A DNA stretch of 64,000 nucleotides from Ruminococcus flavefaciens. Its GTDB lineage: Bacteria; Bacillota; Clostridia; Oscillospirales; Ruminococcaceae. This document shows positions 1 through 64,000 of the stretch, one piece after another. The notes under the pieces are model-generated. The model ran no database searches. It saw only the letters and a list, made by a program, of their open reading frames with translations, and had not been told where the DNA came from. A program made the translations under genes and the position numbers. How positions within the stretch are numbered: position 1 is the stretch's first letter; the number at the start of each line of letters is the position of its first letter. Location of the stretch: NCBI GenBank assembly GCA_946624075.1, contig CAMORW010000001.1, forward strand, positions 157,437 through 221,436, in the 5' to 3' direction.

Positions 1-66
1 TTGTGCTTTTTTGTCCAAGCTGCTTATGCACAAATTATCATAGCCGGTCATTTATCCTGGATAAAC

Positions 67-110
67 AAAGATCCCGGATGCTGTTATACTCTGCTGCTTC
101 CGGGATCTTT
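67..110 (-). terminator. Intrinsic terminator of the V-ATPase operon
   Basis: 12-bp inverted repeat AAAGATCCCGGA/TCCGGGATCTTT 20 nt past the subunit D stop. Confidence 0.7.
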
Positions 111-130
111 ATTCTTGTAGTATGCTGATA

Positions 131-781
131 CTACCGGTAACTGTGGCTCTGCTTCAGCACCATGTCCTTAACCTTCATCAGCGACGTGGTGGTGCTTCGT
201 TCATTCTCTGAAAGTTTCATGGTTATGAACTTTATCGTCTCTTCATAGTCAGGTATCATGATGTGCTCAAGTGCATTTACACGGCGGCGTGTCTTTTCTA
301 TTTCGTCTGCCATGAGCTGGCATGCTTTTTCTACTTCTGCAAGCCGTATCATCTTCGGGAACACCTCGCTGAGCGCTTTTACTGCACCGTCGAGGTCAAT
401 GGACGTAAAAGCCGTGCCATAAGAAAAAATGTCATTGCTGTCCGCTGTCTTGTACTTAGGCTTGAATACCGGGATATTCACGCTCATGACGTTCTTTTCT
501 TCAACATCAAGCTCCACTTCCTGCTTAGGCAGCATCAGGGCTGTCTCAAGCACCTCGCGCTGCATGACCGAACCGGCAACTGCCATGTATTTGTTGGCGT
601 CAGATACGGCGGCTTCAACTTCCGTCCTCAGCTGTCGGTTCTCTTTTATCAGTATCATGAACTGACGCATCAGCTCATCACGCTTATCCTTCAGCAGCTT
701 GTGTCCGCGTCGTGCGGATACCAACTTCTTCTTCAGCTTGGAAAGCTCCATTCGCGTAGGGTTTACGTTAAGCCTCGCCAA
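131..781 (-). CDS. ntpD: V/A-type ATP synthase subunit D
   Basis: N-terminal NVNPTRMEL, RGHKLLKDKRDEL and TRRRVNALEH motifs; last gene of the operon. Confidence 0.96.
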   Translation of the reverse strand: MARLNVNPTRMELSKLKKKLVSARRGHKLLKDKRDELMRQFMILIKENRQLRTEVEAAVSDANKYMAVAGSVMQREVLETALMLPKQEVELDVEEKNVMSVNIPVFKPKYKTADSNDIFSYGTAFTSIDLDGAVKALSEVFPKMIRLAEVEKACQLMADEIEKTRRRVNALEHIMIPDYEETIKFITMKLSENERSTTTSLMKVKDMVLKQSHSYR

Positions 782-791
782 TCAGTCCACC

Positions 792-2168
792 TCATTCCTG
801 TGTGTCATAGTACTTTACAAGATACTCTTCTCTTATTCGGCGCAGTTCGCTTCTCGGGAGAAGTCTGAGCAGCTCCCAGCCTATGGACAGAGTATCTTCT
901 ATACTGCGGTTGTTATCGAAGCCCTGCGATACATACCTGCGCTCAAATTCATCCGCGAATTTTGCGTACATCAGGTCAATGGGCGTAAGTGCCGCTTCAC
1001 CAAGCACCACCATGAGTTCCTTGGCATCCTTTCCGCGTGCATATGCGGAAAACAGCTGGTTCATGGTATCGGAATGATCCTTCCTCGTCTTGCCTTCGCC
1101 TATGCCCTTATCCTTCAGTCTTGAAAGTGACGGGAGAACATCTACCGGCGGATTTATACCCTTGCGGTACAGTTCACGGGAAAGGATTATCTGTCCCTCT
1201 GTAATGTATCCGGTAAGGTCTGGGATAGGATGTGTCTTGTCATCCTCGGGCATGGTGAGGATAGGTATCATTGTGATGCTTCCCTCTTTGCCGTCCTGTC
1301 TGCCCGCTCTTTCGTATATCGTCGCAAGATCAGTATACATGTATCCGGGATATCCGCGGCGTCCGGGAACTTCCTTGCGGGCTGCTGATACTTCTCGCAG
1401 TGCATCGGCATAGTTGGTGATGTCCGTCAGTATTACAAGGACGTGCATGCCCTTTTCAAACGCAAGATACTCTGCGGCTGTCAGTGCCATTTTAGGTGTT
1501 GCAAGACGCTCTATCGCGGAGTCGTTAGCAAGATTTATGAAAAGCACTGTCCTGTCAAGTGCTCCGGTCGAACGGAAACTTTTCACAAAGTATTCGGATT
1601 CTTCGAATGTTATGCCCATCGCCGCAAATACAACGGCAAACTGCTCGTCCTTGCCGCGTACACGAGCCTGACGTGCTATCTGTGCCGCAAACTGTGCGTG
1701 CGGAAGTCCGCTGGCTGAAAATATGGGCAGTTTCTGTCCTCTTACAAGTGTGTTCAGTCCGTCTATGGCTGATACTCCGGTCTGGATGAATTCCTGCGGA
1801 TACTTTCTCGCTACGGGATTCATCGGAAGACCGTTTACGTCCATTCGCATTTCAGGTATTATCTCCGGACCGTCGTCGATAGGTCTGCCCATACCGTCAA
1901 ATACTCTTCCGAGCATATCCTCGGATACGCCCAGTTCCATCTGGTGTCCTGAGAAAACTACGCTGCTGTCTTTAAGATTGATTCCGGCTGCATTGTCAAA
2001 CAGCTGGACAAGGGCATTGGTGCCGTCTATCTCAAGCACCCGGCATCTGCGGCGTTCGCCGTTTGTGAGTCTTATCTCCGCAAGCTCACCGTAGCTTACG
2101 TTCTCAACATCCTTTACAAGCAGCAGAGGTCCTGCTGCTTCCTCTATGGTCCTGTATTCCCTTGGCAT
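792..2168 (-). CDS. ntpB: V/A-type ATP synthase subunit B
   Basis: REYRTI..AGPL start, [44 protein letters not shown]. Confidence 0.97.
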
Positions 2169-3937
2169 CAGTCCTGCTCCTTTCTGAGCAAAGCATCAAG
2201 CTCAGCTGATATCTCTACCAATATCCTGCTGAATTCATCGTCTGTCTTTGCCTCTTCTACATATTTGAAACGTCCGATCTTCTCGCGTACGGGAAGTTCG
2301 GCTACTTCTTCCACGTCGGCTCCTTTTTTCAGAACTTCCGCTGCCTCATCATTGAAGTTGAGGATGAGTTTCATCATGTACAGCTGCTTTTTCAGGCTCG
2401 TGTAGGTATCGACTTCATGGAAGGCAAGCTGGTGCAGGAAGTCCTCTCTGATAGAACGTGCAGTCTCCATTTTCAGGCGATCTGACGCTGAAAGCGCATC
2501 CATTCCTATCAGCTTGACTATCTCTTTCAGTTCGGCTTCGTCATGAAGTATAGCCATGAACCTCGCACGGTCTTTCATCCAGTCCTTGGATACGTTGTTG
2601 TCGTACCACTCCGCCAGCGAATCTGCATACAGCGAATAGCTCGTCAGCCAGTTGATCGCCGGAAAGTGACGCTGATAGGCAAGTGAGGAGTCAAGTCCCC
2701 AGAACACCTTTACTATGCGCAGTGTCGCCTGTGATACAGGTTCGGATATGTCTCCGCCGGGAGGTGATACGGCGCCTATTACAGAGAGTGCCCCCTCTCT
2801 GCCTTCTGTGCCGTTTGAGATAACTCGTCCTGCACGCTCATAGAACTGCGCGAGACGGCTTCCGAGATATGCGGGGTAGCCTTCGTCACCGGGCATTTCT
2901 TCAAGTCTGCCGGACATCTCACGAAGTGCCTCTGCCCAGCGTGATGTGGAGTCCGCCATAAGCGCTACTGAATAGCCCATATCACGGTAATACTCGGCTA
3001 TGGTTATTCCTGTGTACACAGACGCTTCACGCGCTGCAACAGGCATATCAGATGTATTCGCGATGAGAACTGTTCGCTCCATAAGGGATTTGCCGGTATT
3101 CGGATCTATGAGTTCCGGGAATTCGTTCAGTACGTCTGTCATCTCGTTTCCGCGCTCTCCGCATCCGATGTATACGATTATATCAGCATCAGCCCACTTG
3201 GCAAGCTGATGCTGCGTCACTGTCTTGCCGCTTCCGAATGGTCCGGGTATAGCTGCCACTCCGCCTTTGGCTATGGGGAACAGACAGTCTACGACACGCT
3301 GGCCGGTTACAAGCGGCATATCAGGTGACAGTTTTTTCTTGTATGGTCTTCCGCGGCGTACCGGCCACTTCTGTATGAGTGTCAGTTCACGCTCGCCTTT
3401 GCCTGTGTCTATTATGCAGACTGTTTCGTCTGCACGGAAAGTGCCGGACTTTATTTCCTTTACGACACCTTCTACATCGTTTGGCACCATTATCTTGTGA
3501 AGAACGATATCTGTCTCGGGAACTGTTCCTATAATGTCTCCGCCTGTGACCTTGTCGCCTTTCTGTACGGAAGGTGTGAATTCCCACTGTATGTCTCTTT
3601 TAAGTGAAGGCACTTCGACTCCGCGCTGAAGATTGTTTCCGGCTACACGGCGGATGTCGTCAAGCGGGCGCTGGATGCCGTCAAATATGCTGCCGATAAG
3701 TCCTGGACCGAGCTCTACGCTCATGGGTTCTCCTGTGGACTCGACCGACTCTCCTGTGCCGAGTCCGGCTGTCTCTTCATATACCTGTATGGATGCGCGG
3801 TCACCGTGCATCTCGATTATCTCTCCGATAAGACGCTGCTTGCTCACGCGGACAACGTCAAACATATTAGAATCCCTCATGCCCTCTGCTACTACAAGAG
3901 GACCTGAGACTTTGGTTATTGTACCGATGCTGCTCAT
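2168..3937 (-). CDS. ntpA: V/A-type ATP synthase catalytic subunit A
   Basis: Walker [28 protein letters not shown]; start moved to the ATG at 3937, which follows an AAGGAG RBS. Confidence 0.97.
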
Positions 3938-3956
3938 TGTGTACGATCTGCTCCTT

Positions 3957-4277
3957 TCAATTGAGTATATCTGAACCAACTGCCTTTTCTACTGCTTCAT
4001 GCAGTGACCTCATGCCGTCGCCGGTGTTTCCTTCTACAGCCGGTATGAGCACTATCGCGGGCAGCTTGCTGCTCCTGTACTTGCTTATTGTATCACTTAC
4101 AAGTGCAGCCGCAGGTTCTGTTATATATATCACTGCAAAATCACTGGCAGCCAGTCTGGATATCAGTTTTCTGATACGGTCTGCTTCAGTCTCACGGAAT
4201 ACTGACAGTCCGAGAGCTGCAAATCCGGAAACACTTGCCGTATCACCGATAACGGCAGCTTTATACATTTCAGACAT
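3957..4277 (-). CDS. V/A-type ATP synthase subunit F
   Basis: KAAVIGD...GFAALG and PAIVLIP motifs; operon position. Confidence 0.92.
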
Positions 4278-5202
4278 AGAGCTTTCTCATCCTTTCCGTG
4301 ATCGTTTCCCTTGCTGTGCCGCATTCACGGCAGACATTGATTATGCGCAGGTTCTTCAGTTCGGCTTCCTTGGCGATATAATACGCCGCCAGAGGCTCGA
4401 TGCCGAAGGCTTTCATCCTCGCGGATGCGGTGAGTTCCATTATGGCGTCATCACACCATTTTTCGAATTCAGCCGGATTCTCACGCAGGAGTTCCGCCGC
4501 TTCGCCATACCCGGAATTATCAAGGCAGGTAAACAGTGCTTCTGTCCCTGAAAGTGCTGCGCGTATGAGTGCTTCCTTGCTTATCTCACTGCTTCCGGAT
4601 ATCGCCGTTTCCATGAACTGTCTGCTCTTTCCCATACGGCTGCATCTGTAGGCTGTCTTTATATCTGCACATACCGTCGTGACTGCTGCAAACTGTTTCA
4701 TGAACCCATTGCCGGATCTTTCTGCACTTTTCTGCATCTCCTGAAGGGCTGAACAGTCGATGTATGAATCGGATAACTGTCCGTCCATGGTCCTTACAAG
4801 CAGATCATAGGCTTCACGGGCTGTCTCTCGCATATGCTGAGGGAGCATATCTGCGTCCTTCTCGCGGAATGCCGCTGTCAGCGTCTCAAGCTCTACGTTG
4901 GACGGAGTTATATAGTAAACAGACGGATCACGGTTGGATATGAGTGCTTTCAGTGCTGCTTTAAGATTGTGGAAATCGTTGCGGTAGAGAAGTATCTTCA
5001 GTTCTTCGCTGTCCGACGCATAGGTCATCAGCATTTCCCATACGTCTGACATATCCGCAGTCTCTCCGGCTTTTGCGCGTACCAGTACCTCACGCTCGGC
5101 TCTGGTAGGTGCATTTATCACCTGCTCCATGTCGCTCTGCGAAAGCAGGTTCATCTCCATTGCCTTTACCGCGGCCACTGCGCTTGCATATTCTGTTCCC
5201 AT
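4270..5202 (-). CDS. ntpC: V/A-type ATP synthase subunit C
   Basis: D.HNLKAALK and EIKNLRII-like (ELKNLRII) motifs; operon position; ATG at 5202 after AGGTG. Confidence 0.9.
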   Translation of the reverse strand: MGTEYASAVAAVKAMEMNLLSQSDMEQVINAPTRAEREVLVRAKAGETADMSDVWEMLMTYASDSEELKILLYRNDFHNLKAALKALISNRDPSVYYITPSNVELETLTAAFREKDADMLPQHMRETAREAYDLLVRTMDGQLSDSYIDCSALQEMQKSAERSGNGFMKQFAAVTTVCADIKTAYRCSRMGKSRQFMETAISGSSEISKEALIRAALSGTEALFTCLDNSGYGEAAELLRENPAEFEKWCDDAIMELTASARMKAFGIEPLAAYYIAKEAELKNLRIINVCRECGTARETITERMRKLYV

Positions 5203-5206
5203 GAGA

Positions 5207-5803
5207 TCACCTGCCAAACAATTCTCGTGCCGCTGTATCGCGTATGCCGTCTTTTTCAGATTCCATCACCGCTTCAAAACTGCAATTCTCTGATATGAGA
5301 CCGTATGTCAGGATGAATCCGTCGGGTATATCTGCTGCTTCGGTATTCAGCCTGATCCTGCCGCCGATCTTTTCCGCTTCATTATTGAGACTGAGTTCAA
5401 AATCCGCAGGGACACGGTCAAGGTCTTTCTGACTGAGTTCAAGCACTCCTTCGCCGCTTCTCATCCGGTTTGTTACAAGCCTTCCCAGCATTTTAAAATA
5501 CTCGTCATCAGGCATGTTCCTGAGCTTTTCAAGAACTGCTTCGCATACCTTTTCTATGAGTCCGACTTTGCATTCGAGTATCCGCCTTTTGCATGCCGAG
5601 TCAACTGCGGCAAGATCTGCTGAATGCGCGTGTTCATGCTTGTATCTGGCTTTTTCTATGTGTTCGGCATATGCCTTGTCAGCTTTCTCTCCGGCTTCCC
5701 TGAGAATAGCTTCAGCTTTGCCGGAAGCAGAACTGAGGAGCTTTTCCTCTGTCCCCTTCTGCTGATCGCTTATGATATTCAGTATCTCGTCAAGTCCGGA
5801 CAT
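5207..5803 (-). CDS. ntpE: V/A-type ATP synthase subunit E
   Basis: MSGLDEILN start, N-terminal coiled coil, C-terminal GFIL..G.I.ENCSFE; operon position. Confidence 0.9.
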   Translation of the reverse strand: MSGLDEILNIISDQQKGTEEKLLSSASGKAEAILREAGEKADKAYAEHIEKARYKHEHAHSADLAAVDSACKRRILECKVGLIEKVCEAVLEKLRNMPDDEYFKMLGRLVTNRMRSGEGVLELSQKDLDRVPADFELSLNNEAEKIGGRIRLNTEAADIPDGFILTYGLISENCSFEAVMESEKDGIRDTAARELFGR

Positions 5804-5824
5804 ATTTTGTACCTCCGTTCACGA

Positions 5825-8264
<2,440 letters not shown>

Positions 8265-8298
8265 ATTTCACATCACACTCCTTATACAGCCTTCAGGC

Positions 8299-8607
8299 TC
8301 AGAAATATTCGTTTATTACTGCGTCTACCGCTTTCTGCATATTTTTCTCTGCCTTTTCTCTTATGTCAGCAAGTTCACTGTCACAATCTGCTCCGGCTTT
8401 TTCTCGGTATGCAACAAGCTTTTTGTCATATTCCGCCTTGATCTTCCTTGATTCAGCCGCCGCCTCTCCGAGTCTTTTCTGTATCAGCTGTGATGCTTTT
8501 CCTTCTGCTTCGCTTATGATCTCGTCACGCCGTTTTCTTGCAAGGGCGTTTTTTCTCTCAGATTCAGACTCAGCATCAAGGATCTTCTTAACTGCTTCTG
8601 ATGCCAT
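8299..8607 (-). CDS. V/A-type ATP synthase peripheral stalk subunit G/H
   Basis: 102-aa charged coiled coil, first gene of the operon, AGGAGG RBS. Confidence 0.8.
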   Translation of the reverse strand: MASEAVKKILDAESESERKNALARKRRDEIISEAEGKASQLIQKRLGEAAAESRKIKAEYDKKLVAYREKAGADCDSELADIREKAEKNMQKAVDAVINEYF

Positions 8608-8648
8608 TCTATCCCTCCTTATTAAAAATGACTGTTGGTCACTATCTC

Positions 8649-8677
8649 ATTATATCACATACATCTTCCTTTGTCAA
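8649..8677 (-). promoter_or_regulatory. Sigma-A promoter P2 of the V-ATPase operon
   Basis: Perfect TTGACA-N17-TATAAT on the minus strand. Confidence 0.85.
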
Positions 8678-8787
8678 TAGACTGTCTCACTAAAAATGAC
8701 CAGCATTCACTTTTTCTCCAATATGCGCAATGGGAGCTATCCCTACAGACAGCTCCCATTTACTTATTATATTCACTTACAGGTAAA

Positions 8788-8816
8788 ATTATACCACAAA
8801 TCACTATCTTTGTCAA
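8788..8816 (-). promoter_or_regulatory. Second upstream sigma-A promoter P1
   Basis: Perfect TTGACA-N17-TATAAT, extended -10 (TGG-TATAAT). Confidence 0.75.
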
Positions 8817-8855
8817 CAACGTGCGGCAGTTGTATCATTCCTATTTGGAATATGA

Positions 8856-9314
8856 CTATACTCCGAATATCTCGTATTCACCTGCATTCAGCGATATTGA
8901 ACTATAATCGCCCTTGTCAAGGACCGCGTCCCTATTGTTGATATAGGCTTTCAGTATCGCCCGGCTCATGTTAGTGATATCTGTGCGCCGGATCGCTTCC
9001 TCGGGTGAAAGCAGCAATACTTCGCTGTTTTCGTAGCCGTCCGACAGCGGCTCTCCGGATATGTACTTCATCCTGAATACTACACACCACTGCTCATAAC
9101 GGAACTGTATCGCAAATACCGATGCTGCTTCCGCCTTCACCTGCGTCTCTTCAGAGAACTCCCTTGATACTGCATCCGAAGGCAGTTCGCCCTCTTTTAC
9201 ATATCCTCCGGGAATGAGTATGCGGTCTTTTGCCTGTCCGTATGTATGCCTTACGAACAGTATCTTACCGTCTATTTCCAGTATGCCGCATACCGCGTAA
9301 TACCGGTTACTCAT
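8856..9314 (-). CDS. Nudix hydrolase
   Basis: Nudix box GGYVKEGELPSDAVSREFSEETQV. Confidence 0.9.
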   Translation of the reverse strand: MSNRYYAVCGILEIDGKILFVRHTYGQAKDRILIPGGYVKEGELPSDAVSREFSEETQVKAEAASVFAIQFRYEQWCVVFRMKYISGEPLSDGYENSEVLLLSPEEAIRRTDITNMSRAILKAYINNRDAVLDKGDYSSISLNAGEYEIFGV

Positions 9315-11085
9315 CTTCTTTTTTGTTTACGCTGATGCCGAGCACTGCGAGACTTTCGTCATCAACTTCTGACGGACACTCGGACATGAGTTCGCTGGCA
9401 TTCTGTACCTTCGGGAATGCTGTTACGTCACGGAGACTGTCTGCCTTGCACATTATCATGGCAAGTCTGTCAAGTCCGATCCCCATTCCTCCGTGCGGCG
9501 GTGCTGCATAACGGTATGCATCTACAAGGAAGCCGAACTTTGCCTGTATCTCTTCATCTGTCATGCCAAGAGCTTCAAACATCTTCTGCTGGAGCTCAAA
9601 GTCTGTGATACGCATTGATCCGCTGGAAAGCTCTGTTCCGTTGAGGACAAGATCCCACGCCTTCGCGCGTACATTTGCCGGATCTGTGTCGAGATAATCA
9701 AGACACTCTTCCATAGGCATTGTGAATGGATGATGTGCTGCTACCCATGTTCCTGCTTCTTCGTCATACTCAAAGAACGGCATCTCTGTTATCCAGAGGA
9801 AATTGTACTGGTCCTCAGGGATTATGTCAAGCTTCTTCGCACATATGAGTCTTATTGCTCCAAGTGTGGAAAGTACGGTCTTGGTCTTGTCTGCGCATAT
9901 GAGCACAAGGTCGCCTTCGTTTGCATCCACTGCTGCACATATCTTTTCAAGATCGCCTTCAGCAAGGAATTTCTTGAATGAACAGTTCGGCTCGTCTGCC
10001 CAGCGTATGTATGCAAGCCCCTTTGCACCTATGCCCTTGGCGTGATCTACCAGCTTGTCTATCTCCTTGCGGGTATATGTCGCTGCTCCGTTCTTTACGT
10101 TTATTGCACGAACAGATCCGCCTTCTGCTACTGCGTTCTTGAATACTACGAAGTCTATATCTTTTACTGTATCTGTGATGTCCTGTATCTCAAAGCCGAA
10201 TCTTGTATCCGGTTTGTCCGAGCCGTAGCGGGACATTGCATCTGCAAATGTGAGCCTCGGAAGCGGTACGGGGATATCTACGCCCATTACTTCCTTGAAT
10301 ACACGCTGTACAAATCCTTCAACACAGCTCTGGATGTCCTCTGCATCCACAAATGACATTTCAAGGTCTATCTGTGTGAACTCGGGCTGACGGTCAGCTC
10401 TCAGGTCTTCGTCACGGAAGCAGCGTGCAAGCTGTATGTAGCGGTCGTAACCGGCTATCATAAGCAGCTGCTTGTATATCTGCGGTGACTGGGGAAGAGC
10501 ATAGAACTTGCCCTGATGCACTCTCGAAGGGATGAGATAGTCTCTTGCACCTTCCGGTGTTGACTTCATCATCATAGGTGTTTCGATCTCAAGGAAGCCA
10601 TTCTCATAGAAGTACTCCCTTGTTACCTTGGCTATCTGGTGACGCTTGATGATGTTCTCCTGGAGAGGAGCACGTCTCAGGTCGAGATAGCGGTACTTCA
10701 GTCTGAGCTCTTCGTTTACATTGGTGTCGCTTACTATCTCAAAAGGCGTTGTCTGTGCCTTGGCAAGGATACGGAGATCTGTTACGAATATCTCCACATT
10801 TCCTGTCTTGAGCTTATCATTCTTGCTCTCACGCTCGCGCACTTCGCCCTTAGCCATTATTACATATTCACTTCTGCATGATGATGCCTTTTCGAATATT
10901 TCCTTGTCTGTGGTCTCGTTGAAAAGAAGCTGGACTACGCCTGTTCTGTCGCGCAGAACGATAAATATAACTCCGCCCTTGTCTCTGATCCTGTCAACAA
11001 ATCCGCCGACTACTACTTCCTGTCCGGCTTCTGTCACTTCTCCGCAGTAATGTGTTCTTTTAAGACCTTTCATCGTATCAGCCAT
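9307..11085 (-). CDS. aspS: Aspartate--tRNA ligase
   Basis: KRTHYCGE start, RLKYRYLDLRR, motif 2 FRDEDLRADRQPEFTQ, motif 3 PPHGGMGIGLDR; ATG 11085 after AGGAG. Confidence 0.98.
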   Translation of the reverse strand: MADTMKGLKRTHYCGEVTEAGQEVVVGGFVDRIRDKGGVIFIVLRDRTGVVQLLFNETTDKEIFEKASSCRSEYVIMAKGEVRERESKNDKLKTGNVEIFVTDLRILAKAQTTPFEIVSDTNVNEELRLKYRYLDLRRAPLQENIIKRHQIAKVTREYFYENGFLEIETPMMMKSTPEGARDYLIPSRVHQGKFYALPQSPQIYKQLLMIAGYDRYIQLARCFRDEDLRADRQPEFTQIDLEMSFVDAEDIQSCVEGFVQRVFKEVMGVDIPVPLPRLTFADAMSRYGSDKPDTRFGFEIQDITDTVKDIDFVVFKNAVAEGGSVRAINVKNGAATYTRKEIDKLVDHAKGIGAKGLAYIRWADEPNCSFKKFLAEGDLEKICAAVDANEGDLVLICADKTKTVLSTLGAIRLICAKKLDIIPEDQYNFLWITEMPFFEYDEEAGTWVAAHHPFTMPMEECLDYLDTDPANVRAKAWDLVLNGTELSSGSMRITDFELQQKMFEALGMTDEEIQAKFGFLVDAYRYAAPPHGGMGIGLDRLAMIMCKADSLRDVTAFPKVQNASELMSECPSEVDDESLAVLGISVNKKEDE

Positions 11086-11086
11086 G

Positions 11087-12424
11087 TCAATTATTCTCCT
11101 TACCATTCATAAACGCTGCCATTGCTTCATCATCTTCGATAACGTTCATGATCTTATCAAAATATACTCCGTCAAAATTGCCGACGAATTTATCATTGAG
11201 AAGTATCTCTGTTTCCTCGCCGCTCTCCATTTCCTTGATCTTTGCTTTGCCTTCGCTAAGCTCATTGTCGCCAAGAACAAGTGTGAATGAGGCGCCTATC
11301 TTGTTGGCATACTTCATCTGGGCTTTCAGTCCGCGTCCCATGAGATCAAACTCGGCATAATATCCGTATTCACGGAGCTGGTGTGAAAGTTCCATTGCTT
11401 TTTCAAGGGCTGCATCGCCCATGGTCGCAAAGTATATATCACACTTCTTCGGGATGACGAAAGGACAGCCCTGCTTTTCCATTACAAGAAGAAGTCTCTC
11501 TATGCCCATTCCGAAACCGAGCGCCGGCACTTTCTGTCCGCCAAGCTGCTCGATAAGTCCGTCATAGCGTCCGCCGCCGCATACTGTTCCCTGCGCACCG
11601 ATCTCTGTTGTAACGAATTCGAACACGGTCTTGGTATAGTAATCAAGTCCGCGGACTATCTTCGGATTTACCGAGAATTCAATACCCAAGGCTGTGAGAT
11701 ACTTTTTCAGACTCTCAAAGTGACTGCTGCATTCCTCGCAGAGGTAGTCAAGTATTATGGGCGCGTCTTTTCCGATCTCCTGACATATCGGGCTCTTGCA
11801 GTCAAGGATCCGCATGGGGTTCTTGACAAGTCTGTCCTGACATGTCTCACAGAGCTCGTCCTTGCGTGCTTCAAAATATGTTCTGAGTGCCTTGTGATAT
11901 TCGGCACGGCATTTTGGACAGCCTATGGAATTGATGAAAAGCTTGATATTTTTCAGTTCAAGGCGGTCAAGCAGTGTCTTTGCCAGTGAGATAACTTCAG
12001 CATCTGCCGCAGGAGATGCACTGCCTGCCATTTCAAGTCCGAACTGGTGGAATTCACGAAGGCGGCCTGCCTGCGGTCTTTCATGTCTGAAACATGAAAG
12101 AAGATAGTATACTCTCTGCGGAAGTGCTTCATTCAGCAGACCATTCTGGAGCATCGCTCTGATTGTGCCTGCTGTTCCTTCGGGACGAAGTGTGAACTCA
12201 GTCTCCTTCGCCTTTACTGTATACATCTCCTTCTGCACTACATCGGTAGTCTCGCCTACCGAACGCAGAAAAAGATCGGTATTTTCAAATGTGGGGACGC
12301 GTATCTCGGAAAACCCGAAAGTCTCTGCGGTATCCCTTGCGATCTTTTCAACTGTGTGCCATTTGTGTACATCAGAAGGAAGTACGTCTTCAGTACCGTT
12401 TGGTCTCTTGATATTTATAGCCAT
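11087..12424 (-). CDS. hisS: Histidine--tRNA ligase
   Basis: LRPEGTAG, RHERPQAGRLREFHQ, VRGLDYYT, GGGRYD; ATG 12424 after AAGGAG. Confidence 0.98.
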   Translation of the reverse strand: MAINIKRPNGTEDVLPSDVHKWHTVEKIARDTAETFGFSEIRVPTFENTDLFLRSVGETTDVVQKEMYTVKAKETEFTLRPEGTAGTIRAMLQNGLLNEALPQRVYYLLSCFRHERPQAGRLREFHQFGLEMAGSASPAADAEVISLAKTLLDRLELKNIKLFINSIGCPKCRAEYHKALRTYFEARKDELCETCQDRLVKNPMRILDCKSPICQEIGKDAPIILDYLCEECSSHFESLKKYLTALGIEFSVNPKIVRGLDYYTKTVFEFVTTEIGAQGTVCGGGRYDGLIEQLGGQKVPALGFGMGIERLLLVMEKQGCPFVIPKKCDIYFATMGDAALEKAMELSHQLREYGYYAEFDLMGRGLKAQMKYANKIGASFTLVLGDNELSEGKAKIKEMESGEETEILLNDKFVGNFDGVYFDKIMNVIEDDEAMAAFMNGKENN

Positions 12425-12487
12425 AGACAAATTCTCCTTTATAAATGCTGAAACATGAAAATTGTCCCTGAGAAGGGACAATTAAGA

Positions 12488-12889
12488 TCAGATACTCGGT
12501 GTACCGACTTCGCGCCAGTCAAGATCTCCTCTTTCAAGCGCAAGTATAAGTGCTTCGGCAGTTGCTATATTTGTAGCTACCGGAACATTGTGCACATCAC
12601 AGAGTCTCAGAAGATTCATTCCGTGGACATCAGATGCCTTCGGATTGATAGGATCTCTGAAGAACAGGAGCACATCAACTTCGTTGCAGGAAAGCAGGGC
12701 GAGTATCTGCTCTGCTCCGCCCTGACCGCTCAGATACCTTTTTATCGGCAATCCGGTCGCTTCACTTACTTGTTTTCCCGTAGTATTAGTTGCGATAAGT
12801 GTATGCTTGGAGAGTATCCCGCAGTATGCACTGCAGAACTGCACCATAAGCTCTTTTTTTGCGTCATGAGCAATAATAGCGATTGTCAT
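12488..12889 (-). CDS. mgsA: Methylglyoxal synthase-like protein (catalytic Asp apparently substituted)
   Basis: IAHDAKK, AT.TTG, FFRDP, RLCDVHNVP.ATN.ATA motifs; GGDQQ is replaced by GGAEQ. Confidence 0.85.
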   Translation of the reverse strand: MTIAIIAHDAKKELMVQFCSAYCGILSKHTLIATNTTGKQVSEATGLPIKRYLSGQGGAEQILALLSCNEVDVLLFFRDPINPKASDVHGMNLLRLCDVHNVPVATNIATAEALILALERGDLDWREVGTPSI

Positions 12890-12956
12890 TTGTTCGTCCT
12901 TTCCCCGCTTGGCGGTTATATTGATCTATATACTGATCTATATACTATATTGGTCA

Positions 12957-13703
12957 TCATGCTGTTTTTACTGTAAGAGGAACGAATTCTCCGCCCAGTC
13001 TCTTTGAGATAGCATCGAATGCCTTGAGTGCTTCGGATTCCGTAGGGATAGGATTACCTGTTCCTGTTGCTACAGTCATCTTGAAGTCATCCGGGATAAC
13101 TCCTATGAGCTGTACTCCTACCTTATCTATGATCTCGTCCAGGTTTGCTACGAGCTGCATTCCTATTACCTTCTTGCTTACCTTGTTGATGATAAGTCTC
13201 TGGCTCTTGTTGCCTCTGTTGTAGAACTCATCTGACATCAGGCTCGCATCACGGATACATACCTGATCCGGTGTTGAGATAACAAGGATGAGGTTTGCCT
13301 GCTCTACTATATCGAATACATGTGAGTTGATACCTGCGCCGGTATCTATGATTATGTACTCAAAGTACTTCTTTACTGATGAACATATATCAACTATCTG
13401 TTCCGCTGATACAGGAGTAAGTGTCTTAGGCGCACAAAGCAGACTGAGGTTATTAGCCATCGGTACCTGAGCGACTGCATCAAGTGCTTTCTTCTTGCCG
13501 CTGAGTACGTCACCAAGATCATATGAGATGGTGTTCTCCATGCCGAACATGATGTCGAGACATCTGAGTCCGAAATCAAGCTCTATTATCAGTGTTCTGT
13601 GCCCCTGCTTTGCGAGGGTATATCCCAGACCTGCACATACAGTTGACTTACCTGTGCCTCCTTTACCTGATGTTACTGCTATAATCTTAGAATTCTCTGC
13701 CAT
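12957..13703 (-). CDS. minD: MinD-family ATPase
   Basis: Deviant Walker A TSGKGGTGKST, D.GLR.LD, IIDTGAG; start moved to ATG 13703. Confidence 0.85.
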   Translation of the reverse strand: MAENSKIIAVTSGKGGTGKSTVCAGLGYTLAKQGHRTLIIELDFGLRCLDIMFGMENTISYDLGDVLSGKKKALDAVAQVPMANNLSLLCAPKTLTPVSAEQIVDICSSVKKYFEYIIIDTGAGINSHVFDIVEQANLILVISTPDQVCIRDASLMSDEFYNRGNKSQRLIINKVSKKVIGMQLVANLDEIIDKVGVQLIGVIPDDFKMTVATGTGNPIPTESEALKAFDAISKRLGGEFVPLTVKTA

Positions 13704-13793
13704 AGCTGATCCTTTCCGACATCCGTATTCCGAAACAGTAAACTGCTGCACGGCATCGGACTCTTATTTTTTCATAATATTAACCTAAAATAT

Positions 13794-13822
13794 ATTATAT
13801 CACAAAATATCAATAATGTCAA
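13794..13822 (-). promoter_or_regulatory. Sigma-A promoter of the minD-mgsA-hisS-aspS unit
   Basis: Perfect TTGACA-N17-TATAAT. Confidence 0.8.
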
Positions 13823-13898
13823 AGGAGTTTTTTATGCAAAACTTAATATTGTGCAATTCATCACTTTTCACTGCTGATTATTGTGAATATCTTACAAA

Positions 13899-14399
13899 TC
13901 ATCGGTTAAGTTTATCTATAATTTTACTTACTGTCTCTTCAACTCCGCAGCCCGTCTCGTCGATCGTTATGTCTGCGTACTTTTCATACAGCGGTATTCT
14001 TTCAGCATATATATCGCGAAGTTCCTGCCCTGCTCTGAGAACTACTCCGCGCTGCTGTATATTATCAAGACGGCGGCTGAGTTCGTCATAGCCAAGTTCC
14101 AGATAAACGATCTTTCCAAGCAATGAAAGCTTTTCCATCGCCTCTGTGCCGTAGACCACGCTGCCTCCGGTAGCGATAACAGTGCTTTCAGCTTCTATCT
14201 CGCTGACGATCCTGTTTTCGGCTGCTATGAATCCTTCAACACCTTCTTCGGCTATTATCTGCCTCAGCAGTCTGCCTTCCGTATTCTGGATCACAAGATC
14301 GGTGTCCATAAAGCTGTATCCAAGCAGTTTTGCAAGGATAACGCCTGCTGTGCTCTTGCCTGCGCCTGGCATGCCGATAAGTATCACATTGTTTTTCAT
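13899..14399 (-). CDS. aroK: Shikimate kinase
   Basis: GMPGAGKST, DTD, GVEGFIAAE, ATGGSVV, R.PLY. Confidence 0.92.
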   Translation of the reverse strand: MKNNVILIGMPGAGKSTAGVILAKLLGYSFMDTDLVIQNTEGRLLRQIIAEEGVEGFIAAENRIVSEIEAESTVIATGGSVVYGTEAMEKLSLLGKIVYLELGYDELSRRLDNIQQRGVVLRAGQELRDIYAERIPLYEKYADITIDETGCGVEETVSKIIDKLNR

Positions 14400-14432
14400 A
14401 TCAGTATCCCCTGCTTACTTATTAATATTATT

Positions 14433-14517
14433 ATTTTACACTTTTTTCGGTGATTTGTCAATAGCAGGCAGACCATATATTGCGGTATTTGACAGTTGCT
14501 GCATTATATGGTAACAT
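14433..14517. promoter_or_regulatory. Divergent sigma-A promoters for aroK and the radical SAM gene
   Basis: Minus strand: TTGACA-N17-TAAAAT (14461-14433). Plus strand: TTGACA-N17-TAACAT (14489-14517). Confidence 0.7.
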
Positions 14518-14535
14518 ATCAACAGAGGTGAGAGC

Positions 14536-15474
14536 ATGAGCGGAACATTCAAATATTCTTCCGACAACAAGAGATACCATACACTTAACTATCATAATTA
14601 CGCTGTTTTCGGGCAGAAAGTCTTCAAAGCTGTCATTGACTGCGGATTTACATGCCCTAACGCTGATGGTACTAAAGGTTATGGCGGCTGTATATTCTGT
14701 GACGGCGGAAGCGGTTATTTTACGCATCCGGGCATTTCTGTGACCGGACAGCTGCACTCCGAAATGGAACGGATCATGTCAAAAACAGGCAAAAAAGTCC
14801 CGGTGATCGCATACTTTCAGGCAAACACCAACACCTATGCTCCGGTAAATGTTCTCAGAAAGCTTTTCTATGAGGCGCTGTCCTATCCGGGGATATGCGG
14901 TATTTCCATAGGCACAAGGGCAGACTGCCTTCCGCCGGATGTTCTTGATCTTCTCTCAGAGCTCAACTGCAAAACCGCACTGACTGTGGAACTGGGGATG
15001 CAGTCTGTACACGAAAATACGATATCTGCCATTAACCGTGGATATACCCACAAGGAGTTTCTCAAAGGCTACTTCGCTCTCAAAGAACGCGGCATCCGGA
15101 CTTGTCTCCATATCATCAACGGATTGCCCGGCGAAACTGAGGATATGATGCTCGAAACTGCACGTCAGACCGCTTTGCTCGCTCCTGATGCGGTGAAACT
15201 CCAGATGCTCCATGTAATACGCGGCACTGCGCTGGAAAAACTATTCCTGCAAGGTGAATTCCAGCTGCTTTCAAGAGATGAGTATATCAGTATCATCGTT
15301 AAACAGCTCGAACTCCTGCCGCCCGAAACTGTCATAGAGCGCATCACCGGTGACGGTGACAGAAACAAGCTTGTTGCTCCGATGTGGAGTGCGGACAAAA
15401 TAGCCGTCCTCGGCGGTATTGATAAAAAACTCGCGGAACTTGATTCTTATCAGGGGAAGAATTTCACACGATGA
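14536..15474 (+). CDS. TIGR01212-family (YhcC/YtqA-like) radical SAM protein
   Basis: GFTCPN.DGT.G.GGCIFC, YFQA.TNTY, GTR.DC, VELG.QS, H.I.GLPGE. Confidence 0.92.
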   Translation: MSGTFKYSSDNKRYHTLNYHNYAVFGQKVFKAVIDCGFTCPNADGTKGYGGCIFCDGGSGYFTHPGISVTGQLHSEMERIMSKTGKKVPVIAYFQANTNTYAPVNVLRKLFYEALSYPGICGISIGTRADCLPPDVLDLLSELNCKTALTVELGMQSVHENTISAINRGYTHKEFLKGYFALKERGIRTCLHIINGLPGETEDMMLETARQTALLAPDAVKLQMLHVIRGTALEKLFLQGEFQLLSRDEYISIIVKQLELLPPETVIERITGDGDRNKLVAPMWSADKIAVLGGIDKKLAELDSYQGKNFTR

Positions 15475-15547
15475 TCCATCTCCGGCGTGGAAAGATCCTG
15501 TGTTCTCCGGGTTTTCTGCGTTTTATTCGTTTTTCCATAATACGTTC

Positions 15548-15644
15548 TAAGCAGCGTGACGCTGCACCATTGATCGCGGCATTTTTTATGAACGTCAAGT
15601 TTTTTTGCGCGTCTCTTGCTATTTTATTCACTATATGTTATAAT
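15548..15644 (+). repeat. Solo copy of the 94-bp dispersed element, inverted relative to the 43670 array; contains a TTGCTA-N17-TATAAT promoter
   Basis: Aligns by hand to the reverse complement of array unit 1 with about 10 mismatches and 1 indel over ~96 nt. Confidence 0.9.
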
Positions 15645-15680
15645 GGGTATATAATTTCCGATACGGAGGAATATGAATAT

Positions 15681-16913
15681 ATGATAACTTACGATAATGC
15701 TAAAAATATTCTCAGCAATTATGGTCAGGAACACGTCCTGAAATACTACGAATCACTCTCCGATACCGAAAAAAGCGATCTCCTTTCGCAGATCGAACAG
15801 ACCGACTTCTCGGTGCTCGATAATCTCAGCAAAGATAAGGATATCCGTGCTTCACGCGGAGAATTCGCTCCGCTCGGTGCAGTAACTATAAATGATATCG
15901 CTGCTAATAAAGACAGGTATGAACAGGTCGGTCTCGATGCTATCAAAGCCGGCAAAACTGCTGCTGTCCTTCTCGCCGGCGGTCAGGGCACACGTCTCGG
16001 TTTCGATAAGCCCAAGGGCATGTTCAATATCGGTGTAAACAGAGAACTCTTCATTTTTGAATGCCTTATCAACAACCTTATGGATGTTGTCAAAAAAGCA
16101 GGTGTGTGGATACCGCTCTATATCATGACAAGTGAAAAAAATCACGATGACACTGTCGGGTTCTTCAAAGAGAAGGATTTCTTCGGATATGACAGCGGTC
16201 ATGTTTTCTTCTTCATGCAGGATATGGCGCCGTCCGTTGACCACAGCGGCAAGGTGTATATGGAGAGCCCATCCCGCATCTCTCTTTCTCCTAACGGAAA
16301 CGGCGGCTGGTTCTCTTCACTCGTGCGTGCCGGCCTTCTGGAGGATATCCGCAGAAAAGGCATAGAATGGCTGAATATCTTCGCTGTGGATAACGTTTTG
16401 CAGCGTATCGCTGATCCGCTTTTCATAGGCGCTGTCATTGATTCAGGTATGCAGTCCGGCAGTAAGGTCGTTGCTAAAAGTACTCCGGATGAGCGTGTAG
16501 GCGTTCTTTGCCTTGAGGACGGTATGCCGTCTATTGTTGAATACTACGAGATGACCGACGAGATGCGCTCTCTGCGCAACGAAAACGGCGAGCTGGCGTA
16601 TAAGTTCGGCGTTATACTCAATTACCTGTTCAGTGTAGATAAACTGGTCGATATCCTCGACAGAAAGCTGCCGGTCCATATAGTCGAAAAGAAAATACCG
16701 CATATGGACGAAAACGGCATTTCAGTCGCACCTGATAAACCGAACGGCTACAAGTTCGAAAACCTCGTTCTCGATATGGTGCATATGCAGGACAGCTGTC
16801 TTGCGTTCGAAGTCGATAGAAGCAGAGAGTTCGCGCCTGTCAAAAACGCTTCAGGTGTCGATTCTGTTGACACTGCACGAGAGCTCCTTGCTCAGAACGG
16901 CGTTACATTATAA
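15681..16913 (+). CDS. UDPGP-family UDP-sugar pyrophosphorylase (UDP-GlcNAc pyrophosphorylase-like)
   Basis: LLAGGQGTRLG..PKG, YIMTS, PNGNGG, VDN.L, VEYYE, KFE..V.D; ATG 15681 after GGAGG. Confidence 0.9.
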   Translation: MITYDNAKNILSNYGQEHVLKYYESLSDTEKSDLLSQIEQTDFSVLDNLSKDKDIRASRGEFAPLGAVTINDIAANKDRYEQVGLDAIKAGKTAAVLLAGGQGTRLGFDKPKGMFNIGVNRELFIFECLINNLMDVVKKAGVWIPLYIMTSEKNHDDTVGFFKEKDFFGYDSGHVFFFMQDMAPSVDHSGKVYMESPSRISLSPNGNGGWFSSLVRAGLLEDIRRKGIEWLNIFAVDNVLQRIADPLFIGAVIDSGMQSGSKVVAKSTPDERVGVLCLEDGMPSIVEYYEMTDEMRSLRNENGELAYKFGVILNYLFSVDKLVDILDRKLPVHIVEKKIPHMDENGISVAPDKPNGYKFENLVLDMVHMQDSCLAFEVDRSREFAPVKNASGVDSVDTARELLAQNGVTL

Positions 16914-16971
16914 GATGACAAAGGGCGGATTCTATATCCGCCCGATAATTTAGTATAAAGGATTTTGGTAA

Positions 16972-18702
16972 ATGAGACCTCTGCTTAAATATCTGAAGAA
17001 TTATAAGAAAGAACTGCTGCTCGGTCCGTTCTTTAAGCTGTTGGAAGCTATTTTCGAACTTATGGTGCCTGTTGTTATGGCTAAAATAATAGACAACGGC
17101 ATCGCCGAAAATGACAGCGCTTATATACTGAAAATGAGCGGACTCATCGTGCTGCTCGGCTTCTGCGGTCTTGGCTTTGCACTCACATGTCAGTTCTTCG
17201 CGGCAAGATGCGCTTACGGATTCGGCACGGAACTCCGTTCCGCTCTTTACAGGCATATCAGTACTCTGTCATACAGCAGCGTTGACAAGATCGGTGCTTC
17301 TTCACTGGTGAACCGGCTTACTAATGACACGAACACCGTTCAGAACGGTGTGAACATGTTCATCAGGCTGGCTACAAGATCGCCGTTTCTCGTCATAGGT
17401 GCAGCTGTGATGTCCGTCACCATTGATCTGAAACTGTCACTGATATTCTTCGTCGTCGCTCCTCTTATATCTGCTGTGATATTCATCATAATGCGCAGGA
17501 CAGTCCCCATGTACAAAAAGACTCAGCAGAGGCTCGACCGTGCTTCTACACTTACCCGTGAAAGCCTCGAAGGTGCTCGTGTTATAAGGGCTTTCTCGCG
17601 TCAGGAGGAAGAGATAAAGGAATTTTCGGAAGCTGTGGATGATATCGCCGATAGTTCCATTTCCGTCGGCAAGATATCGGCTATACTGAACCCGGTCGCT
17701 TTTATGGTCATGAACCTCGGCATAGTCGCTATACTCTGGTTCGGAGGTGTCCGCATTGACAGCGGGAGCCTCACTCAGGGAGAACTCACGGCGTTCACAA
17801 ACTATATGACACAGATCCTGCTCGCTCTGCTCGTTCTCGCTAATCTCATCGTTATATTCACCAAGGCTCTGGCTTCGGCTAATCGTATCAGCGAAGTTTT
17901 TGCCATTCCGTCCGAAGTCTCAGGAGATGCAGAAAGTGCTCCTTCTGATGATGCGGTAATCGAATTCCGTGACGTTTCATTCGCTTATGAAACAGCAGGA
18001 GATCATTCAGTAAAGAATATAAGCTTCTCCATAAATAAAGGTCAGATGCTCGGTATAATCGGCGGTACAGGCAGCGGTAAATCCACTCTCGCACGTCTTA
18101 TACCAAGATTCTATCCTGCTACTTCAGGACAAGTTCTCATTAACGGCACTGATGTCAATGAACTGGATCTGGTGTCACTCCGCCGAAGAATCGGTGTTGT
18201 GCCTCAGAAAGCTGTGCTGTTCTCAGGTTCGATACGCGAAAATATGCAGTGGAGAAAAGAGAATGCCTCGGATGCTGAGATAATCTCAGCACTGAAAACA
18301 GCTCAGGCATGGGAATTCGTTTCAAAAATGCCGGACTGCCTCGACTCCCGTGTATCCCAGGGAGGAAGGAATTTTTCCGGCGGTCAGCGGCAGAGACTCT
18401 CTATTGCCCGGGCTATTGTCGGCTCTCCGGATATCCTGATCCTTGATGACTCCACAAGCGCTCTCGACTATGCCACCGATCTTAAACTGCGTCAGGCACT
18501 CAGAGATGACCTGTCAGATACTACTGTAGTCATGATATCCCAGCGCACAACGTCACTTAAAGACGCTGACCTCATCATTGTCATGGATGACGGCAAGGCT
18601 GCCGGTATCGGTACTAATTCACAGCTTCTCAGCAGCTGTGAGGTCTACCGCGAGATCTATGATTCACAGATGAATGAAAAGGAGGAGAACAGAAATGCGT
18701 AA
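16972..18702 (+). CDS. Heterodimeric ABC exporter, TMD-NBD subunit (degenerate site)
   Basis: Six-TM N-terminus, GGTGSGKST, FSGGQRQR, Walker B ILDDSTS (D for E), SQR switch. Confidence 0.93.
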   Translation: MRPLLKYLKNYKKELLLGPFFKLLEAIFELMVPVVMAKIIDNGIAENDSAYILKMSGLIVLLGFCGLGFALTCQFFAARCAYGFGTELRSALYRHISTLSYSSVDKIGASSLVNRLTNDTNTVQNGVNMFIRLATRSPFLVIGAAVMSVTIDLKLSLIFFVVAPLISAVIFIIMRRTVPMYKKTQQRLDRASTLTRESLEGARVIRAFSRQEEEIKEFSEAVDDIADSSISVGKISAILNPVAFMVMNLGIVAILWFGGVRIDSGSLTQGELTAFTNYMTQILLALLVLANLIVIFTKALASANRISEVFAIPSEVSGDAESAPSDDAVIEFRDVSFAYETAGDHSVKNISFSINKGQMLGIIGGTGSGKSTLARLIPRFYPATSGQVLINGTDVNELDLVSLRRRIGVVPQKAVLFSGSIRENMQWRKENASDAEIISALKTAQAWEFVSKMPDCLDSRVSQGGRNFSGGQRQRLSIARAIVGSPDILILDDSTSALDYATDLKLRQALRDDLSDTTVVMISQRTTSLKDADLIIVMDDGKAAGIGTNSQLLSSCEVYREIYDSQMNEKEENRNA

Positions 18703-20434
18703 AACTCTCGGAAGATTGTTCTCCTATGCCAAGCCGTACATCGCTTACTTTATACTCACTCTCATATTCGCAGCAGCCGGCATTTCTCTCTCACTTGCAG
18801 TTCCAGTCTTCATAGGCGACGCCGTTGACTGCTGTGCAGGCAAAGGCAACGTTGATTTCAGCAGACTGAAACGCATAGCCGCTCTGCTTGCGGCTATGGT
18901 CGCCGGAAGTACCCTGTTCCAGTGGCTGATGAGCCTGTGTACCAACAAACTCGCTTTTCTCACAGTCCGTGACCTGAGAGCTGATGTTTTCAATAAGCTG
19001 GAACGTGTGCCGCTCAGATATATAGACCAGCATACAAAAGGCGAACTCACCAGCCGCGTCATCAACGATATCGAGATCGTGTCAGACGGTCTGCTCCAGG
19101 GATTCACTCAGTTCTTCAGCGGTGTCATCACCATAATAGGCACGCTTATCTTCATGATGACTATCAACGTCAGGATAGCCGTTGTGGTCGTAATAATGAC
19201 TCCCCTCTCATTCATCGCCGCTTCAAGGATCGCTAAAGCTTCCCATGATTCGTACATGCAGCAGTCAAAACTTCGCGGTGAAATGGTCGGTTTCGCTGAA
19301 GAAATGGCAGGAAACCAGAAACTCGTCAAAGCTTTCGGCTACGACGAACGCGCTCAGCGCAGATTTGATGAGATAAATGCCGAAAATGGCAGGATAGGTG
19401 CAAAAGCTACGTTTTTCAGCTCCATGAGCAATCCTACCACAAGATTTGTGAACGGGCTAATATATGCGGCTGTCGGTCTGCTCGGTGCTCTCGGCGTTGC
19501 AGGACATTCTTCTTTCGTAGGCAGAATGTCTGTGGGCAAGCTCTCAAGTTTCCTCGCTTACTCCAATCAGTATACAAAGCCTTTCAATGAAATATCGGGC
19601 GTTTTTGCTGAACTCCAGAACGCTGTGGCGTCTGCTCAGAGAGTGTTCGACGTCCTCGATGAAGAGGAAGTGCCCGACGATTCTGATAAAGAGATACTCG
19701 CATCTCCCGACGGCAGTCTCAGGTTCTCCGACGTGTTTTTCTCCTATACCGATAAGGTGAAGCTCATACAGGATTTCAGTCTCGATGTACGTCCAGGTGA
19801 ACGTGTTGCTATCGTTGGTCCGACCGGATGCGGAAAATCTACTATCATAAATCTGCTGCTGAGATTCTACGACGTCAATTCCGGTTCTATCGAGATATCC
19901 GGAAAGAACATCAATGATATCACAAGAGACAGCCTGCGCAGTAATTTCGGTATGGTATTGCAGGAGACATGGATATTCACTGGTACAGTCGCTGAGAATA
20001 TCGCTTACGGTGTGCCTGATGCTTCACGCGAGCAGATCATAGAAGCAGCTAAGGCTGTCTATGCGCATGGCTTCATCAAGCGTCTGCCTAATGGATACGA
20101 TACGGTGATAACTGAGGACAGCGGTCTCTCACAGGGACAAAAGCAGCTCATCTGTATCGCGCGTATAATGCTTATGAATCCGCCGATGCTCATCCTTGAT
20201 GAGGCTACAAGCTCCATTGATCTGCGCACTGAACTGCGTATACAGAAAGCTTTCCGCAGGCTCATGGAGGGCAGAACGAGCTTTATAATCGCTCACCGAC
20301 TGTCTACCATAAAGAATTCGGATACTATCCTCGTTATGCAGCACGGAAACATCATCGAACAGGGCAGCCATGATGAACTCATTGCCGCAAACGGTTTCTA
20401 CGCTGAACTGTATAACAGTCAGTTTGCTTCATAA
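18695..20434 (+). CDS. Heterodimeric ABC exporter, TMD-NBD subunit (consensus site)
   Basis: GPTGCGKST, LSQGQKQ, ILDEATS, IAHRLST; overlaps the partner stop; GGAGG RBS. Confidence 0.93.
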   Translation: MRKTLGRLFSYAKPYIAYFILTLIFAAAGISLSLAVPVFIGDAVDCCAGKGNVDFSRLKRIAALLAAMVAGSTLFQWLMSLCTNKLAFLTVRDLRADVFNKLERVPLRYIDQHTKGELTSRVINDIEIVSDGLLQGFTQFFSGVITIIGTLIFMMTINVRIAVVVVIMTPLSFIAASRIAKASHDSYMQQSKLRGEMVGFAEEMAGNQKLVKAFGYDERAQRRFDEINAENGRIGAKATFFSSMSNPTTRFVNGLIYAAVGLLGALGVAGHSSFVGRMSVGKLSSFLAYSNQYTKPFNEISGVFAELQNAVASAQRVFDVLDEEEVPDDSDKEILASPDGSLRFSDVFFSYTDKVKLIQDFSLDVRPGERVAIVGPTGCGKSTIINLLLRFYDVNSGSIEISGKNINDITRDSLRSNFGMVLQETWIFTGTVAENIAYGVPDASREQIIEAAKAVYAHGFIKRLPNGYDTVITEDSGLSQGQKQLICIARIMLMNPPMLILDEATSSIDLRTELRIQKAFRRLMEGRTSFIIAHRLSTIKNSDTILVMQHGNIIEQGSHDELIAANGFYAELYNSQFAS

Positions 20435-20441
20435 AAAACAG

Positions 20442-20480
20442 AAATGCTCCCGGAAATCTCAGATTTCAGGGAGTATTTTT
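20442..20480. terminator. Bidirectional terminator between the ABC exporter and the GNAT gene
   Basis: AAATGCTCCC-G-GAAATC/GATTTC-A-GGGAGTATTT stem with A/T tails between convergent genes. Confidence 0.7.
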
Positions 20481-20495
20481 ATTCTCTGTACCTTA

Positions 20496-21239
20496 TCATC
20501 TCTTTACTGCGCCGATCTCTACCCATGCCGGGCTGAAGCCGCAGTTGAGCGCTACATTCATGGAGTTATAATTGGCAAGTGCTGTCCCGTAAAACGGGAT
20601 GTCGCCGTTCTCGATTATCTTTTCTTTAAGCAGGTTCACAAGATATGAACCTATGCCCTTGGAACGATACTTAGGGAGCACGTCTATGCCGATCTGCATC
20701 CAGTGAGGTGCGTCCTCCGAGCAGCCTGCCATGCCGAGAATCTCTCTGCCCTTGCATGCACACACAACTATCCTGTCAGGACGGTCCGGATCATACTGCG
20801 GACATATCGCATTCGGAAAACGGCTGTCACCGTAGAAACGATGTATCTCTTCATCTGTATACCAGCGTATATCCGCCTTGTTCCTGAGTTCAACATGCTT
20901 CTCGGGAAGATACATATGATGCGTCTCAGTGAGCGTGTATCCGTGTCCGGAAAGCGCCTGTTCAAGCTTTACGAGCTGCGGTATATCAAACAGCTTGTAT
21001 CCCAGTCCTTCGCGCATAAAGCTGGCCATGAAATTATCAAGGACATCATCGGCAGTTATGACTGCATTGCTGCCCAGTGTCACCATACTGAAAAACGGCT
21101 TCTCTTTGCTGTACATGCGTCTGCCTTCGTGCAGCTCTGATGTTGTGAGCACATTCTCTTCTATCCCGAAATCAGTTACGTCACAGCTGTACTCTATAGC
21201 GAGCAGTTTTTTCAGCTCTGTCAGATACTTATTGGACAT
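20496..21239 (-). CDS. GNAT-family acetyltransferase
   Basis: C-terminal QIGIDVLPKYRSKGIGSYL acetyl-CoA motif and N..S..VA..CGF; ATG 21239 after AGGAGGTG. Confidence 0.85.
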   Translation of the reverse strand: MSNKYLTELKKLLAIEYSCDVTDFGIEENVLTTSELHEGRRMYSKEKPFFSMVTLGSNAVITADDVLDNFMASFMREGLGYKLFDIPQLVKLEQALSGHGYTLTETHHMYLPEKHVELRNKADIRWYTDEEIHRFYGDSRFPNAICPQYDPDRPDRIVVCACKGREILGMAGCSEDAPHWMQIGIDVLPKYRSKGIGSYLVNLLKEKIIENGDIPFYGTALANYNSMNVALNCGFSPAWVEIGAVKR

Positions 21240-21260
21240 TTCACACCTCCTGATATAATT

Positions 21261-21291
21261 AAAAGCTGTCGCACTTTCGTGGACAGCTTTT
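21261..21291 (-). terminator. Terminator downstream of tRNA-Pro
   Basis: AAAAGCTGTC/GACAGCTTTT inverted repeat. Confidence 0.7.
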
Positions 21292-21313
21292 ATGGGGTAT
21301 TGCTGATCGCAAC

Positions 21314-21389
21314 TGGTCTGAGTGACGGGACTTGAACCCACGGCCTCTACCACCCCAAGGTAGCGCGCTACCAACTGCGCCACACCCAG
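21314..21389 (-). tRNA. tRNA-Pro (anticodon GGG)
   Basis: 76-nt cloverleaf: acceptor CTGGGTG/CACTCAG, anticodon arm CTACC-TTGGGGT-GGTAG, GGTTCAA T-loop, encoded CCA. Confidence 0.97.
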
Positions 21390-21421
21390 ACGTTTTACAT
21401 TCACCGCAATCAACGTTATAT

Positions 21422-21450
21422 ATTATATCACACTATTTTCGGTTTGTCAA
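21422..21450 (-). promoter_or_regulatory. Sigma-A promoter of tRNA-Pro
   Basis: Perfect TTGACA-N17-TATAAT. Confidence 0.8.
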
Positions 21451-21515
21451 TACCTTTTTTCAAAAAAATCAAAAAAATCGCACGCTTTTTTTCAGCGTGC
21501 GATCTTGTATAAGAA

Positions 21516-22211
21516 TTACTTTTCAGGTTCGATGAATCTGTGCAGGAATGTTGCTGCTACTGCACCGATCGCAGGTCCAAGTATGAATACCCATACCTGC
21601 TTGAGAGGATCTCCCATTGCAAAGATAGCAGGGAAAAGGCTTCTTGCAGGGTTTACAGATGTACCTGTGAGCGGGATGCCTACGATATGTACAAGTGTAA
21701 GTGTAAGACCTATCACGATACCAGCAAGCTTTCCATCCTCTGACTTCTTTGATGTAACGCTGAGGATAACAAATACAAATATGCATGTGAGAATGATCTC
21801 AACGAGAAGTCCTGCAAAGATACTGTCGTCAAGAGCTGTAAGTGCATTTGCACCCATTCCCCACTCGTCATCATCTCCGCTTGCAGTCATATCTTTACGA
21901 TCTGCCATGCCGAAGATTATACGGAGCATAAGTGTTCCGACAAATGAACCTGCACACTGTGAAACAACATATCCGATAAAATCGCTTGTTGTCATACCTC
22001 CGTTAAGGTAAACGCCCAGTGATACCGCAGGGTTCACATGACAGCCTGAGATCCTGCCGATACTGTATGCCATTGCAACTATGGTAAGACCAAAAGCAAA
22101 AGCAATAGCAAGTGTACCAACGCCACTCATTGCTGAGCCGCAGCCAATGAAGACCAGTGTAAATGTACCGATCATCTCAGCTACATACTTTTTGATTGAT
22201 GTCTGATTCAT
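21516..22211 (-). CDS. MIP-family channel (aquaporin Z-like)
   Basis: Two NPA motifs (HVNPAV, SVNPAR), AE..GTF, six TM helices. Confidence 0.93.
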   Translation of the reverse strand: MNQTSIKKYVAEMIGTFTLVFIGCGSAMSGVGTLAIAFAFGLTIVAMAYSIGRISGCHVNPAVSLGVYLNGGMTTSDFIGYVVSQCAGSFVGTLMLRIIFGMADRKDMTASGDDDEWGMGANALTALDDSIFAGLLVEIILTCIFVFVILSVTSKKSEDGKLAGIVIGLTLTLVHIVGIPLTGTSVNPARSLFPAIFAMGDPLKQVWVFILGPAIGAVAATFLHRFIEPEK

Positions 22212-22378
22212 GAATTTTTGCCTCCTTTTGTTAGTTTTACCGGAAACCGGCTAAGTTAATTATAGCACCTTATTCTTCCTGCGTCAATAATTCTGCTTAT
22301 TTTTATTATTATTTTTATTTTTAAACATAATAAAGCAGCTGCACCGGTCGCCCGGTAATGCAGCTGCTGTTTCAGTCA

Positions 22379-23317
22379 TTATTCGATCGTCTTTATATCA
22401 TCTGTTTTCTTGTTTATCCCGCTCAGCACTCCGTATGCTGCTATGAGGACTATTCCTATCGCCGCTATGGCTATCTCGGCTGCCATGAATGCCTTGGTCA
22501 CTCCGTATAGCGCTCCTGTCACCGCTTTGAATATCTGCGGCTGCTTTATCGAAAACGAATCATAATACTTCGATCCGATAAGGTACGCAGAGGGGATCAG
22601 TCCCATGAGACCTGATATAAGGAATCCTGTTCCTGACCAGTACATTGCACTGGAACGTTCCTTCCTGTTTACAACCACAAGGAGAAGCAGCATTGCAAAA
22701 ACTGATACGCATCCAACGACTGTCAGGACTGTCCTGTGCCTGTATATCTTGGAAAGCTTGGAAAGAAGCCTCCTCTTGCCTATGGTCTCAAACTTGTAGA
22801 CGTCGCTGTAATTTCCTATGGTCTTGTATGCACCGGAGATCGTTGATTCAAGGTGCTTGTCAAAGGTTTCTCTCGATTTTTCCTCCTGCTCCGGAGTAAG
22901 ATCATCCCAGTAGCCGGACTCATCTGCGTAATTGTTGAAAAATGTGGTTATGCTGTCTTCAAGCATCTTGTTTTCAGGTACCCTGACACTGAACTTCTCG
23001 CCGGTCTCCAGAGAATGGAATCCGGCTTTTATATATGCCTGTATCACTTCTTCAAGATAACCAGATGCTTCACCGTCGGTTTTAAGCGCGTCAGTAAAAA
23101 CGCTCGCCGGGATGCCTGTGGAGTTTGCTTTCTCACGGTAATAACGCTCAAGCCTTGAATATACGTCTTCATCAAGCTTTTTAGTCTCTGACATAGTCAG
23201 AAAGCGTTCCTCTGTTACATGAAGATCAGCTACTATCGCGGCTGAACATAACAGGGTTCCGAATACGAGCAGAACTGCTATTATCAGTGAGGGAAGATAT
23301 GTGCCTGCTTTTTTCAC
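22379..23317 (-). CDS. Multi-pass membrane protein of unknown function with a large extracytoplasmic loop
   Basis: One N-terminal TM, ~170-aa soluble region, three C-terminal TMs; GTGA overlap with the sortase stop. Confidence 0.75.
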   Translation of the reverse strand: MKKAGTYLPSLIIAVLLVFGTLLCSAAIVADLHVTEERFLTMSETKKLDEDVYSRLERYYREKANSTGIPASVFTDALKTDGEASGYLEEVIQAYIKAGFHSLETGEKFSVRVPENKMLEDSITTFFNNYADESGYWDDLTPEQEEKSRETFDKHLESTISGAYKTIGNYSDVYKFETIGKRRLLSKLSKIYRHRTVLTVVGCVSVFAMLLLLVVVNRKERSSAMYWSGTGFLISGLMGLIPSAYLIGSKYYDSFSIKQPQIFKAVTGALYGVTKAFMAAEIAIAAIGIVLIAAYGVLSGINKKTDDIKTIE

Positions 23318-24003
23318 TTTTCATCCTCCCCTGCATTGTAGAACTTCTTTTCGGTAAGGTCGCATATCACGCCTATCCTGTCATCCGGTGAACCGAGCAC
23401 ATCTTTTTTGCATGTGTACAGCGTAAGTCTGTCATCTTCTGATGGTACTACATACTTGCTGCTTGTCTTTTTGAACGATATCCGCTCTCTTACTGTATAG
23501 GTGAATACTCCGTAATTCGTTTTCAGCGTTACTGTATCCCCTTCTTCAAGCTCGGAAAGCTTCGCAAAATATGTGTCCTCGTGGGCGCTTATTACGGTGT
23601 TTCCTTTATCACCGGCTATCACCGATCCGGTGGACTGGCATGCTCCGCGCTCGAAAAGGTCTATATCACTGCCCCAGTAAACAGGAACGTCAAGTTCCAG
23701 CTTTTCTGATGTTATGACAGCGTACATCTCTCCGTACTTGGGACGGATGAATTCTCCGGTATCACTGGTGTTTCCGGTATATTCTTCAACTATCTCGTTT
23801 TCGCGTATTATCAGTCCTTTAGACTCGTCATCAGGATCTGTCTTCAGATCGTCCATAAACAACAGGTTGAGATAGACTTTCATCTTGTCTTTTGGCTTGA
23901 TAGAAGCTGTCAGCATGATGCCGAGACTAAGCGCTGCTACGATCAGAGGCGTCACTGCGTGGAGAATTATAACTTTTGACTTGTTTTTTCCGGTGTTACT
24001 CAT
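23314..24003 (-). CDS. Class D-like sortase
   Basis: N-terminal TM; GNTVISAH.DTYF (His), LTLYTC (Cys), DRIGV (Arg); VPVY.G. Confidence 0.9.
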   Translation of the reverse strand: MSNTGKNKSKVIILHAVTPLIVAALSLGIMLTASIKPKDKMKVYLNLLFMDDLKTDPDDESKGLIIRENEIVEEYTGNTSDTGEFIRPKYGEMYAVITSEKLELDVPVYWGSDIDLFERGACQSTGSVIAGDKGNTVISAHEDTYFAKLSELEEGDTVTLKTNYGVFTYTVRERISFKKTSSKYVVPSEDDRLTLYTCKKDVLGSPDDRIGVICDLTEKKFYNAGEDEK

Positions 24004-24943
24004 TATCTGCTCCGTTCTCATTTACTGAAAAGCACTTGCGTATCAGCATATACAGTGCCGCTGATGAACCAAGTATCAGAACAGCGGAAAGAAGATATGT
24101 GCCGCGTCTGTCATATCCGGTATCTTCCACTATGACTCCGGCATTCGCTACTGCAAGCAGTTCTCCGGTGTCGCCGTCACGCATCGCCACTGATATCGAA
24201 TCGTCGCTTATCTCGTCTATGGTGATGTTCATTCCCATTGCGTCAGCTGCGTTTGAAAGCTTATCCACAACTTCCATTTTTGTATCAGTCGGGGCTTGCT
24301 TCATCAGACTGCGGTATTCCTCCGGTGTGAGGTTATTTATGAACACCTGCTGCTGTTCAGGAGTGAAGGTCCGCAGATATGCCATTTTATCTTCATAGGA
24401 AAGAGATATGAATTCCTTTATCCCCATTCTGGTAAATGTAGTTCCGTCAGGCATGGTGAGTGTGATATCCGGATCAGGATCTTTCTCCTGTGCCGGGGCT
24501 TCTCCGTTATTGGCAGAAGATGTGGTCATTGTACCGGAAGATGTACTTGTCGTTCCCGAGGTCTTTCCGGATGATGCGCTTGTTGTCTTCCCGGAAACAC
24601 CTGTCTGCTTTGATGTGGTGGTCACTGTCGCAGAAGTTGTAGATGCGGTAGTTGTCGTGGTACGGGTATACGCATTGGGATCGTATGCACCGGTCGTTAC
24701 CAGCTGGTATCCCGCATCGCGGATAGCTTCTATGGCTTCATTAAAATCAGCTTCGGTGTATTTTCCCGGATCCTGATAATACCGGTTGTAGCCCTGCTGT
24801 ATCATATCCTCAGAATAGCCGTATTCTCTTGCAACAGCTGCTACATCATCTACTGTCGTGGCTGTTGCAGCTGTCCCGCACACCATCATTCCTGCTGCCG
24901 CAGCAACTGCTGCAAAGAATGGTATTATATATTTTCTTAACAT
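23996..24943 (-). CDS. Secreted protein with S/T-rich linker and putative sortase signal (VEDTG-TM-RK)
   Basis: Signal peptide MLRKYIIPFFAAVAAAAG, Thr/Ser-rich tract, C-terminal IVEDTG followed by a hydrophobic helix and RK; ATG 24943 after AAGGAGG. Confidence 0.75.
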   Translation of the reverse strand: MLRKYIIPFFAAVAAAAGMMVCGTAATATTVDDVAAVAREYGYSEDMIQQGYNRYYQDPGKYTEADFNEAIEAIRDAGYQLVTTGAYDPNAYTRTTTTTASTTSATVTTTSKQTGVSGKTTSASSGKTSGTTSTSSGTMTTSSANNGEAPAQEKDPDPDITLTMPDGTTFTRMGIKEFISLSYEDKMAYLRTFTPEQQQVFINNLTPEEYRSLMKQAPTDTKMEVVDKLSNAADAMGMNITIDEISDDSISVAMRDGDTGELLAVANAGVIVEDTGYDRRGTYLLSAVLILGSSAALYMLIRKCFSVNENGADNE

Positions 24944-25007
24944 ATATTCCTCCTTTGTGATATGCCGTATGCGCTGCTGATAATTCCGCGCATATATACA
25001 CATAGTT

Positions 25008-25036
25008 ATTATACCTGTTTTTACCGGTATTGTCAA
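25008..25036 (-). promoter_or_regulatory. Sigma-A promoter of the sortase cassette
   Basis: Perfect TTGACA-N17-TATAAT. Confidence 0.8.
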
Positions 25037-25149
25037 GTTCACACTGCTTTGCAGGAGATGTTTCATCATTCTGTCACAGCATTTACACTTTTGCGCTGTT
25101 TCCGTCATATAAAAGGAGTCCGGAACTGTTTGTCCCGGACTCTCTGCTA

Positions 25150-26256
25150 TTACTTATCCTGCACTTTACCGGCTTCTGCAAGCCTTCTTGCTTCTGTCAG
25201 GTCGTATATATCTATTATGCCGTCATCCTCAAGGTCATACTCTTTCCAGTTTTCGGCTGTTATGCCGCTGTCAGGTCTGCCAAGGATATATGAAGAAAGG
25301 GACGAGACAAGTTCAGCTCCTGTGTGCTGGTCAGGCACTGTTGTCGTAGTGGTGGTGGTTGTGGAAGCAGTCGTAGTTGTCGTGGTGGTTGTGGCAGTAG
25401 TTGTGGTCGTGCTGACCTCGGGCTGCTGAGTTCCGCTCAGATAACTGTCAAGCGTCGCTGCCCAGTAGCTTCCCATTTTCTCGTATCCGTTCTCATTTGG
25501 ATGAACACCGTCATACAGGTCAGTGGATACATCCACTACGCTGTGGATATCGGCGAACCTTACATTCTTTCCCTCTCCCTGCATCTTGGTCACAAGTGTA
25601 TTTATTGAACTGTTGTAGCTGTCAATGTAGCCCTGTACTATCTTTGCGAAGTCTTCCTCGGTATTGGACCATTTTACATCTCCGTATGCCCAGAGCCAGC
25701 TGTTCACTTCTATGGCGTCTATGTCCGGGATAGTGGTGACGTATACAAGCTCGTCTTCACTTCCTCTGCTCAGTATGTAATCTATGAGGTTTTCAAGGCG
25801 GTCGGTTATACCTTCGTTGTAGGCACTGAGTATATCGTTCGTTCCTATCTGGAGCAGTACGATGTCCGGCGAATAGGCTGCTATAAGGTCGCCTTCCTGC
25901 AAGGTCTCAAGTATTCCCTGACGTGTCTCTGTACCGGTCATATACTGTATCGCATATCCGCTGTAACCGGCATAATTCCCGTCATACTCAACTTCACTGC
26001 CGTTGTATACGAACTTTTCAGTATCGCTGCCTTTCGGGCCTACAAGGTCGATGTTGCTGTATCCCATATTCCGGAGCTGCATGCTGAGATACTTGCGGTA
26101 TCCGCCCTGTGTCCAGTAGCCGTCAGTTATGGAATCGCCCACACACATTACCTTTAAAGGCTCTGTTTTTTCTGCTGCTGACGGTACAACTCCCTGAGGT
26201 ATGGAAGCTATAGTCACTGCCGCTGCCGTCAGCACCTTTGTTATTCTCTTTTTCAT
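25150..26256 (-). CDS. Secreted SGNH/GDSL esterase (CE3-like) with Thr linker and degenerate dockerin
   Basis: Signal peptide; GDSITDG, GTND, DGVHPN blocks; poly-Thr linker; C-terminal DLEDDGIIDIYD Ca-loop. Confidence 0.85.
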   Translation of the reverse strand: MKKRITKVLTAAAVTIASIPQGVVPSAAEKTEPLKVMCVGDSITDGYWTQGGYRKYLSMQLRNMGYSNIDLVGPKGSDTEKFVYNGSEVEYDGNYAGYSGYAIQYMTGTETRQGILETLQEGDLIAAYSPDIVLLQIGTNDILSAYNEGITDRLENLIDYILSRGSEDELVYVTTIPDIDAIEVNSWLWAYGDVKWSNTEEDFAKIVQGYIDSYNSSINTLVTKMQGEGKNVRFADIHSVVDVSTDLYDGVHPNENGYEKMGSYWAATLDSYLSGTQQPEVSTTTTTATTTTTTTTASTTTTTTTTVPDQHTGAELVSSLSSYILGRPDSGITAENWKEYDLEDDGIIDIYDLTEARRLAEAGKVQDK

Positions 26257-26375
26257 TCTAACTCCTCCGTTATAAGCAGCTGCCTAATGCTACTTTTTGT
26301 GCTATAAACATATTAGCACATTTTTGCTCGTTTTTCAAGGCTCTGCGCAATATTTTTCAATTTCTTCATATTCTC

Positions 26376-26404
26376 TTGACAATGTCATCAGTTGAAGATA
26401 TAAT
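26376..26404 (+). promoter_or_regulatory. Sigma-A promoter of the PflX-like gene
   Basis: Perfect TTGACA-N17-TATAAT. Confidence 0.8.
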
Positions 26405-26410
26405 CTAATT

Positions 26411-27322
26411 ATGATGAATAATTATGATATCCCGGAAATGAAATGCTGTACCCTTTGCCCGAGAAAATGTATGGCAGACCGGACAGTTTCCCATGGTGTA
26501 TGCGGTGCCGGGGTGCTGACCGCTGCCGCTAAAGCTTCACTGCATAAATGGGAGGAACCCTGCATCTCTTATAAAAATGGCGCCGGGACCGTTTTTTTCT
26601 CAGGATGCAGCCTGCATTGCAGATTCTGTCAGAACAACAGCATCAGCAACGAACTTTACGGAAAAGAACTCACTATACCTCAGCTCGCTGATGTATTCCT
26701 TTCACTGCGTGACAAAGGCGCCGATAATATTGAACTCGTGACGCCTACTCACTTTGTACCGCAGATAGTCCGTGCCCTTGATATGGTCAAAGACCGGCTC
26801 GGTATACCGGTGGTCTATAATACCGGCGGCTATGAACTGAAAAGCACTATCGACATGCTCAACGGCTATATTGACGTATATATGCCGGATATCAAGTACT
26901 TCTCCTCTGAGATCTCCGCACGGTATTCATCTGCTCCGGATTACTTCGAATGTGCTTCTGAAGCTGTGAAAGCTATGATAAAACAGGTGGGCAGACTTTC
27001 ATACAACAGTGAAGGAGGACTTATGCGCGGTACTATTATCCGTCACCTTGTCCTCCCCTCTCACCGTCATGATTCTATCAGCATCATGGACTGGATAGCT
27101 GCTAATACGTCTCCTGATAACGTTCTTGTCAGCATTATGAACCAGTATACCCCTTTCAGCTTCGTGCCGGACGATATGCCGGAACTGAAGCGCAGAGTCA
27201 CTAAAATGGAGTACCGCACTGTCGCAGAACACGCTGCCGCTCTCGGTATCAACGGCTTTACACAGCAGAGTTCTTCTGCTAAGGCTGATTATGTTCCGGA
27301 CTTCGACCTTTCGGGACTATGA
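26411..27322 (+). CDS. PflX-like radical SAM protein (putative pyruvate formate-lyase activating-enzyme family)
   Basis: C.LCPR.C, H.WEEPCIS, FFSGCSLHCRFCQN, YNTGGYE, RHLVLP, IM.QYTP. Confidence 0.9.
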   Translation: MMNNYDIPEMKCCTLCPRKCMADRTVSHGVCGAGVLTAAAKASLHKWEEPCISYKNGAGTVFFSGCSLHCRFCQNNSISNELYGKELTIPQLADVFLSLRDKGADNIELVTPTHFVPQIVRALDMVKDRLGIPVVYNTGGYELKSTIDMLNGYIDVYMPDIKYFSSEISARYSSAPDYFECASEAVKAMIKQVGRLSYNSEGGLMRGTIIRHLVLPSHRHDSISIMDWIAANTSPDNVLVSIMNQYTPFSFVPDDMPELKRRVTKMEYRTVAEHAAALGINGFTQQSSSAKADYVPDFDLSGL

Positions 27323-29671
27323 GTGCTGTACCGTCTCTGTGACGGGAACTATGCACACCTTCTCTCCGTCATAGCCTACACACAGTTTTTCTCCGGAGTT
27401 CACTTCTGAATCCACTATCATATGCGCCAGTTCGTTCTCTACAAGCTCGGTAACCCGACGCTTTATGGGGCGCGCTCCGTATCGCTCGGTCTCCTTTGCT
27501 GACGCTACAGCTTCTATCAGCGACTGCGAGAATACAAGTTCTATGCCTATCGATGCTGCGCGTTTTTTCAGGTCATCAAGTACTATCCGGCTTATCTGCC
27601 TCATGTCTTCGTATCCGAGCCTGCCAAATACCACAAGTTCGTCTATCCTGTTTATCAGTTCCGGCGAGAAATAGTCCCTTATGCGTGAAAGCACCCTGTC
27701 TTCACGGTCACCATTCTCTTCTGCTGAAAAACCCAGTGACTGGCGCTCTGTCAGTTCCTCTGCTCCAACGTTGGACGTCATTATTATTATACAGCTCCTG
27801 AAACTAACTCTTCGCATGGCTGAATCTGTCAGGAAACCTTCGTCAAGTATCTGGAGCAGAAGATTCAGCACTTCGGGATCTGCTTTCTCTATCTCATCGA
27901 ACAGTACCAGTGAATAGGGATTCCTGCGTACACGTCCGCAGAGATTGTTTCCGTTGTCTTCATATCCTGCATATCCGGGCGGCGCTCCTATCAGTTTTGA
28001 TGAGGAGTGCTTTTCCATATATTCAGACATGTCAACTCGTATAAAACTGCTTTCCGTTTTGTATAAAAGCTCTGCAAGAGCCTTGGCAAGTTCGGTCTTG
28101 CCAACGCCGGTCGGTCCGGCAAACAGAAATGACGCCATCGGACGGCTGCCGTCCCTCAGACCTGAACGTGCTCTCACTATGGCATCTGTTACTCGTCTTA
28201 CTGCGTCACTGTGTCCTATGACACGCTCTGACAGGCGCTTGCCGAGTGTGCCTATCTCCTGGGATTCCGTGTCCTTTATCTTGCTGACGGGAATTCCTGT
28301 GCGCGTGGAGATGACTGCTGATACGTCATCTTCTGTAAGTTCAGTCTCTTCATCACTTTTCAGATACCTGCCAAGCTCGTCAAGACCTATCCCGCTGTTC
28401 GCCATGTCTATAAGTGCAGTGTCCTTTTTTATTACACCGGAACTGCTCCGTATCTTCGCTCTTGCACAGGCTTCATCTATAACATCAAGTGCCTTATCAG
28501 GCAGAAAACGGTCAGTTATATACCTGACTGACATATCTACGGAGTATCTGACGATATCTTCACTTATCCGGACACCGTGGAATTTTTCATAGTTGCTGCG
28601 GAGTCCGATTATCATATCTGCACATTCATCTGCTGCCGGTTCGTCTATCTTTACCGGCTGGAAACGTCGCTCCAATGCAGGATCTTTCTCTATTGTCCTG
28701 CGGTATTCTTCAAATGTGGTCGCGCCTATCAGATGAAGTTCTCCGCGTGCAAGCATGGGCTTCATTATATTTGCAGCATCTATCGCGCCTTCTGCTGCTC
28801 CGGCACCTGATATTGTGTGGATCTCATCTATGAACAGGATTATATTCCCGGCACCTGCTGCTTCTTCTATGCAGGCTTTAAGCCGCTCTTCGAAGTCTCC
28901 GCGGTATTTGGCTCCGGCTATGAGAGATGTGAGATCAAGGGAAAATATATAATGGTTTTTCAGCGTATCCGGTACAAGATCACGCACGAAAAGTCTGGCT
29001 ACGCCTTCGACGATCGCTGTTTTCCCGACTCCGGCTTCACCTATCAGACAGGGATTGTTCTTGTTCCGCCTTGCAAGCACCTGTAGTATCCGCTCAGTCT
29101 CGCGTTCCCTGCCTATAAGCGGATCACCTTTCTTCAGTATTGCTGTATCTGTGAGATTCCTCCCGTATCTGAAAAGGTTGGGATAATGCGACGGCCGCGG
29201 CTTTATGGATTCATACATCTCGGTCTGTATCTCGTCTGAACATATGCCCCCAAGTCCGCTGCATATACCGCGGATATCTCCGTTCAGCTTTTTTATCAAT
29301 GTACATGCGCTGCACGATTGCTCTTCAAGCATTGCTGCAAGCAGATGCTCCGGTGCTGCCTGCTTTTTACCGCATCTCTGCGCGATACGATACGATGTGT
29401 CAAGCACTTTCTTTGCCGCTGTGGTAAGATAGCGCTGATTCAGTTCGGACGGCAGCCCCTGCCCCACCATTTCTATCACTTCCCTGCGCAGTTCATCGTA
29501 GGCAACTCCGTTATCTATCAGTATATCTGCTGTACCGGATGCTGATTCGTCTGTCATTGCCAGCAGTATATGCTCGGTACCGATGTAGGTATGCCCAAGC
29601 CCGGATGCTTCCGCTGTCGCACGGTCTATAAGTCTGAGCGAACGTTTGTTGAATCTCTCTGTGTTTATCAT
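27317..29671 (-). CDS. ClpC-like ATP-dependent Clp ATPase with a shortened middle domain
   Basis: Double Clp-N repeat, GEAGVGKT and [14 protein letters not shown] and FDEIEK, LGF loop, GARPI. Confidence 0.9.
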
Positions 29672-29845
29672 TTGTTCTCCTCCTGTTGATTTGTTCCTTA
29701 CATATTATGCCACCTTTGCCGTGCGATAACTGTCGAAACTCATGCGCTTTACGGAATTGTAACACATTTTTCTGAGCAGCATACTATGTACTATGAAGCG
29801 GAGAGATAACCGCCTCAAATACATTGACACAAGGAGTGTTTGATT

Positions 29846-29980
29846 ATGTGTAATTCTTGCTTTGGTGGAAATAACTGCTGGTGCATCATCCTTCTGGTGC
29901 TTCTCTTCATCATCCTCTTCTCAGGCTGCGGCTGCAACAACGGCTGCGATAACAACAACGGCTGCGGATGCGGATGCTGA
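29846..29980 (+). CDS. 44-aa cysteine-rich membrane microprotein, below the ORF-track cutoff
   Basis: AAGGAG RBS; MCNSCFGGNNCWCIILLVLLFIILFSGCGCNNGCDNNNGCGCGC*; followed by a terminator. Confidence 0.85.
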   Translation: MCNSCFGGNNCWCIILLVLLFIILFSGCGCNNGCDNNNGCGCGC

Positions 29981-29987
29981 TAAAATG

Positions 29988-30022
29988 AAAAAGGGCTGCC
30001 TCCGGGCAGCCCTCTGCTTTTT
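29988..30022. terminator. Bidirectional terminator between the microprotein and clpX
   Basis: AGGGCTGCC-TCCG-GGCAGCCCT with A and T tails. Confidence 0.8.
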
Positions 30023-30029
30023 ATACTGT

Positions 30030-31334
30030 TCAGCTCACAGCAGGTGTTACCACCTTGTTGCGTCTGTTTATCACTACCGGCTGTGTGCCGTTCACAACAC
30101 AATCAGCTGTTACTGTTACCTTAGCGATGCTCGTATCAGACGGTACAGCGTACATAGTCTTCATGAGTATGCCTTCAAGAATGGAACGAAGTCCTCTTGC
30201 TCCGGTCTTCTGTGCTATCGCTTTCTTCGCTATCTCAACAAGAGCGTCGTCTTCGATCTCAAGCTCGATATCATCATACTCAAAGAGCTTCTTATACTGC
30301 TTTATCAGCGCATTCTTCGGCTCGGTAAGTATGCGGACAAGTGATGCTTCGTCAAGTTCTTCAAGTACTGATATTACCGGAAGTCTTCCGACAAACTCAG
30401 GTACCATTCCGAACTTTACAAGATCCTTCGGGATGACCTTCTTGAAGATATTGTCCTTCTCTTCCTGATGTGTCTTGATCTCACCGCCGAAACCTATCGG
30501 TGCTTTGCCGATGCGCTTCTGGATCTGCCTTTCAAGTCCGTCAAATGCTCCGCCGCAGATGAAGAGGATATTCTTGGTATTGATCTGTATCACTTCCTGG
30601 TTCGGATGCTTTCTTCCGCCCTGGGGTGGTACATTCGATACTGTTCCCTCTATTATTTTCAGAAGTGCCTGTTGTACGCCCTCACCGCTTACGTCACGGG
30701 TAAGTGAGGTGTTCTCGGACTTTCTCGCTATCTTGTCGATCTCGTCGATATAGATGATACCGCGCTCTGCTGCCTTTATATCAAAGTCAGCTGCCTGTAT
30801 CAGCCTGAGCAGCACGTTCTCTACATCGTCGCCTACATATCCGGCTTCTGTTATTGTCGTTGCATCAGCTATGGCAAAGGGGACATTGAGCAGCTTTGCA
30901 AGTGTCTGGGCAAGGAATGTCTTGCCGACACCGGTCGGTCCGAGAAGAAGCACGTTGCTCTTCTGGAGCTCTACGCCGTCTTCCTTATCCTTCGTAAACT
31001 GCTTTTCCATAGCTTCCTGACTCAGTATGCGCTTATAATGATTATACACAGCTACAGCAAGGGATATCTTTGCATCCTCCTGCCCGATAACATATTCATC
31101 AAGGAACTCCTTTATCTCTACAGGCTTCAGGAGCTTCATAGATGAAAGATTCTGATCTGCATTATCATTCTTTGCAGACTTTCTCTGCGTTTTGGCGAGA
31201 TTAGGACCATAAAGCATATCATAGCAGTAGGTAACACACTCGTCGCAGATATTAGCTGCACCTGCCGAAAACATGCTGTGTACCCTGTTTTCTCCTTTGC
31301 CGCAGAAGCTGCACGACTTAAATGTTTCCACCAT
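30030..31334 (-). CDS. clpX: ATP-dependent Clp protease ATP-binding subunit ClpX
   Basis: CSFCGK..ICDECV zinc domain, [27 protein letters not shown] loop. Confidence 0.98.
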
Positions 31335-31341
31335 TCAAAAC

Positions 31342-31932
31342 CTACCTTTTTGTGATCACCTTGTCGATGAGTCCGAAATCCAGTGCTTCCTGTGCTGTCA
31401 TGTAGTTGTCACGCTCACAGGCAAGATGTATCTCTTCCACTGTCTTTCCCGTATTACCGGCAAGTATTGCTTCCATACGATCTCTTGTACGTTCAAGATT
31501 CTTAGCGTGTATCATAATATCTGTCTGCTGACCGCCAAGTCCTCCGCCAATGAGAGGCTGATGTATCATGATCTCACTGTTGGGCAGTGCGAATCTCTTG
31601 CCCTTTGCTCCTGCTGAAAGCAGGAATGCTCCCATCGAAGCTGCCATTCCTATACATATTGTCGAAACGTCACACTTGATGTAGTTCATAGTATCAAAAA
31701 TAGCCATGCCAGCTGTAACAGATCCGCCAGGGCTGTTGATATATAATGATATATCCTTCTCTGTATCCTGACTCTCAAGATAAAGCAGCTGTGCTACTAT
31801 AACACTTGCTGTAGCATCGTTTACCTGATCCGAAAGCATGATTATCCTGTCATTGAGCAGCCTTGAGTAGATATCATATGACCTTTCTCCTCTGCTTGTC
31901 TGTTCAACGACATATGGTACTAATACACTCAT
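31342..31932 (-). CDS. clpP: ATP-dependent Clp protease proteolytic subunit
   Basis: [34 protein letters not shown]. Confidence 0.98.
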
Positions 31933-31958
31933 GATTCATCGTCCTTTCTGTAAATGGT

Positions 31959-31985
31959 GTTGTCCCACATGGTCTGTGGGACAAC
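31959..31985 (-). terminator. Hairpin between tig and clpP
   Basis: GTTGTCCCACA/TGTGGGACAAC 11-bp stem. Confidence 0.55.
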
Positions 31986-32009
31986 GTTATATTATTTTTT
32001 ATATATTGC

Positions 32010-33326
32010 TTATTCAGCTGCTTCTTCTGTCTTGGCTGCTGCTTCGTTATCTACTACAGCATTCTCCTTAACCAGTTCAACTGCCTTGGATACCTTGATA
32101 TCTGTGATGTAGTCATCAAGTGAAATGAATCTCTTGATAGTCTCTACATCTACCTTGTTTGCAGCTGCGATCTCAGAAAGGCCATTGTTGATCTCTTCCT
32201 CTGTAGGCTCGATGCCTTCGAGCTCTGCGATCTTCTCAAGTGCAAGTCTGAGCTTTACTTCGCCCTCTGCTCTGTCTCTGTATGTCTCTCTCAGTGAGTC
32301 AGCATCCATGCCTGTGTACTGAGTGTAGAGCTTAAGATCCATGCCCTGCTGCTGGAGCTGCTGCTCAAATGAACGCATGATAGAGTTGATGCGCTGCTCA
32401 TACATGCAGTTCGGGATAGGTGAATCTACCTTGTCGATGATAGCCTGCATGATAGCATTCTCAAATGCTGCATCAGCCTGTGACTCTGCGCTCTCCTGAA
32501 GCTTCTCTCTGATGTCGTTTCTGTACTCTTCAACAGTGTCGAACTCTGTAGCGTCCTTGATGAGGTCATCATTGATCTCGGGGAGCTCTTCGTAGCTGAT
32601 AGCCTTGAGCTTTGTCTTGAATGTAGCTTCCTTGCCTGCGTAATCAGTCATCTGATAATCCTCAGGGAATGTTACTACTACATCGAACTCGTCGCCGATG
32701 TTGTGGCCTGCTACCTGATCCTCAAATCCGGGGATGAACTGTCCACTGCCGAGTGTGAGCGGGTGATCCTCGCCCTTGCCGCCTTCGAATGCCTCGTCAC
32801 CGAAGAAACCTTCGAAGTCGATGATTACTTCATCGCCGATCTGTGCAGCTCTGTCCTCAACAGAAACTATACGAGCGTTCTTCTTTCTTATCATTTCGAT
32901 CTGTCTGTCGATATCCTCGTCAGTGATCTCCTTTACCTGCTTGGGAGCCTTGATGCCCTTGTAGTCGGATATCTCGATCTCAGGCTTTGTTACGCATATT
33001 GCCTTGAGCTCTACGCCTTCGTTCTTGTCGATAGACTCGATCTCTACGTTAGGTCTGTCAACGAGAACAAGTCCTGTCTCCTTGACAGCTGCGTCGATCT
33101 CAGGTCCGAGGAGAGAGTTGATAGCGCCCTCATAGAATGCGCCCTCACCGAATTCTCTTTCAGCAAGCTTTCTGGAAACCTTGCCCTTTCTGAATCCCTT
33201 GATCTGAATATTCTTCTTCTGGCGCTGATACTCCTGCTCTACAGCCTTCTCGAAAGTCTCTGCGTCGATCGTGATTACTAACTCGGTAGTATTTACATCT
33301 GTCTTTGTTGATGATTTTAAACTCAT
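32010..33326 (-). CDS. tig: Trigger factor
   Basis: IKGFRKGK signature, FKBP domain IDFEG...LGSGQFIPGFE; start moved to ATG 33326. Confidence 0.97.
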   Translation of the reverse strand: MSLKSSTKTDVNTTELVITIDAETFEKAVEQEYQRQKKNIQIKGFRKGKVSRKLAEREFGEGAFYEGAINSLLGPEIDAAVKETGLVLVDRPNVEIESIDKNEGVELKAICVTKPEIEISDYKGIKAPKQVKEITDEDIDRQIEMIRKKNARIVSVEDRAAQIGDEVIIDFEGFFGDEAFEGGKGEDHPLTLGSGQFIPGFEDQVAGHNIGDEFDVVVTFPEDYQMTDYAGKEATFKTKLKAISYEELPEINDDLIKDATEFDTVEEYRNDIREKLQESAESQADAAFENAIMQAIIDKVDSPIPNCMYEQRINSIMRSFEQQLQQQGMDLKLYTQYTGMDADSLRETYRDRAEGEVKLRLALEKIAELEGIEPTEEEINNGLSEIAAANKVDVETIKRFISLDDYITDIKVSKAVELVKENAVVDNEAAAKTEEAAE

Positions 33327-33428
33327 AATTAATGCGTCCTCCATTATTTATATAACATACTTGGAATATTATACCACATTCCTGAAAATATTTCTACTGA
33401 TTTTTGACACTTCTGCACTTTGCATAAT

Positions 33429-34127
33429 TTATATCACTTTTTCCGGAATAAATTGCAGATAATCACCAGCGATAAGGTGGAAATTTATGTCATCATAGGT
33501 GTTTTTTATGCAGAGTTCGTGTGCAGACCTGCCATGGATATGACCGTAATAGCATTCCTTTATCTTATACCGGTAAAGGATGTCAAGTATGTCATAGTTG
33601 AAATTTGTTGCAAATATCGGCGGATAATGCAGGAATACTATCGGCTCAAGCCCCTCGCTGAGCGCCGACTTTATCGACATTTCCAGACGCTGGACTTCCC
33701 TTTTCAGTACCTTTTCGTCCTGAACATCTTTCGCGTCTGTGCCGTTTACCCAGCCACGGGTGCCGCATATCCCGTATTCACCGTATCTGTAGTGGTTGTT
33801 GTGCAGTATGCTTATGGAACCTATCCCCTCAGCTGCAAGGAAGTCGCCCATTTTTTTCATAGTCGACCACCAGTAATCATGGTTGCCTTTGAGGATGATC
33901 TTGCGCCCGGGAAGTCCGTCTATAAAGCGGAAATCCGGCGCTGCCTGCTCAAGCGACATGCCCCATGATATGTCGCCGGCAAGCACGATCGTATCATCTT
34001 CGCGGATCATCCCGAGCCAGTTCTTCTCAATGCGCTGCTGATAATCCTGCCACCCCGGAAAGACCTCCATGGTCTTCGAGGGATCTCCTTTGCAGAGATG
34101 AAGATCGCCTATCACATACAGACTCAT
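33429..34127 (-). CDS. Calcineurin-like metallophosphoesterase
   Basis: GDLH, AGDISW, KGNHDYW, LHYPP, YGHIH. Confidence 0.92.
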   Translation of the reverse strand: MSLYVIGDLHLCKGDPSKTMEVFPGWQDYQQRIEKNWLGMIREDDTIVLAGDISWGMSLEQAAPDFRFIDGLPGRKIILKGNHDYWWSTMKKMGDFLAAEGIGSISILHNNHYRYGEYGICGTRGWVNGTDAKDVQDEKVLKREVQRLEMSIKSALSEGLEPIVFLHYPPIFATNFNYDILDILYRYKIKECYYGHIHGRSAHELCIKNTYDDINFHLIAGDYLQFIPEKVI

Positions 34128-34128
34128 A

Positions 34129-35622
34129 TCATACGCCCAGTTTATTGAGGACGTACTGCTTCTGCTCTGCCTTCTCTATTGCGTCGTTGAAACGCTCAGG
34201 CTTGTTCCTGAGGTCAGCAAGTGCTGCCGGTATGTCAAGCTTTGAGAGTTCTGCTATCCTGTCTACCTTTGCGTATTCGTCTATGTCAGATGCCTTGCCT
34301 TCAAGTGCTTCAAGAACCGCTGCACTGAATTTGTACGGGCTTGCTGTGGATGCGATGACTGTCTTTGTAGTGTCACCTGTTGCTTCGCGGTAGTCGTTGT
34401 ATACCTTTACCGCAACTGCTGTATGTGTATCGCATGTATATCCGTACTTCTCATATACTGCGTGGATAGTCGCCTTTGTTTCTGCGTCATCACAGAATCC
34501 GCCGCAGAATTCCTCTGTAAGCTTCTTCTTTACATCGTCTGTTACTTCATATCTGCCTTCAGATGCGAGCTTGCCGAACCATTCTCTTATCTGTGCATCG
34601 TCCCTGCCGGTCATGAGATACAGAAGTCTCTCAAGATTGCTGGATATGAGGATATCCATTGAAGGAGATACTGTCGCGTAGAATTGGCGGTTCCTGTCGT
34701 ATACACCTGTATTTATGAAGTCTGTGAGAACATTGTTGATGTTGGATGCGCATATCAGCTTGTTTACCGGTACTCCCATGTGCTTTGCATAATATGCAGC
34801 AAGTATATTTCCGAAGTTTCCTGTGGGAACTACGATGTTTATCTTGTCACCAAGACTGATCTCGCCGTCCTTAACAAGTTCGGCATACGCTGATACATAA
34901 TATACGATCTGCGGTACAAGGCGTCCCCAGTTGATAGAGTTTGCAGAGGAGAAAACTATGCCGTTTTCAGTGAGCTGCTTCTTTACGTCATTGTCTGTGA
35001 AGATCTCCTTGACTCCGTTCTGGCAGTCATCAAAGTTGCCCTTGATAGCGCATACTCCAACATTTGAGCCTTCCTGTGTCTTCATCTGACGCTTCTGCAT
35101 CGGGCTTACACCGTCTTCCGGATAGAATACGAGGATGGATGTGCCCTCAACATCCTTGAAGCCTTCAAGTGCAGCCTTTCCTGTGTCTCCGGATGTCGCA
35201 ACGAGGATAACTATCTTCTTGTCAAGTCCTATCTTCTTTGCGGATGTTGTCAGGAAGTAGGGCAGTATCTGAAGTGCCATATCCTTGAACGCACATGTCG
35301 GTCCGTGCCAGAGTTCCAGCATGTATGTACCGTCGAAGAGATGTGCAAGCTCGGATATGCTCTCTGTCTCGAAATTCTTTGTTGAATATGCGTTATCGGT
35401 GCAGTAGTGTATCTCTGCTTCAGTAAAATCTGTAAGATACTTGGAGAATACATAGAATGCTCTGTCGGCATACTTCATCTCACCAATAGCCTTTATCTCA
35501 TCAAGTGTCAGCTCCGGTATGCTCTCAGGCACGAAGAGTCCGCCCTCTGTGGATATGCCCTGAGTTATAGCCTCAGCGCTGCTGACTTTGACATTGCTGT
35601 TTCGTGTGCTGTTGTACAACAT
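34129..35622 (-). CDS. thrC: Threonine synthase
   Basis: LY.STR start, ELWHGPTCAFKD (PLP Lys), ATSGDTG, NSINWGR, VPTGNFGN; ATG 35622. Confidence 0.96.
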   Translation of the reverse strand: MLYNSTRNSNVKVSSAEAITQGISTEGGLFVPESIPELTLDEIKAIGEMKYADRAFYVFSKYLTDFTEAEIHYCTDNAYSTKNFETESISELAHLFDGTYMLELWHGPTCAFKDMALQILPYFLTTSAKKIGLDKKIVILVATSGDTGKAALEGFKDVEGTSILVFYPEDGVSPMQKRQMKTQEGSNVGVCAIKGNFDDCQNGVKEIFTDNDVKKQLTENGIVFSSANSINWGRLVPQIVYYVSAYAELVKDGEISLGDKINIVVPTGNFGNILAAYYAKHMGVPVNKLICASNINNVLTDFINTGVYDRNRQFYATVSPSMDILISSNLERLLYLMTGRDDAQIREWFGKLASEGRYEVTDDVKKKLTEEFCGGFCDDAETKATIHAVYEKYGYTCDTHTAVAVKVYNDYREATGDTTKTVIASTASPYKFSAAVLEALEGKASDIDEYAKVDRIAELSKLDIPAALADLRNKPERFNDAIEKAEQKQYVLNKLGV

Positions 35623-35632
35623 ATTATCACCC

Positions 35633-36010
35633 TTAAAATATAAAGTTATAGCCTGTGGTATCATAGGCATTCTGGATATAATCAATGCTGAACACCCTGT
35701 CCTCTCCGGCGATGACCTGTGCGACATCGAACCGGGGCTGGAGCATTGTCGGATGTTTGCAGCAATAATCGCTTGCTGCCCTTATTATCAGTCCCTTCTT
35801 GCGCTTATCAATGGCATCAAAGCCGCTCGCGAGACTTCCGGGCATTCGTGTTTTCACTTCTGTAAAGACGATATAATCTGCGTTCTCCGCGATTATATCT
35901 ATCTCCCCGCCTTTTATGCGGTAATTCCTTGCTGTAATGACGTATCCGAGGTCTTCCAGATAACGGCAGACGGCTTCTTCACCCAGCTTTCCCTTTTCGG
36001 CCCTGTTCAT
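35633..36010 (-). CDS. yraN: YraN-family protein (UPF0102)
   Basis: G..GE..., RNYR...GEIDII, FTEVKTR, RFDV. Confidence 0.92.
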   Translation of the reverse strand: MNRAEKGKLGEEAVCRYLEDLGYVITARNYRIKGGEIDIIAENADYIVFTEVKTRMPGSLASGFDAIDKRKKGLIIRAASDYCCKHPTMLQPRFDVAQVIAGEDRVFSIDYIQNAYDTTGYNFIF

Positions 36011-36015
36011 ATCAC

Positions 36016-36636
36016 TCAGACCTCTGCCAGCTTTTTGAGAAAGCTGCGCCTGTGTACCGGGGAGATGCCGTATTTTTCAAGCATCTCATAGTGCAGTTTG
36101 GTACCGTAGCCCTTGTGCTGCTCAAAACAGTACTCCGGATATTCCTCCGCCAGCTGCTTCATATACCTGTCACGGCTCACTTTCGCCAGCACTGATGCCG
36201 CTGAGATGGATGCTGATGTTGCGTCTCCTTTTATGACGTAACTCGCCTCACAGCTGAGTTCGGGGATACGGTTGCCGTCTATGAGTGCCATATCAGGCAC
36301 CACGCCAAGTCCTTCAACAGCTCTTTTCATGGCAAGCATCGTCGCCTGAAGGATATTCAGACGGTCTATCTCCTCTACTGATGCCGTAGCGATGCAATAA
36401 GCCTGCGCCTTTTCGATTATCTCGTCATAGAGCATCTCACGGCGCTTCTCGGATATCTTCTTGCTGTCATTCAGGTAATTTATCGTCAGTCCTTCGGGAA
36501 GTATGACTGCTGCTGCGTAAACATCGCCTGCCAGCGGTCCGCGTCCTGCTTCATCAACTCCGCATATGACCGGATGATCGTTCCTTACGGCACTGTCATA
36601 TTCAAACAGCTCCGTGTGAAGTGTTATCCTTGCCAT
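36016..36636 (-). CDS. rnhB: Ribonuclease HII
   Basis: GVDEAGRGP, LNDSKK, LIDGN, KGD..S.SI.AAS.LAKV.RD. Confidence 0.97.
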   Translation of the reverse strand: MARITLHTELFEYDSAVRNDHPVICGVDEAGRGPLAGDVYAAAVILPEGLTINYLNDSKKISEKRREMLYDEIIEKAQAYCIATASVEEIDRLNILQATMLAMKRAVEGLGVVPDMALIDGNRIPELSCEASYVIKGDATSASISAASVLAKVSRDRYMKQLAEEYPEYCFEQHKGYGTKLHYEMLEKYGISPVHRRSFLKKLAEV

Positions 36637-37517
36637 TACTCTTCCTTTCCGGGAGGCAGCTCAAGCGTGATCCTGCCGAGTTTTCCGCTGCGGAACTCGT
36701 CGATAACCGTTATCGCAGCACGCTCGGTATTGATCTCTCCGCCGGATATCATCATCCCGCGCTTTCTGCCAACTTTTTCAAGCAGTTCAAGTCCGGTATC
36801 TCCGGCATCTGGTTCGATCTTGTACCTGTCCTTCAGTGACTGCGGATACTCCTCGGCAAGGAAGCTGAGAAGCTTCATGGCAAGTGTTTCGGTATCAAGT
36901 ATATCGTCACTTATGGCGCCTGTAAAAGCAAGTCTGATAGCTGCCTGCTGGTCTTCAAACTTTGGCCAGAGCACTCCGGGCATGTCCAGAAGTTCGGTCC
37001 TGTCATCCAGTTTTACCCACTGCTTGGTCCTGGTAACTCCCGGTCTGTCTTCCGCCTTGGCACGCTTGGAACCGGCAAGCCTGTTGATGATAGTCGATTT
37101 TCCTACGTTAGGTATACCAACGATCATTAGCCGGACTGCCGCTCCGGTCATTCCGCTGCGTTCACGTTTTTCCATAAGTTCACGCAGTACATTTCCGCGG
37201 ACTGAGGGCAGTATGTTCTTGATGCCCTTGCCTGACTTGCAGTCAACTGCTACAGCTTCTGCACCTTTGCTCCGGAAGTAGTTTATCCACTTCTGCGTCG
37301 CCTTCTCGTCTGCAAGGTCGGATTTATTGAGCAGTACTATCCTCGGTTTCCCGGATGTCAGCCTGTCCATTTCCGGATTTCGGCTGCTCAGCGGTGCACG
37401 GGCATCCACTATCTCCGCCACTGCATCTACAAGCTTCAGATTTGCAGTGATGAGTCTCCGTGTTTTCGCCATGTGTCCCGGGAACCACTGTATCTGCTTC
37501 ATTTCTGTATTATCCAC
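36636..37517 (-). CDS. rbgA: Ribosome biogenesis GTPase RbgA/YlqF
   Basis: QWFPGHMAK, NKSDL, GIPNVGKST, LLDMPG. Confidence 0.97.
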   Translation of the reverse strand: MDNTEMKQIQWFPGHMAKTRRLITANLKLVDAVAEIVDARAPLSSRNPEMDRLTSGKPRIVLLNKSDLADEKATQKWINYFRSKGAEAVAVDCKSGKGIKNILPSVRGNVLRELMEKRERSGMTGAAVRLMIVGIPNVGKSTIINRLAGSKRAKAEDRPGVTRTKQWVKLDDRTELLDMPGVLWPKFEDQQAAIRLAFTGAISDDILDTETLAMKLLSFLAEEYPQSLKDRYKIEPDAGDTGLELLEKVGRKRGMMISGGEINTERAAITVIDEFRSGKLGRITLELPPGKEE

Positions 37518-37529
37518 TTTCCCTCCTGT

Positions 37530-38111
37530 TCAGCTTTTCAGAAACCCTATTTTTCCGATAGGATATACACGCATGACTGCTTTGCCGATTATGTCTTCTT
37601 CGGATACGAATCCGATCATATCCCAGCGGCTGTCTCTCGAATTCATCCTGTTATCACCCATGACGAACACGCAGCCTTCCGGCACTGTGACCGGATATTT
37701 CCCTGTGAATGAGCCGTCATCGATATGCGTAAGTCCGGTGATGTAATCCTCTTTAAGCTGCTCTCCGTCAACATAGACTCTTCCCAGCGGAAAATCTATA
37801 TCCACGGTCTGACCTTCTGTTGCTATGACTCTCTTGATTATCGTCATGCCGGCACCTTCACCGCGCACAAGCTCTCCGTTATCGTCAAGCAGCAGGGATT
37901 CTTCAGCGTTTATCACTACTATGTCTCCGCATTCCGGTTTACCGTAAAGTCTCGTCACTATGAGCCGGTCTCCGGAATCGAGTGTCCGGTTCATAGAATC
38001 GCCGTCTACCTCTGTTATCCTGAGCACATATGAGAATATGATGCTCATCACAAACATACATATCAGCAGCGTTTCTATAAATCCGAACAGTTCTTCCTTT
38101 TTCTCTTTCAT
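37530..38111 (-). CDS. lepB: Signal peptidase I (copy 2)
   Basis: GDSM (Ser), IIKRVI (Lys), FVMGDNRMNSRDSR. Confidence 0.93.
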   Translation of the reverse strand: MKEKKEELFGFIETLLICMFVMSIIFSYVLRITEVDGDSMNRTLDSGDRLIVTRLYGKPECGDIVVINAEESLLLDDNGELVRGEGAGMTIIKRVIATEGQTVDIDFPLGRVYVDGEQLKEDYITGLTHIDDGSFTGKYPVTVPEGCVFVMGDNRMNSRDSRWDMIGFVSEEDIIGKAVMRVYPIGKIGFLKS

Positions 38112-38935
38112 TACTTATATGAGTTCCATAAGAACTTGAACTCGCTGAAAGGCGAATACTTCATTATTGCCTTTCCGTAGATCTGGTCTTTCTTGATGAG
38201 TCCGACAAGGCTGTTGCGGCTGTCAGATGAATTCTCGCGGTTGTCGCCCATTACGAAATAGTATCCGTCAGGTACTGTGAAAGGATAGCGGCCGTAGAAC
38301 TCGCCGGTCGGTGATGTTATAGCATTCTCCATAACATAGGGCTCATCTATCTTCTCTCCGTCTACTGTAACGAACCATTCCTTGGGATCACTCGAAGAAT
38401 TGTCGATGTTTATCTCCTGTCCGCCTGATGCGATAACTCTCTTGATTATGCACTCGTTGAGCGGATTTGCACCTATCTGCACCTCATAGGGTGAACCGTT
38501 TTCGTCGATAGAATATACTGCATCATTATTGATTATTACTATGTCGCCATATTCCAGTTTTCCGTACACTGTGGTCATGAATATCTTGTCGTTATCATTC
38601 AGTGTAGGCATCATAGAATGGCCCATAACGTTTACGGGATGCAGTAAATATGTGAATATCATTACTATCACAAATACTGTTATAAGTGTTGATTCAACGA
38701 TCTCAGCGACGTCTCCGAGGATCTTTTTGCCTATGTTGGCATTATCATCAGCTTCTTCCGGCTGCTCATCTTCTTCATTCGTCTCTGCCGGTGCCTCATC
38801 GTCAGCTTCGTCTGTCGCTTTCCCTGCTGCTTCTTCGGCAAGTCCGGCTGCTTCTTCCGCTGTCTCTTCGGCTTTTTCCTCTGCTTCTGCAAGCGCATCG
38901 GCTGACTCTTCTATGAGATCCTTTTCGTCTTTCAT
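38111..38935 (-). CDS. lepB: Signal peptidase I (copy 1, acidic N-terminal extension)
   Basis: GHSM, IIKRVI, FVMGDNRENSSDSR. Confidence 0.93.
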   Translation of the reverse strand: MKDEKDLIEESADALAEAEEKAEETAEEAAGLAEEAAGKATDEADDEAPAETNEEDEQPEEADDNANIGKKILGDVAEIVESTLITVFVIVMIFTYLLHPVNVMGHSMMPTLNDNDKIFMTTVYGKLEYGDIVIINNDAVYSIDENGSPYEVQIGANPLNECIIKRVIASGGQEINIDNSSSDPKEWFVTVDGEKIDEPYVMENAITSPTGEFYGRYPFTVPDGYYFVMGDNRENSSDSRNSLVGLIKKDQIYGKAIMKYSPFSEFKFLWNSYK

Positions 38936-39070
38936 ATCAACGCCTCCTGTCGTATTTATAAGTTATATTACCGGTGTCATAATACTGTATGTAGCAAAAA
39001 AGGGACTGTACGTCCCTTGGGATTTGATGAGTCAGGCAGATCGCTCTGCCTGAACCCAACATTGAGCCTC

Positions 39071-39415
39071 TTAGCGGATCTGCTCCTTGACCTTAGCTGC
39101 CTTACCAACTCTGTCTCTGAGATAGTAGAGCTTAGCTCTGCGAACTTTACCGTATCTAACGACCTCTACCTTGTCAACAACAGGAGAGTGGAGAGGGAAT
39201 ACTCTTTCGATACCGCAGCCGTGTGCTACACGTCTAACTGTGAAAGTCTCGCTGATACCGCCGTGCTTCTTAGCGATAACTGTACCCTCGAATACCTGAA
39301 TACGGCTCTTGTCGCCTTCCTTGATCTGTACGTGAACCTTTACAGTGTCACCTACATTGAACTGGGGAACATTTTCCTTCATGCTTGATTCGCTGATTAA
39401 CTTGAGTGCATCCAT
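39071..39415 (-). CDS. rplS: 50S ribosomal protein L19
   Basis: [28 protein letters not shown]. Confidence 0.99.
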
Positions 39416-39487
39416 TTTAATTTCCTCCTAAAATTTCCGAACATTCATAAACCGCCCAGTTCTTCCCGTTCAGCTTCCGGTAAGACT

Positions 39488-39536
39488 GGATAATGACGGC
39501 TCTTCATTTCAGCCTGTCACGGTCAGCGGACTATCC
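39488..39536 (-). ncRNA. Putative L19 leader (autoregulatory element)
   Basis: GGATAGT/ATTATCC outer stem enclosing CCGCT...AAGAGC, as in Firmicute L19 leaders; lies between a TTGCAT-N17-TATGAT promoter (39639-39611) and rplS. Confidence 0.5.
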
Positions 39537-39824
39537 GATTTAATGTCTTTCGGCATTAACCCTCATTCGCTGTGATAAAATCATAACGAACGGATTTCAA
39601 ATGCTTTTATATCATACCATACTTTTCAGGAAAATGCAAGTGTTTTTTTGAAAAAACGAAAAATATTTTTTATTTCTTTTTAAGTACCGCCATGTCAACA
39701 TGATGGAGGATGCAAATTCTGACTTGATTATATATTCAAGCAATTATTTATGAGCATCCAAGTAAGAGACTACACGCCGTCTATTTCCTGTTTTTAATTT
39801 GTACATTGCAATAAACTATCATTT

Positions 39825-40493
39825 TTATGTATCACTTTTTTCAAGTTGCATAGACACAAGCTTTTCAGGTGCTTGATGGTCTTTTTCGAGCATATCAAAC
39901 CATTTTTCTAATTCTCCTAATTGAATTTTAACCTCATCTTGCTTTTGAATTGTATTTAAAAGTGTTTCAACCTTATTGCATAATGACAAACGTTGCTCCT
40001 CATATACTGTTTCAGAACAGCTTTCATGCATTTTAGTCGATAACCATATTCCTTTAATTATACCTAAAAAATATGCTAATTGTAGCTCAGTTATTTTTTC
40101 TTTATCTACAAAAACCTTGTTAAAAGCATCGTCTATTTGAGATGAAAGCTCAACATTGTTTTTATTTACCATTGTATCAAGTGGTTTCTTTGATGTATTA
40201 CATATTCTTTTGCTCTTCCTCTCTCTCTTCATCTCTTCCGTTTTATTTTCGATATAACTACTAAAATGATTGAACGCAAAACTTATCCCCTTTTCAAAAA
40301 GCCTTGTCATTAAATCAATTGCTATATTATCTAAAATCAATTCACTTTTTTTCACGCCTTTCCAATCTGCTGGTCTAACAAATTCATTACCATCATTGGT
40401 AAATGTCAACGAACTATACGCCCCTTTATTCTTTGTAGAATTACCTAAATGTGTGTTGTCATCTAAAATAGGGCGATAATATTTAGTTTTCAC
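39825..40493 (-). CDS. AT-rich orphan hypothetical protein (~222 aa)
   Basis: GTG start 9 nt after AAGGAGG; open frame; about 30% GC in sampled lines versus about 50% in the flanks. Confidence 0.75.
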   Translation of the reverse strand: MKTKYYRPILDDNTHLGNSTKNKGAYSSLTFTNDGNEFVRPADWKGVKKSELILDNIAIDLMTRLFEKGISFAFNHFSSYIENKTEEMKRERKSKRICNTSKKPLDTMVNKNNVELSSQIDDAFNKVFVDKEKITELQLAYFLGIIKGIWLSTKMHESCSETVYEEQRLSLCNKVETLLNTIQKQDEVKIQLGELEKWFDMLEKDHQAPEKLVSMQLEKSDT

Positions 40494-40527
40494 TATTTCA
40501 TTCCTCCTTCTATAACCTAGTTTTTTC

Positions 40528-41190
40528 TCATTTGAAGGCAGTTCCGTCTGCACAGAGTATTGCTGTCCGGCGTATCTTCTCGGCAGAAAAAGGCACGGTC
40601 CCGGAATTCTTCAGTGCTTCGATGAAAAGCGCCGGATTGTAGTTGGTCTGTGTACCGGCAGGAAGACGCATAACCATGTCCACCGAGCCTGCCGTTTTTG
40701 TGCAGCTGACGACCTCCAGCTCCGGCTTGATATCCACCGTTTTTATGCCCTTCTTCGTCTTTTTCTCAATAAGTATGTTTTCGCCGGACATAAGCGCTTC
40801 AACGCCCTGCATCAGTGCTTCCGTATCTTCTGTCACAAGCGAGAAGCTGTATTCAGCCTGTGTTATGGCTGTTATCTTCTGCACCTGCTCTGCAACTGAC
40901 AGTATACGCATGCCTTCCGGCATTACAGCGTTGAGCCTGTCGCGTATCTCGTCCATGGACATGCTGTCATCAGTGATGTTGAAGTCAAGTATCTCGCAGT
41001 CACTCTCAAATCCAAGTGACAGTGCAAGTGCAAAGGCATAATACGGGTGAGGATTGAAGCCCTCTGTGTACCATATCGGCAGCTTCGAACGTCTGAATAT
41101 CCTCAGCATACAGCGGTTGAGATCAAGGTGTGATATATATTTCGCACGGCCTGTCTTTTCAAAAACTGCTCTTACTCTCAGCAAAAACAT
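40528..41190 (-). CDS. TIGR03936-family radical SAM-associated protein
   Basis: F.KTGRAKYISHLD..R...R..RRS.LPI.YTEGFNPHP; directly follows TIGR03960. Confidence 0.9.
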   Translation of the reverse strand: MFLLRVRAVFEKTGRAKYISHLDLNRCMLRIFRRSKLPIWYTEGFNPHPYYAFALALSLGFESDCEILDFNITDDSMSMDEIRDRLNAVMPEGMRILSVAEQVQKITAITQAEYSFSLVTEDTEALMQGVEALMSGENILIEKKTKKGIKTVDIKPELEVVSCTKTAGSVDMVMRLPAGTQTNYNPALFIEALKNSGTVPFSAEKIRRTAILCADGTAFK

Positions 41191-43019
41191 TCCCTCCCCA
41201 CTTTTTTATTGACTCCGCATCCGGAGCATCTCTGACGGCAGTTGGGCGTTGTGCGCGATTCATGTGCCGTCTTGTTTTCGCGTATCAGGAACGATTTTGT
41301 CACGAAATAGTCCAGATGATCCCAAGGGAGTATCTCGTCATATTCAAATCGGCGGTTGGCGTAGAATGACGGATCTATGCCGCATTCCTCAAATGCCTCA
41401 AGCCACAGCGGGAATTTGAAATGCTCTTCCCAGCTGTCGAATTTACAGCCTTTTTTCCATGCAGTGTATATCGAACGGCATAGCCTTCTGTCACCTTTGG
41501 CAAGTATGACTTCGAGCATGCTGACATCCGGATCGTGATAGCTCACCTTCACCTTCCTGCTCTTTACCGAATCAAGAAGCAGTTTCTGCTTGTGCTCTAT
41601 CATCTCACGGGTATCCTGAGGTTCAAATTCAAACGGTGTGAAGGGCTTTGGAACAAATGTGGCGCAGCTTATGGATACCTGCACGCCTTTTCCTTTAGGA
41701 CGGTCCTCGATGCTGTAGAACAGGTCGATTATCCTCTGGGCAAGTTCTGCTATGCCGACTATGTCTTCGTCAGTCTCTGTGGGAAGTCCCATCATGAAGT
41801 AGAGTTTTACCGCTGCATATCCGCCCTGGAATGCGATCTTGCAGGTGTTCATTATCTCTTCTTCCGAGACATTCTTGTTTATAACATCCCTCAGACGCTG
41901 GGTTCCGCCTTCTGCCGCAAAGGTCAGTCCGCTCTTGCGCACTTTCTTGATCTTTTCAAGCAGCGATTCCGAGAAATTATCCACCCGGAGTGAAGGAAGT
42001 GACAGATTTATCTTTTCATCCGCAGTATAATTTATAAGCTCAGTCAGCATGGGATCAATCTCGGAATGGTCGCTCGTACTCAGGGAAGCAAGTGATACCT
42101 CGTCATATCCTGTATTCTCACAAAGGCACTTGGTCTCTCTGCATATCGTATCAGTATGTTTCTCTCGGAAAGGTCGGTAAATAAAGCCTGCCTGACAGAA
42201 GCGGCAGCCTCTTATACAGCCTCTCAGGACTTCCACTGACACTCGGTCATGCACTATCTCGGTGAAAGGTACCACGAAATTCTCCGGATAATACACCTTG
42301 TCAAAATCCTTTATTATACGCTTGTGTATTATCTCCGGTGCTCCGTCGGTGACTTCGAGTTTTTCGATAGTGCCGTCCGGCTTATAGCTGAATTTATAGA
42401 AACGCGGAACGTATATACCTTCGATATGTGCTGCTCTGCGCAGGAATTCAGTCTTTCCTGCTCCCTGCTGCTTCATCTCCCAGTAAAGATCCATGAGTTC
42501 AAGATTCACCTCTTCGCCTTCGCCAAGAATGAAAATGTCAAAAAAGTCAGCAAGAGGCTCAGGATTACAGACGCAAGGTCCGCCGGCTACTACTATCTGC
42601 GTCAGCTCATCACCGCGCTCGGATGCAAATACCGGTATCCCGGCAAGGTCAAGCATGTTCAGCACATTGGTGTATGACAGCTCATACTGCATAGTAAAGC
42701 CTATAAAATCAAATTCCTTTATGGGGTCAAGGCTCTCCAGTGCGTACAGGGGAATGTCGTTTTCACGCATTATGGCTTCAAAATCCTCACCCGGCGCAAA
42801 ACATCTCTCACACCAGTAGTTTTCGCGCTCATTTGTCAGAGAATAGAGTATCTTCATGCCAAGGTGAGACATGCCTATGTCATAGGTGTCGGGAAAACAG
42901 AATGCAAATCTTACATCAACTTTTGATTTGTCCTTTATTATGCTGCCGACTTCTCCGCCTATGTACCTCGAAGGCTTCTGTACTTCAAGCAGATGCTTTT
43001 CTATCTTGTCTTTTAACAT
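41178..43019 (-). CDS. TIGR03960-family B12-binding radical SAM protein
   Basis: V.KPSRYIGGE, FPD.Y.IGMSHLG, RGCIRGCRFCQAG, LPSLR.D, C-terminal C..C..CG. Confidence 0.93.
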   Translation of the reverse strand: MLKDKIEKHLLEVQKPSRYIGGEVGSIIKDKSKVDVRFAFCFPDTYDIGMSHLGMKILYSLTNERENYWCERCFAPGEDFEAIMRENDIPLYALESLDPIKEFDFIGFTMQYELSYTNVLNMLDLAGIPVFASERGDELTQIVVAGGPCVCNPEPLADFFDIFILGEGEEVNLELMDLYWEMKQQGAGKTEFLRRAAHIEGIYVPRFYKFSYKPDGTIEKLEVTDGAPEIIHKRIIKDFDKVYYPENFVVPFTEIVHDRVSVEVLRGCIRGCRFCQAGFIYRPFREKHTDTICRETKCLCENTGYDEVSLASLSTSDHSEIDPMLTELINYTADEKINLSLPSLRVDNFSESLLEKIKKVRKSGLTFAAEGGTQRLRDVINKNVSEEEIMNTCKIAFQGGYAAVKLYFMMGLPTETDEDIVGIAELAQRIIDLFYSIEDRPKGKGVQVSISCATFVPKPFTPFEFEPQDTREMIEHKQKLLLDSVKSRKVKVSYHDPDVSMLEVILAKGDRRLCRSIYTAWKKGCKFDSWEEHFKFPLWLEAFEECGIDPSFYANRRFEYDEILPWDHLDYFVTKSFLIRENKTAHESRTTPNCRQRCSGCGVNKKVGRECFC

Positions 43020-43030
43020 ATTTCCTCCCG

Positions 43031-43423
43031 TTATCTCATGCTGCTATCGCTGAATCGCATAGGCAGAAGATCGTCAAGTCTGAAAAATCCGTTGGACAGC
43101 ACGATTATAAGATCACCGCGGCAGTATTCGCTGAGTACTTGCAGACATGCGCCGCAGGGTACACATGGCTTTGAAAAATCACTGTCGGAACTGCCTGCGA
43201 TCGCTATCGCCCTGAATTCGGATACGCCTTCGGACAGGGCTTTGAATATTGCAGTCCTCTCGGCGCAGACTGTGAGTGAATAGGAGGCGTTTTCTATGTT
43301 GCAGCCGGTGAAAATCCTGCCGTCAGCTGCAAGCAGAGCTGCTCCTACGCGAAAATGCGAATACTTGCTCCGGGAATACGCTGCCGCCCTGACTGCTGCG
43401 TCAAAAAGTTCGGTATTTGTCAT
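43031..43423 (-). CDS. cdd: Cytidine deaminase
   Basis: YS.FRVGAAL, GCNIENASY, CAER, PCGAC. Confidence 0.95.
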   Translation of the reverse strand: MTNTELFDAAVRAAAYSRSKYSHFRVGAALLAADGRIFTGCNIENASYSLTVCAERTAIFKALSEGVSEFRAIAIAGSSDSDFSKPCVPCGACLQVLSEYCRGDLIIVLSNGFFRLDDLLPMRFSDSSMR

Positions 43424-43427
43424 GTCC

Positions 43428-43631
43428 TCATCTGCCCTTTCCGACCTTTCGCTTCTTTCCGTCCGGTGTCATGATATATGTATTCTCAAGCTGCTGCATC
43501 AGGTTTCCGGTAACAGCTGCCCTGTATTCATTGCGCAGCTCGGTCTGCTCTGCCCTCTCTGCCTCGGTGAGACCTTCGGCTTTTGACTTCCTTGCAAGTT
43601 CGTTTATCCTGTCTATCTTTTTCTGATCCAT
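43428..43631 (-). CDS. DUF896/YnzC-family small protein
   Basis: I.RINELARKSK..GLT..E..EQ..LR.EY; ATG 43631 after AGGAG. Confidence 0.88.
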   Translation of the reverse strand: MDQKKIDRINELARKSKAEGLTEAERAEQTELRNEYRAAVTGNLMQQLENTYIMTPDGKKRKVGKGR

Positions 43632-43668
43632 GGTACTCTCTCCTGTTGAACTGAAATGTATTACAATT

Positions 43669-43697
43669 ATTATAACATATAGTGAAGAAAATGGCAA
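43669..43697 (-). promoter_or_regulatory. Sigma-A promoter inside repeat unit 1, facing the DUF896-cdd-radical SAM operon
   Basis: TTGCCA-N17-TATAAT with extended -10 TG. Confidence 0.7.
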
Positions 43698-43957
43698 GAG
43701 ACGCGCGAAAAAACTTGCCGATCATGAAACTATACCGCGTTCAAGGGTGCAGCGTCACGCTGCTTATAACATATAGTGAAGAAAATGGCAAGAGACGCGC
43801 GAAAAAACTTGCCGATCATGAAACTATACCGCGTTCAAGGGTGCAGCGTCACGCTGCTTATAACATATAGTGAAGAAAATAGCAAGAGATGTGCGGATAA
43901 ACATGCCGCTCATGAAACTATGCCGCGATCAAGGCGGCGGCGTCACGCCGCTTATAA
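43670..43957. repeat. Tandem array of three 94-bp units bounded by four TTATAA hexamers
   Basis: TTATAA at 43670, 43764, 43858 and 43952 (period 94); units 1 and 2 identical, unit 3 diverged. Confidence 0.97.
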
Positions 43958-44009
43958 TACATGTCCGCGCTCTTTTCAAGCCTTGCTCACGACATTTCAT
44001 CCCTGCTGC

Positions 44010-44038
44010 TTGCTATTTTATTCAATTTATGCTATTAT
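44010..44038 (+). promoter_or_regulatory. Putative fabG promoter resembling the promoter end of the repeat
   Basis: TTGCTA-N17-TATTAT with extended -10 TG. Confidence 0.6.
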
Positions 44039-44067
44039 TATATCACAATATAAATAAGGAGGATGTT

Positions 44068-44775
44068 ATGATAAGTAAGGCACTTGTTACAGGCGGCGCA
44101 GGCGGCATCGGCTCTGCAATATGCCGTAGTCTCGCTGAGAACGGGTACACAGTTTACGTCAGTTATTCCAGATCAAAGGACAAGGCTGAAGCCCTTGCAG
44201 CTGAGATAGGCGGATATGCTGTCTGCTTCGATGTATCCGATGCTTCGGAAGTCAGAAAGGCTGTTTCCGATATCGGCAGTATCAGTCTGCTGGTAAATAA
44301 CGCCGGGATATCGGTCGTCGATACCTTCGACCGCGTGGATGACAGCACTGCTCAGCGTATCCTCAGCGTAAACCTCACCGGCACTATGAACTGCTCACGA
44401 GCTGTACTGCCGGGAATGATCTCTGCTAAAGCCGGCTGTATCATCAACGTCTCTTCAATGTGGGGACAGGTCGGGGCTTCCTGCGAAGTCGATTACTCAG
44501 CTTCAAAAGCCGGTATCATCGGCTTTACCAAGGCTCTCGCCAAGGAGACTGCTCCATCAGGCATACGAGTGAATTGTGTCGCACCCGGATTCATAATGAC
44601 CGATATGAATGCCCATTTCTCTCCTGAAGATCTTGCTCTCATAAAAGAGGATATCCCTCTCGGGATCTTCGGCAGACCGGAACATGTTGCGGATGCTGTC
44701 GCTTTCCTCGCATCAGATAAAGCTGAATACATCACCGGTCAGATCCTCGCTGTAAACGGCGGAATGGTAATATAA
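44068..44775 (+). CDS. fabG: 3-oxoacyl-ACP reductase-like SDR
   Basis: TGGAGGIG, NNAG, NVSS, YSASK, VAPGFI.T; ATG 44068 after AAGGAGG. Confidence 0.85.
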   Translation: MISKALVTGGAGGIGSAICRSLAENGYTVYVSYSRSKDKAEALAAEIGGYAVCFDVSDASEVRKAVSDIGSISLLVNNAGISVVDTFDRVDDSTAQRILSVNLTGTMNCSRAVLPGMISAKAGCIINVSSMWGQVGASCEVDYSASKAGIIGFTKALAKETAPSGIRVNCVAPGFIMTDMNAHFSPEDLALIKEDIPLGIFGRPEHVADAVAFLASDKAEYITGQILAVNGGMVI

Positions 44776-44785
44776 GGAGGTAAAT

Positions 44786-45385
44786 ATGTTCGATGCAAGT
44801 GAACGTCTCGGCAGGCAGATAAGCTTCATGCTGGAGCTGGACAAAATGAAAAACCTTTACAGGCAGACATATGTGCTCCATGAGGACAGAAAAGAAAATG
44901 ATGCTGAACACAGCTGGCATATCGCAATACTCGCTTTTATGCTCGCTGAGTATTCCAACGAACCAGTCGATGTACTTCGTGTAGTTAAAATGACACTTCT
45001 GCATGATGTGGTGGAGATAGACGCTGGCGATACATACTGCTATGACAAAGAAGGATACAAGTCCAAAGCCGAACGCGAGGAAAATGCTGCAAGACGCATC
45101 TTCGGTCTGCTGCCCGAAGATCAGCAGCAGGAATACTATACGCTGTGGCGTGAATTTGAGGACGGTTCTTCTCCGGAAGCTCGATTCGCTGCCGTGCTCG
45201 ACCGCATCCAGCCTCTGCTTCTGAACTATACAAAAGGCGGTATATCATGGAAAGAACACGGTATTTTCAAAGATCAGGTCATGGAAAGAAACAGGCAGTG
45301 CTCCGACGCTTCAAAAGTACTCGGCGATGTTATAATGAGCATTATTAATGATGCGGAAGAACAAGGTATGCTCAGATCACGCTGA
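44786..45385 (+). CDS. HD-domain phosphohydrolase (YfbR/HDDC2-like)
   Basis: ENDAEHSWH, LLHD.VEI.AGD, LDR.QP. Confidence 0.9.
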   Translation: MFDASERLGRQISFMLELDKMKNLYRQTYVLHEDRKENDAEHSWHIAILAFMLAEYSNEPVDVLRVVKMTLLHDVVEIDAGDTYCYDKEGYKSKAEREENAARRIFGLLPEDQQQEYYTLWREFEDGSSPEARFAAVLDRIQPLLLNYTKGGISWKEHGIFKDQVMERNRQCSDASKVLGDVIMSIINDAEEQGMLRSR

Positions 45386-45557
45386 CAGCAATTTCAACAA
45401 AAATCAACAGCTTACGACGTGCATATTTACTCAAACGCCGAATTTGGTGACAGAAAAATGAATATTCCGCTCATTGCTTGAACTTTATATTAATATATGT
45501 TATATTAATATTGATTCGTTATACGTTTTCGAACATGATATAGAAGGATGGTAATTG

Positions 45558-47504
45558 ATGACAGATAAATCTGTAGAGATGACAGAGCAGACAGAGAATA
45601 ACAAGCCTGCCGCTATGGAGACCGTCGAGGAAGCTATCGAAAAGGCTGAGAAAGCCCGGGAAGAAGCTTCCATAGCTGGCAGTAAAGATAAAAAGCCCGG
45701 CATATTCAAACGCTGGCAGCTCCGCAGGAAGGAAAACATAGATCGTTTCAGAAAGCTGAACACGATAATGCTCGTCGCGTTCCCGCTGATAATTTGCAGC
45801 GTGGCTGAGATAATCCCTGCCAAGGGCATAGTACCATATCTGAAATTCTGGGGAGAACACCCCACGGTTATGATCTTCGACATCTTCTTAGCTTCTTTTA
45901 TCCTGATCCTGCTTCTTTCAATTTTCAAGAGCGGCTGGATCGCTATGCTGATACAAGGTGCAACATACATCGGACTGAGTACCGCTGAGCTCTTCAAATA
46001 CAATACCAACGGCAATCATCTGATCCTTTCGGATATGAGACTTATGCGCAACCTGAGGAGTCTTACGTCGTTTGCTTATATCAAAATAACGCCAAGGCTC
46101 GTTATTATGTACCTGCTGGTCATCGGGTTCGTTTTCCTTATCTCATATCTTAACCCGAGGCTCGAAATGAAAGCCATGAAGCGAGTCATCGCAGGCTTGC
46201 TTTGCGTCCTCCCCTTCGTCGCTATCATTATGGTGCCGGGATTCTATAATCCGGTATACAAGCTCTTCAAGATCGACACTACAGCAGCTACCAACGATAT
46301 GCTGCTCAAAGAAAAATACAAGAACAACGGCTTCCTCGCCTTTCTTGTGCAGACTGCTACGGAAAGCTACGAAAATCGTCTCGTTGAACCGGAAAAGTAT
46401 TCGAAGGATGAAGTGGATGAGATATTCCAGAACGTCAAGGCGGATACAAGCGGCGATTTCAACGGCGGCAATAAGCCCAATGTTATCTACATAATGAGTG
46501 AATCCTACGCGGATTTCCGTGTCTTCGACCAGCTTGACATTGACGACAAGTACTACGCCAATTTTGATAAGGCTTGCGCAGAAGGTCACTCCGGTACGCT
46601 TGTGACTCCGACTTATGCAAGCTGGACTGTGCGTTCAGAATTTGAGCTCATGTTCGGTCTGCCCGTAAAGGCACTGAACGACCCCAATATGCCGCAGCGT
46701 GAACTCGAAGACCGCGCTCAGCCTTCTTTCGCTCAGTATTACGACTCGTGGGGATATGAGACCGCTTATGTCCACCCGTTTACCAAAACATTCTACAGCC
46801 GCGATCTCGTCTACGGCAATTTCGGATTCAAGAAGCTCATGTTCCACGACAAGGATACCGGCGAGAGCGATTTCACAGTTCCGGTAAACTACTACAAGGA
46901 CTATGACGGTAATGACATCTATGTTGATGATGCTACTATCTTCAATCAGCTCCTTGATCTTGTAAAGACGACTGATGATCCTATCTACATCCACACTACC
47001 ACCATGCAGAACCACCAGCCGTATAATGACAGCGAAAAGCCAGAATTTGAAAACTACCTCACAAGGATACAGGAGACCAATACCGCTCTTATCGAATTCC
47101 TTCACGAACTCGATAAGCTCGATGAACCTACTCTCGTGTTCTTCGTCGGAGACCACTTCCCGTCTCTCAGAGGTGAGGACAGTGTTTACAATACCCTCGG
47201 ACTCAACGGCAGCAATTGCAGCATCCTTTATGAACAGAAATACTTCTTCTGGAGCAACTATGATGCCGATTTCTCAAAAGTCCCTGATGAGGAGATATCT
47301 TTCTTCTATGTGCCGTATGTGATCGCTGATATCATCAATGCGCCGCATGACCAGTTCATTGAGAAGATGCTCCAGATAATGAAGGAAACTCCTGTGTATT
47401 CCACATCTTTTGAGGATACTATCCCGCACAACGAAGTACTTGACATACTCACCTATGACAGAGTTGTAGGTAATCTGTATTCACCTTCCCCCATTACTGA
47501 CTGA
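45558..47504 (+). CDS. LTA synthase-family protein (sulfatase fold)
   Basis: Five N-terminal TMs, PNVIYIMSES, T..SEFE (Thr nucleophile), HP, MQNH.PY, GDH.P. Confidence 0.9.
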   Translation: MTDKSVEMTEQTENNKPAAMETVEEAIEKAEKAREEASIAGSKDKKPGIFKRWQLRRKENIDRFRKLNTIMLVAFPLIICSVAEIIPAKGIVPYLKFWGEHPTVMIFDIFLASFILILLLSIFKSGWIAMLIQGATYIGLSTAELFKYNTNGNHLILSDMRLMRNLRSLTSFAYIKITPRLVIMYLLVIGFVFLISYLNPRLEMKAMKRVIAGLLCVLPFVAIIMVPGFYNPVYKLFKIDTTAATNDMLLKEKYKNNGFLAFLVQTATESYENRLVEPEKYSKDEVDEIFQNVKADTSGDFNGGNKPNVIYIMSESYADFRVFDQLDIDDKYYANFDKACAEGHSGTLVTPTYASWTVRSEFELMFGLPVKALNDPNMPQRELEDRAQPSFAQYYDSWGYETAYVHPFTKTFYSRDLVYGNFGFKKLMFHDKDTGESDFTVPVNYYKDYDGNDIYVDDATIFNQLLDLVKTTDDPIYIHTTTMQNHQPYNDSEKPEFENYLTRIQETNTALIEFLHELDKLDEPTLVFFVGDHFPSLRGEDSVYNTLGLNGSNCSILYEQKYFFWSNYDADFSKVPDEEISFFYVPYVIADIINAPHDQFIEKMLQIMKETPVYSTSFEDTIPHNEVLDILTYDRVVGNLYSPSPITD

Positions 47505-47517
47505 CAAGGAGATCAGA

Positions 47518-47910
47518 ATGAAAAATATCGAAACCGGAGCTGTCGGTTCAGCTCAGCTCACTGTATCAGATAACGAACTTGCATCAAATGTCGGAAGCGG
47601 AAGCCTTGATGTTTTCGCTACGCCGGTCATGATAATGCTCATGGAAAAGGCTGCATGCAGCTGCCTTGCAGATCACCTTGAAGGCGATGAGACAACTGTA
47701 GGCACCGAGATGAATGTAAAGCACACTTCCGCTACTCCGCCTTACATGAAAGTCACGGCAGAGGCTGTACTCACAGCTGTAAACGGAAGAGAATTCACTT
47801 TCAGAGTCACTGCTTCTGATGAAAAAGGTCCGATCGGTGAAGGTGAGCACAAACGATTCCTCGTTTACGGTGAGAAGTTCACTGCTAAAACAAAAGCAAA
47901 ACTTGACTGA
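47518..47910 (+). CDS. FlK-like hotdog thioesterase
   Basis: GSG.L.VFATP.MI.LME.AA, TVG..MNVKH..ATP, GEH.R. Confidence 0.9.
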   Translation: MKNIETGAVGSAQLTVSDNELASNVGSGSLDVFATPVMIMLMEKAACSCLADHLEGDETTVGTEMNVKHTSATPPYMKVTAEAVLTAVNGREFTFRVTASDEKGPIGEGEHKRFLVYGEKFTAKTKAKLD

Positions 47911-47916
47911 TATCAT

Positions 47917-47954
47917 GGAGAAGTCCGGAAGGTTCCGGGCTTCTCCTCTTTTTT
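47917..47954 (+). terminator. Intrinsic terminator after the thioesterase
   Basis: GGAGAAGTCCGGAA/TTCCGGGCTTCTCC followed by a T tract. Confidence 0.8.
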
Positions 47955-48052
47955 GCGTTTTTTCTATATGTTATCATAAAATTATCACAATTAGGCTTAT
48001 AATATTAATTAGTTTATGCGGAACGAGTTCCGCTGTTGAAAGGATGGTTGCG

Positions 48053-49525
48053 ATGTCAGATAATCTTTACGATAATAACAATTACAACAGTGACGTTTCA
48101 GACGACGTCCCTACAAGTACTTCCGGTCCGGAGCATGTCTCAGATAATTCTCAGTCATTCGACGCTCCAAAATACAATAACCCCTTCGGTAACTACAATA
48201 ACAATACCGGTAATTCTTACGCCTATACTGCCGAAAACTCTACTGCTGCTCCTAAGCACAAAAAGAACGGATTCCTGAAGGCTGCCGCTTTTATCCTCTG
48301 TATCGCTATCGCCGGTGCTGCCGGTGCTTTCGGATATAAGATATATAAGGATCATCAGGACGATAATGAACTTTCGGAATTCACTTCCGCTTCCCAGATG
48401 GACAATAAGGCTGTCGATGACGAGGAGGAGGAAGAATCTGTCAGCGGCAGTTCGGATAACTACTCTCTGACTTTGTTCGACCTCGCTGCAAGAGATGATG
48501 CTAAGCCGATCCCCGATATCGTTGAAGATATCATGCCTTCTGTTGTAGGTGTATCTGCTACTTTCGAATTCACTCAGCAGTACTCTTTCTTCGGCTGGAG
48601 CAGTGATCCTACTACTGAGGAAATGATCGGTACAGGTACTGGTATCATCATGTCGGAAGACGGATATATCGTTACTAACGCTCACTGCATCTATGATGAC
48701 AGCAGCACTTACCATGCCGGCGAGGCTATCGAAGTTTCTGTACTGTTCAGCGACGAAAGCGAACATGAAGCCAAGATCATCGCTTATGATGTTGAAACTG
48801 ATATTGCTATTCTCAAAGTCGATGAGACCGGTCTTAAACCCGCAACTTTCGGTGACAGCGATGAACTCAGAAAGGGTGAACTCGTTATCGCGGTCGGTAA
48901 TCCCCTCGGCTTCGACCTCTTCGGTACTGTTACAAGTGGCATCGTTTCAGATTGCGACCGTATGATAAATATCAACGATAAGAAAATGAACCTCATACAG
49001 ACTGATGCGGCTATCAACTCCGGTAACTCCGGCGGTCCGCTCCTCAACAGCTGCGGTCAGGTAATAGGTATCAACTCAGCTAAGATGTCATCCAGCTACG
49101 GTTCTGCAAGCATCGAAGGTCTCGGTTTCGCTATCCCGATAACAGAAGCTAAACACATCGTTGATGAACTCCTCAACAACGGTTACGTCAGCGGCAGACC
49201 TCAGCTTGGTATCACTACAACTGAGATCACTGAGACTTATTCCAATTACTTCAACATCCCCATGGGCGTTTATATCCGTGAGGTAGTTGCAGGCGGTGCT
49301 GCTGATCTTGCAGGTATCCAGATCGGTGACGTTATCATCGCTGTTGAAGATGAACCCATCAAGACTACAGAAGAACTCAACGAAATAAAGAACAGATACA
49401 AGGCTGGCGATACTATCACACTCACTATTTCAAGAGCCGGTCAGGATATCGATGTCCGTGTTACTCTCCAGGATGCCAATGCTGACAAGGCTTCCAAGTC
49501 ATCCGGTGAACACGAACGCAGATAA
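48053..49525 (+). CDS. htrA: HtrA-family serine protease with PDZ domain
   Basis: TM anchor, TNAH, DIA, GNSGGPL triad motifs, C-terminal PDZ. Confidence 0.93.
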   Translation: MSDNLYDNNNYNSDVSDDVPTSTSGPEHVSDNSQSFDAPKYNNPFGNYNNNTGNSYAYTAENSTAAPKHKKNGFLKAAAFILCIAIAGAAGAFGYKIYKDHQDDNELSEFTSASQMDNKAVDDEEEEESVSGSSDNYSLTLFDLAARDDAKPIPDIVEDIMPSVVGVSATFEFTQQYSFFGWSSDPTTEEMIGTGTGIIMSEDGYIVTNAHCIYDDSSTYHAGEAIEVSVLFSDESEHEAKIIAYDVETDIAILKVDETGLKPATFGDSDELRKGELVIAVGNPLGFDLFGTVTSGIVSDCDRMININDKKMNLIQTDAAINSGNSGGPLLNSCGQVIGINSAKMSSSYGSASIEGLGFAIPITEAKHIVDELLNNGYVSGRPQLGITTTEITETYSNYFNIPMGVYIREVVAGGAADLAGIQIGDVIIAVEDEPIKTTEELNEIKNRYKAGDTITLTISRAGQDIDVRVTLQDANADKASKSSGEHERR

Positions 49526-49560
49526 CGAAATTTACCATTTCATACACATCTCCTTACACG

Positions 49561-49591
49561 ATAAGCCCCGGCATTCAATGCCGGGGCTTAT
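49561..49591. terminator. Bidirectional terminator between htrA and addA
   Basis: Perfect 14-bp stem ATAAGCCCCGGCAT/ATGCCGGGGCTTAT. Confidence 0.8.
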
Positions 49592-49599
49592 TGCATCTG

Positions 49600-52500
49600 T
49601 CAGTTCAGCTCTATGGGTATCTGCTTTTTCAGTTCAAATGAATAGAGATACGCTTCCTTGACCTTTTTTCCGATCGTCAGTTCTACTGCTGCGCGGTAGA
49701 GCCGGAGTTGTGCTGAATAACGCTCGGATAACTGCGCTGCTGTCGCACCTCTGTCTGATTTGTAATCAACTATCACTATGCCGTCAGGCTCTTCGAACAT
49801 CATGTCGATTATGCCCTTTATCATGCCGTCCGCTTTCATGAGCGGTCCTGCAAGATCTTCGTCAAGCTTTAATTCTGATACGGCTACCATGAACTTTTTC
49901 TCTCGCCATATCTGCTTTGCTGCACACATACGTCTGTATATGCTGCTTTCAAAAAACGCCTGAACGTTCGGGATACTTATGGAATCTGCCTGCGCTGGTG
50001 TAAGGTATCCGAGATCTTCCATGCGGATAAGCTCGGAATCTGCGTCTTCCTTCGCTGCTTCAAGATCACAGTACTGGAAAAACGTATGGATCGCTGTTCC
50101 TCTCTCTGCTCCTGTCAGTGTTTTCTCAGCGGAGATGAATCTCGGGCGTTTCAGCTTGTAGTCTGCGCTCTCGCCTTCCGGAAGCAGCTTTTTTGTTATC
50201 TGCGTAACGCTCAGCTTTGCCGGCATTTCTGAGAAAGTCCGGTCGTAGTCCATTGCTATTATCCGTTTCAGCTCTGATATTATCGCTTCGTCCGGTCCTT
50301 CTGAAATAACTATCTCTTCATCAGGCGCTTCAGCGTTATCGCTTTCACCGGCTAATTCATAAGTGAAGATGTCGTCATCATATACTGCCTCAGGTATGCC
50401 GAACTCGCCGGTCTCGATGCCGAGCAGGTCCGCTATATCGCCGAATGCTCTGTGACGGATCAGTGATGCCCATATCCAGTCAGAATGGCTCTTTGCAGAT
50501 GCCGCAATCGAGTTTATGTCACCGCTGACCACACAATCCTCTATCTGCGAACTTACCCGCTTGAGCGCTTTTTCTCCGCATTTCAGATTTATGAACAGCT
50601 GCTGCCTTGCTCTTGTCATTCCGACGTAAAACAGTCTCATTTCCTCGCCCATCGCTTTGTCTGCGGCTTCTCCGTGAAGCATCATCTGCTGGAACGTCTT
50701 GTATTTGCGGTATATCTCAGGATCATACAGCACATAGCCTATGCGTCCGTCATCCGAACACATGACCGTATCGGATTCGTCTCGGAAAAGACATGAGGTC
50801 TCGGCTATGAATACAAACGGATATTCAAGCCCCTTTGAAGCGTGGAATGTCTGGACTGTCACATAGTCTCCGGCTGCTGCTGACAGTTTTCCCTGCGCAA
50901 GATCTCCGGTCTCCATTATGCGGTCGATATGACGCAGGAAGCCTCCGAGCCCTCCTGAGCCTTCAAACGCAAGTGCTTCTTCGTAGCCCTTGGCGTACTG
51001 GATAAGTGCACGCAGATTCGCCCGCTTCTTCTCGCCGTCTGAACTCATCTGCATTACGGAAATAAAATCTGTGGTGTCGTATATGTATGCTATCAGTTCA
51101 CCTATTGTCATTGTAACAGAACTGAGGCGGAAGCTGTCGATAGAATCAAGGAATTCCCTGCACCTCTCTATAAGGAAGAAGTCGCTGAATTCCGGGAATT
51201 CGCCGGATATCAGCCCTTTCAGCAGCGAATAGAGCGGTCTTCTGCTGCTCAGCGCCTTTATAGCCGCTACGTCACCTACACTGAACATGTACATCGGTGA
51301 CATCATTACTGCTGTCATCGGGATATCCAGCAGCGGATTGTTTATCACTCTCAGCAGATCTGTCAGCACGGCTATTTCGCGTGATCTCAGGTATCCCTGC
51401 TCTTCGGCGCCTTTTGCCGGTACGCCCAGTTTCATGAGCTCATTGGCGTATATGTTGATGAATGAATTCCTCCTGACAAGTATGCAGAAATCCGACGGTC
51501 GGCACTTTCTCACCGTTCCGTCACGCTCGGCAACGGATACTCCGCTGTCAAGCATCTTCGCTATCTTTGAGGCTGTCCATATAGCTTCGGGATCAGTTTT
51601 TATACGGAGATGTGCCGGTGTGTCGTCATCAGTCTCGGCTGCTTCATCCTTTATAAAAGTGATCTGTGTCTTTCTTTCCTGTTCTGCTGCCTCATAGCCC
51701 ACTGCTCCGAAATACAGTTTCTCTTCGTCTGTATATGTGATATCTCCGCATTTTTCAGACATCACTTGGCTGAAAACGTAATTCACCATGTCTATAACTT
51801 CCGGCGAACTGCGGAAATTCTTGTTCAGTATTATTGCCTGATTCGGTGATTTCTCTTCCGGTGAGTAGGGGACAGAATCCTTCAGCGTCTTTATAAAGTT
51901 CCGCGGATTCGCAAGGCGAAATCCATAAATGGACTGCTTCACATCTCCTACAAGGAATACATTGTCGCCGTACATCGGCTGTCCCTCTGCATCGGTCTTA
52001 TAGTTACGGGATATCAGCTTGAATATCATGTCCTCCTTGTTGTTTGAATCCTGATACTCATCTATCATGATTATATCATAGTACTCCGCTGTCCTTTCGG
52101 CAGTCGCTGTCGGTCTGATTCTGCCGTTCTCATCAAAGTCTGCCAACAGTTCAAGCGCAAGGCGCTCGCCGTCATCAAAGCTTATGGCATTGCGTGAGCA
52201 CTTTCTCTCCCAGAGCAGTTCGTGATACTTGCGTATCATCCCGGCAAGCAGTTCCGTAACTCTGGCGGACTCGGCAAAATCGTTCTCCACGGTGCTTATG
52301 CCGTCGATCACGCTTTTGACTATGTTCCTGCACTGTGTACGACGCTTCTTGTATATATCACGCAGCTGTGAATTGTGAGGCGTCTTGGCTGTAACTCGCA
52401 CCAAGTCTCCGAACGCCTGTGCTTTCTCGGCTTCCTCAGCAGACGGGAGCATGCCTTTTCGGAATATGCCTATCAGGTCTTCTATGCGTTCGCAGTCCTC

Positions 52501-53256
52501 TATCGCCTGTTTGCGCGACTTGTCAGCAGGGCTGCCTTCTTTGAAATCGGGGAAGATGTCGTTCATCATCGCACATGATGCCTCCGAAAGCTTCAGAGCA
52601 GCTTCAAGACGTGAGACGGAATGCTCCGTAAGCGCCTTGTAATATATCGTTTCTTTCAGCGGCTTCTTATACTCAGCAACCGCGTTATCGAGCCACTTGT
52701 CACGGAATGCTGCTGACGCGAGGAAATTGTCTATACTATTCAGCACTTCAATGAGTCTTCTGTCGTTCCTGATGCAGAAACGGTCGTACAGATACGATAT
52801 CTTCTCATATTCGTTTTCACTGTAATAGTTTATCAGTTCATCCATTGCCTGAGAACGCATTACGTTGTGGTCGGTCTCGTCAAGCACACTGAATCCGGAT
52901 GTTATCCCCTGATCTGTTATATTGTCCCTGAGCAGTTCGAAACAGAAGGAGTTGATGGTGGATATCCTGGCATTCTGGAGCAGCACCTGCTGCCTGAGCA
53001 GATGTATATCACCGGGACGTTCGGCTATTATGTCACGGAGTTTGGAATCAAGGCGCTTTTTGAGTTCGGCTGCCGCATCATTGGTGAAGGTGACAACTAT
53101 CATCCTGTCTGCTCTGACTCCGGACTTCGGATCGGATATCAGACGAACGAGCCTTTCGGTGAGCACGGCTGTCTTTCCGCTTCCAGCTGCCGCAGATACG
53201 ATAACTGATGAACCGCGGGCTGTTATTGCGTTCTCCTGCTGTTGTGTCCATGCCAT
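49600..53256 (-). CDS. addA: ATP-dependent helicase/nuclease subunit A
   Basis: SAAAGSGKT, IDEYQD, VGDVKQSIY.FR, H.SKGLE, nuclease GIID...IVDYKSD; ATG 53256. Confidence 0.95.
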   Translation of the reverse strand: MAWTQQQENAITARGSSVIVSAAAGSGKTAVLTERLVRLISDPKSGVRADRMIVVTFTNDAAAELKKRLDSKLRDIIAERPGDIHLLRQQVLLQNARISTINSFCFELLRDNITDQGITSGFSVLDETDHNVMRSQAMDELINYYSENEYEKISYLYDRFCIRNDRRLIEVLNSIDNFLASAAFRDKWLDNAVAEYKKPLKETIYYKALTEHSVSRLEAALKLSEASCAMMNDIFPDFKEGSPADKSRKQAIEDCERIEDLIGIFRKGMLPSAEEAEKAQAFGDLVRVTAKTPHNSQLRDIYKKRRTQCRNIVKSVIDGISTVENDFAESARVTELLAGMIRKYHELLWERKCSRNAISFDDGERLALELLADFDENGRIRPTATAERTAEYYDIIMIDEYQDSNNKEDMIFKLISRNYKTDAEGQPMYGDNVFLVGDVKQSIYGFRLANPRNFIKTLKDSVPYSPEEKSPNQAIILNKNFRSSPEVIDMVNYVFSQVMSEKCGDITYTDEEKLYFGAVGYEAAEQERKTQITFIKDEAAETDDDTPAHLRIKTDPEAIWTASKIAKMLDSGVSVAERDGTVRKCRPSDFCILVRRNSFINIYANELMKLGVPAKGAEEQGYLRSREIAVLTDLLRVINNPLLDIPMTAVMMSPMYMFSVGDVAAIKALSSRRPLYSLLKGLISGEFPEFSDFFLIERCREFLDSIDSFRLSSVTMTIGELIAYIYDTTDFISVMQMSSDGEKKRANLRALIQYAKGYEEALAFEGSGGLGGFLRHIDRIMETGDLAQGKLSAAAGDYVTVQTFHASKGLEYPFVFIAETSCLFRDESDTVMCSDDGRIGYVLYDPEIYRKYKTFQQMMLHGEAADKAMGEEMRLFYVGMTRARQQLFINLKCGEKALKRVSSQIEDCVVSGDINSIAASAKSHSDWIWASLIRHRAFGDIADLLGIETGEFGIPEAVYDDDIFTYELAGESDNAEAPDEEIVISEGPDEAIISELKRIIAMDYDRTFSEMPAKLSVTQITKKLLPEGESADYKLKRPRFISAEKTLTGAERGTAIHTFFQYCDLEAAKEDADSELIRMEDLGYLTPAQADSISIPNVQAFFESSIYRRMCAAKQIWREKKFMVAVSELKLDEDLAGPLMKADGMIKGIIDMMFEEPDGIVIVDYKSDRGATAAQLSERYSAQLRLYRAAVELTIGKKVKEAYLYSFELKKQIPIELN

Positions 53257-53257
53257 A

Positions 53258-56200
53258 TCAGTTCTCCTCCTTTCTGTCATATTTCATGGCAAGTATAGCT
53301 TCCGCTTCTTCCATGCGCCCGGCTTCCGGAAGCCTGTAACGAGTGCGAAGTGAATTGTCGCATATGTTGATGTAGCTGCAATAGCTGCACGGATCGCTCT
53401 TTCCGATCATCATGGGTACTGCTTCGGCATCTCCGGAAAGAAGAGAGCCTGCCATATCTGTGAGAGTACGGTAGGTGTACTCCTTCAGCAGCTTCATTCC
53501 TTCAGATGTTATGCAGCTGGATCTCTTGTCCGGAACTCCGTCACTGCTCATTTTTACAGGTATGTACACGCCCTTGCCGTTCTTGTCCATAGCATTTATT
53601 ACACTGTTCTCACCGAGTACGAGTCCGGACGTTTTCAGAGCACTGTTCACTGCGGTACTGTTCATGCTATCGACACGATGTGCTTCAAGGCTGACCTCCG
53701 AGACCTGTAGAGGTGAATACAGCACTCCTGCCGGCTGATAGCTTTCGTATATCCCGCCTTCATCTGTTGATGCAAACAGATATAGCAGCATCTGGAGATT
53801 TATACCGCCTGCAAGAGTCTCGGCTGTGATCTCTTTGCGGCTGCTCTTGTAGTCGATTATACGGACATAATCCTTGCCGTCTATACGGCAGACGTCTGCT
53901 CTGTCCACTATACCGCCGAAACTCAGATCATATCCGCCTCCGAATGGCAGGATAACCGAGTGTTCATCACGCAGGTTCAGTTCGTACTTGTCCGGTACGA
54001 AATCCGATGCCATGAGCGACTGCTGGGTGTGCAGGAATACTCCTGCCATGCGTGTTTTGAGTTTATCAAGTATAAGTCCGAATTTCGCTGTCTTTCCGAA
54101 TTCTCCCGCAAGCTTATCGTCACAGTACTTCCTTGCACAGTTATTAATTTCCTGTCGGATATCGTCATAACTCATGGATATGAACTCTTTTTTGGTGTGT
54201 GAACCAAGTATTCCGCGGAAGCATTCGTGCGTCAGATCACCGGCTATCCTTGCGTCTATGTCGATACGTTCAAGTTCTTTAAGTTTCAGACAGCTCGAAC
54301 AGAAGTATTTGAAATGACACAGATCATAGTTTTCCAGATCTGTGGATGACAACCTGAGCGGCGTAAAACTTTTCAGCTGCTGCATGATATCGCTGTCTAT
54401 ATGATAGTCCTGCTTGTTCCCGGTCCGCGTCAGAACATACGCGATGCGTCGCTTGTACTCGTTGTCTTCCATAAGCAGCTTCTTTATGGAAGCGACTGAC
54501 GCACTCGGCGAACTGCGCTGCTGCATGTAGTGATAGTAGGCAGCGTGGAGCGTTACGGCATAGTAATGCGGCGGAAGATCATCTTCCGTAAGGCGGATAT
54601 CTTCTCTTCCGAACATGCTTATAATGCTGTCGATGATCCGTGAAGGATATTTCGCCTGTCCGGAAAGGTCCGAAAGAGGATATGTGAGGTACAGCCTTTC
54701 AGATGCTGTTGACAGCGACTTATATACTATCAGCCTTTCAGCTGCGATAAGGTCGGATACAGGACGGGCTATCTCTATGCCCTCCTCAGCAAGCTTCTGC
54801 TTGTCCGCCTCTGAGAATAGTCCGTGCAGACTGACATTATTGGGAAAATCTCCTTCACATGAACCAACTGCGAATATCACCTTTGGCGCATTGAGACGTG
54901 CATTCCTTGAGGATGCTGCTATCACAGAATCAAGTGTCTGGGGCGGTACGGAATAGGTTATCCTGCCTATCATGGAACGCATTATCCTTGATACTTCGGC
55001 AAAGTCAGCATCGCTGCCGGTCAGTGTCTCACTTATGCTGTCAAGGATATCTATGAGACAGCTCCAGAGACGTTTCAGCTCTGAGGCATCGTAATCCCTG
55101 TCAGTACGGATCAGCTTGTCCATGAGGACCGATACGCAGCGTTCTGCCTTGCTCTTTACGAGATGTTCGTAAAGAAATGCACATATCTTCTGCGCGTCCG
55201 TTCCTTTGCGTGATACCCTCTTTTTCAGTTCGTACAGCGGCATTGCTACTGTTGAACGCAGCTGCTCGATCTTTTTCAGCTGTGGATCCTCTGCTGTGAA
55301 GGGACTGAGCCACATGTCGCCGTCTATCCCCCATTTATAGCAGTAATTCTCCAGAAGTGAGATGTCGGATATGTCGGCTTCCGTCAGTCCGCATTTTAGA
55401 AGCCGGAATATATGCTCTGAACGGAACCTGCGCGAGTTGAGAATGTCGAGAAGAGCGTTTATGTATACCATTATGGGCGTGTGCGCTACCGAACGCTCTG
55501 TACTGAGAAAGTACGGAATGTCATATCTGTCAAATGCAGCTCTGAATACTTCTGCATAGGCGTTTATGTCATTTGAGATCACTGCGATATCCTTGTATTT
55601 CAGTCCGCTCTCATTGCAGACAAGACGCTTTATCGTTGCGCAGACATACTCAGCTTCCGCGTACATATCACGGGCTTCGAAAATGCGGATGTGCTCCGGT
55701 GAAGGTGCAGATGCAGGCTCAGGTCTGAGATTACGCAGTATCCTGCCGCTGAGATATCCCAGTTCGGGATAGCGAAAACGTTTACCGCTGCCGCAGTCGG
55801 TGATCCTGTATTCCTTCCCGGATTCACGGCAGATATCTGTTATCCGTCTGTATGTGTCATTCACCGTCTCGAACAGTGTGAATTCACCGGCGGTAACATC
55901 ATCCGTCCTGAGCGTTATGGTGATATTGTCTGCTGATGATATCATGATGCGAAGCATGTCAAGCTGATCGCCGTTGAAGCTTTCAAACTCGTCTATATAT
56001 ATTTCCGTGCCTTCAAAACAGCGGTGAAGTGCCGCAAGTTTCGCGGCTTCACGAACGTTGTCAAGTTCGTCTTTATAGCCGTGTTCCTTCATCAGACGCT
56101 CGTACTCTGCATAGATCAGCGCTGTATCTGCTGCCTTGTCTGCAAGGCGCTTTTCAAGCAGCTGCGCTCTTGCCAGCAGTTCCTCAGGATCCGTTCCGGA

Positions 56201-56590
56201 ACGTCTGAGGTCGGATATGAGTTCCAACATTTCTTCGGCAAATCCGCTGTGAGAACTGCGGCGGCTGAAACATTTCAGAGAATCAGGACTGCTGCGTGCC
56301 TTGTCTATAGCCATGTATATCAGTATCATCCTCGACATTTCATCAGCATATTCGCCTTTTCTGCCGGGATCGCCGTATATCTGGAAAAGCTGTCTCGCCA
56401 GACTTGTAAAACTCAGCGAAAACAGCTTGTTGAAACGCTCTGCTCCAAGATATTCGTAAAGCGTCTTATCAAATTCGTAGGAGTACTGCTCCGGTACGAT
56501 TATGTACTGCTCTGCTTTGCCGGAGGCTATCCTTTCAAACATGAGTGTGGTCTTGCCGCTTCCAGCCTGACCGATAATTATTTCTACCAT
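53258..56590 (-). CDS. addB: ATP-dependent helicase/nuclease subunit B
   Basis: GQAGSGKT, VPEQYS, C.F.YF, GIVDR.D, IIDYKS, LQM..Y, Fe-S cysteines C..C.....C. Confidence 0.93.
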   Translation of the reverse strand: MVEIIIGQAGSGKTTLMFERIASGKAEQYIIVPEQYSYEFDKTLYEYLGAERFNKLFSLSFTSLARQLFQIYGDPGRKGEYADEMSRMILIYMAIDKARSSPDSLKCFSRRSSHSGFAEEMLELISDLRRSGTDPEELLARAQLLEKRLADKAADTALIYAEYERLMKEHGYKDELDNVREAAKLAALHRCFEGTEIYIDEFESFNGDQLDMLRIMISSADNITITLRTDDVTAGEFTLFETVNDTYRRITDICRESGKEYRITDCGSGKRFRYPELGYLSGRILRNLRPEPASAPSPEHIRIFEARDMYAEAEYVCATIKRLVCNESGLKYKDIAVISNDINAYAEVFRAAFDRYDIPYFLSTERSVAHTPIMVYINALLDILNSRRFRSEHIFRLLKCGLTEADISDISLLENYCYKWGIDGDMWLSPFTAEDPQLKKIEQLRSTVAMPLYELKKRVSRKGTDAQKICAFLYEHLVKSKAERCVSVLMDKLIRTDRDYDASELKRLWSCLIDILDSISETLTGSDADFAEVSRIMRSMIGRITYSVPPQTLDSVIAASSRNARLNAPKVIFAVGSCEGDFPNNVSLHGLFSEADKQKLAEEGIEIARPVSDLIAAERLIVYKSLSTASERLYLTYPLSDLSGQAKYPSRIIDSIISMFGREDIRLTEDDLPPHYYAVTLHAAYYHYMQQRSSPSASVASIKKLLMEDNEYKRRIAYVLTRTGNKQDYHIDSDIMQQLKSFTPLRLSSTDLENYDLCHFKYFCSSCLKLKELERIDIDARIAGDLTHECFRGILGSHTKKEFISMSYDDIRQEINNCARKYCDDKLAGEFGKTAKFGLILDKLKTRMAGVFLHTQQSLMASDFVPDKYELNLRDEHSVILPFGGGYDLSFGGIVDRADVCRIDGKDYVRIIDYKSSRKEITAETLAGGINLQMLLYLFASTDEGGIYESYQPAGVLYSPLQVSEVSLEAHRVDSMNSTAVNSALKTSGLVLGENSVINAMDKNGKGVYIPVKMSSDGVPDKRSSCITSEGMKLLKEYTYRTLTDMAGSLLSGDAEAVPMMIGKSDPCSYCSYINICDNSLRTRYRLPEAGRMEEAEAILAMKYDRKEEN

Positions 56591-56614
56591 ATTACCTTCC
56601 TAACACAAAAACAA

Positions 56615-56637
56615 GGCTGCTGCAAAATGCAGCAGCC
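56615..56637 (-). terminator. Terminator after the GH25 gene
   Basis: GGCTGCTGCA/TGCAGCAGCC stem followed by TTGTTTTTG on the minus strand. Confidence 0.75.
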
Positions 56638-56651
56638 GATGATGACGGATA

Positions 56652-58229
56652 TCAATATCCATTCAGATGGAACTGATTCATGAGTGACGGGAAATCAAGA
56701 TAGCTGTAATCAAGATCTACTGATCCGTTGATACCCTTGACCTTTCCGTCATTGGCATACTGCCACATACCGTAGTTTCTGGAGAATGCCGGATTGCTTA
56801 CACCATAACTCGCTACCCATACATCATACTTATCGAATACCTCTGCGTTGAGCTTAGTATTCAGGAAATTCGAATAACTTGCGATGCCGACATAGTAGCC
56901 CTTGCTCTCAAGATATGAACAGAACGCTTCTGCTATCGCTGTAAGCTCGCTGTTGCTCTTTCCGGTGATAGAAGGATCTTCAAGGTCAAAGTATACGGGA
57001 TATTCAAGCTTCTGTCCTGCTATTACAGAATAGCATGCTTCAGCTTCCTTAACTGCATCAGCCGGTGACTCCGCATAACTGTACCAGTATACGCCTACGT
57101 CAAGTCCTGCCGCTTTGGCACCCTTGATATTTGCGTCGAAATACTTGTCCTTCTGTGATGCGTATCTGCCGTATCCTGCACGGATTATCGCATAATCTGT
57201 GCCTGTGGAGGCTACCTGCTTCCAGTCCACTTCGCCCTGCCATACCGAAACGTCGATTCCGTTAGCTACAACGCTGGATTTCGGTGCAGGCTGTGTTACT
57301 ACAGGAGGTGTATATGCCGGCTCATCTCCGGGTAATACATAAGTATCAGGTGAGATGATATAGGGATAATTGATGTATGAATAATCAAGATCAACTTCTC
57401 CGCTTATGCCGCTTACTGTACCGGTACTGCTGTACTGCCACATCTCATATTCTTTTCCGTAATCGGGTTTGCTTACACCAAAATGTGCTACCCAAACATC
57501 GTACTTATCCAGAACTGAATCAAGCACCCTTGTATTCAGGAAGCTCGCATAGCTGTAAAGTCCGACATAATATCCCTTTGCCTGAAGTGTGGAGCAGAAT
57601 GCTTCGATTATAGCCGATACCTGCGCTGTTGAAAGATACTTCTGGGAAGAATCTTCGATATCAAAATATACCGGATATGTAAAATCGTAATCCTTTATTA
57701 TCTGATAGCATGCTTCCGCTTCCTGATAGGCATCTTCCACAGTCAGTGCGTAACTGTACCAGTATGTGCCGCAGTTGAGTCCTGCTGCCTGAGCGCCTTT
57801 CATATGCTCATCGAACTTCGGATCTTCCTGTGAAACATATTTGCCGTATCCGGAACGGATTATCGCAAACTCTATACCGCTTGCCTTTACTGCATTCCAG
57901 TCAACTGTAGGCTGCCACTGGGAAACGTCGATGCCCTTTGCCTGTCTGTAAACCGGTATCTCAGGCATCTGCGCTGCCATATGTGCGTTATAGATATCAA
58001 ATACATTGAACGGTACTTCAGTAGTGAGTTCTTCTGACTCTTCTGTAGACTGTGCTGTGGTCTCAGTCTCATCAGAAACCTCTTTACTTTCTGCTGAAAT
58101 TGTGTTATCATAAATATTAGCAGTTTCAACGTCGTCAGCAAACGCAGTCACGAATGATGCGGAAGAAACGACTGAAACGGCAAAGGTGCAGGAAAGTACT
58201 GCTGAGAGTACCTTTGCTGAATGCTTCAT
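56652..58229 (-). CDS. Secreted lysozyme with two tandem GH25 domains
   Basis: Signal peptide; two GIDVS.WQ...YWYSYA...PVYFD.E...WQY domains. Confidence 0.92.
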   Translation of the reverse strand: MKHSAKVLSAVLSCTFAVSVVSSASFVTAFADDVETANIYDNTISAESKEVSDETETTAQSTEESEELTTEVPFNVFDIYNAHMAAQMPEIPVYRQAKGIDVSQWQPTVDWNAVKASGIEFAIIRSGYGKYVSQEDPKFDEHMKGAQAAGLNCGTYWYSYALTVEDAYQEAEACYQIIKDYDFTYPVYFDIEDSSQKYLSTAQVSAIIEAFCSTLQAKGYYVGLYSYASFLNTRVLDSVLDKYDVWVAHFGVSKPDYGKEYEMWQYSSTGTVSGISGEVDLDYSYINYPYIISPDTYVLPGDEPAYTPPVVTQPAPKSSVVANGIDVSVWQGEVDWKQVASTGTDYAIIRAGYGRYASQKDKYFDANIKGAKAAGLDVGVYWYSYAESPADAVKEAEACYSVIAGQKLEYPVYFDLEDPSITGKSNSELTAIAEAFCSYLESKGYYVGIASYSNFLNTKLNAEVFDKYDVWVASYGVSNPAFSRNYGMWQYANDGKVKGINGSVDLDYSYLDFPSLMNQFHLNGY

Positions 58230-58455
58230 TTCTCATCAAACTCCTTTTTAATAATCGTTTTTTGCAATGATTACAAAACGGTTAATATCCCCCATGTCTA
58301 TTTTACCAAATTATAACATGCTTTTGAACAAATTGCAACAGTTGAAATAAAAAAAACAAACAATCCTTGTAAATTTGTACAAAACATCAAAAATGCATAA
58401 TTGGTTTTAGGCATTTTACATATTCAAAAAATGATCTCTTAAAGGTTACTGAATT

Positions 58456-59415
58456 ATGAAAGAATTTTTAATAAGTAAAAATGACAGCGGTCAGCGTGCC
58501 GATAAATTCATCGCAAAAGCTCTGCCGGATCTCCCGAAAAGCATGATGTACCGCCTTTTCAGAAAAAAAGATGTCAAGCTGAACGGGAAAAGATGCGACA
58601 TAGCCGCTATGCTCTCTGAAGGCGACAGGCTGTGCGTTTATGTAAAGGATGAACTCGCTTCAGGCAAGGCTGCTGATATGAGTTTCCTTGATGTCCCGGC
58701 TGAGTTATCCGTCATCTATGAAGATGATGACATTATTATTGTCAACAAACCGCTCGGGATAGATTCTCATCCCGGCAGCGGCAGCAAAGATACTCTTATC
58801 GACCGCATCAAGCATTACCTTTATGACAAGAAGGAATATGTCCCCTCCTCGGAAAACTCCTTTGCTCCGGCTCTTTGCAGCCGTCTTGACCGCAATACCT
58901 GCGGACTGGTCACAGCTGCCAAAAATGCCGCTGCCCTCCGTGAGCTGAATTCTGCTATCCGCGACGGAAATATACATAAAATATACCACTGTATCACGGT
59001 GTCTTCGCCAAAAAAAGACAAGATGATCCTTGAAGCATATCACCGGAAGGATGAGGGCAGAAATATCGTCCGCATTTCAGATGAGCCGCTTGAAGGTTTC
59101 AAGCCTATCAGGACTGGCATCCGGGTGCTTGAAAAAAATGGGACGCTCGCTCTGACGGAAGTCACTCTTTTCACAGGCAGGACTCACCAGATACGCGCTC
59201 ATCTCGCACATATAGGTTGTCCTGTACTGGGCGACGGCAAGTACGGGAACATATCAGCCAACAAACGAGCCGGTGTTTTCTATCAGACCTTATGCGCTTA
59301 TTCTCTCAGATTTGAGCTTCCGGCGGATTCTCCGCTGAGCAGACTGAATTCTCTTAAAGTGAACGCACCGATCCCGGATTTTGAAAAAAGATTCTTTCCG
59401 GACAGGATCAGTTAG
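58456..59415 (+). CDS. RluA-family 23S rRNA pseudouridine synthase
   Basis: S4 domain, NKP.G...H, RLDRNTCG (catalytic Asp), TGRTHQIRAHL..IG.PVLGD.KYG. Confidence 0.93.
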   Translation: MKEFLISKNDSGQRADKFIAKALPDLPKSMMYRLFRKKDVKLNGKRCDIAAMLSEGDRLCVYVKDELASGKAADMSFLDVPAELSVIYEDDDIIIVNKPLGIDSHPGSGSKDTLIDRIKHYLYDKKEYVPSSENSFAPALCSRLDRNTCGLVTAAKNAAALRELNSAIRDGNIHKIYHCITVSSPKKDKMILEAYHRKDEGRNIVRISDEPLEGFKPIRTGIRVLEKNGTLALTEVTLFTGRTHQIRAHLAHIGCPVLGDGKYGNISANKRAGVFYQTLCAYSLRFELPADSPLSRLNSLKVNAPIPDFEKRFFPDRIS

Positions 59416-60265
59416 GCTGCCCGACACGGTGACGGAGATTGTCCTCCTTCAGTTCGCGGCCCTCTGCTATGAGCGCACGCATTTTCTCAGCATCTGAATC
59501 ACGGAGAGCATCTGCGTATTTATTCAGATTTGCAATGAGCAGTTCAAGTTCGTACTGGAGGTGCTCACGGTTCTGCATGAACAGATCAGTCCACATCTTC
59601 TCGTTCATTGTCGCGATCCTCGTCATATCCTGAAAGCTTCCTCCGCTGAATCCGCATTCAAGTCCAAGTTCGGGGCTCTTGACATATGCGCTGGATACTA
59701 TGTGTGCAAGCTGAGAGGTGTAGGCTATCATTTTATCATGATTCTCAGGCGATGTTATCACTATCTTGCCAGCACCTATCTCTGTAGAGAGCCTTTTCAG
59801 CGTCTCTATATCTTCCTGAGTGCTGTCTTCGAAAGGGGCAACTATGAAGTTCGCCTTCTGGAAAAGATCAGCTGAACTGTTATAGTAGCCGCCGAATTCC
59901 TTTCCTGCCATAGGATGTATGCCAAGATACCTCATTCCGTGGTCTTCGGATATCTTTTTCATGCGTTTGCTGAATTCGCCCTTTATTCCGCAGACATCAG
60001 TTATGAGCGTCCCCTCTCCAATTTTTTCTGCATTTTCACGCAGAAAACGCTCTGCTGCTTCCGGGAAAAGTGCGATGATAACGAGTTCTATGCCTTCAAA
60101 GCTTCCGCTGAATGTCTCGTCGATAGCTACATCTCTGAGTGCAGCATATTCAATGTCACGGTTGAGATCACTGCCAACTATCGTATGGTAAGTATATTTC
60201 TTCATCGCCTTGCACATTGATCCGCCGATGAGTCCAAGTCCGACTACAAGTATTTTCATGTTCAT
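59408..60265 (-). CDS. tyrA: Prephenate dehydrogenase
   Basis: VGLGLIGGS, DVCGIK, HPMAG.E, HD..IA.TSQLAH, SF.DMTRIA. Confidence 0.93.
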   Translation of the reverse strand: MNMKILVVGLGLIGGSMCKAMKKYTYHTIVGSDLNRDIEYAALRDVAIDETFSGSFEGIELVIIALFPEAAERFLRENAEKIGEGTLITDVCGIKGEFSKRMKKISEDHGMRYLGIHPMAGKEFGGYYNSSADLFQKANFIVAPFEDSTQEDIETLKRLSTEIGAGKIVITSPENHDKMIAYTSQLAHIVSSAYVKSPELGLECGFSGGSFQDMTRIATMNEKMWTDLFMQNREHLQYELELLIANLNKYADALRDSDAEKMRALIAEGRELKEDNLRHRVGQPN

Positions 60266-60367
60266 ACTCCTTTATTTCTGTATTATGTTTATATTGTAGC
60301 ACTTTAAATGGCAAAAATCAATAGATTTTACATATATTTCAATCTTTTTCTATATTAAGGTGATATT

Positions 60368-61534
60368 ATGAATGACAAGATCAATTCAATTATGGATGCC
60401 GCTTCCTCACGCGGTGAAAGTATAGGCGCTTTATGTCTTGTCCTGAAAGGCGATGATGAGCTGTTCTTCGGCGCAAATGGTCACGCTGACAGAGCCGGCG
60501 GCGTCGCTATGAAGAGAGACAGCATTTTCCGCCTTTTCTCACTTTCAAAACCGATCACTGCGGCTGCCGTTATGCTGCTGACGGATATGGGGAAACTCTC
60601 GCCCTCTGATCCGGTATCAAAGTATTTTCCGGAATACTCAGACATGTATCAGCTCAGCGATGACGGGAAGATAGTCCCTTGCGCTGATAAAGTCACTATC
60701 CTTCATCTGCTGACCATGACTTCCGGTATCCCCTACGCCAATGTCGGCGATCCCTCAGTTGAAGCTGCCGGCAAGCTCTTCGATCAGATAATAGAGGGAC
60801 AGCAGAACGGGATGCCGCTGAGTACGGAAGGATTCTGCCGGCGTGCAGCAGGTATCCCTCTCAGATTCGCCCCCGGCAGCAAATGGGATTACGGCATTTC
60901 CGCTGACATTCTCGGCGGTATCTGCGAACAGGCATCAGGTATGAGATTCAGTCAGTTTCTCCGGAAATACCTCTTTGATCCGCTGGGAATGAATGATACG
61001 GGATTCTACGTTCCGCAAGAAAAGATTTCAAGGTTCACGAAACTCTATTCATGGCAGAAAAATGGTCTGGGCGAAGATCACGGTAATTATCTCGGACTTA
61101 CCGATTACTCTGCGCCGCCTGCTTTTGAATCCGGCGGTGCCGGTCTCGTTTCCACTATCGACGACTATGCAAGATTCGTCCGCATGCTGACCGGCGGCGG
61201 AGTATTCGAGGGAAAACACATACTCAGCTCAGACGCTGTCCGTTTCATGACAGAGCCTAAACTCGGGGAAACTCAGCAGGCGTGTCTCTGGGACAGGCTC
61301 TCCGGATATAACTACGGATGCCTTATGAGAGTGATGACCAGACCTGAAAAATCTGATATCCGCACTTGCAAGGGAGAATTTGGCTGGGACGGCTGGACAG
61401 GCACTTATTTCTGTGCCGATATTTCCAACAGGATCGCTGTACTCTATTTCACTCAGATTTGCGGCGCAGGTACAACTTCGCAGGCAGCTGAGATCAGTTC
61501 CGTCGTTTATGATGAGCTGATACGCGGTATCTGA
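60368..61534 (+). CDS. Serine hydrolase, beta-lactamase/esterase family
   Basis: SIFR..SLSK (SxxK), HLLTMTSG, PG..W.Y, SGG.GL.ST..DY, GEFGWDG. Confidence 0.9.
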   Translation: MNDKINSIMDAASSRGESIGALCLVLKGDDELFFGANGHADRAGGVAMKRDSIFRLFSLSKPITAAAVMLLTDMGKLSPSDPVSKYFPEYSDMYQLSDDGKIVPCADKVTILHLLTMTSGIPYANVGDPSVEAAGKLFDQIIEGQQNGMPLSTEGFCRRAAGIPLRFAPGSKWDYGISADILGGICEQASGMRFSQFLRKYLFDPLGMNDTGFYVPQEKISRFTKLYSWQKNGLGEDHGNYLGLTDYSAPPAFESGGAGLVSTIDDYARFVRMLTGGGVFEGKHILSSDAVRFMTEPKLGETQQACLWDRLSGYNYGCLMRVMTRPEKSDIRTCKGEFGWDGWTGTYFCADISNRIAVLYFTQICGAGTTSQAAEISSVVYDELIRGI

Positions 61535-61538
61535 CACG

Positions 61539-61566
61539 CACAGCTCATGCACCTGCGGCATAATAT
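61539..61566 (+). promoter_or_regulatory. Putative sigma-K-type promoter of the amidase
   Basis: CACA-N16-CATAATAT fits the mother-cell mACm-N16-CATA---T consensus. Confidence 0.4.
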
Positions 61567-61609
61567 ATCTTTAGGGCTATGCTCTATTCTCCATGAAAGG
61601 AAGGTAATT

Positions 61610-62347
61610 ATGCCAAAGGTATTTTTAAGTCCCTCTACTCAGGAATGGAATCAGTATGCCACTGAAGGCAATGAAGAACAATACATGAATCTGCTCGCAG
61701 ACCGGCTTGAACCGTATCTGCGTTCTTCTGGTATAGAATACGTCAGAAACGATCCGGCGAGAAATGTGAACGGCGCTATCGCGGATTCAAACAGCGGAGA
61801 ATACGATGTCCACCTCGCGCTCCATTCAAATGCGGCTCCGGAAAACCTTGCCGGAAGACTAAGAGGTGTTGACATATACTTCGCCCCCAGAAGCAGATAC
61901 AGTGAGAAACTGGCTGATATCATCGCCAATAACATGAGGTCCATATACCCTCTTCCGGACAAGGTGAGGGCTGTCCCCACTTCTACGCTCGGAGAAGTAC
62001 TGCGTACCAAGGCTGTTGCTGTGCTCTGTGAAATAGGATACCATGATAATTTCGCTGACGAGGCATGGCTGAAAAACAATCTCGGCACTATCGCAAAGAA
62101 TCTCGCTGTGTCGCTCTGCGATTACTTCGGGATACCTTTCATCCCTGCCGGCGCTGTACGTTGGGGAACTGTCATCACCGACGGCAGCGGTCTGAATATC
62201 CGCAGCTTTCCTTCGATGTCCGGCACCATTATCGGCTCAATACCAAATGGCGAAACAGTCATTATAAACGGTTCTACAGACGGTTGGTTCGTTGTCTCTT
62301 ATAACGGAGTCACAGGATATTCCAGCAGTGACTATATCGTGCTGTGA
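61610..62347 (+). CDS. N-acetylmuramoyl-L-alanine amidase (Amidase_3) with C-terminal SH3b
   Basis: HSNA and CEIGYHDN amidase motifs, LNIRS.PS...W..V.Y....GY SH3b; ATG 61610. Confidence 0.87.
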   Translation: MPKVFLSPSTQEWNQYATEGNEEQYMNLLADRLEPYLRSSGIEYVRNDPARNVNGAIADSNSGEYDVHLALHSNAAPENLAGRLRGVDIYFAPRSRYSEKLADIIANNMRSIYPLPDKVRAVPTSTLGEVLRTKAVAVLCEIGYHDNFADEAWLKNNLGTIAKNLAVSLCDYFGIPFIPAGAVRWGTVITDGSGLNIRSFPSMSGTIIGSIPNGETVIINGSTDGWFVVSYNGVTGYSSSDYIVL

Positions 62348-62375
62348 TACGTTATCGAACGCTCACCTAAACAGC

Positions 62376-62412
62376 AAGCCCGACGGCAGTTTGTGTGCCG
62401 TCGGGCTTTTTA
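62376..62412. terminator. Bidirectional terminator between the amidase and the DacA-like gene
   Basis: AAGCCCGACGGCA/TGCCGTCGGGCTT stem with T tail. Confidence 0.8.
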
Positions 62413-62427
62413 ATTGATATCAGCCTA

Positions 62428-63921
62428 TCACTTTTTGTTTGACGTTTTCTTACGCTTTTTCTTATCGACCTTAGGTACTGCATAGAGCGGTTTCAGCGGC
62501 TTTGATTTGCTCTTGAAAAGCACGAGTGCATATATACATATCAGGATGTACAGCGCACTGAGCACGATCGCTACCTTCAGCGCGGTCTTGAACCATTCTG
62601 AACCCTTGAACCGCTTTGCTACTTCAAAATTGTACATCCACTTGGATCGCTCCACAGATGATACTGCTACAAGTTCCACCGTTCCAAGTGATTCACCTTC
62701 GTATTCCAGTGTTACTTCACCAAGTACTTCGCCTTTTTCAACGGGAGCTTGCAGTTCAGTCTTGTACCATGTGATATTGTCCTTCTTTATGAATGATGTG
62801 TCCACATCGTCATACCATATCAGGGAAATCTCCTCTTTCGGCCTTGCAAGCACATAATCATTGCCGTCGGCAAGCTTTACCGGAAGTTCTCCGACTTCTG
62901 CCGTGTCCGCAAGCACTACTTTATATGAAAAATGCTCGAACGCCCAGTCGAAAAGATCGGCAGCATCATTAATGTGGTAGAATTTCGGATTTCCTTCCGC
63001 GTCATTGAACGGCGCACGGAGAAGTATCACAAGATAACGGTTGCCGTCTTTATTGGCAGTCGTGATTATATTTCTGCCGGCTGCTGAAAGAAAGGCTGTC
63101 TTAATGCCCTGTGCTCCCATGTAATAACAGTCCTCATTCTCGGGATCCATCATGATATTCGAATGAGTCCATGCCCAGTTGGCGAAGTTCACATGTGTTT
63201 CAGGATTAGGAACTGAAGGATTGTAGGACTGCGTATTTGCTATCTCGGCAAACTTCGAATTCTTCATCGCGTATAATGTCAGCTTTGAGAGATCACGTGC
63301 TGTTGTATACTGCTGTGTATCATACATTCCGTGAGCATTGGTGAAATTAGTGTCGTTCATCCCGAGTGACGCTGCCTTCTCGTTCATCATCTCTACAAAT
63401 GCTGCTGCTCCACGCTCGGGTGAGATATTTTCCTTTTCTGCCGTTCCTTCATTTACAAGCTTCTGACTTCCCACATGATAAGCTATAGTTTCAGATGCTT
63501 CCACAGATGATGTCAGCATCATGCAGTAGAGCAGGTCTGTTACTGTGAGCTTGTCTCCGTCATTGAGATCCATCATCGGCAGATCATCAGAATAATCATT
63601 CTCGCTGATCTCATTGTAAACACCCTGATATACATCAGGATCAAGTGTCAGCACCTCATTGAGATCGGTACAGTTCTCCAGACAAACGATCGCTGTCATT
63701 ATGTTTACAAGCGGTCCCGGCATCTGCTTGGCATCAGCATTCTGCTCGAATATCTCTGTATACTTGTCGTTCTGATAATTCTCAACGTGGAACATTATGG
63801 CGGATTCGCTGTGTATCGTGAATCTGGGACGGAAATTCACTGCGCCTGCTTCCTTTGCCGGAACACAGACCAGCGGAAGTACCGTCGCCAGCGCTGCTAT
63901 CAATGATATTATTCTCTTCAT
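62428..63921 (-). CDS. D-Ala-D-Ala carboxypeptidase (DacA/PBP5)-like protein with degenerate catalytic motifs
   Basis: Signal peptide, TNFTNAHG, YTTARDL, PBP5 C-domain, C-terminal TM; SxxK position reads PLVN; ATG 63921. Confidence 0.85.
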   Translation of the reverse strand: MKRIISLIAALATVLPLVCVPAKEAGAVNFRPRFTIHSESAIMFHVENYQNDKYTEIFEQNADAKQMPGPLVNIMTAIVCLENCTDLNEVLTLDPDVYQGVYNEISENDYSDDLPMMDLNDGDKLTVTDLLYCMMLTSSVEASETIAYHVGSQKLVNEGTAEKENISPERGAAAFVEMMNEKAASLGMNDTNFTNAHGMYDTQQYTTARDLSKLTLYAMKNSKFAEIANTQSYNPSVPNPETHVNFANWAWTHSNIMMDPENEDCYYMGAQGIKTAFLSAAGRNIITTANKDGNRYLVILLRAPFNDAEGNPKFYHINDAADLFDWAFEHFSYKVVLADTAEVGELPVKLADGNDYVLARPKEEISLIWYDDVDTSFIKKDNITWYKTELQAPVEKGEVLGEVTLEYEGESLGTVELVAVSSVERSKWMYNFEVAKRFKGSEWFKTALKVAIVLSALYILICIYALVLFKSKSKPLKPLYAVPKVDKKKRKKTSNKK

Positions 63922-64000
63922 AGTATCTCCTCGGTATAAAGATTCAGATATAGTTATTATAACACATCTTGTCTGAAATAGCAAGATTAAAAGTGAAAAT

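Follow-up and report, generated by a model that had tools for sequence, protein, structure and literature searches.

A putative mobile promoter cassette, arrayed in tandem upstream of a DUF896 operon, in a Ruminococcus flavefaciens genome

A 64,000-nucleotide stretch of a Ruminococcus flavefaciens genome (the window; C1:157437-221436 of a 2.78-Mb genome in 70 contigs) contains, upstream of an operon that begins with a DUF896 gene, a tandem array that probably consists of three copies of a non-autonomous mobile promoter cassette of ~94-97 bp, inserted specifically at the -10 element by an enzyme other than a Y1 transposase. In the cassette a 6-bp GC hairpin (hairpin A) and the sequence ACCC are followed by a ~45-nt middle region, with a T-tract and CGCGCGTCTC, and then by a near-consensus σA promoter (TTGCYA, a 17-nt spacer with TRTG, and TATAAT). 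Iterated nhmmer searches of the whole draft genome find ~98 units of this family in 69 arrays of 1-4 units each. A first-pass annotation of the window, made from its sequence alone, had proposed an undescribed non-autonomous mobile element or amplifiable module that delivers a σA promoter, and had recognized that the idea would fail if there were no further copies. The ~98 units strongly refute that objection, and a gene-less, multi-copy module that brings a σA-type promoter to unrelated genes is supported. The family is apparently undescribed; a literature search by hairpin sequence found no paper.

The DUF896 array and the native -10 element

Tandem Repeats Finder reports the array as a period-94 repeat at 43670-43957 (3.1 copies, 93% matches, no indels, score 485), and by BLAST unit 1 matches unit 2 at 94/94 positions (Table 1), confirming the three head-to-tail 94-bp units, two of them identical, that had been described previously. 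On the minus strand each unit reads hairpin, ACCC, middle region and TTGCCA-17-TATAA. The hairpin of the distal unit differs from that of the other two in stem pair 3, which is altered on both sides, and so the earlier statement that the hairpin is kept through a double change is correct. The palindrome TTATAA was also said to mark the junctions. It is indeed present at 43670, 43764, 43858, and 43952, which is every boundary of the array, but it is a property of the window's sub-family only; other sub-families have CTATAA or ATATAA. The inverted copy reported elsewhere in the window (the solo unit of Table 1) does face a gene, and it is 88-89% identical to the array units. An artefact of assembly is excluded as the source of the array, because three units, with a distinguishable middle one, are found as well in an independent assembly of the species (GCA_002373775.1, L137).

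Table 1. Features of the DUF896 locus and of the solo unit, in window coordinates
Feature	Position	Strand	Description
Unit 1, gene-proximal	43670-43763	-	Hairpin, middle region and promoter core; sole unit with -10 completed to TATAAT
Unit 2	43764-43857	-	Identical to unit 1; -10 reads TATAAG
Unit 3, distal	43858-43951	-	~87% identical to units 1 and 2; variant hairpin GCGGCG/CGCCGC
Predicted active promoter	43669-43697	-	TTGCCA, 17-nt spacer, TG-extended TATAAT
Hairpin A of unit 1	43749-43763	-	GCAGCG-TCA-CGCTGC; 6-bp stem, 3-nt loop
Hairpin A of unit 2	43843-43857	-	GCAGCG-TCA-CGCTGC, same as unit 1
Hairpin A variant of unit 3	43937-43951	-	GCGGCG-TCA-CGCCGC
Native DUF896 promoter remnant	43951-43979	-	TTGAAA (43979-43974), 17-nt spacer, TATAA+G (43956-43951); from alignment with seven congeners
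Operon served by array	41178-43631	-	DUF896 43428-43631, cytidine deaminase 43031-43423, radical SAM 41178-43019; Pfam families
Divergent short-chain dehydrogenase region	44010-44775	+	Gene 44068-44775; own promoter TTGCTA-17-TATTAT (44010-44038), core-like, hairpin-less
Solo unit of cassette family	15548-15644	+	36 nt upstream of UDP-sugar pyrophosphorylase gene (15681-16913), whose ATG is at 15681; orientation opposite to the array

The position of the array relative to the native DUF896 promoter is revealed by comparison with other members of the genus. The intergenic distance between the divergent dehydrogenase and DUF896 is ~120 bp in seven other Ruminococcus species, and DUF896 is preceded there by the native promoter CTTGAAA-N-CATGnTAnAAT, in which TTGAAA is separated by 17 nt from TA.AAT. 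Alignment shows the CTTGAAA and -10 columns to be conserved in these seven congeners as well as in the sequence that flanks the array on its left; the array itself, of 282 bp, begins directly after the fifth base (TATAA) of the native -10 box. The pta locus presents a similar picture: congeners have TTGACTTT...TGTGATATAAT, and in the window's genome a decayed remnant of this sequence adjoins the unit on its upstream side. Among the 26 arrays that have no recognizable cassette core upstream, the consensus of the left flank is T-G-n-T-A-T-A-A, followed by the hairpin; an exact TATAA precedes the hairpin in 10-11 of the 26, against ~0.06 expected (a rough estimate that takes ~0.3 per base), and about half of the 26 flanks lack TATAA and have AA or TAA only. 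This consensus, together with the sub-family variants CTATAA and ATATAA, argues that the junction is an extended -10 box rather than a palindromic cleavage site. From these alignments it seems probable that the cassettes sit exactly in the -10 boxes of the genes' own promoters and replace them.

The cassette core has the features of a near-consensus σA promoter: TTGCYA-17-TATAAT, a TRTG/-16 motif, and a T-tract upstream of the -35 element. The array agrees in sequence with the extended -10 class in its -35 element, spacer (16-18 nt), TG, TATAAT, and distance to the start codon, and we infer that it is active as a promoter. In a promoter scan its terminal promoter has 11 of 12 consensus matches, with the TG present, and its TATAAT is 37 nt ahead of the DUF896 start codon (43631). 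As had been claimed, TATAAT is completed at the outermost unit only. Unit 2 reads TATAAG because the hairpin of unit 1 comes next, and both internal junctions have this sequence. The critical bases of the -10 hexamer are A-11 and T-7. Since TATAAG lacks the T at -7, the internal units should be nearly inactive and only the last unit should fire, so that by its sequence unit 1 alone should drive the DUF896-cdd-radical SAM operon. The earlier suggestion that copy number tunes or phase-varies expression is thus left without support.

Metatranscriptome contigs, which give contig-level information on another family member, match pta exactly; all of them begin at the ATG or 3' of it, and none extends across the unit, which agrees with initiation downstream of the cassette. 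At the C17 array an RNA contig runs from the upstream gene across the hairpin, and therefore the hairpin is not an efficient terminator. The reading of the hairpin as a canonical intrinsic terminator is rejected on this ground and because the T-run is absent and a terminator scan finds none in the array. An Rfam scan of 43000-44500 with E values up to 10 gave noise only (18-20 bits vs gathering scores of 53-80), and folding of the whole unit (z about -1.2) revealed no global structure past the 6-bp hairpin.

On the other side of the array, the promoter of the divergent dehydrogenase (TTGCTATTTTATTCA...TGCTATTAT) resembles the cassette core of the solo copy and is unlike the native promoter of the congeners; it may be an older, decayed cassette.

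A family of promoter units with fixed placement

Hairpin A is present in 57 copies in the genome, and a promoter core follows ~51 of these. Conversely, a strict pattern for the core finds 89 promoter cores, of which 48 are preceded by hairpin A and 13 by a different, type-B module (described below). The 3' ends of nearly all arrays are located 25-60 nt ahead of a same-strand Shine-Dalgarno sequence and start codon, and where an array lies behind a co-directional gene it points to the downstream gene in 17 of 17 cases. The genes that are served have little in common: of 37 downstream proteins scanned, 29 match unrelated Pfam families, including solute-binding protein, MscS, pta, P-type ATPase, glutamine synthetase, DAHP synthase, Ser/Thr kinase, ECF sigma factor, PPK2, and GGDEF, and 8 match none.

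The fixed position relative to the transcription start, and the conservation of blocks upstream of the -35 element, are also what one would expect of an immobile regulatory module of a large regulon, in which the hairpin is a palindromic operator, CGCG boxes are factor sites, selection maintains the similarity, and the array is a local duplication. Yet the unrelated nature of the downstream genes, together with the fixed placement and orientation, favors a portable promoter over a regulon, and the orthologues in congeners have different native promoters. Furthermore, the 95-100% identity that is seen between distant loci covers non-motif positions, and the family includes arrays, truncated units, and alleles that differ in the presence or absence of a unit. 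One sub-family has a spacer that resembles a CodY box, but CodY is missing from the genome, and that reading was dropped. We therefore consider a regulon very improbable.

The portable promoters are organized in sub-families, which differ at the junction (TTATAA, CTATAA, or ATATAA) and in which TATAA, corresponding to the first five bases of the -10 element, is invariant. Each unit has one conserved hairpin, on its 5' side only; a second pairing found in the window's sub-family, GGCAAG-N15-CTTGCC, is absent in the other sub-families. Distal units within arrays have 5' ends that are cut back at variable points, some arrays combine units of different sub-families, and at several loci the upstream and downstream cores carry common locus-specific variants.

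Two other arrangements of the promoter core were observed. In the type-B cassette of the window's genome (for example at C25:3180-3270, C21:28290-28375, and C44:1239-7546), a REP-like hairpin (GGCGGCGGAACGCCGCC) that has a GTAG-type head when read on the opposite strand is followed by a variable number of 7-nt CTAC-type repeats (TACTCTC, TACTCAC etc.) and then by the same promoter core. The type-B hairpin has 43 copies in the genome, some of them as inverted pairs, and the -10 box of type-B promoters is a frequent site of type-A units. At C7:99338-99425 a cassette promoter leads, within the next 45 nt, directly into a GC hairpin and T-run (CCCCGGAAG...CTCCGGGG TTTTTT) with no ORF, which may represent a short RNA or an attenuator leader.

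Strain variation and routes of spread

The junction of TATAA with the hairpin is found in 35 copies in this genome, in 5 copies in R. flavefaciens ATCC 19208 (G023), and in 1-3 copies in 10 of the other 159 species of the genus that were searched. The difference between 35 junctions here and at most 5 in each of 160 congeneric species indicates a lineage-specific burst. Copying between loci has been recent. Of 38 array units, 23 are most closely related to a unit at a different locus, with identities of 95-100% in the closest of these pairs (100% for C12/C4, for instance, and 99% for a window unit and C33). The family is also polymorphic among strains. Unit numbers in same-species contigs, which are soft where they come from short-read assemblies because two metagenome contigs (L231, ERZ28653651; L265, ERZ12302817) are chimeric across the repeat, are 3, 2, and about 1 (one chimeric unit) at the DUF896 locus, 4, 2, and 1 at a response regulator locus, and 3, 2, and 1 at a phosphoribosyltransferase locus. 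A PAS locus has 1 unit and, in addition, an allele without the unit. The earlier view of an amplifiable module, for which a check of copy-number variation had been suggested, is thus borne out at three loci and by the PAS allele. In the two chimeric contigs the upstream flank of one cassette locus is joined to the downstream gene of another; cassette repeats break and mis-join short-read metagenome assemblies of this species. A further rearrangement is seen at an orthologous gene in two Ruminococcus species, where the same two cores surround hairpin A in swapped order (L232 of G023 and L233 of G139), suggesting that a longer ancestral array has been shortened in different ways in the two.

In the model that we favor, the cassette would enter the native promoter by hairpin-directed, -10-specific copying, giving the layout native ...TGnTATAA | cassette ...TGnTATAA | T. 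Because the cassette would then lie inside the native -10 box, the native -35 element and upstream control sites would be displaced by multiples of 94 bp, and the gene would be driven by the -35 element, spacer, and T-tract of the cassette from an unchanged -10 position. Since each copy recreates TGnTATAA at its 3' end, further head-to-tail landings would be possible, and unequal recombination between units would subsequently allow an array to grow or shrink. The enzyme responsible would be something other than a Y1 transposase. The TATAA repeat could represent a copied target, but the same five bases belong to the -10 of the cassette itself.

The search for such an enzyme bears directly on the proposal of the first-pass annotation that the units are HUH/Y1 substrates, that is, IS200/IS605-derived PATEs or REP/RAYT substrates that are cut beside the hairpin at TTATAA. 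This idea agrees with the location of a small hairpin beside an AT-rich junction, with the fixed orientation, and with the lack of terminal inverted repeats, as well as with the presence of Y1 transposases in 19 of 61 genus genomes searched and the abundance in the window's genome of the second, REP-like hairpin with its GTAG-type head. On the other hand, a search of the 95%-complete draft genome for PF01797 (Y1) gave nothing over the cut-off (the best match, of 20 bits, spans 22 model positions in a 55-aa open frame). Hairpin A, with up to 2 mismatches, is absent within ~1.5 kb of seven IS200/IS605 Y1 loci in congeners, where a check of whether such ends share the hairpin had been suggested, and three hairpin-A-rich species (G012, G019, and G001) have no Y1 match. 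Similar sub-terminal hairpins at both unit ends, which characterize PATEs, were looked for and only the 5' hairpin is conserved, and the genome contains no RAYT gene and no GTAG head or inverted doublets of hairpin A. In addition, the junction is the -10 box, (C/A/T)TATAA according to sub-family. A link to HUH/Y1 enzymes is consequently improbable.

Other classes of enzyme fared no better, as searches of the draft genome for IS110, DDE_Tnp_1, and TnpB gave nothing over cut-off, MITE-type terminal inverted repeats are absent (the unit ends AAGCAGCG... and ...TGTTATAAT are not complementary), and no family apart from one housekeeping oxidoreductase recurred when the ORFs located up to 1.5 kb from the hairpin at 115 loci of other genomes were clustered. 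Copying directed by the hairpin is favored within our model, because Y1, IS110, DDE_Tnp_1, and TnpB were not found, no gene recurs by the hairpin, and the hairpin with ACCC is widely shared. Tentatively, hairpin A might serve as the recognition module of a non-HUH, non-DDE system that copies ~95-bp cassettes into extended -10 boxes (TGnTATAA|T), in which case it would represent a class of mobile DNA that targets and replaces promoters.

The failure to find a transposase in the draft genome is also compatible with the main alternative, in which there is no dedicated enzyme and homologous promoter regions are spread and homogenized by host recombination. Gene conversion or unequal crossing-over would proceed through the hairpin block (~35 nt) and the promoter core (30-50 nt), and new sites would be seeded by rare template switches at the ~10-nt microhomology TRTGnTATAA. 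Mosaic units, the unit numbers that differ among strains, the variable 5' truncation of distal units, and the locus-specific variants common to upstream and downstream cores at several loci are all in line with this alternative; at the PAS locus, moreover, the upstream core is now of the cassette type as a result of conversion. The mosaic units and converted upstream cores show that homologous recombination also shapes the family, and it could explain more of the cassette spread than our model assumes. As the sole process, however, recombination would require dozens of seedings in one lineage at ~6-10 nt of common sequence (as at the DUF896 and response regulator loci), even though congeners with the same promoter consensus have at most 5 junctions, and it has no need for a hairpin that is conserved by changes on both sides. 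We judge it possible but rather unlikely, and prefer copying by a non-Y1 enzyme followed by unequal recombination.

Related elements and hairpin A in other genomes

The cassette shares features with several types of described elements. Putative mobile promoters (PMPs) are sequences with at least 80% identity over at least 50 nt located before unrelated genes of one genome, whose mode of movement is unexplained (Matus-Garcia, Nijveen, van Passel 2012; PMC3575422). The cassette family falls within this operational definition, its members reaching the required identity and length ahead of non-paralogous genes. PMPs, however, are a purely statistical class composed mostly of pairs, whereas the cassette family numbers ~100 units, forms tandem arrays, and has a hairpin, defined ends, and a fixed -10 landing. 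The Correia elements of Neisseria and other promoter-bearing MITEs are, like the cassette, small gene-less repeats that have σ70-like promoters and lie mostly just upstream of genes (PMC10969869). Those elements are bounded by terminal inverted repeats, duplicate a TA target, and are found in both orientations (PMC10969869), while the cassette has no terminal inverted repeats, a single orientation, precise replacement of the native -10, and head-to-tail arrays. The same MITE review names neither Ruminococcus, Clostridia, nor tandem arrays (PMC10969869).

A likeness to REP/BIME/REPIN sequences lies in the short GC-rich extragenic hairpin, its dozens of copies, and the occurrence of the hairpin A module in several repeat types across related genera. 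It differs from them in that no RAYT gene was found in the draft genome, hairpin A has no GTAG head or inverted doublets, and a promoter is joined to hairpin A in almost every case in this genome; a GTAG-like head and inverted pairs are, however, seen with the separate type-B hairpin. The PATEs of IS200/IS605 resemble the cassette in length (~100 bp), in having a hairpin near one end, in an oriented landing by a short AT-rich motif, and in the lack of a classic target duplication, but they need similar hairpins at both ends and TnpA(Y1), and tests for both of these in the draft genome were negative. Finally, Gram-positive extended -10/TRTG σA promoters have the same core as the cassette, which accounts for the working of the promoter but not for its repetition.

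If the model is correct, dozens of unrelated promoters in one rumen Ruminococcus lineage have been swapped for a single portable, near-consensus promoter, at genes that include pta, glutamine synthetase, DAHP synthase, kinases, a sigma factor, and transporters, and each swap would sever a gene from its native upstream control. Regulatory rewiring on a large scale by non-coding mobile DNA would then have a concrete example, one with defined junctions as opposed to a statistical class. The precise -10 landing, combined with the lack of a known transposase, points to an undescribed copying mechanism. The cassette is also a candidate strong promoter for Ruminococcus genetic tools.

The distribution of hairpin A is wider than that of the cassette. 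A search of 185,579 species representatives for the exact 29-nt pattern made up of the hairpin and TTGANCGCGG gave no match, and the 20-nt hairpin alone is found at more than 115 loci among species representatives. The hairpin with ACCC is common far outside the cassette family and heads other repeats in congeners. In R. flavefaciens ATCC 19208 (C1:154460-154611, L124), for example, a 65-bp tandem repeat of at least 3 units has an identical hairpin A at the start of each unit and no promoter core. In other Clostridia, the 20-nt hairpin with ACCC lies right after the CCA end of various tRNA/tmRNA-like genes and is followed by AAT and a canonical terminator, and at some loci the hairpin is directly 3' of a TAA stop codon (CCA-end or stop-adjacent loci: L011, L016, L021, L022, L031, L045, L048, L052, L058, L073, and L075). 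These positions suggest a widespread hairpin module, associated with 3' ends or adjacent to CCA/TAA, in Oscillospirales and Christensenellales. A further element of ~100 nt that is led by hairpin A, ACCC-GTCCACGTT...GTAAACTCGCT...GCTTTCGCTTACGGC, is conserved between species (C8:84265 in the window's genome; L009 and L060 in R. flavefaciens; L135 in G001), and could represent either a structured RNA or one more family of repeats.
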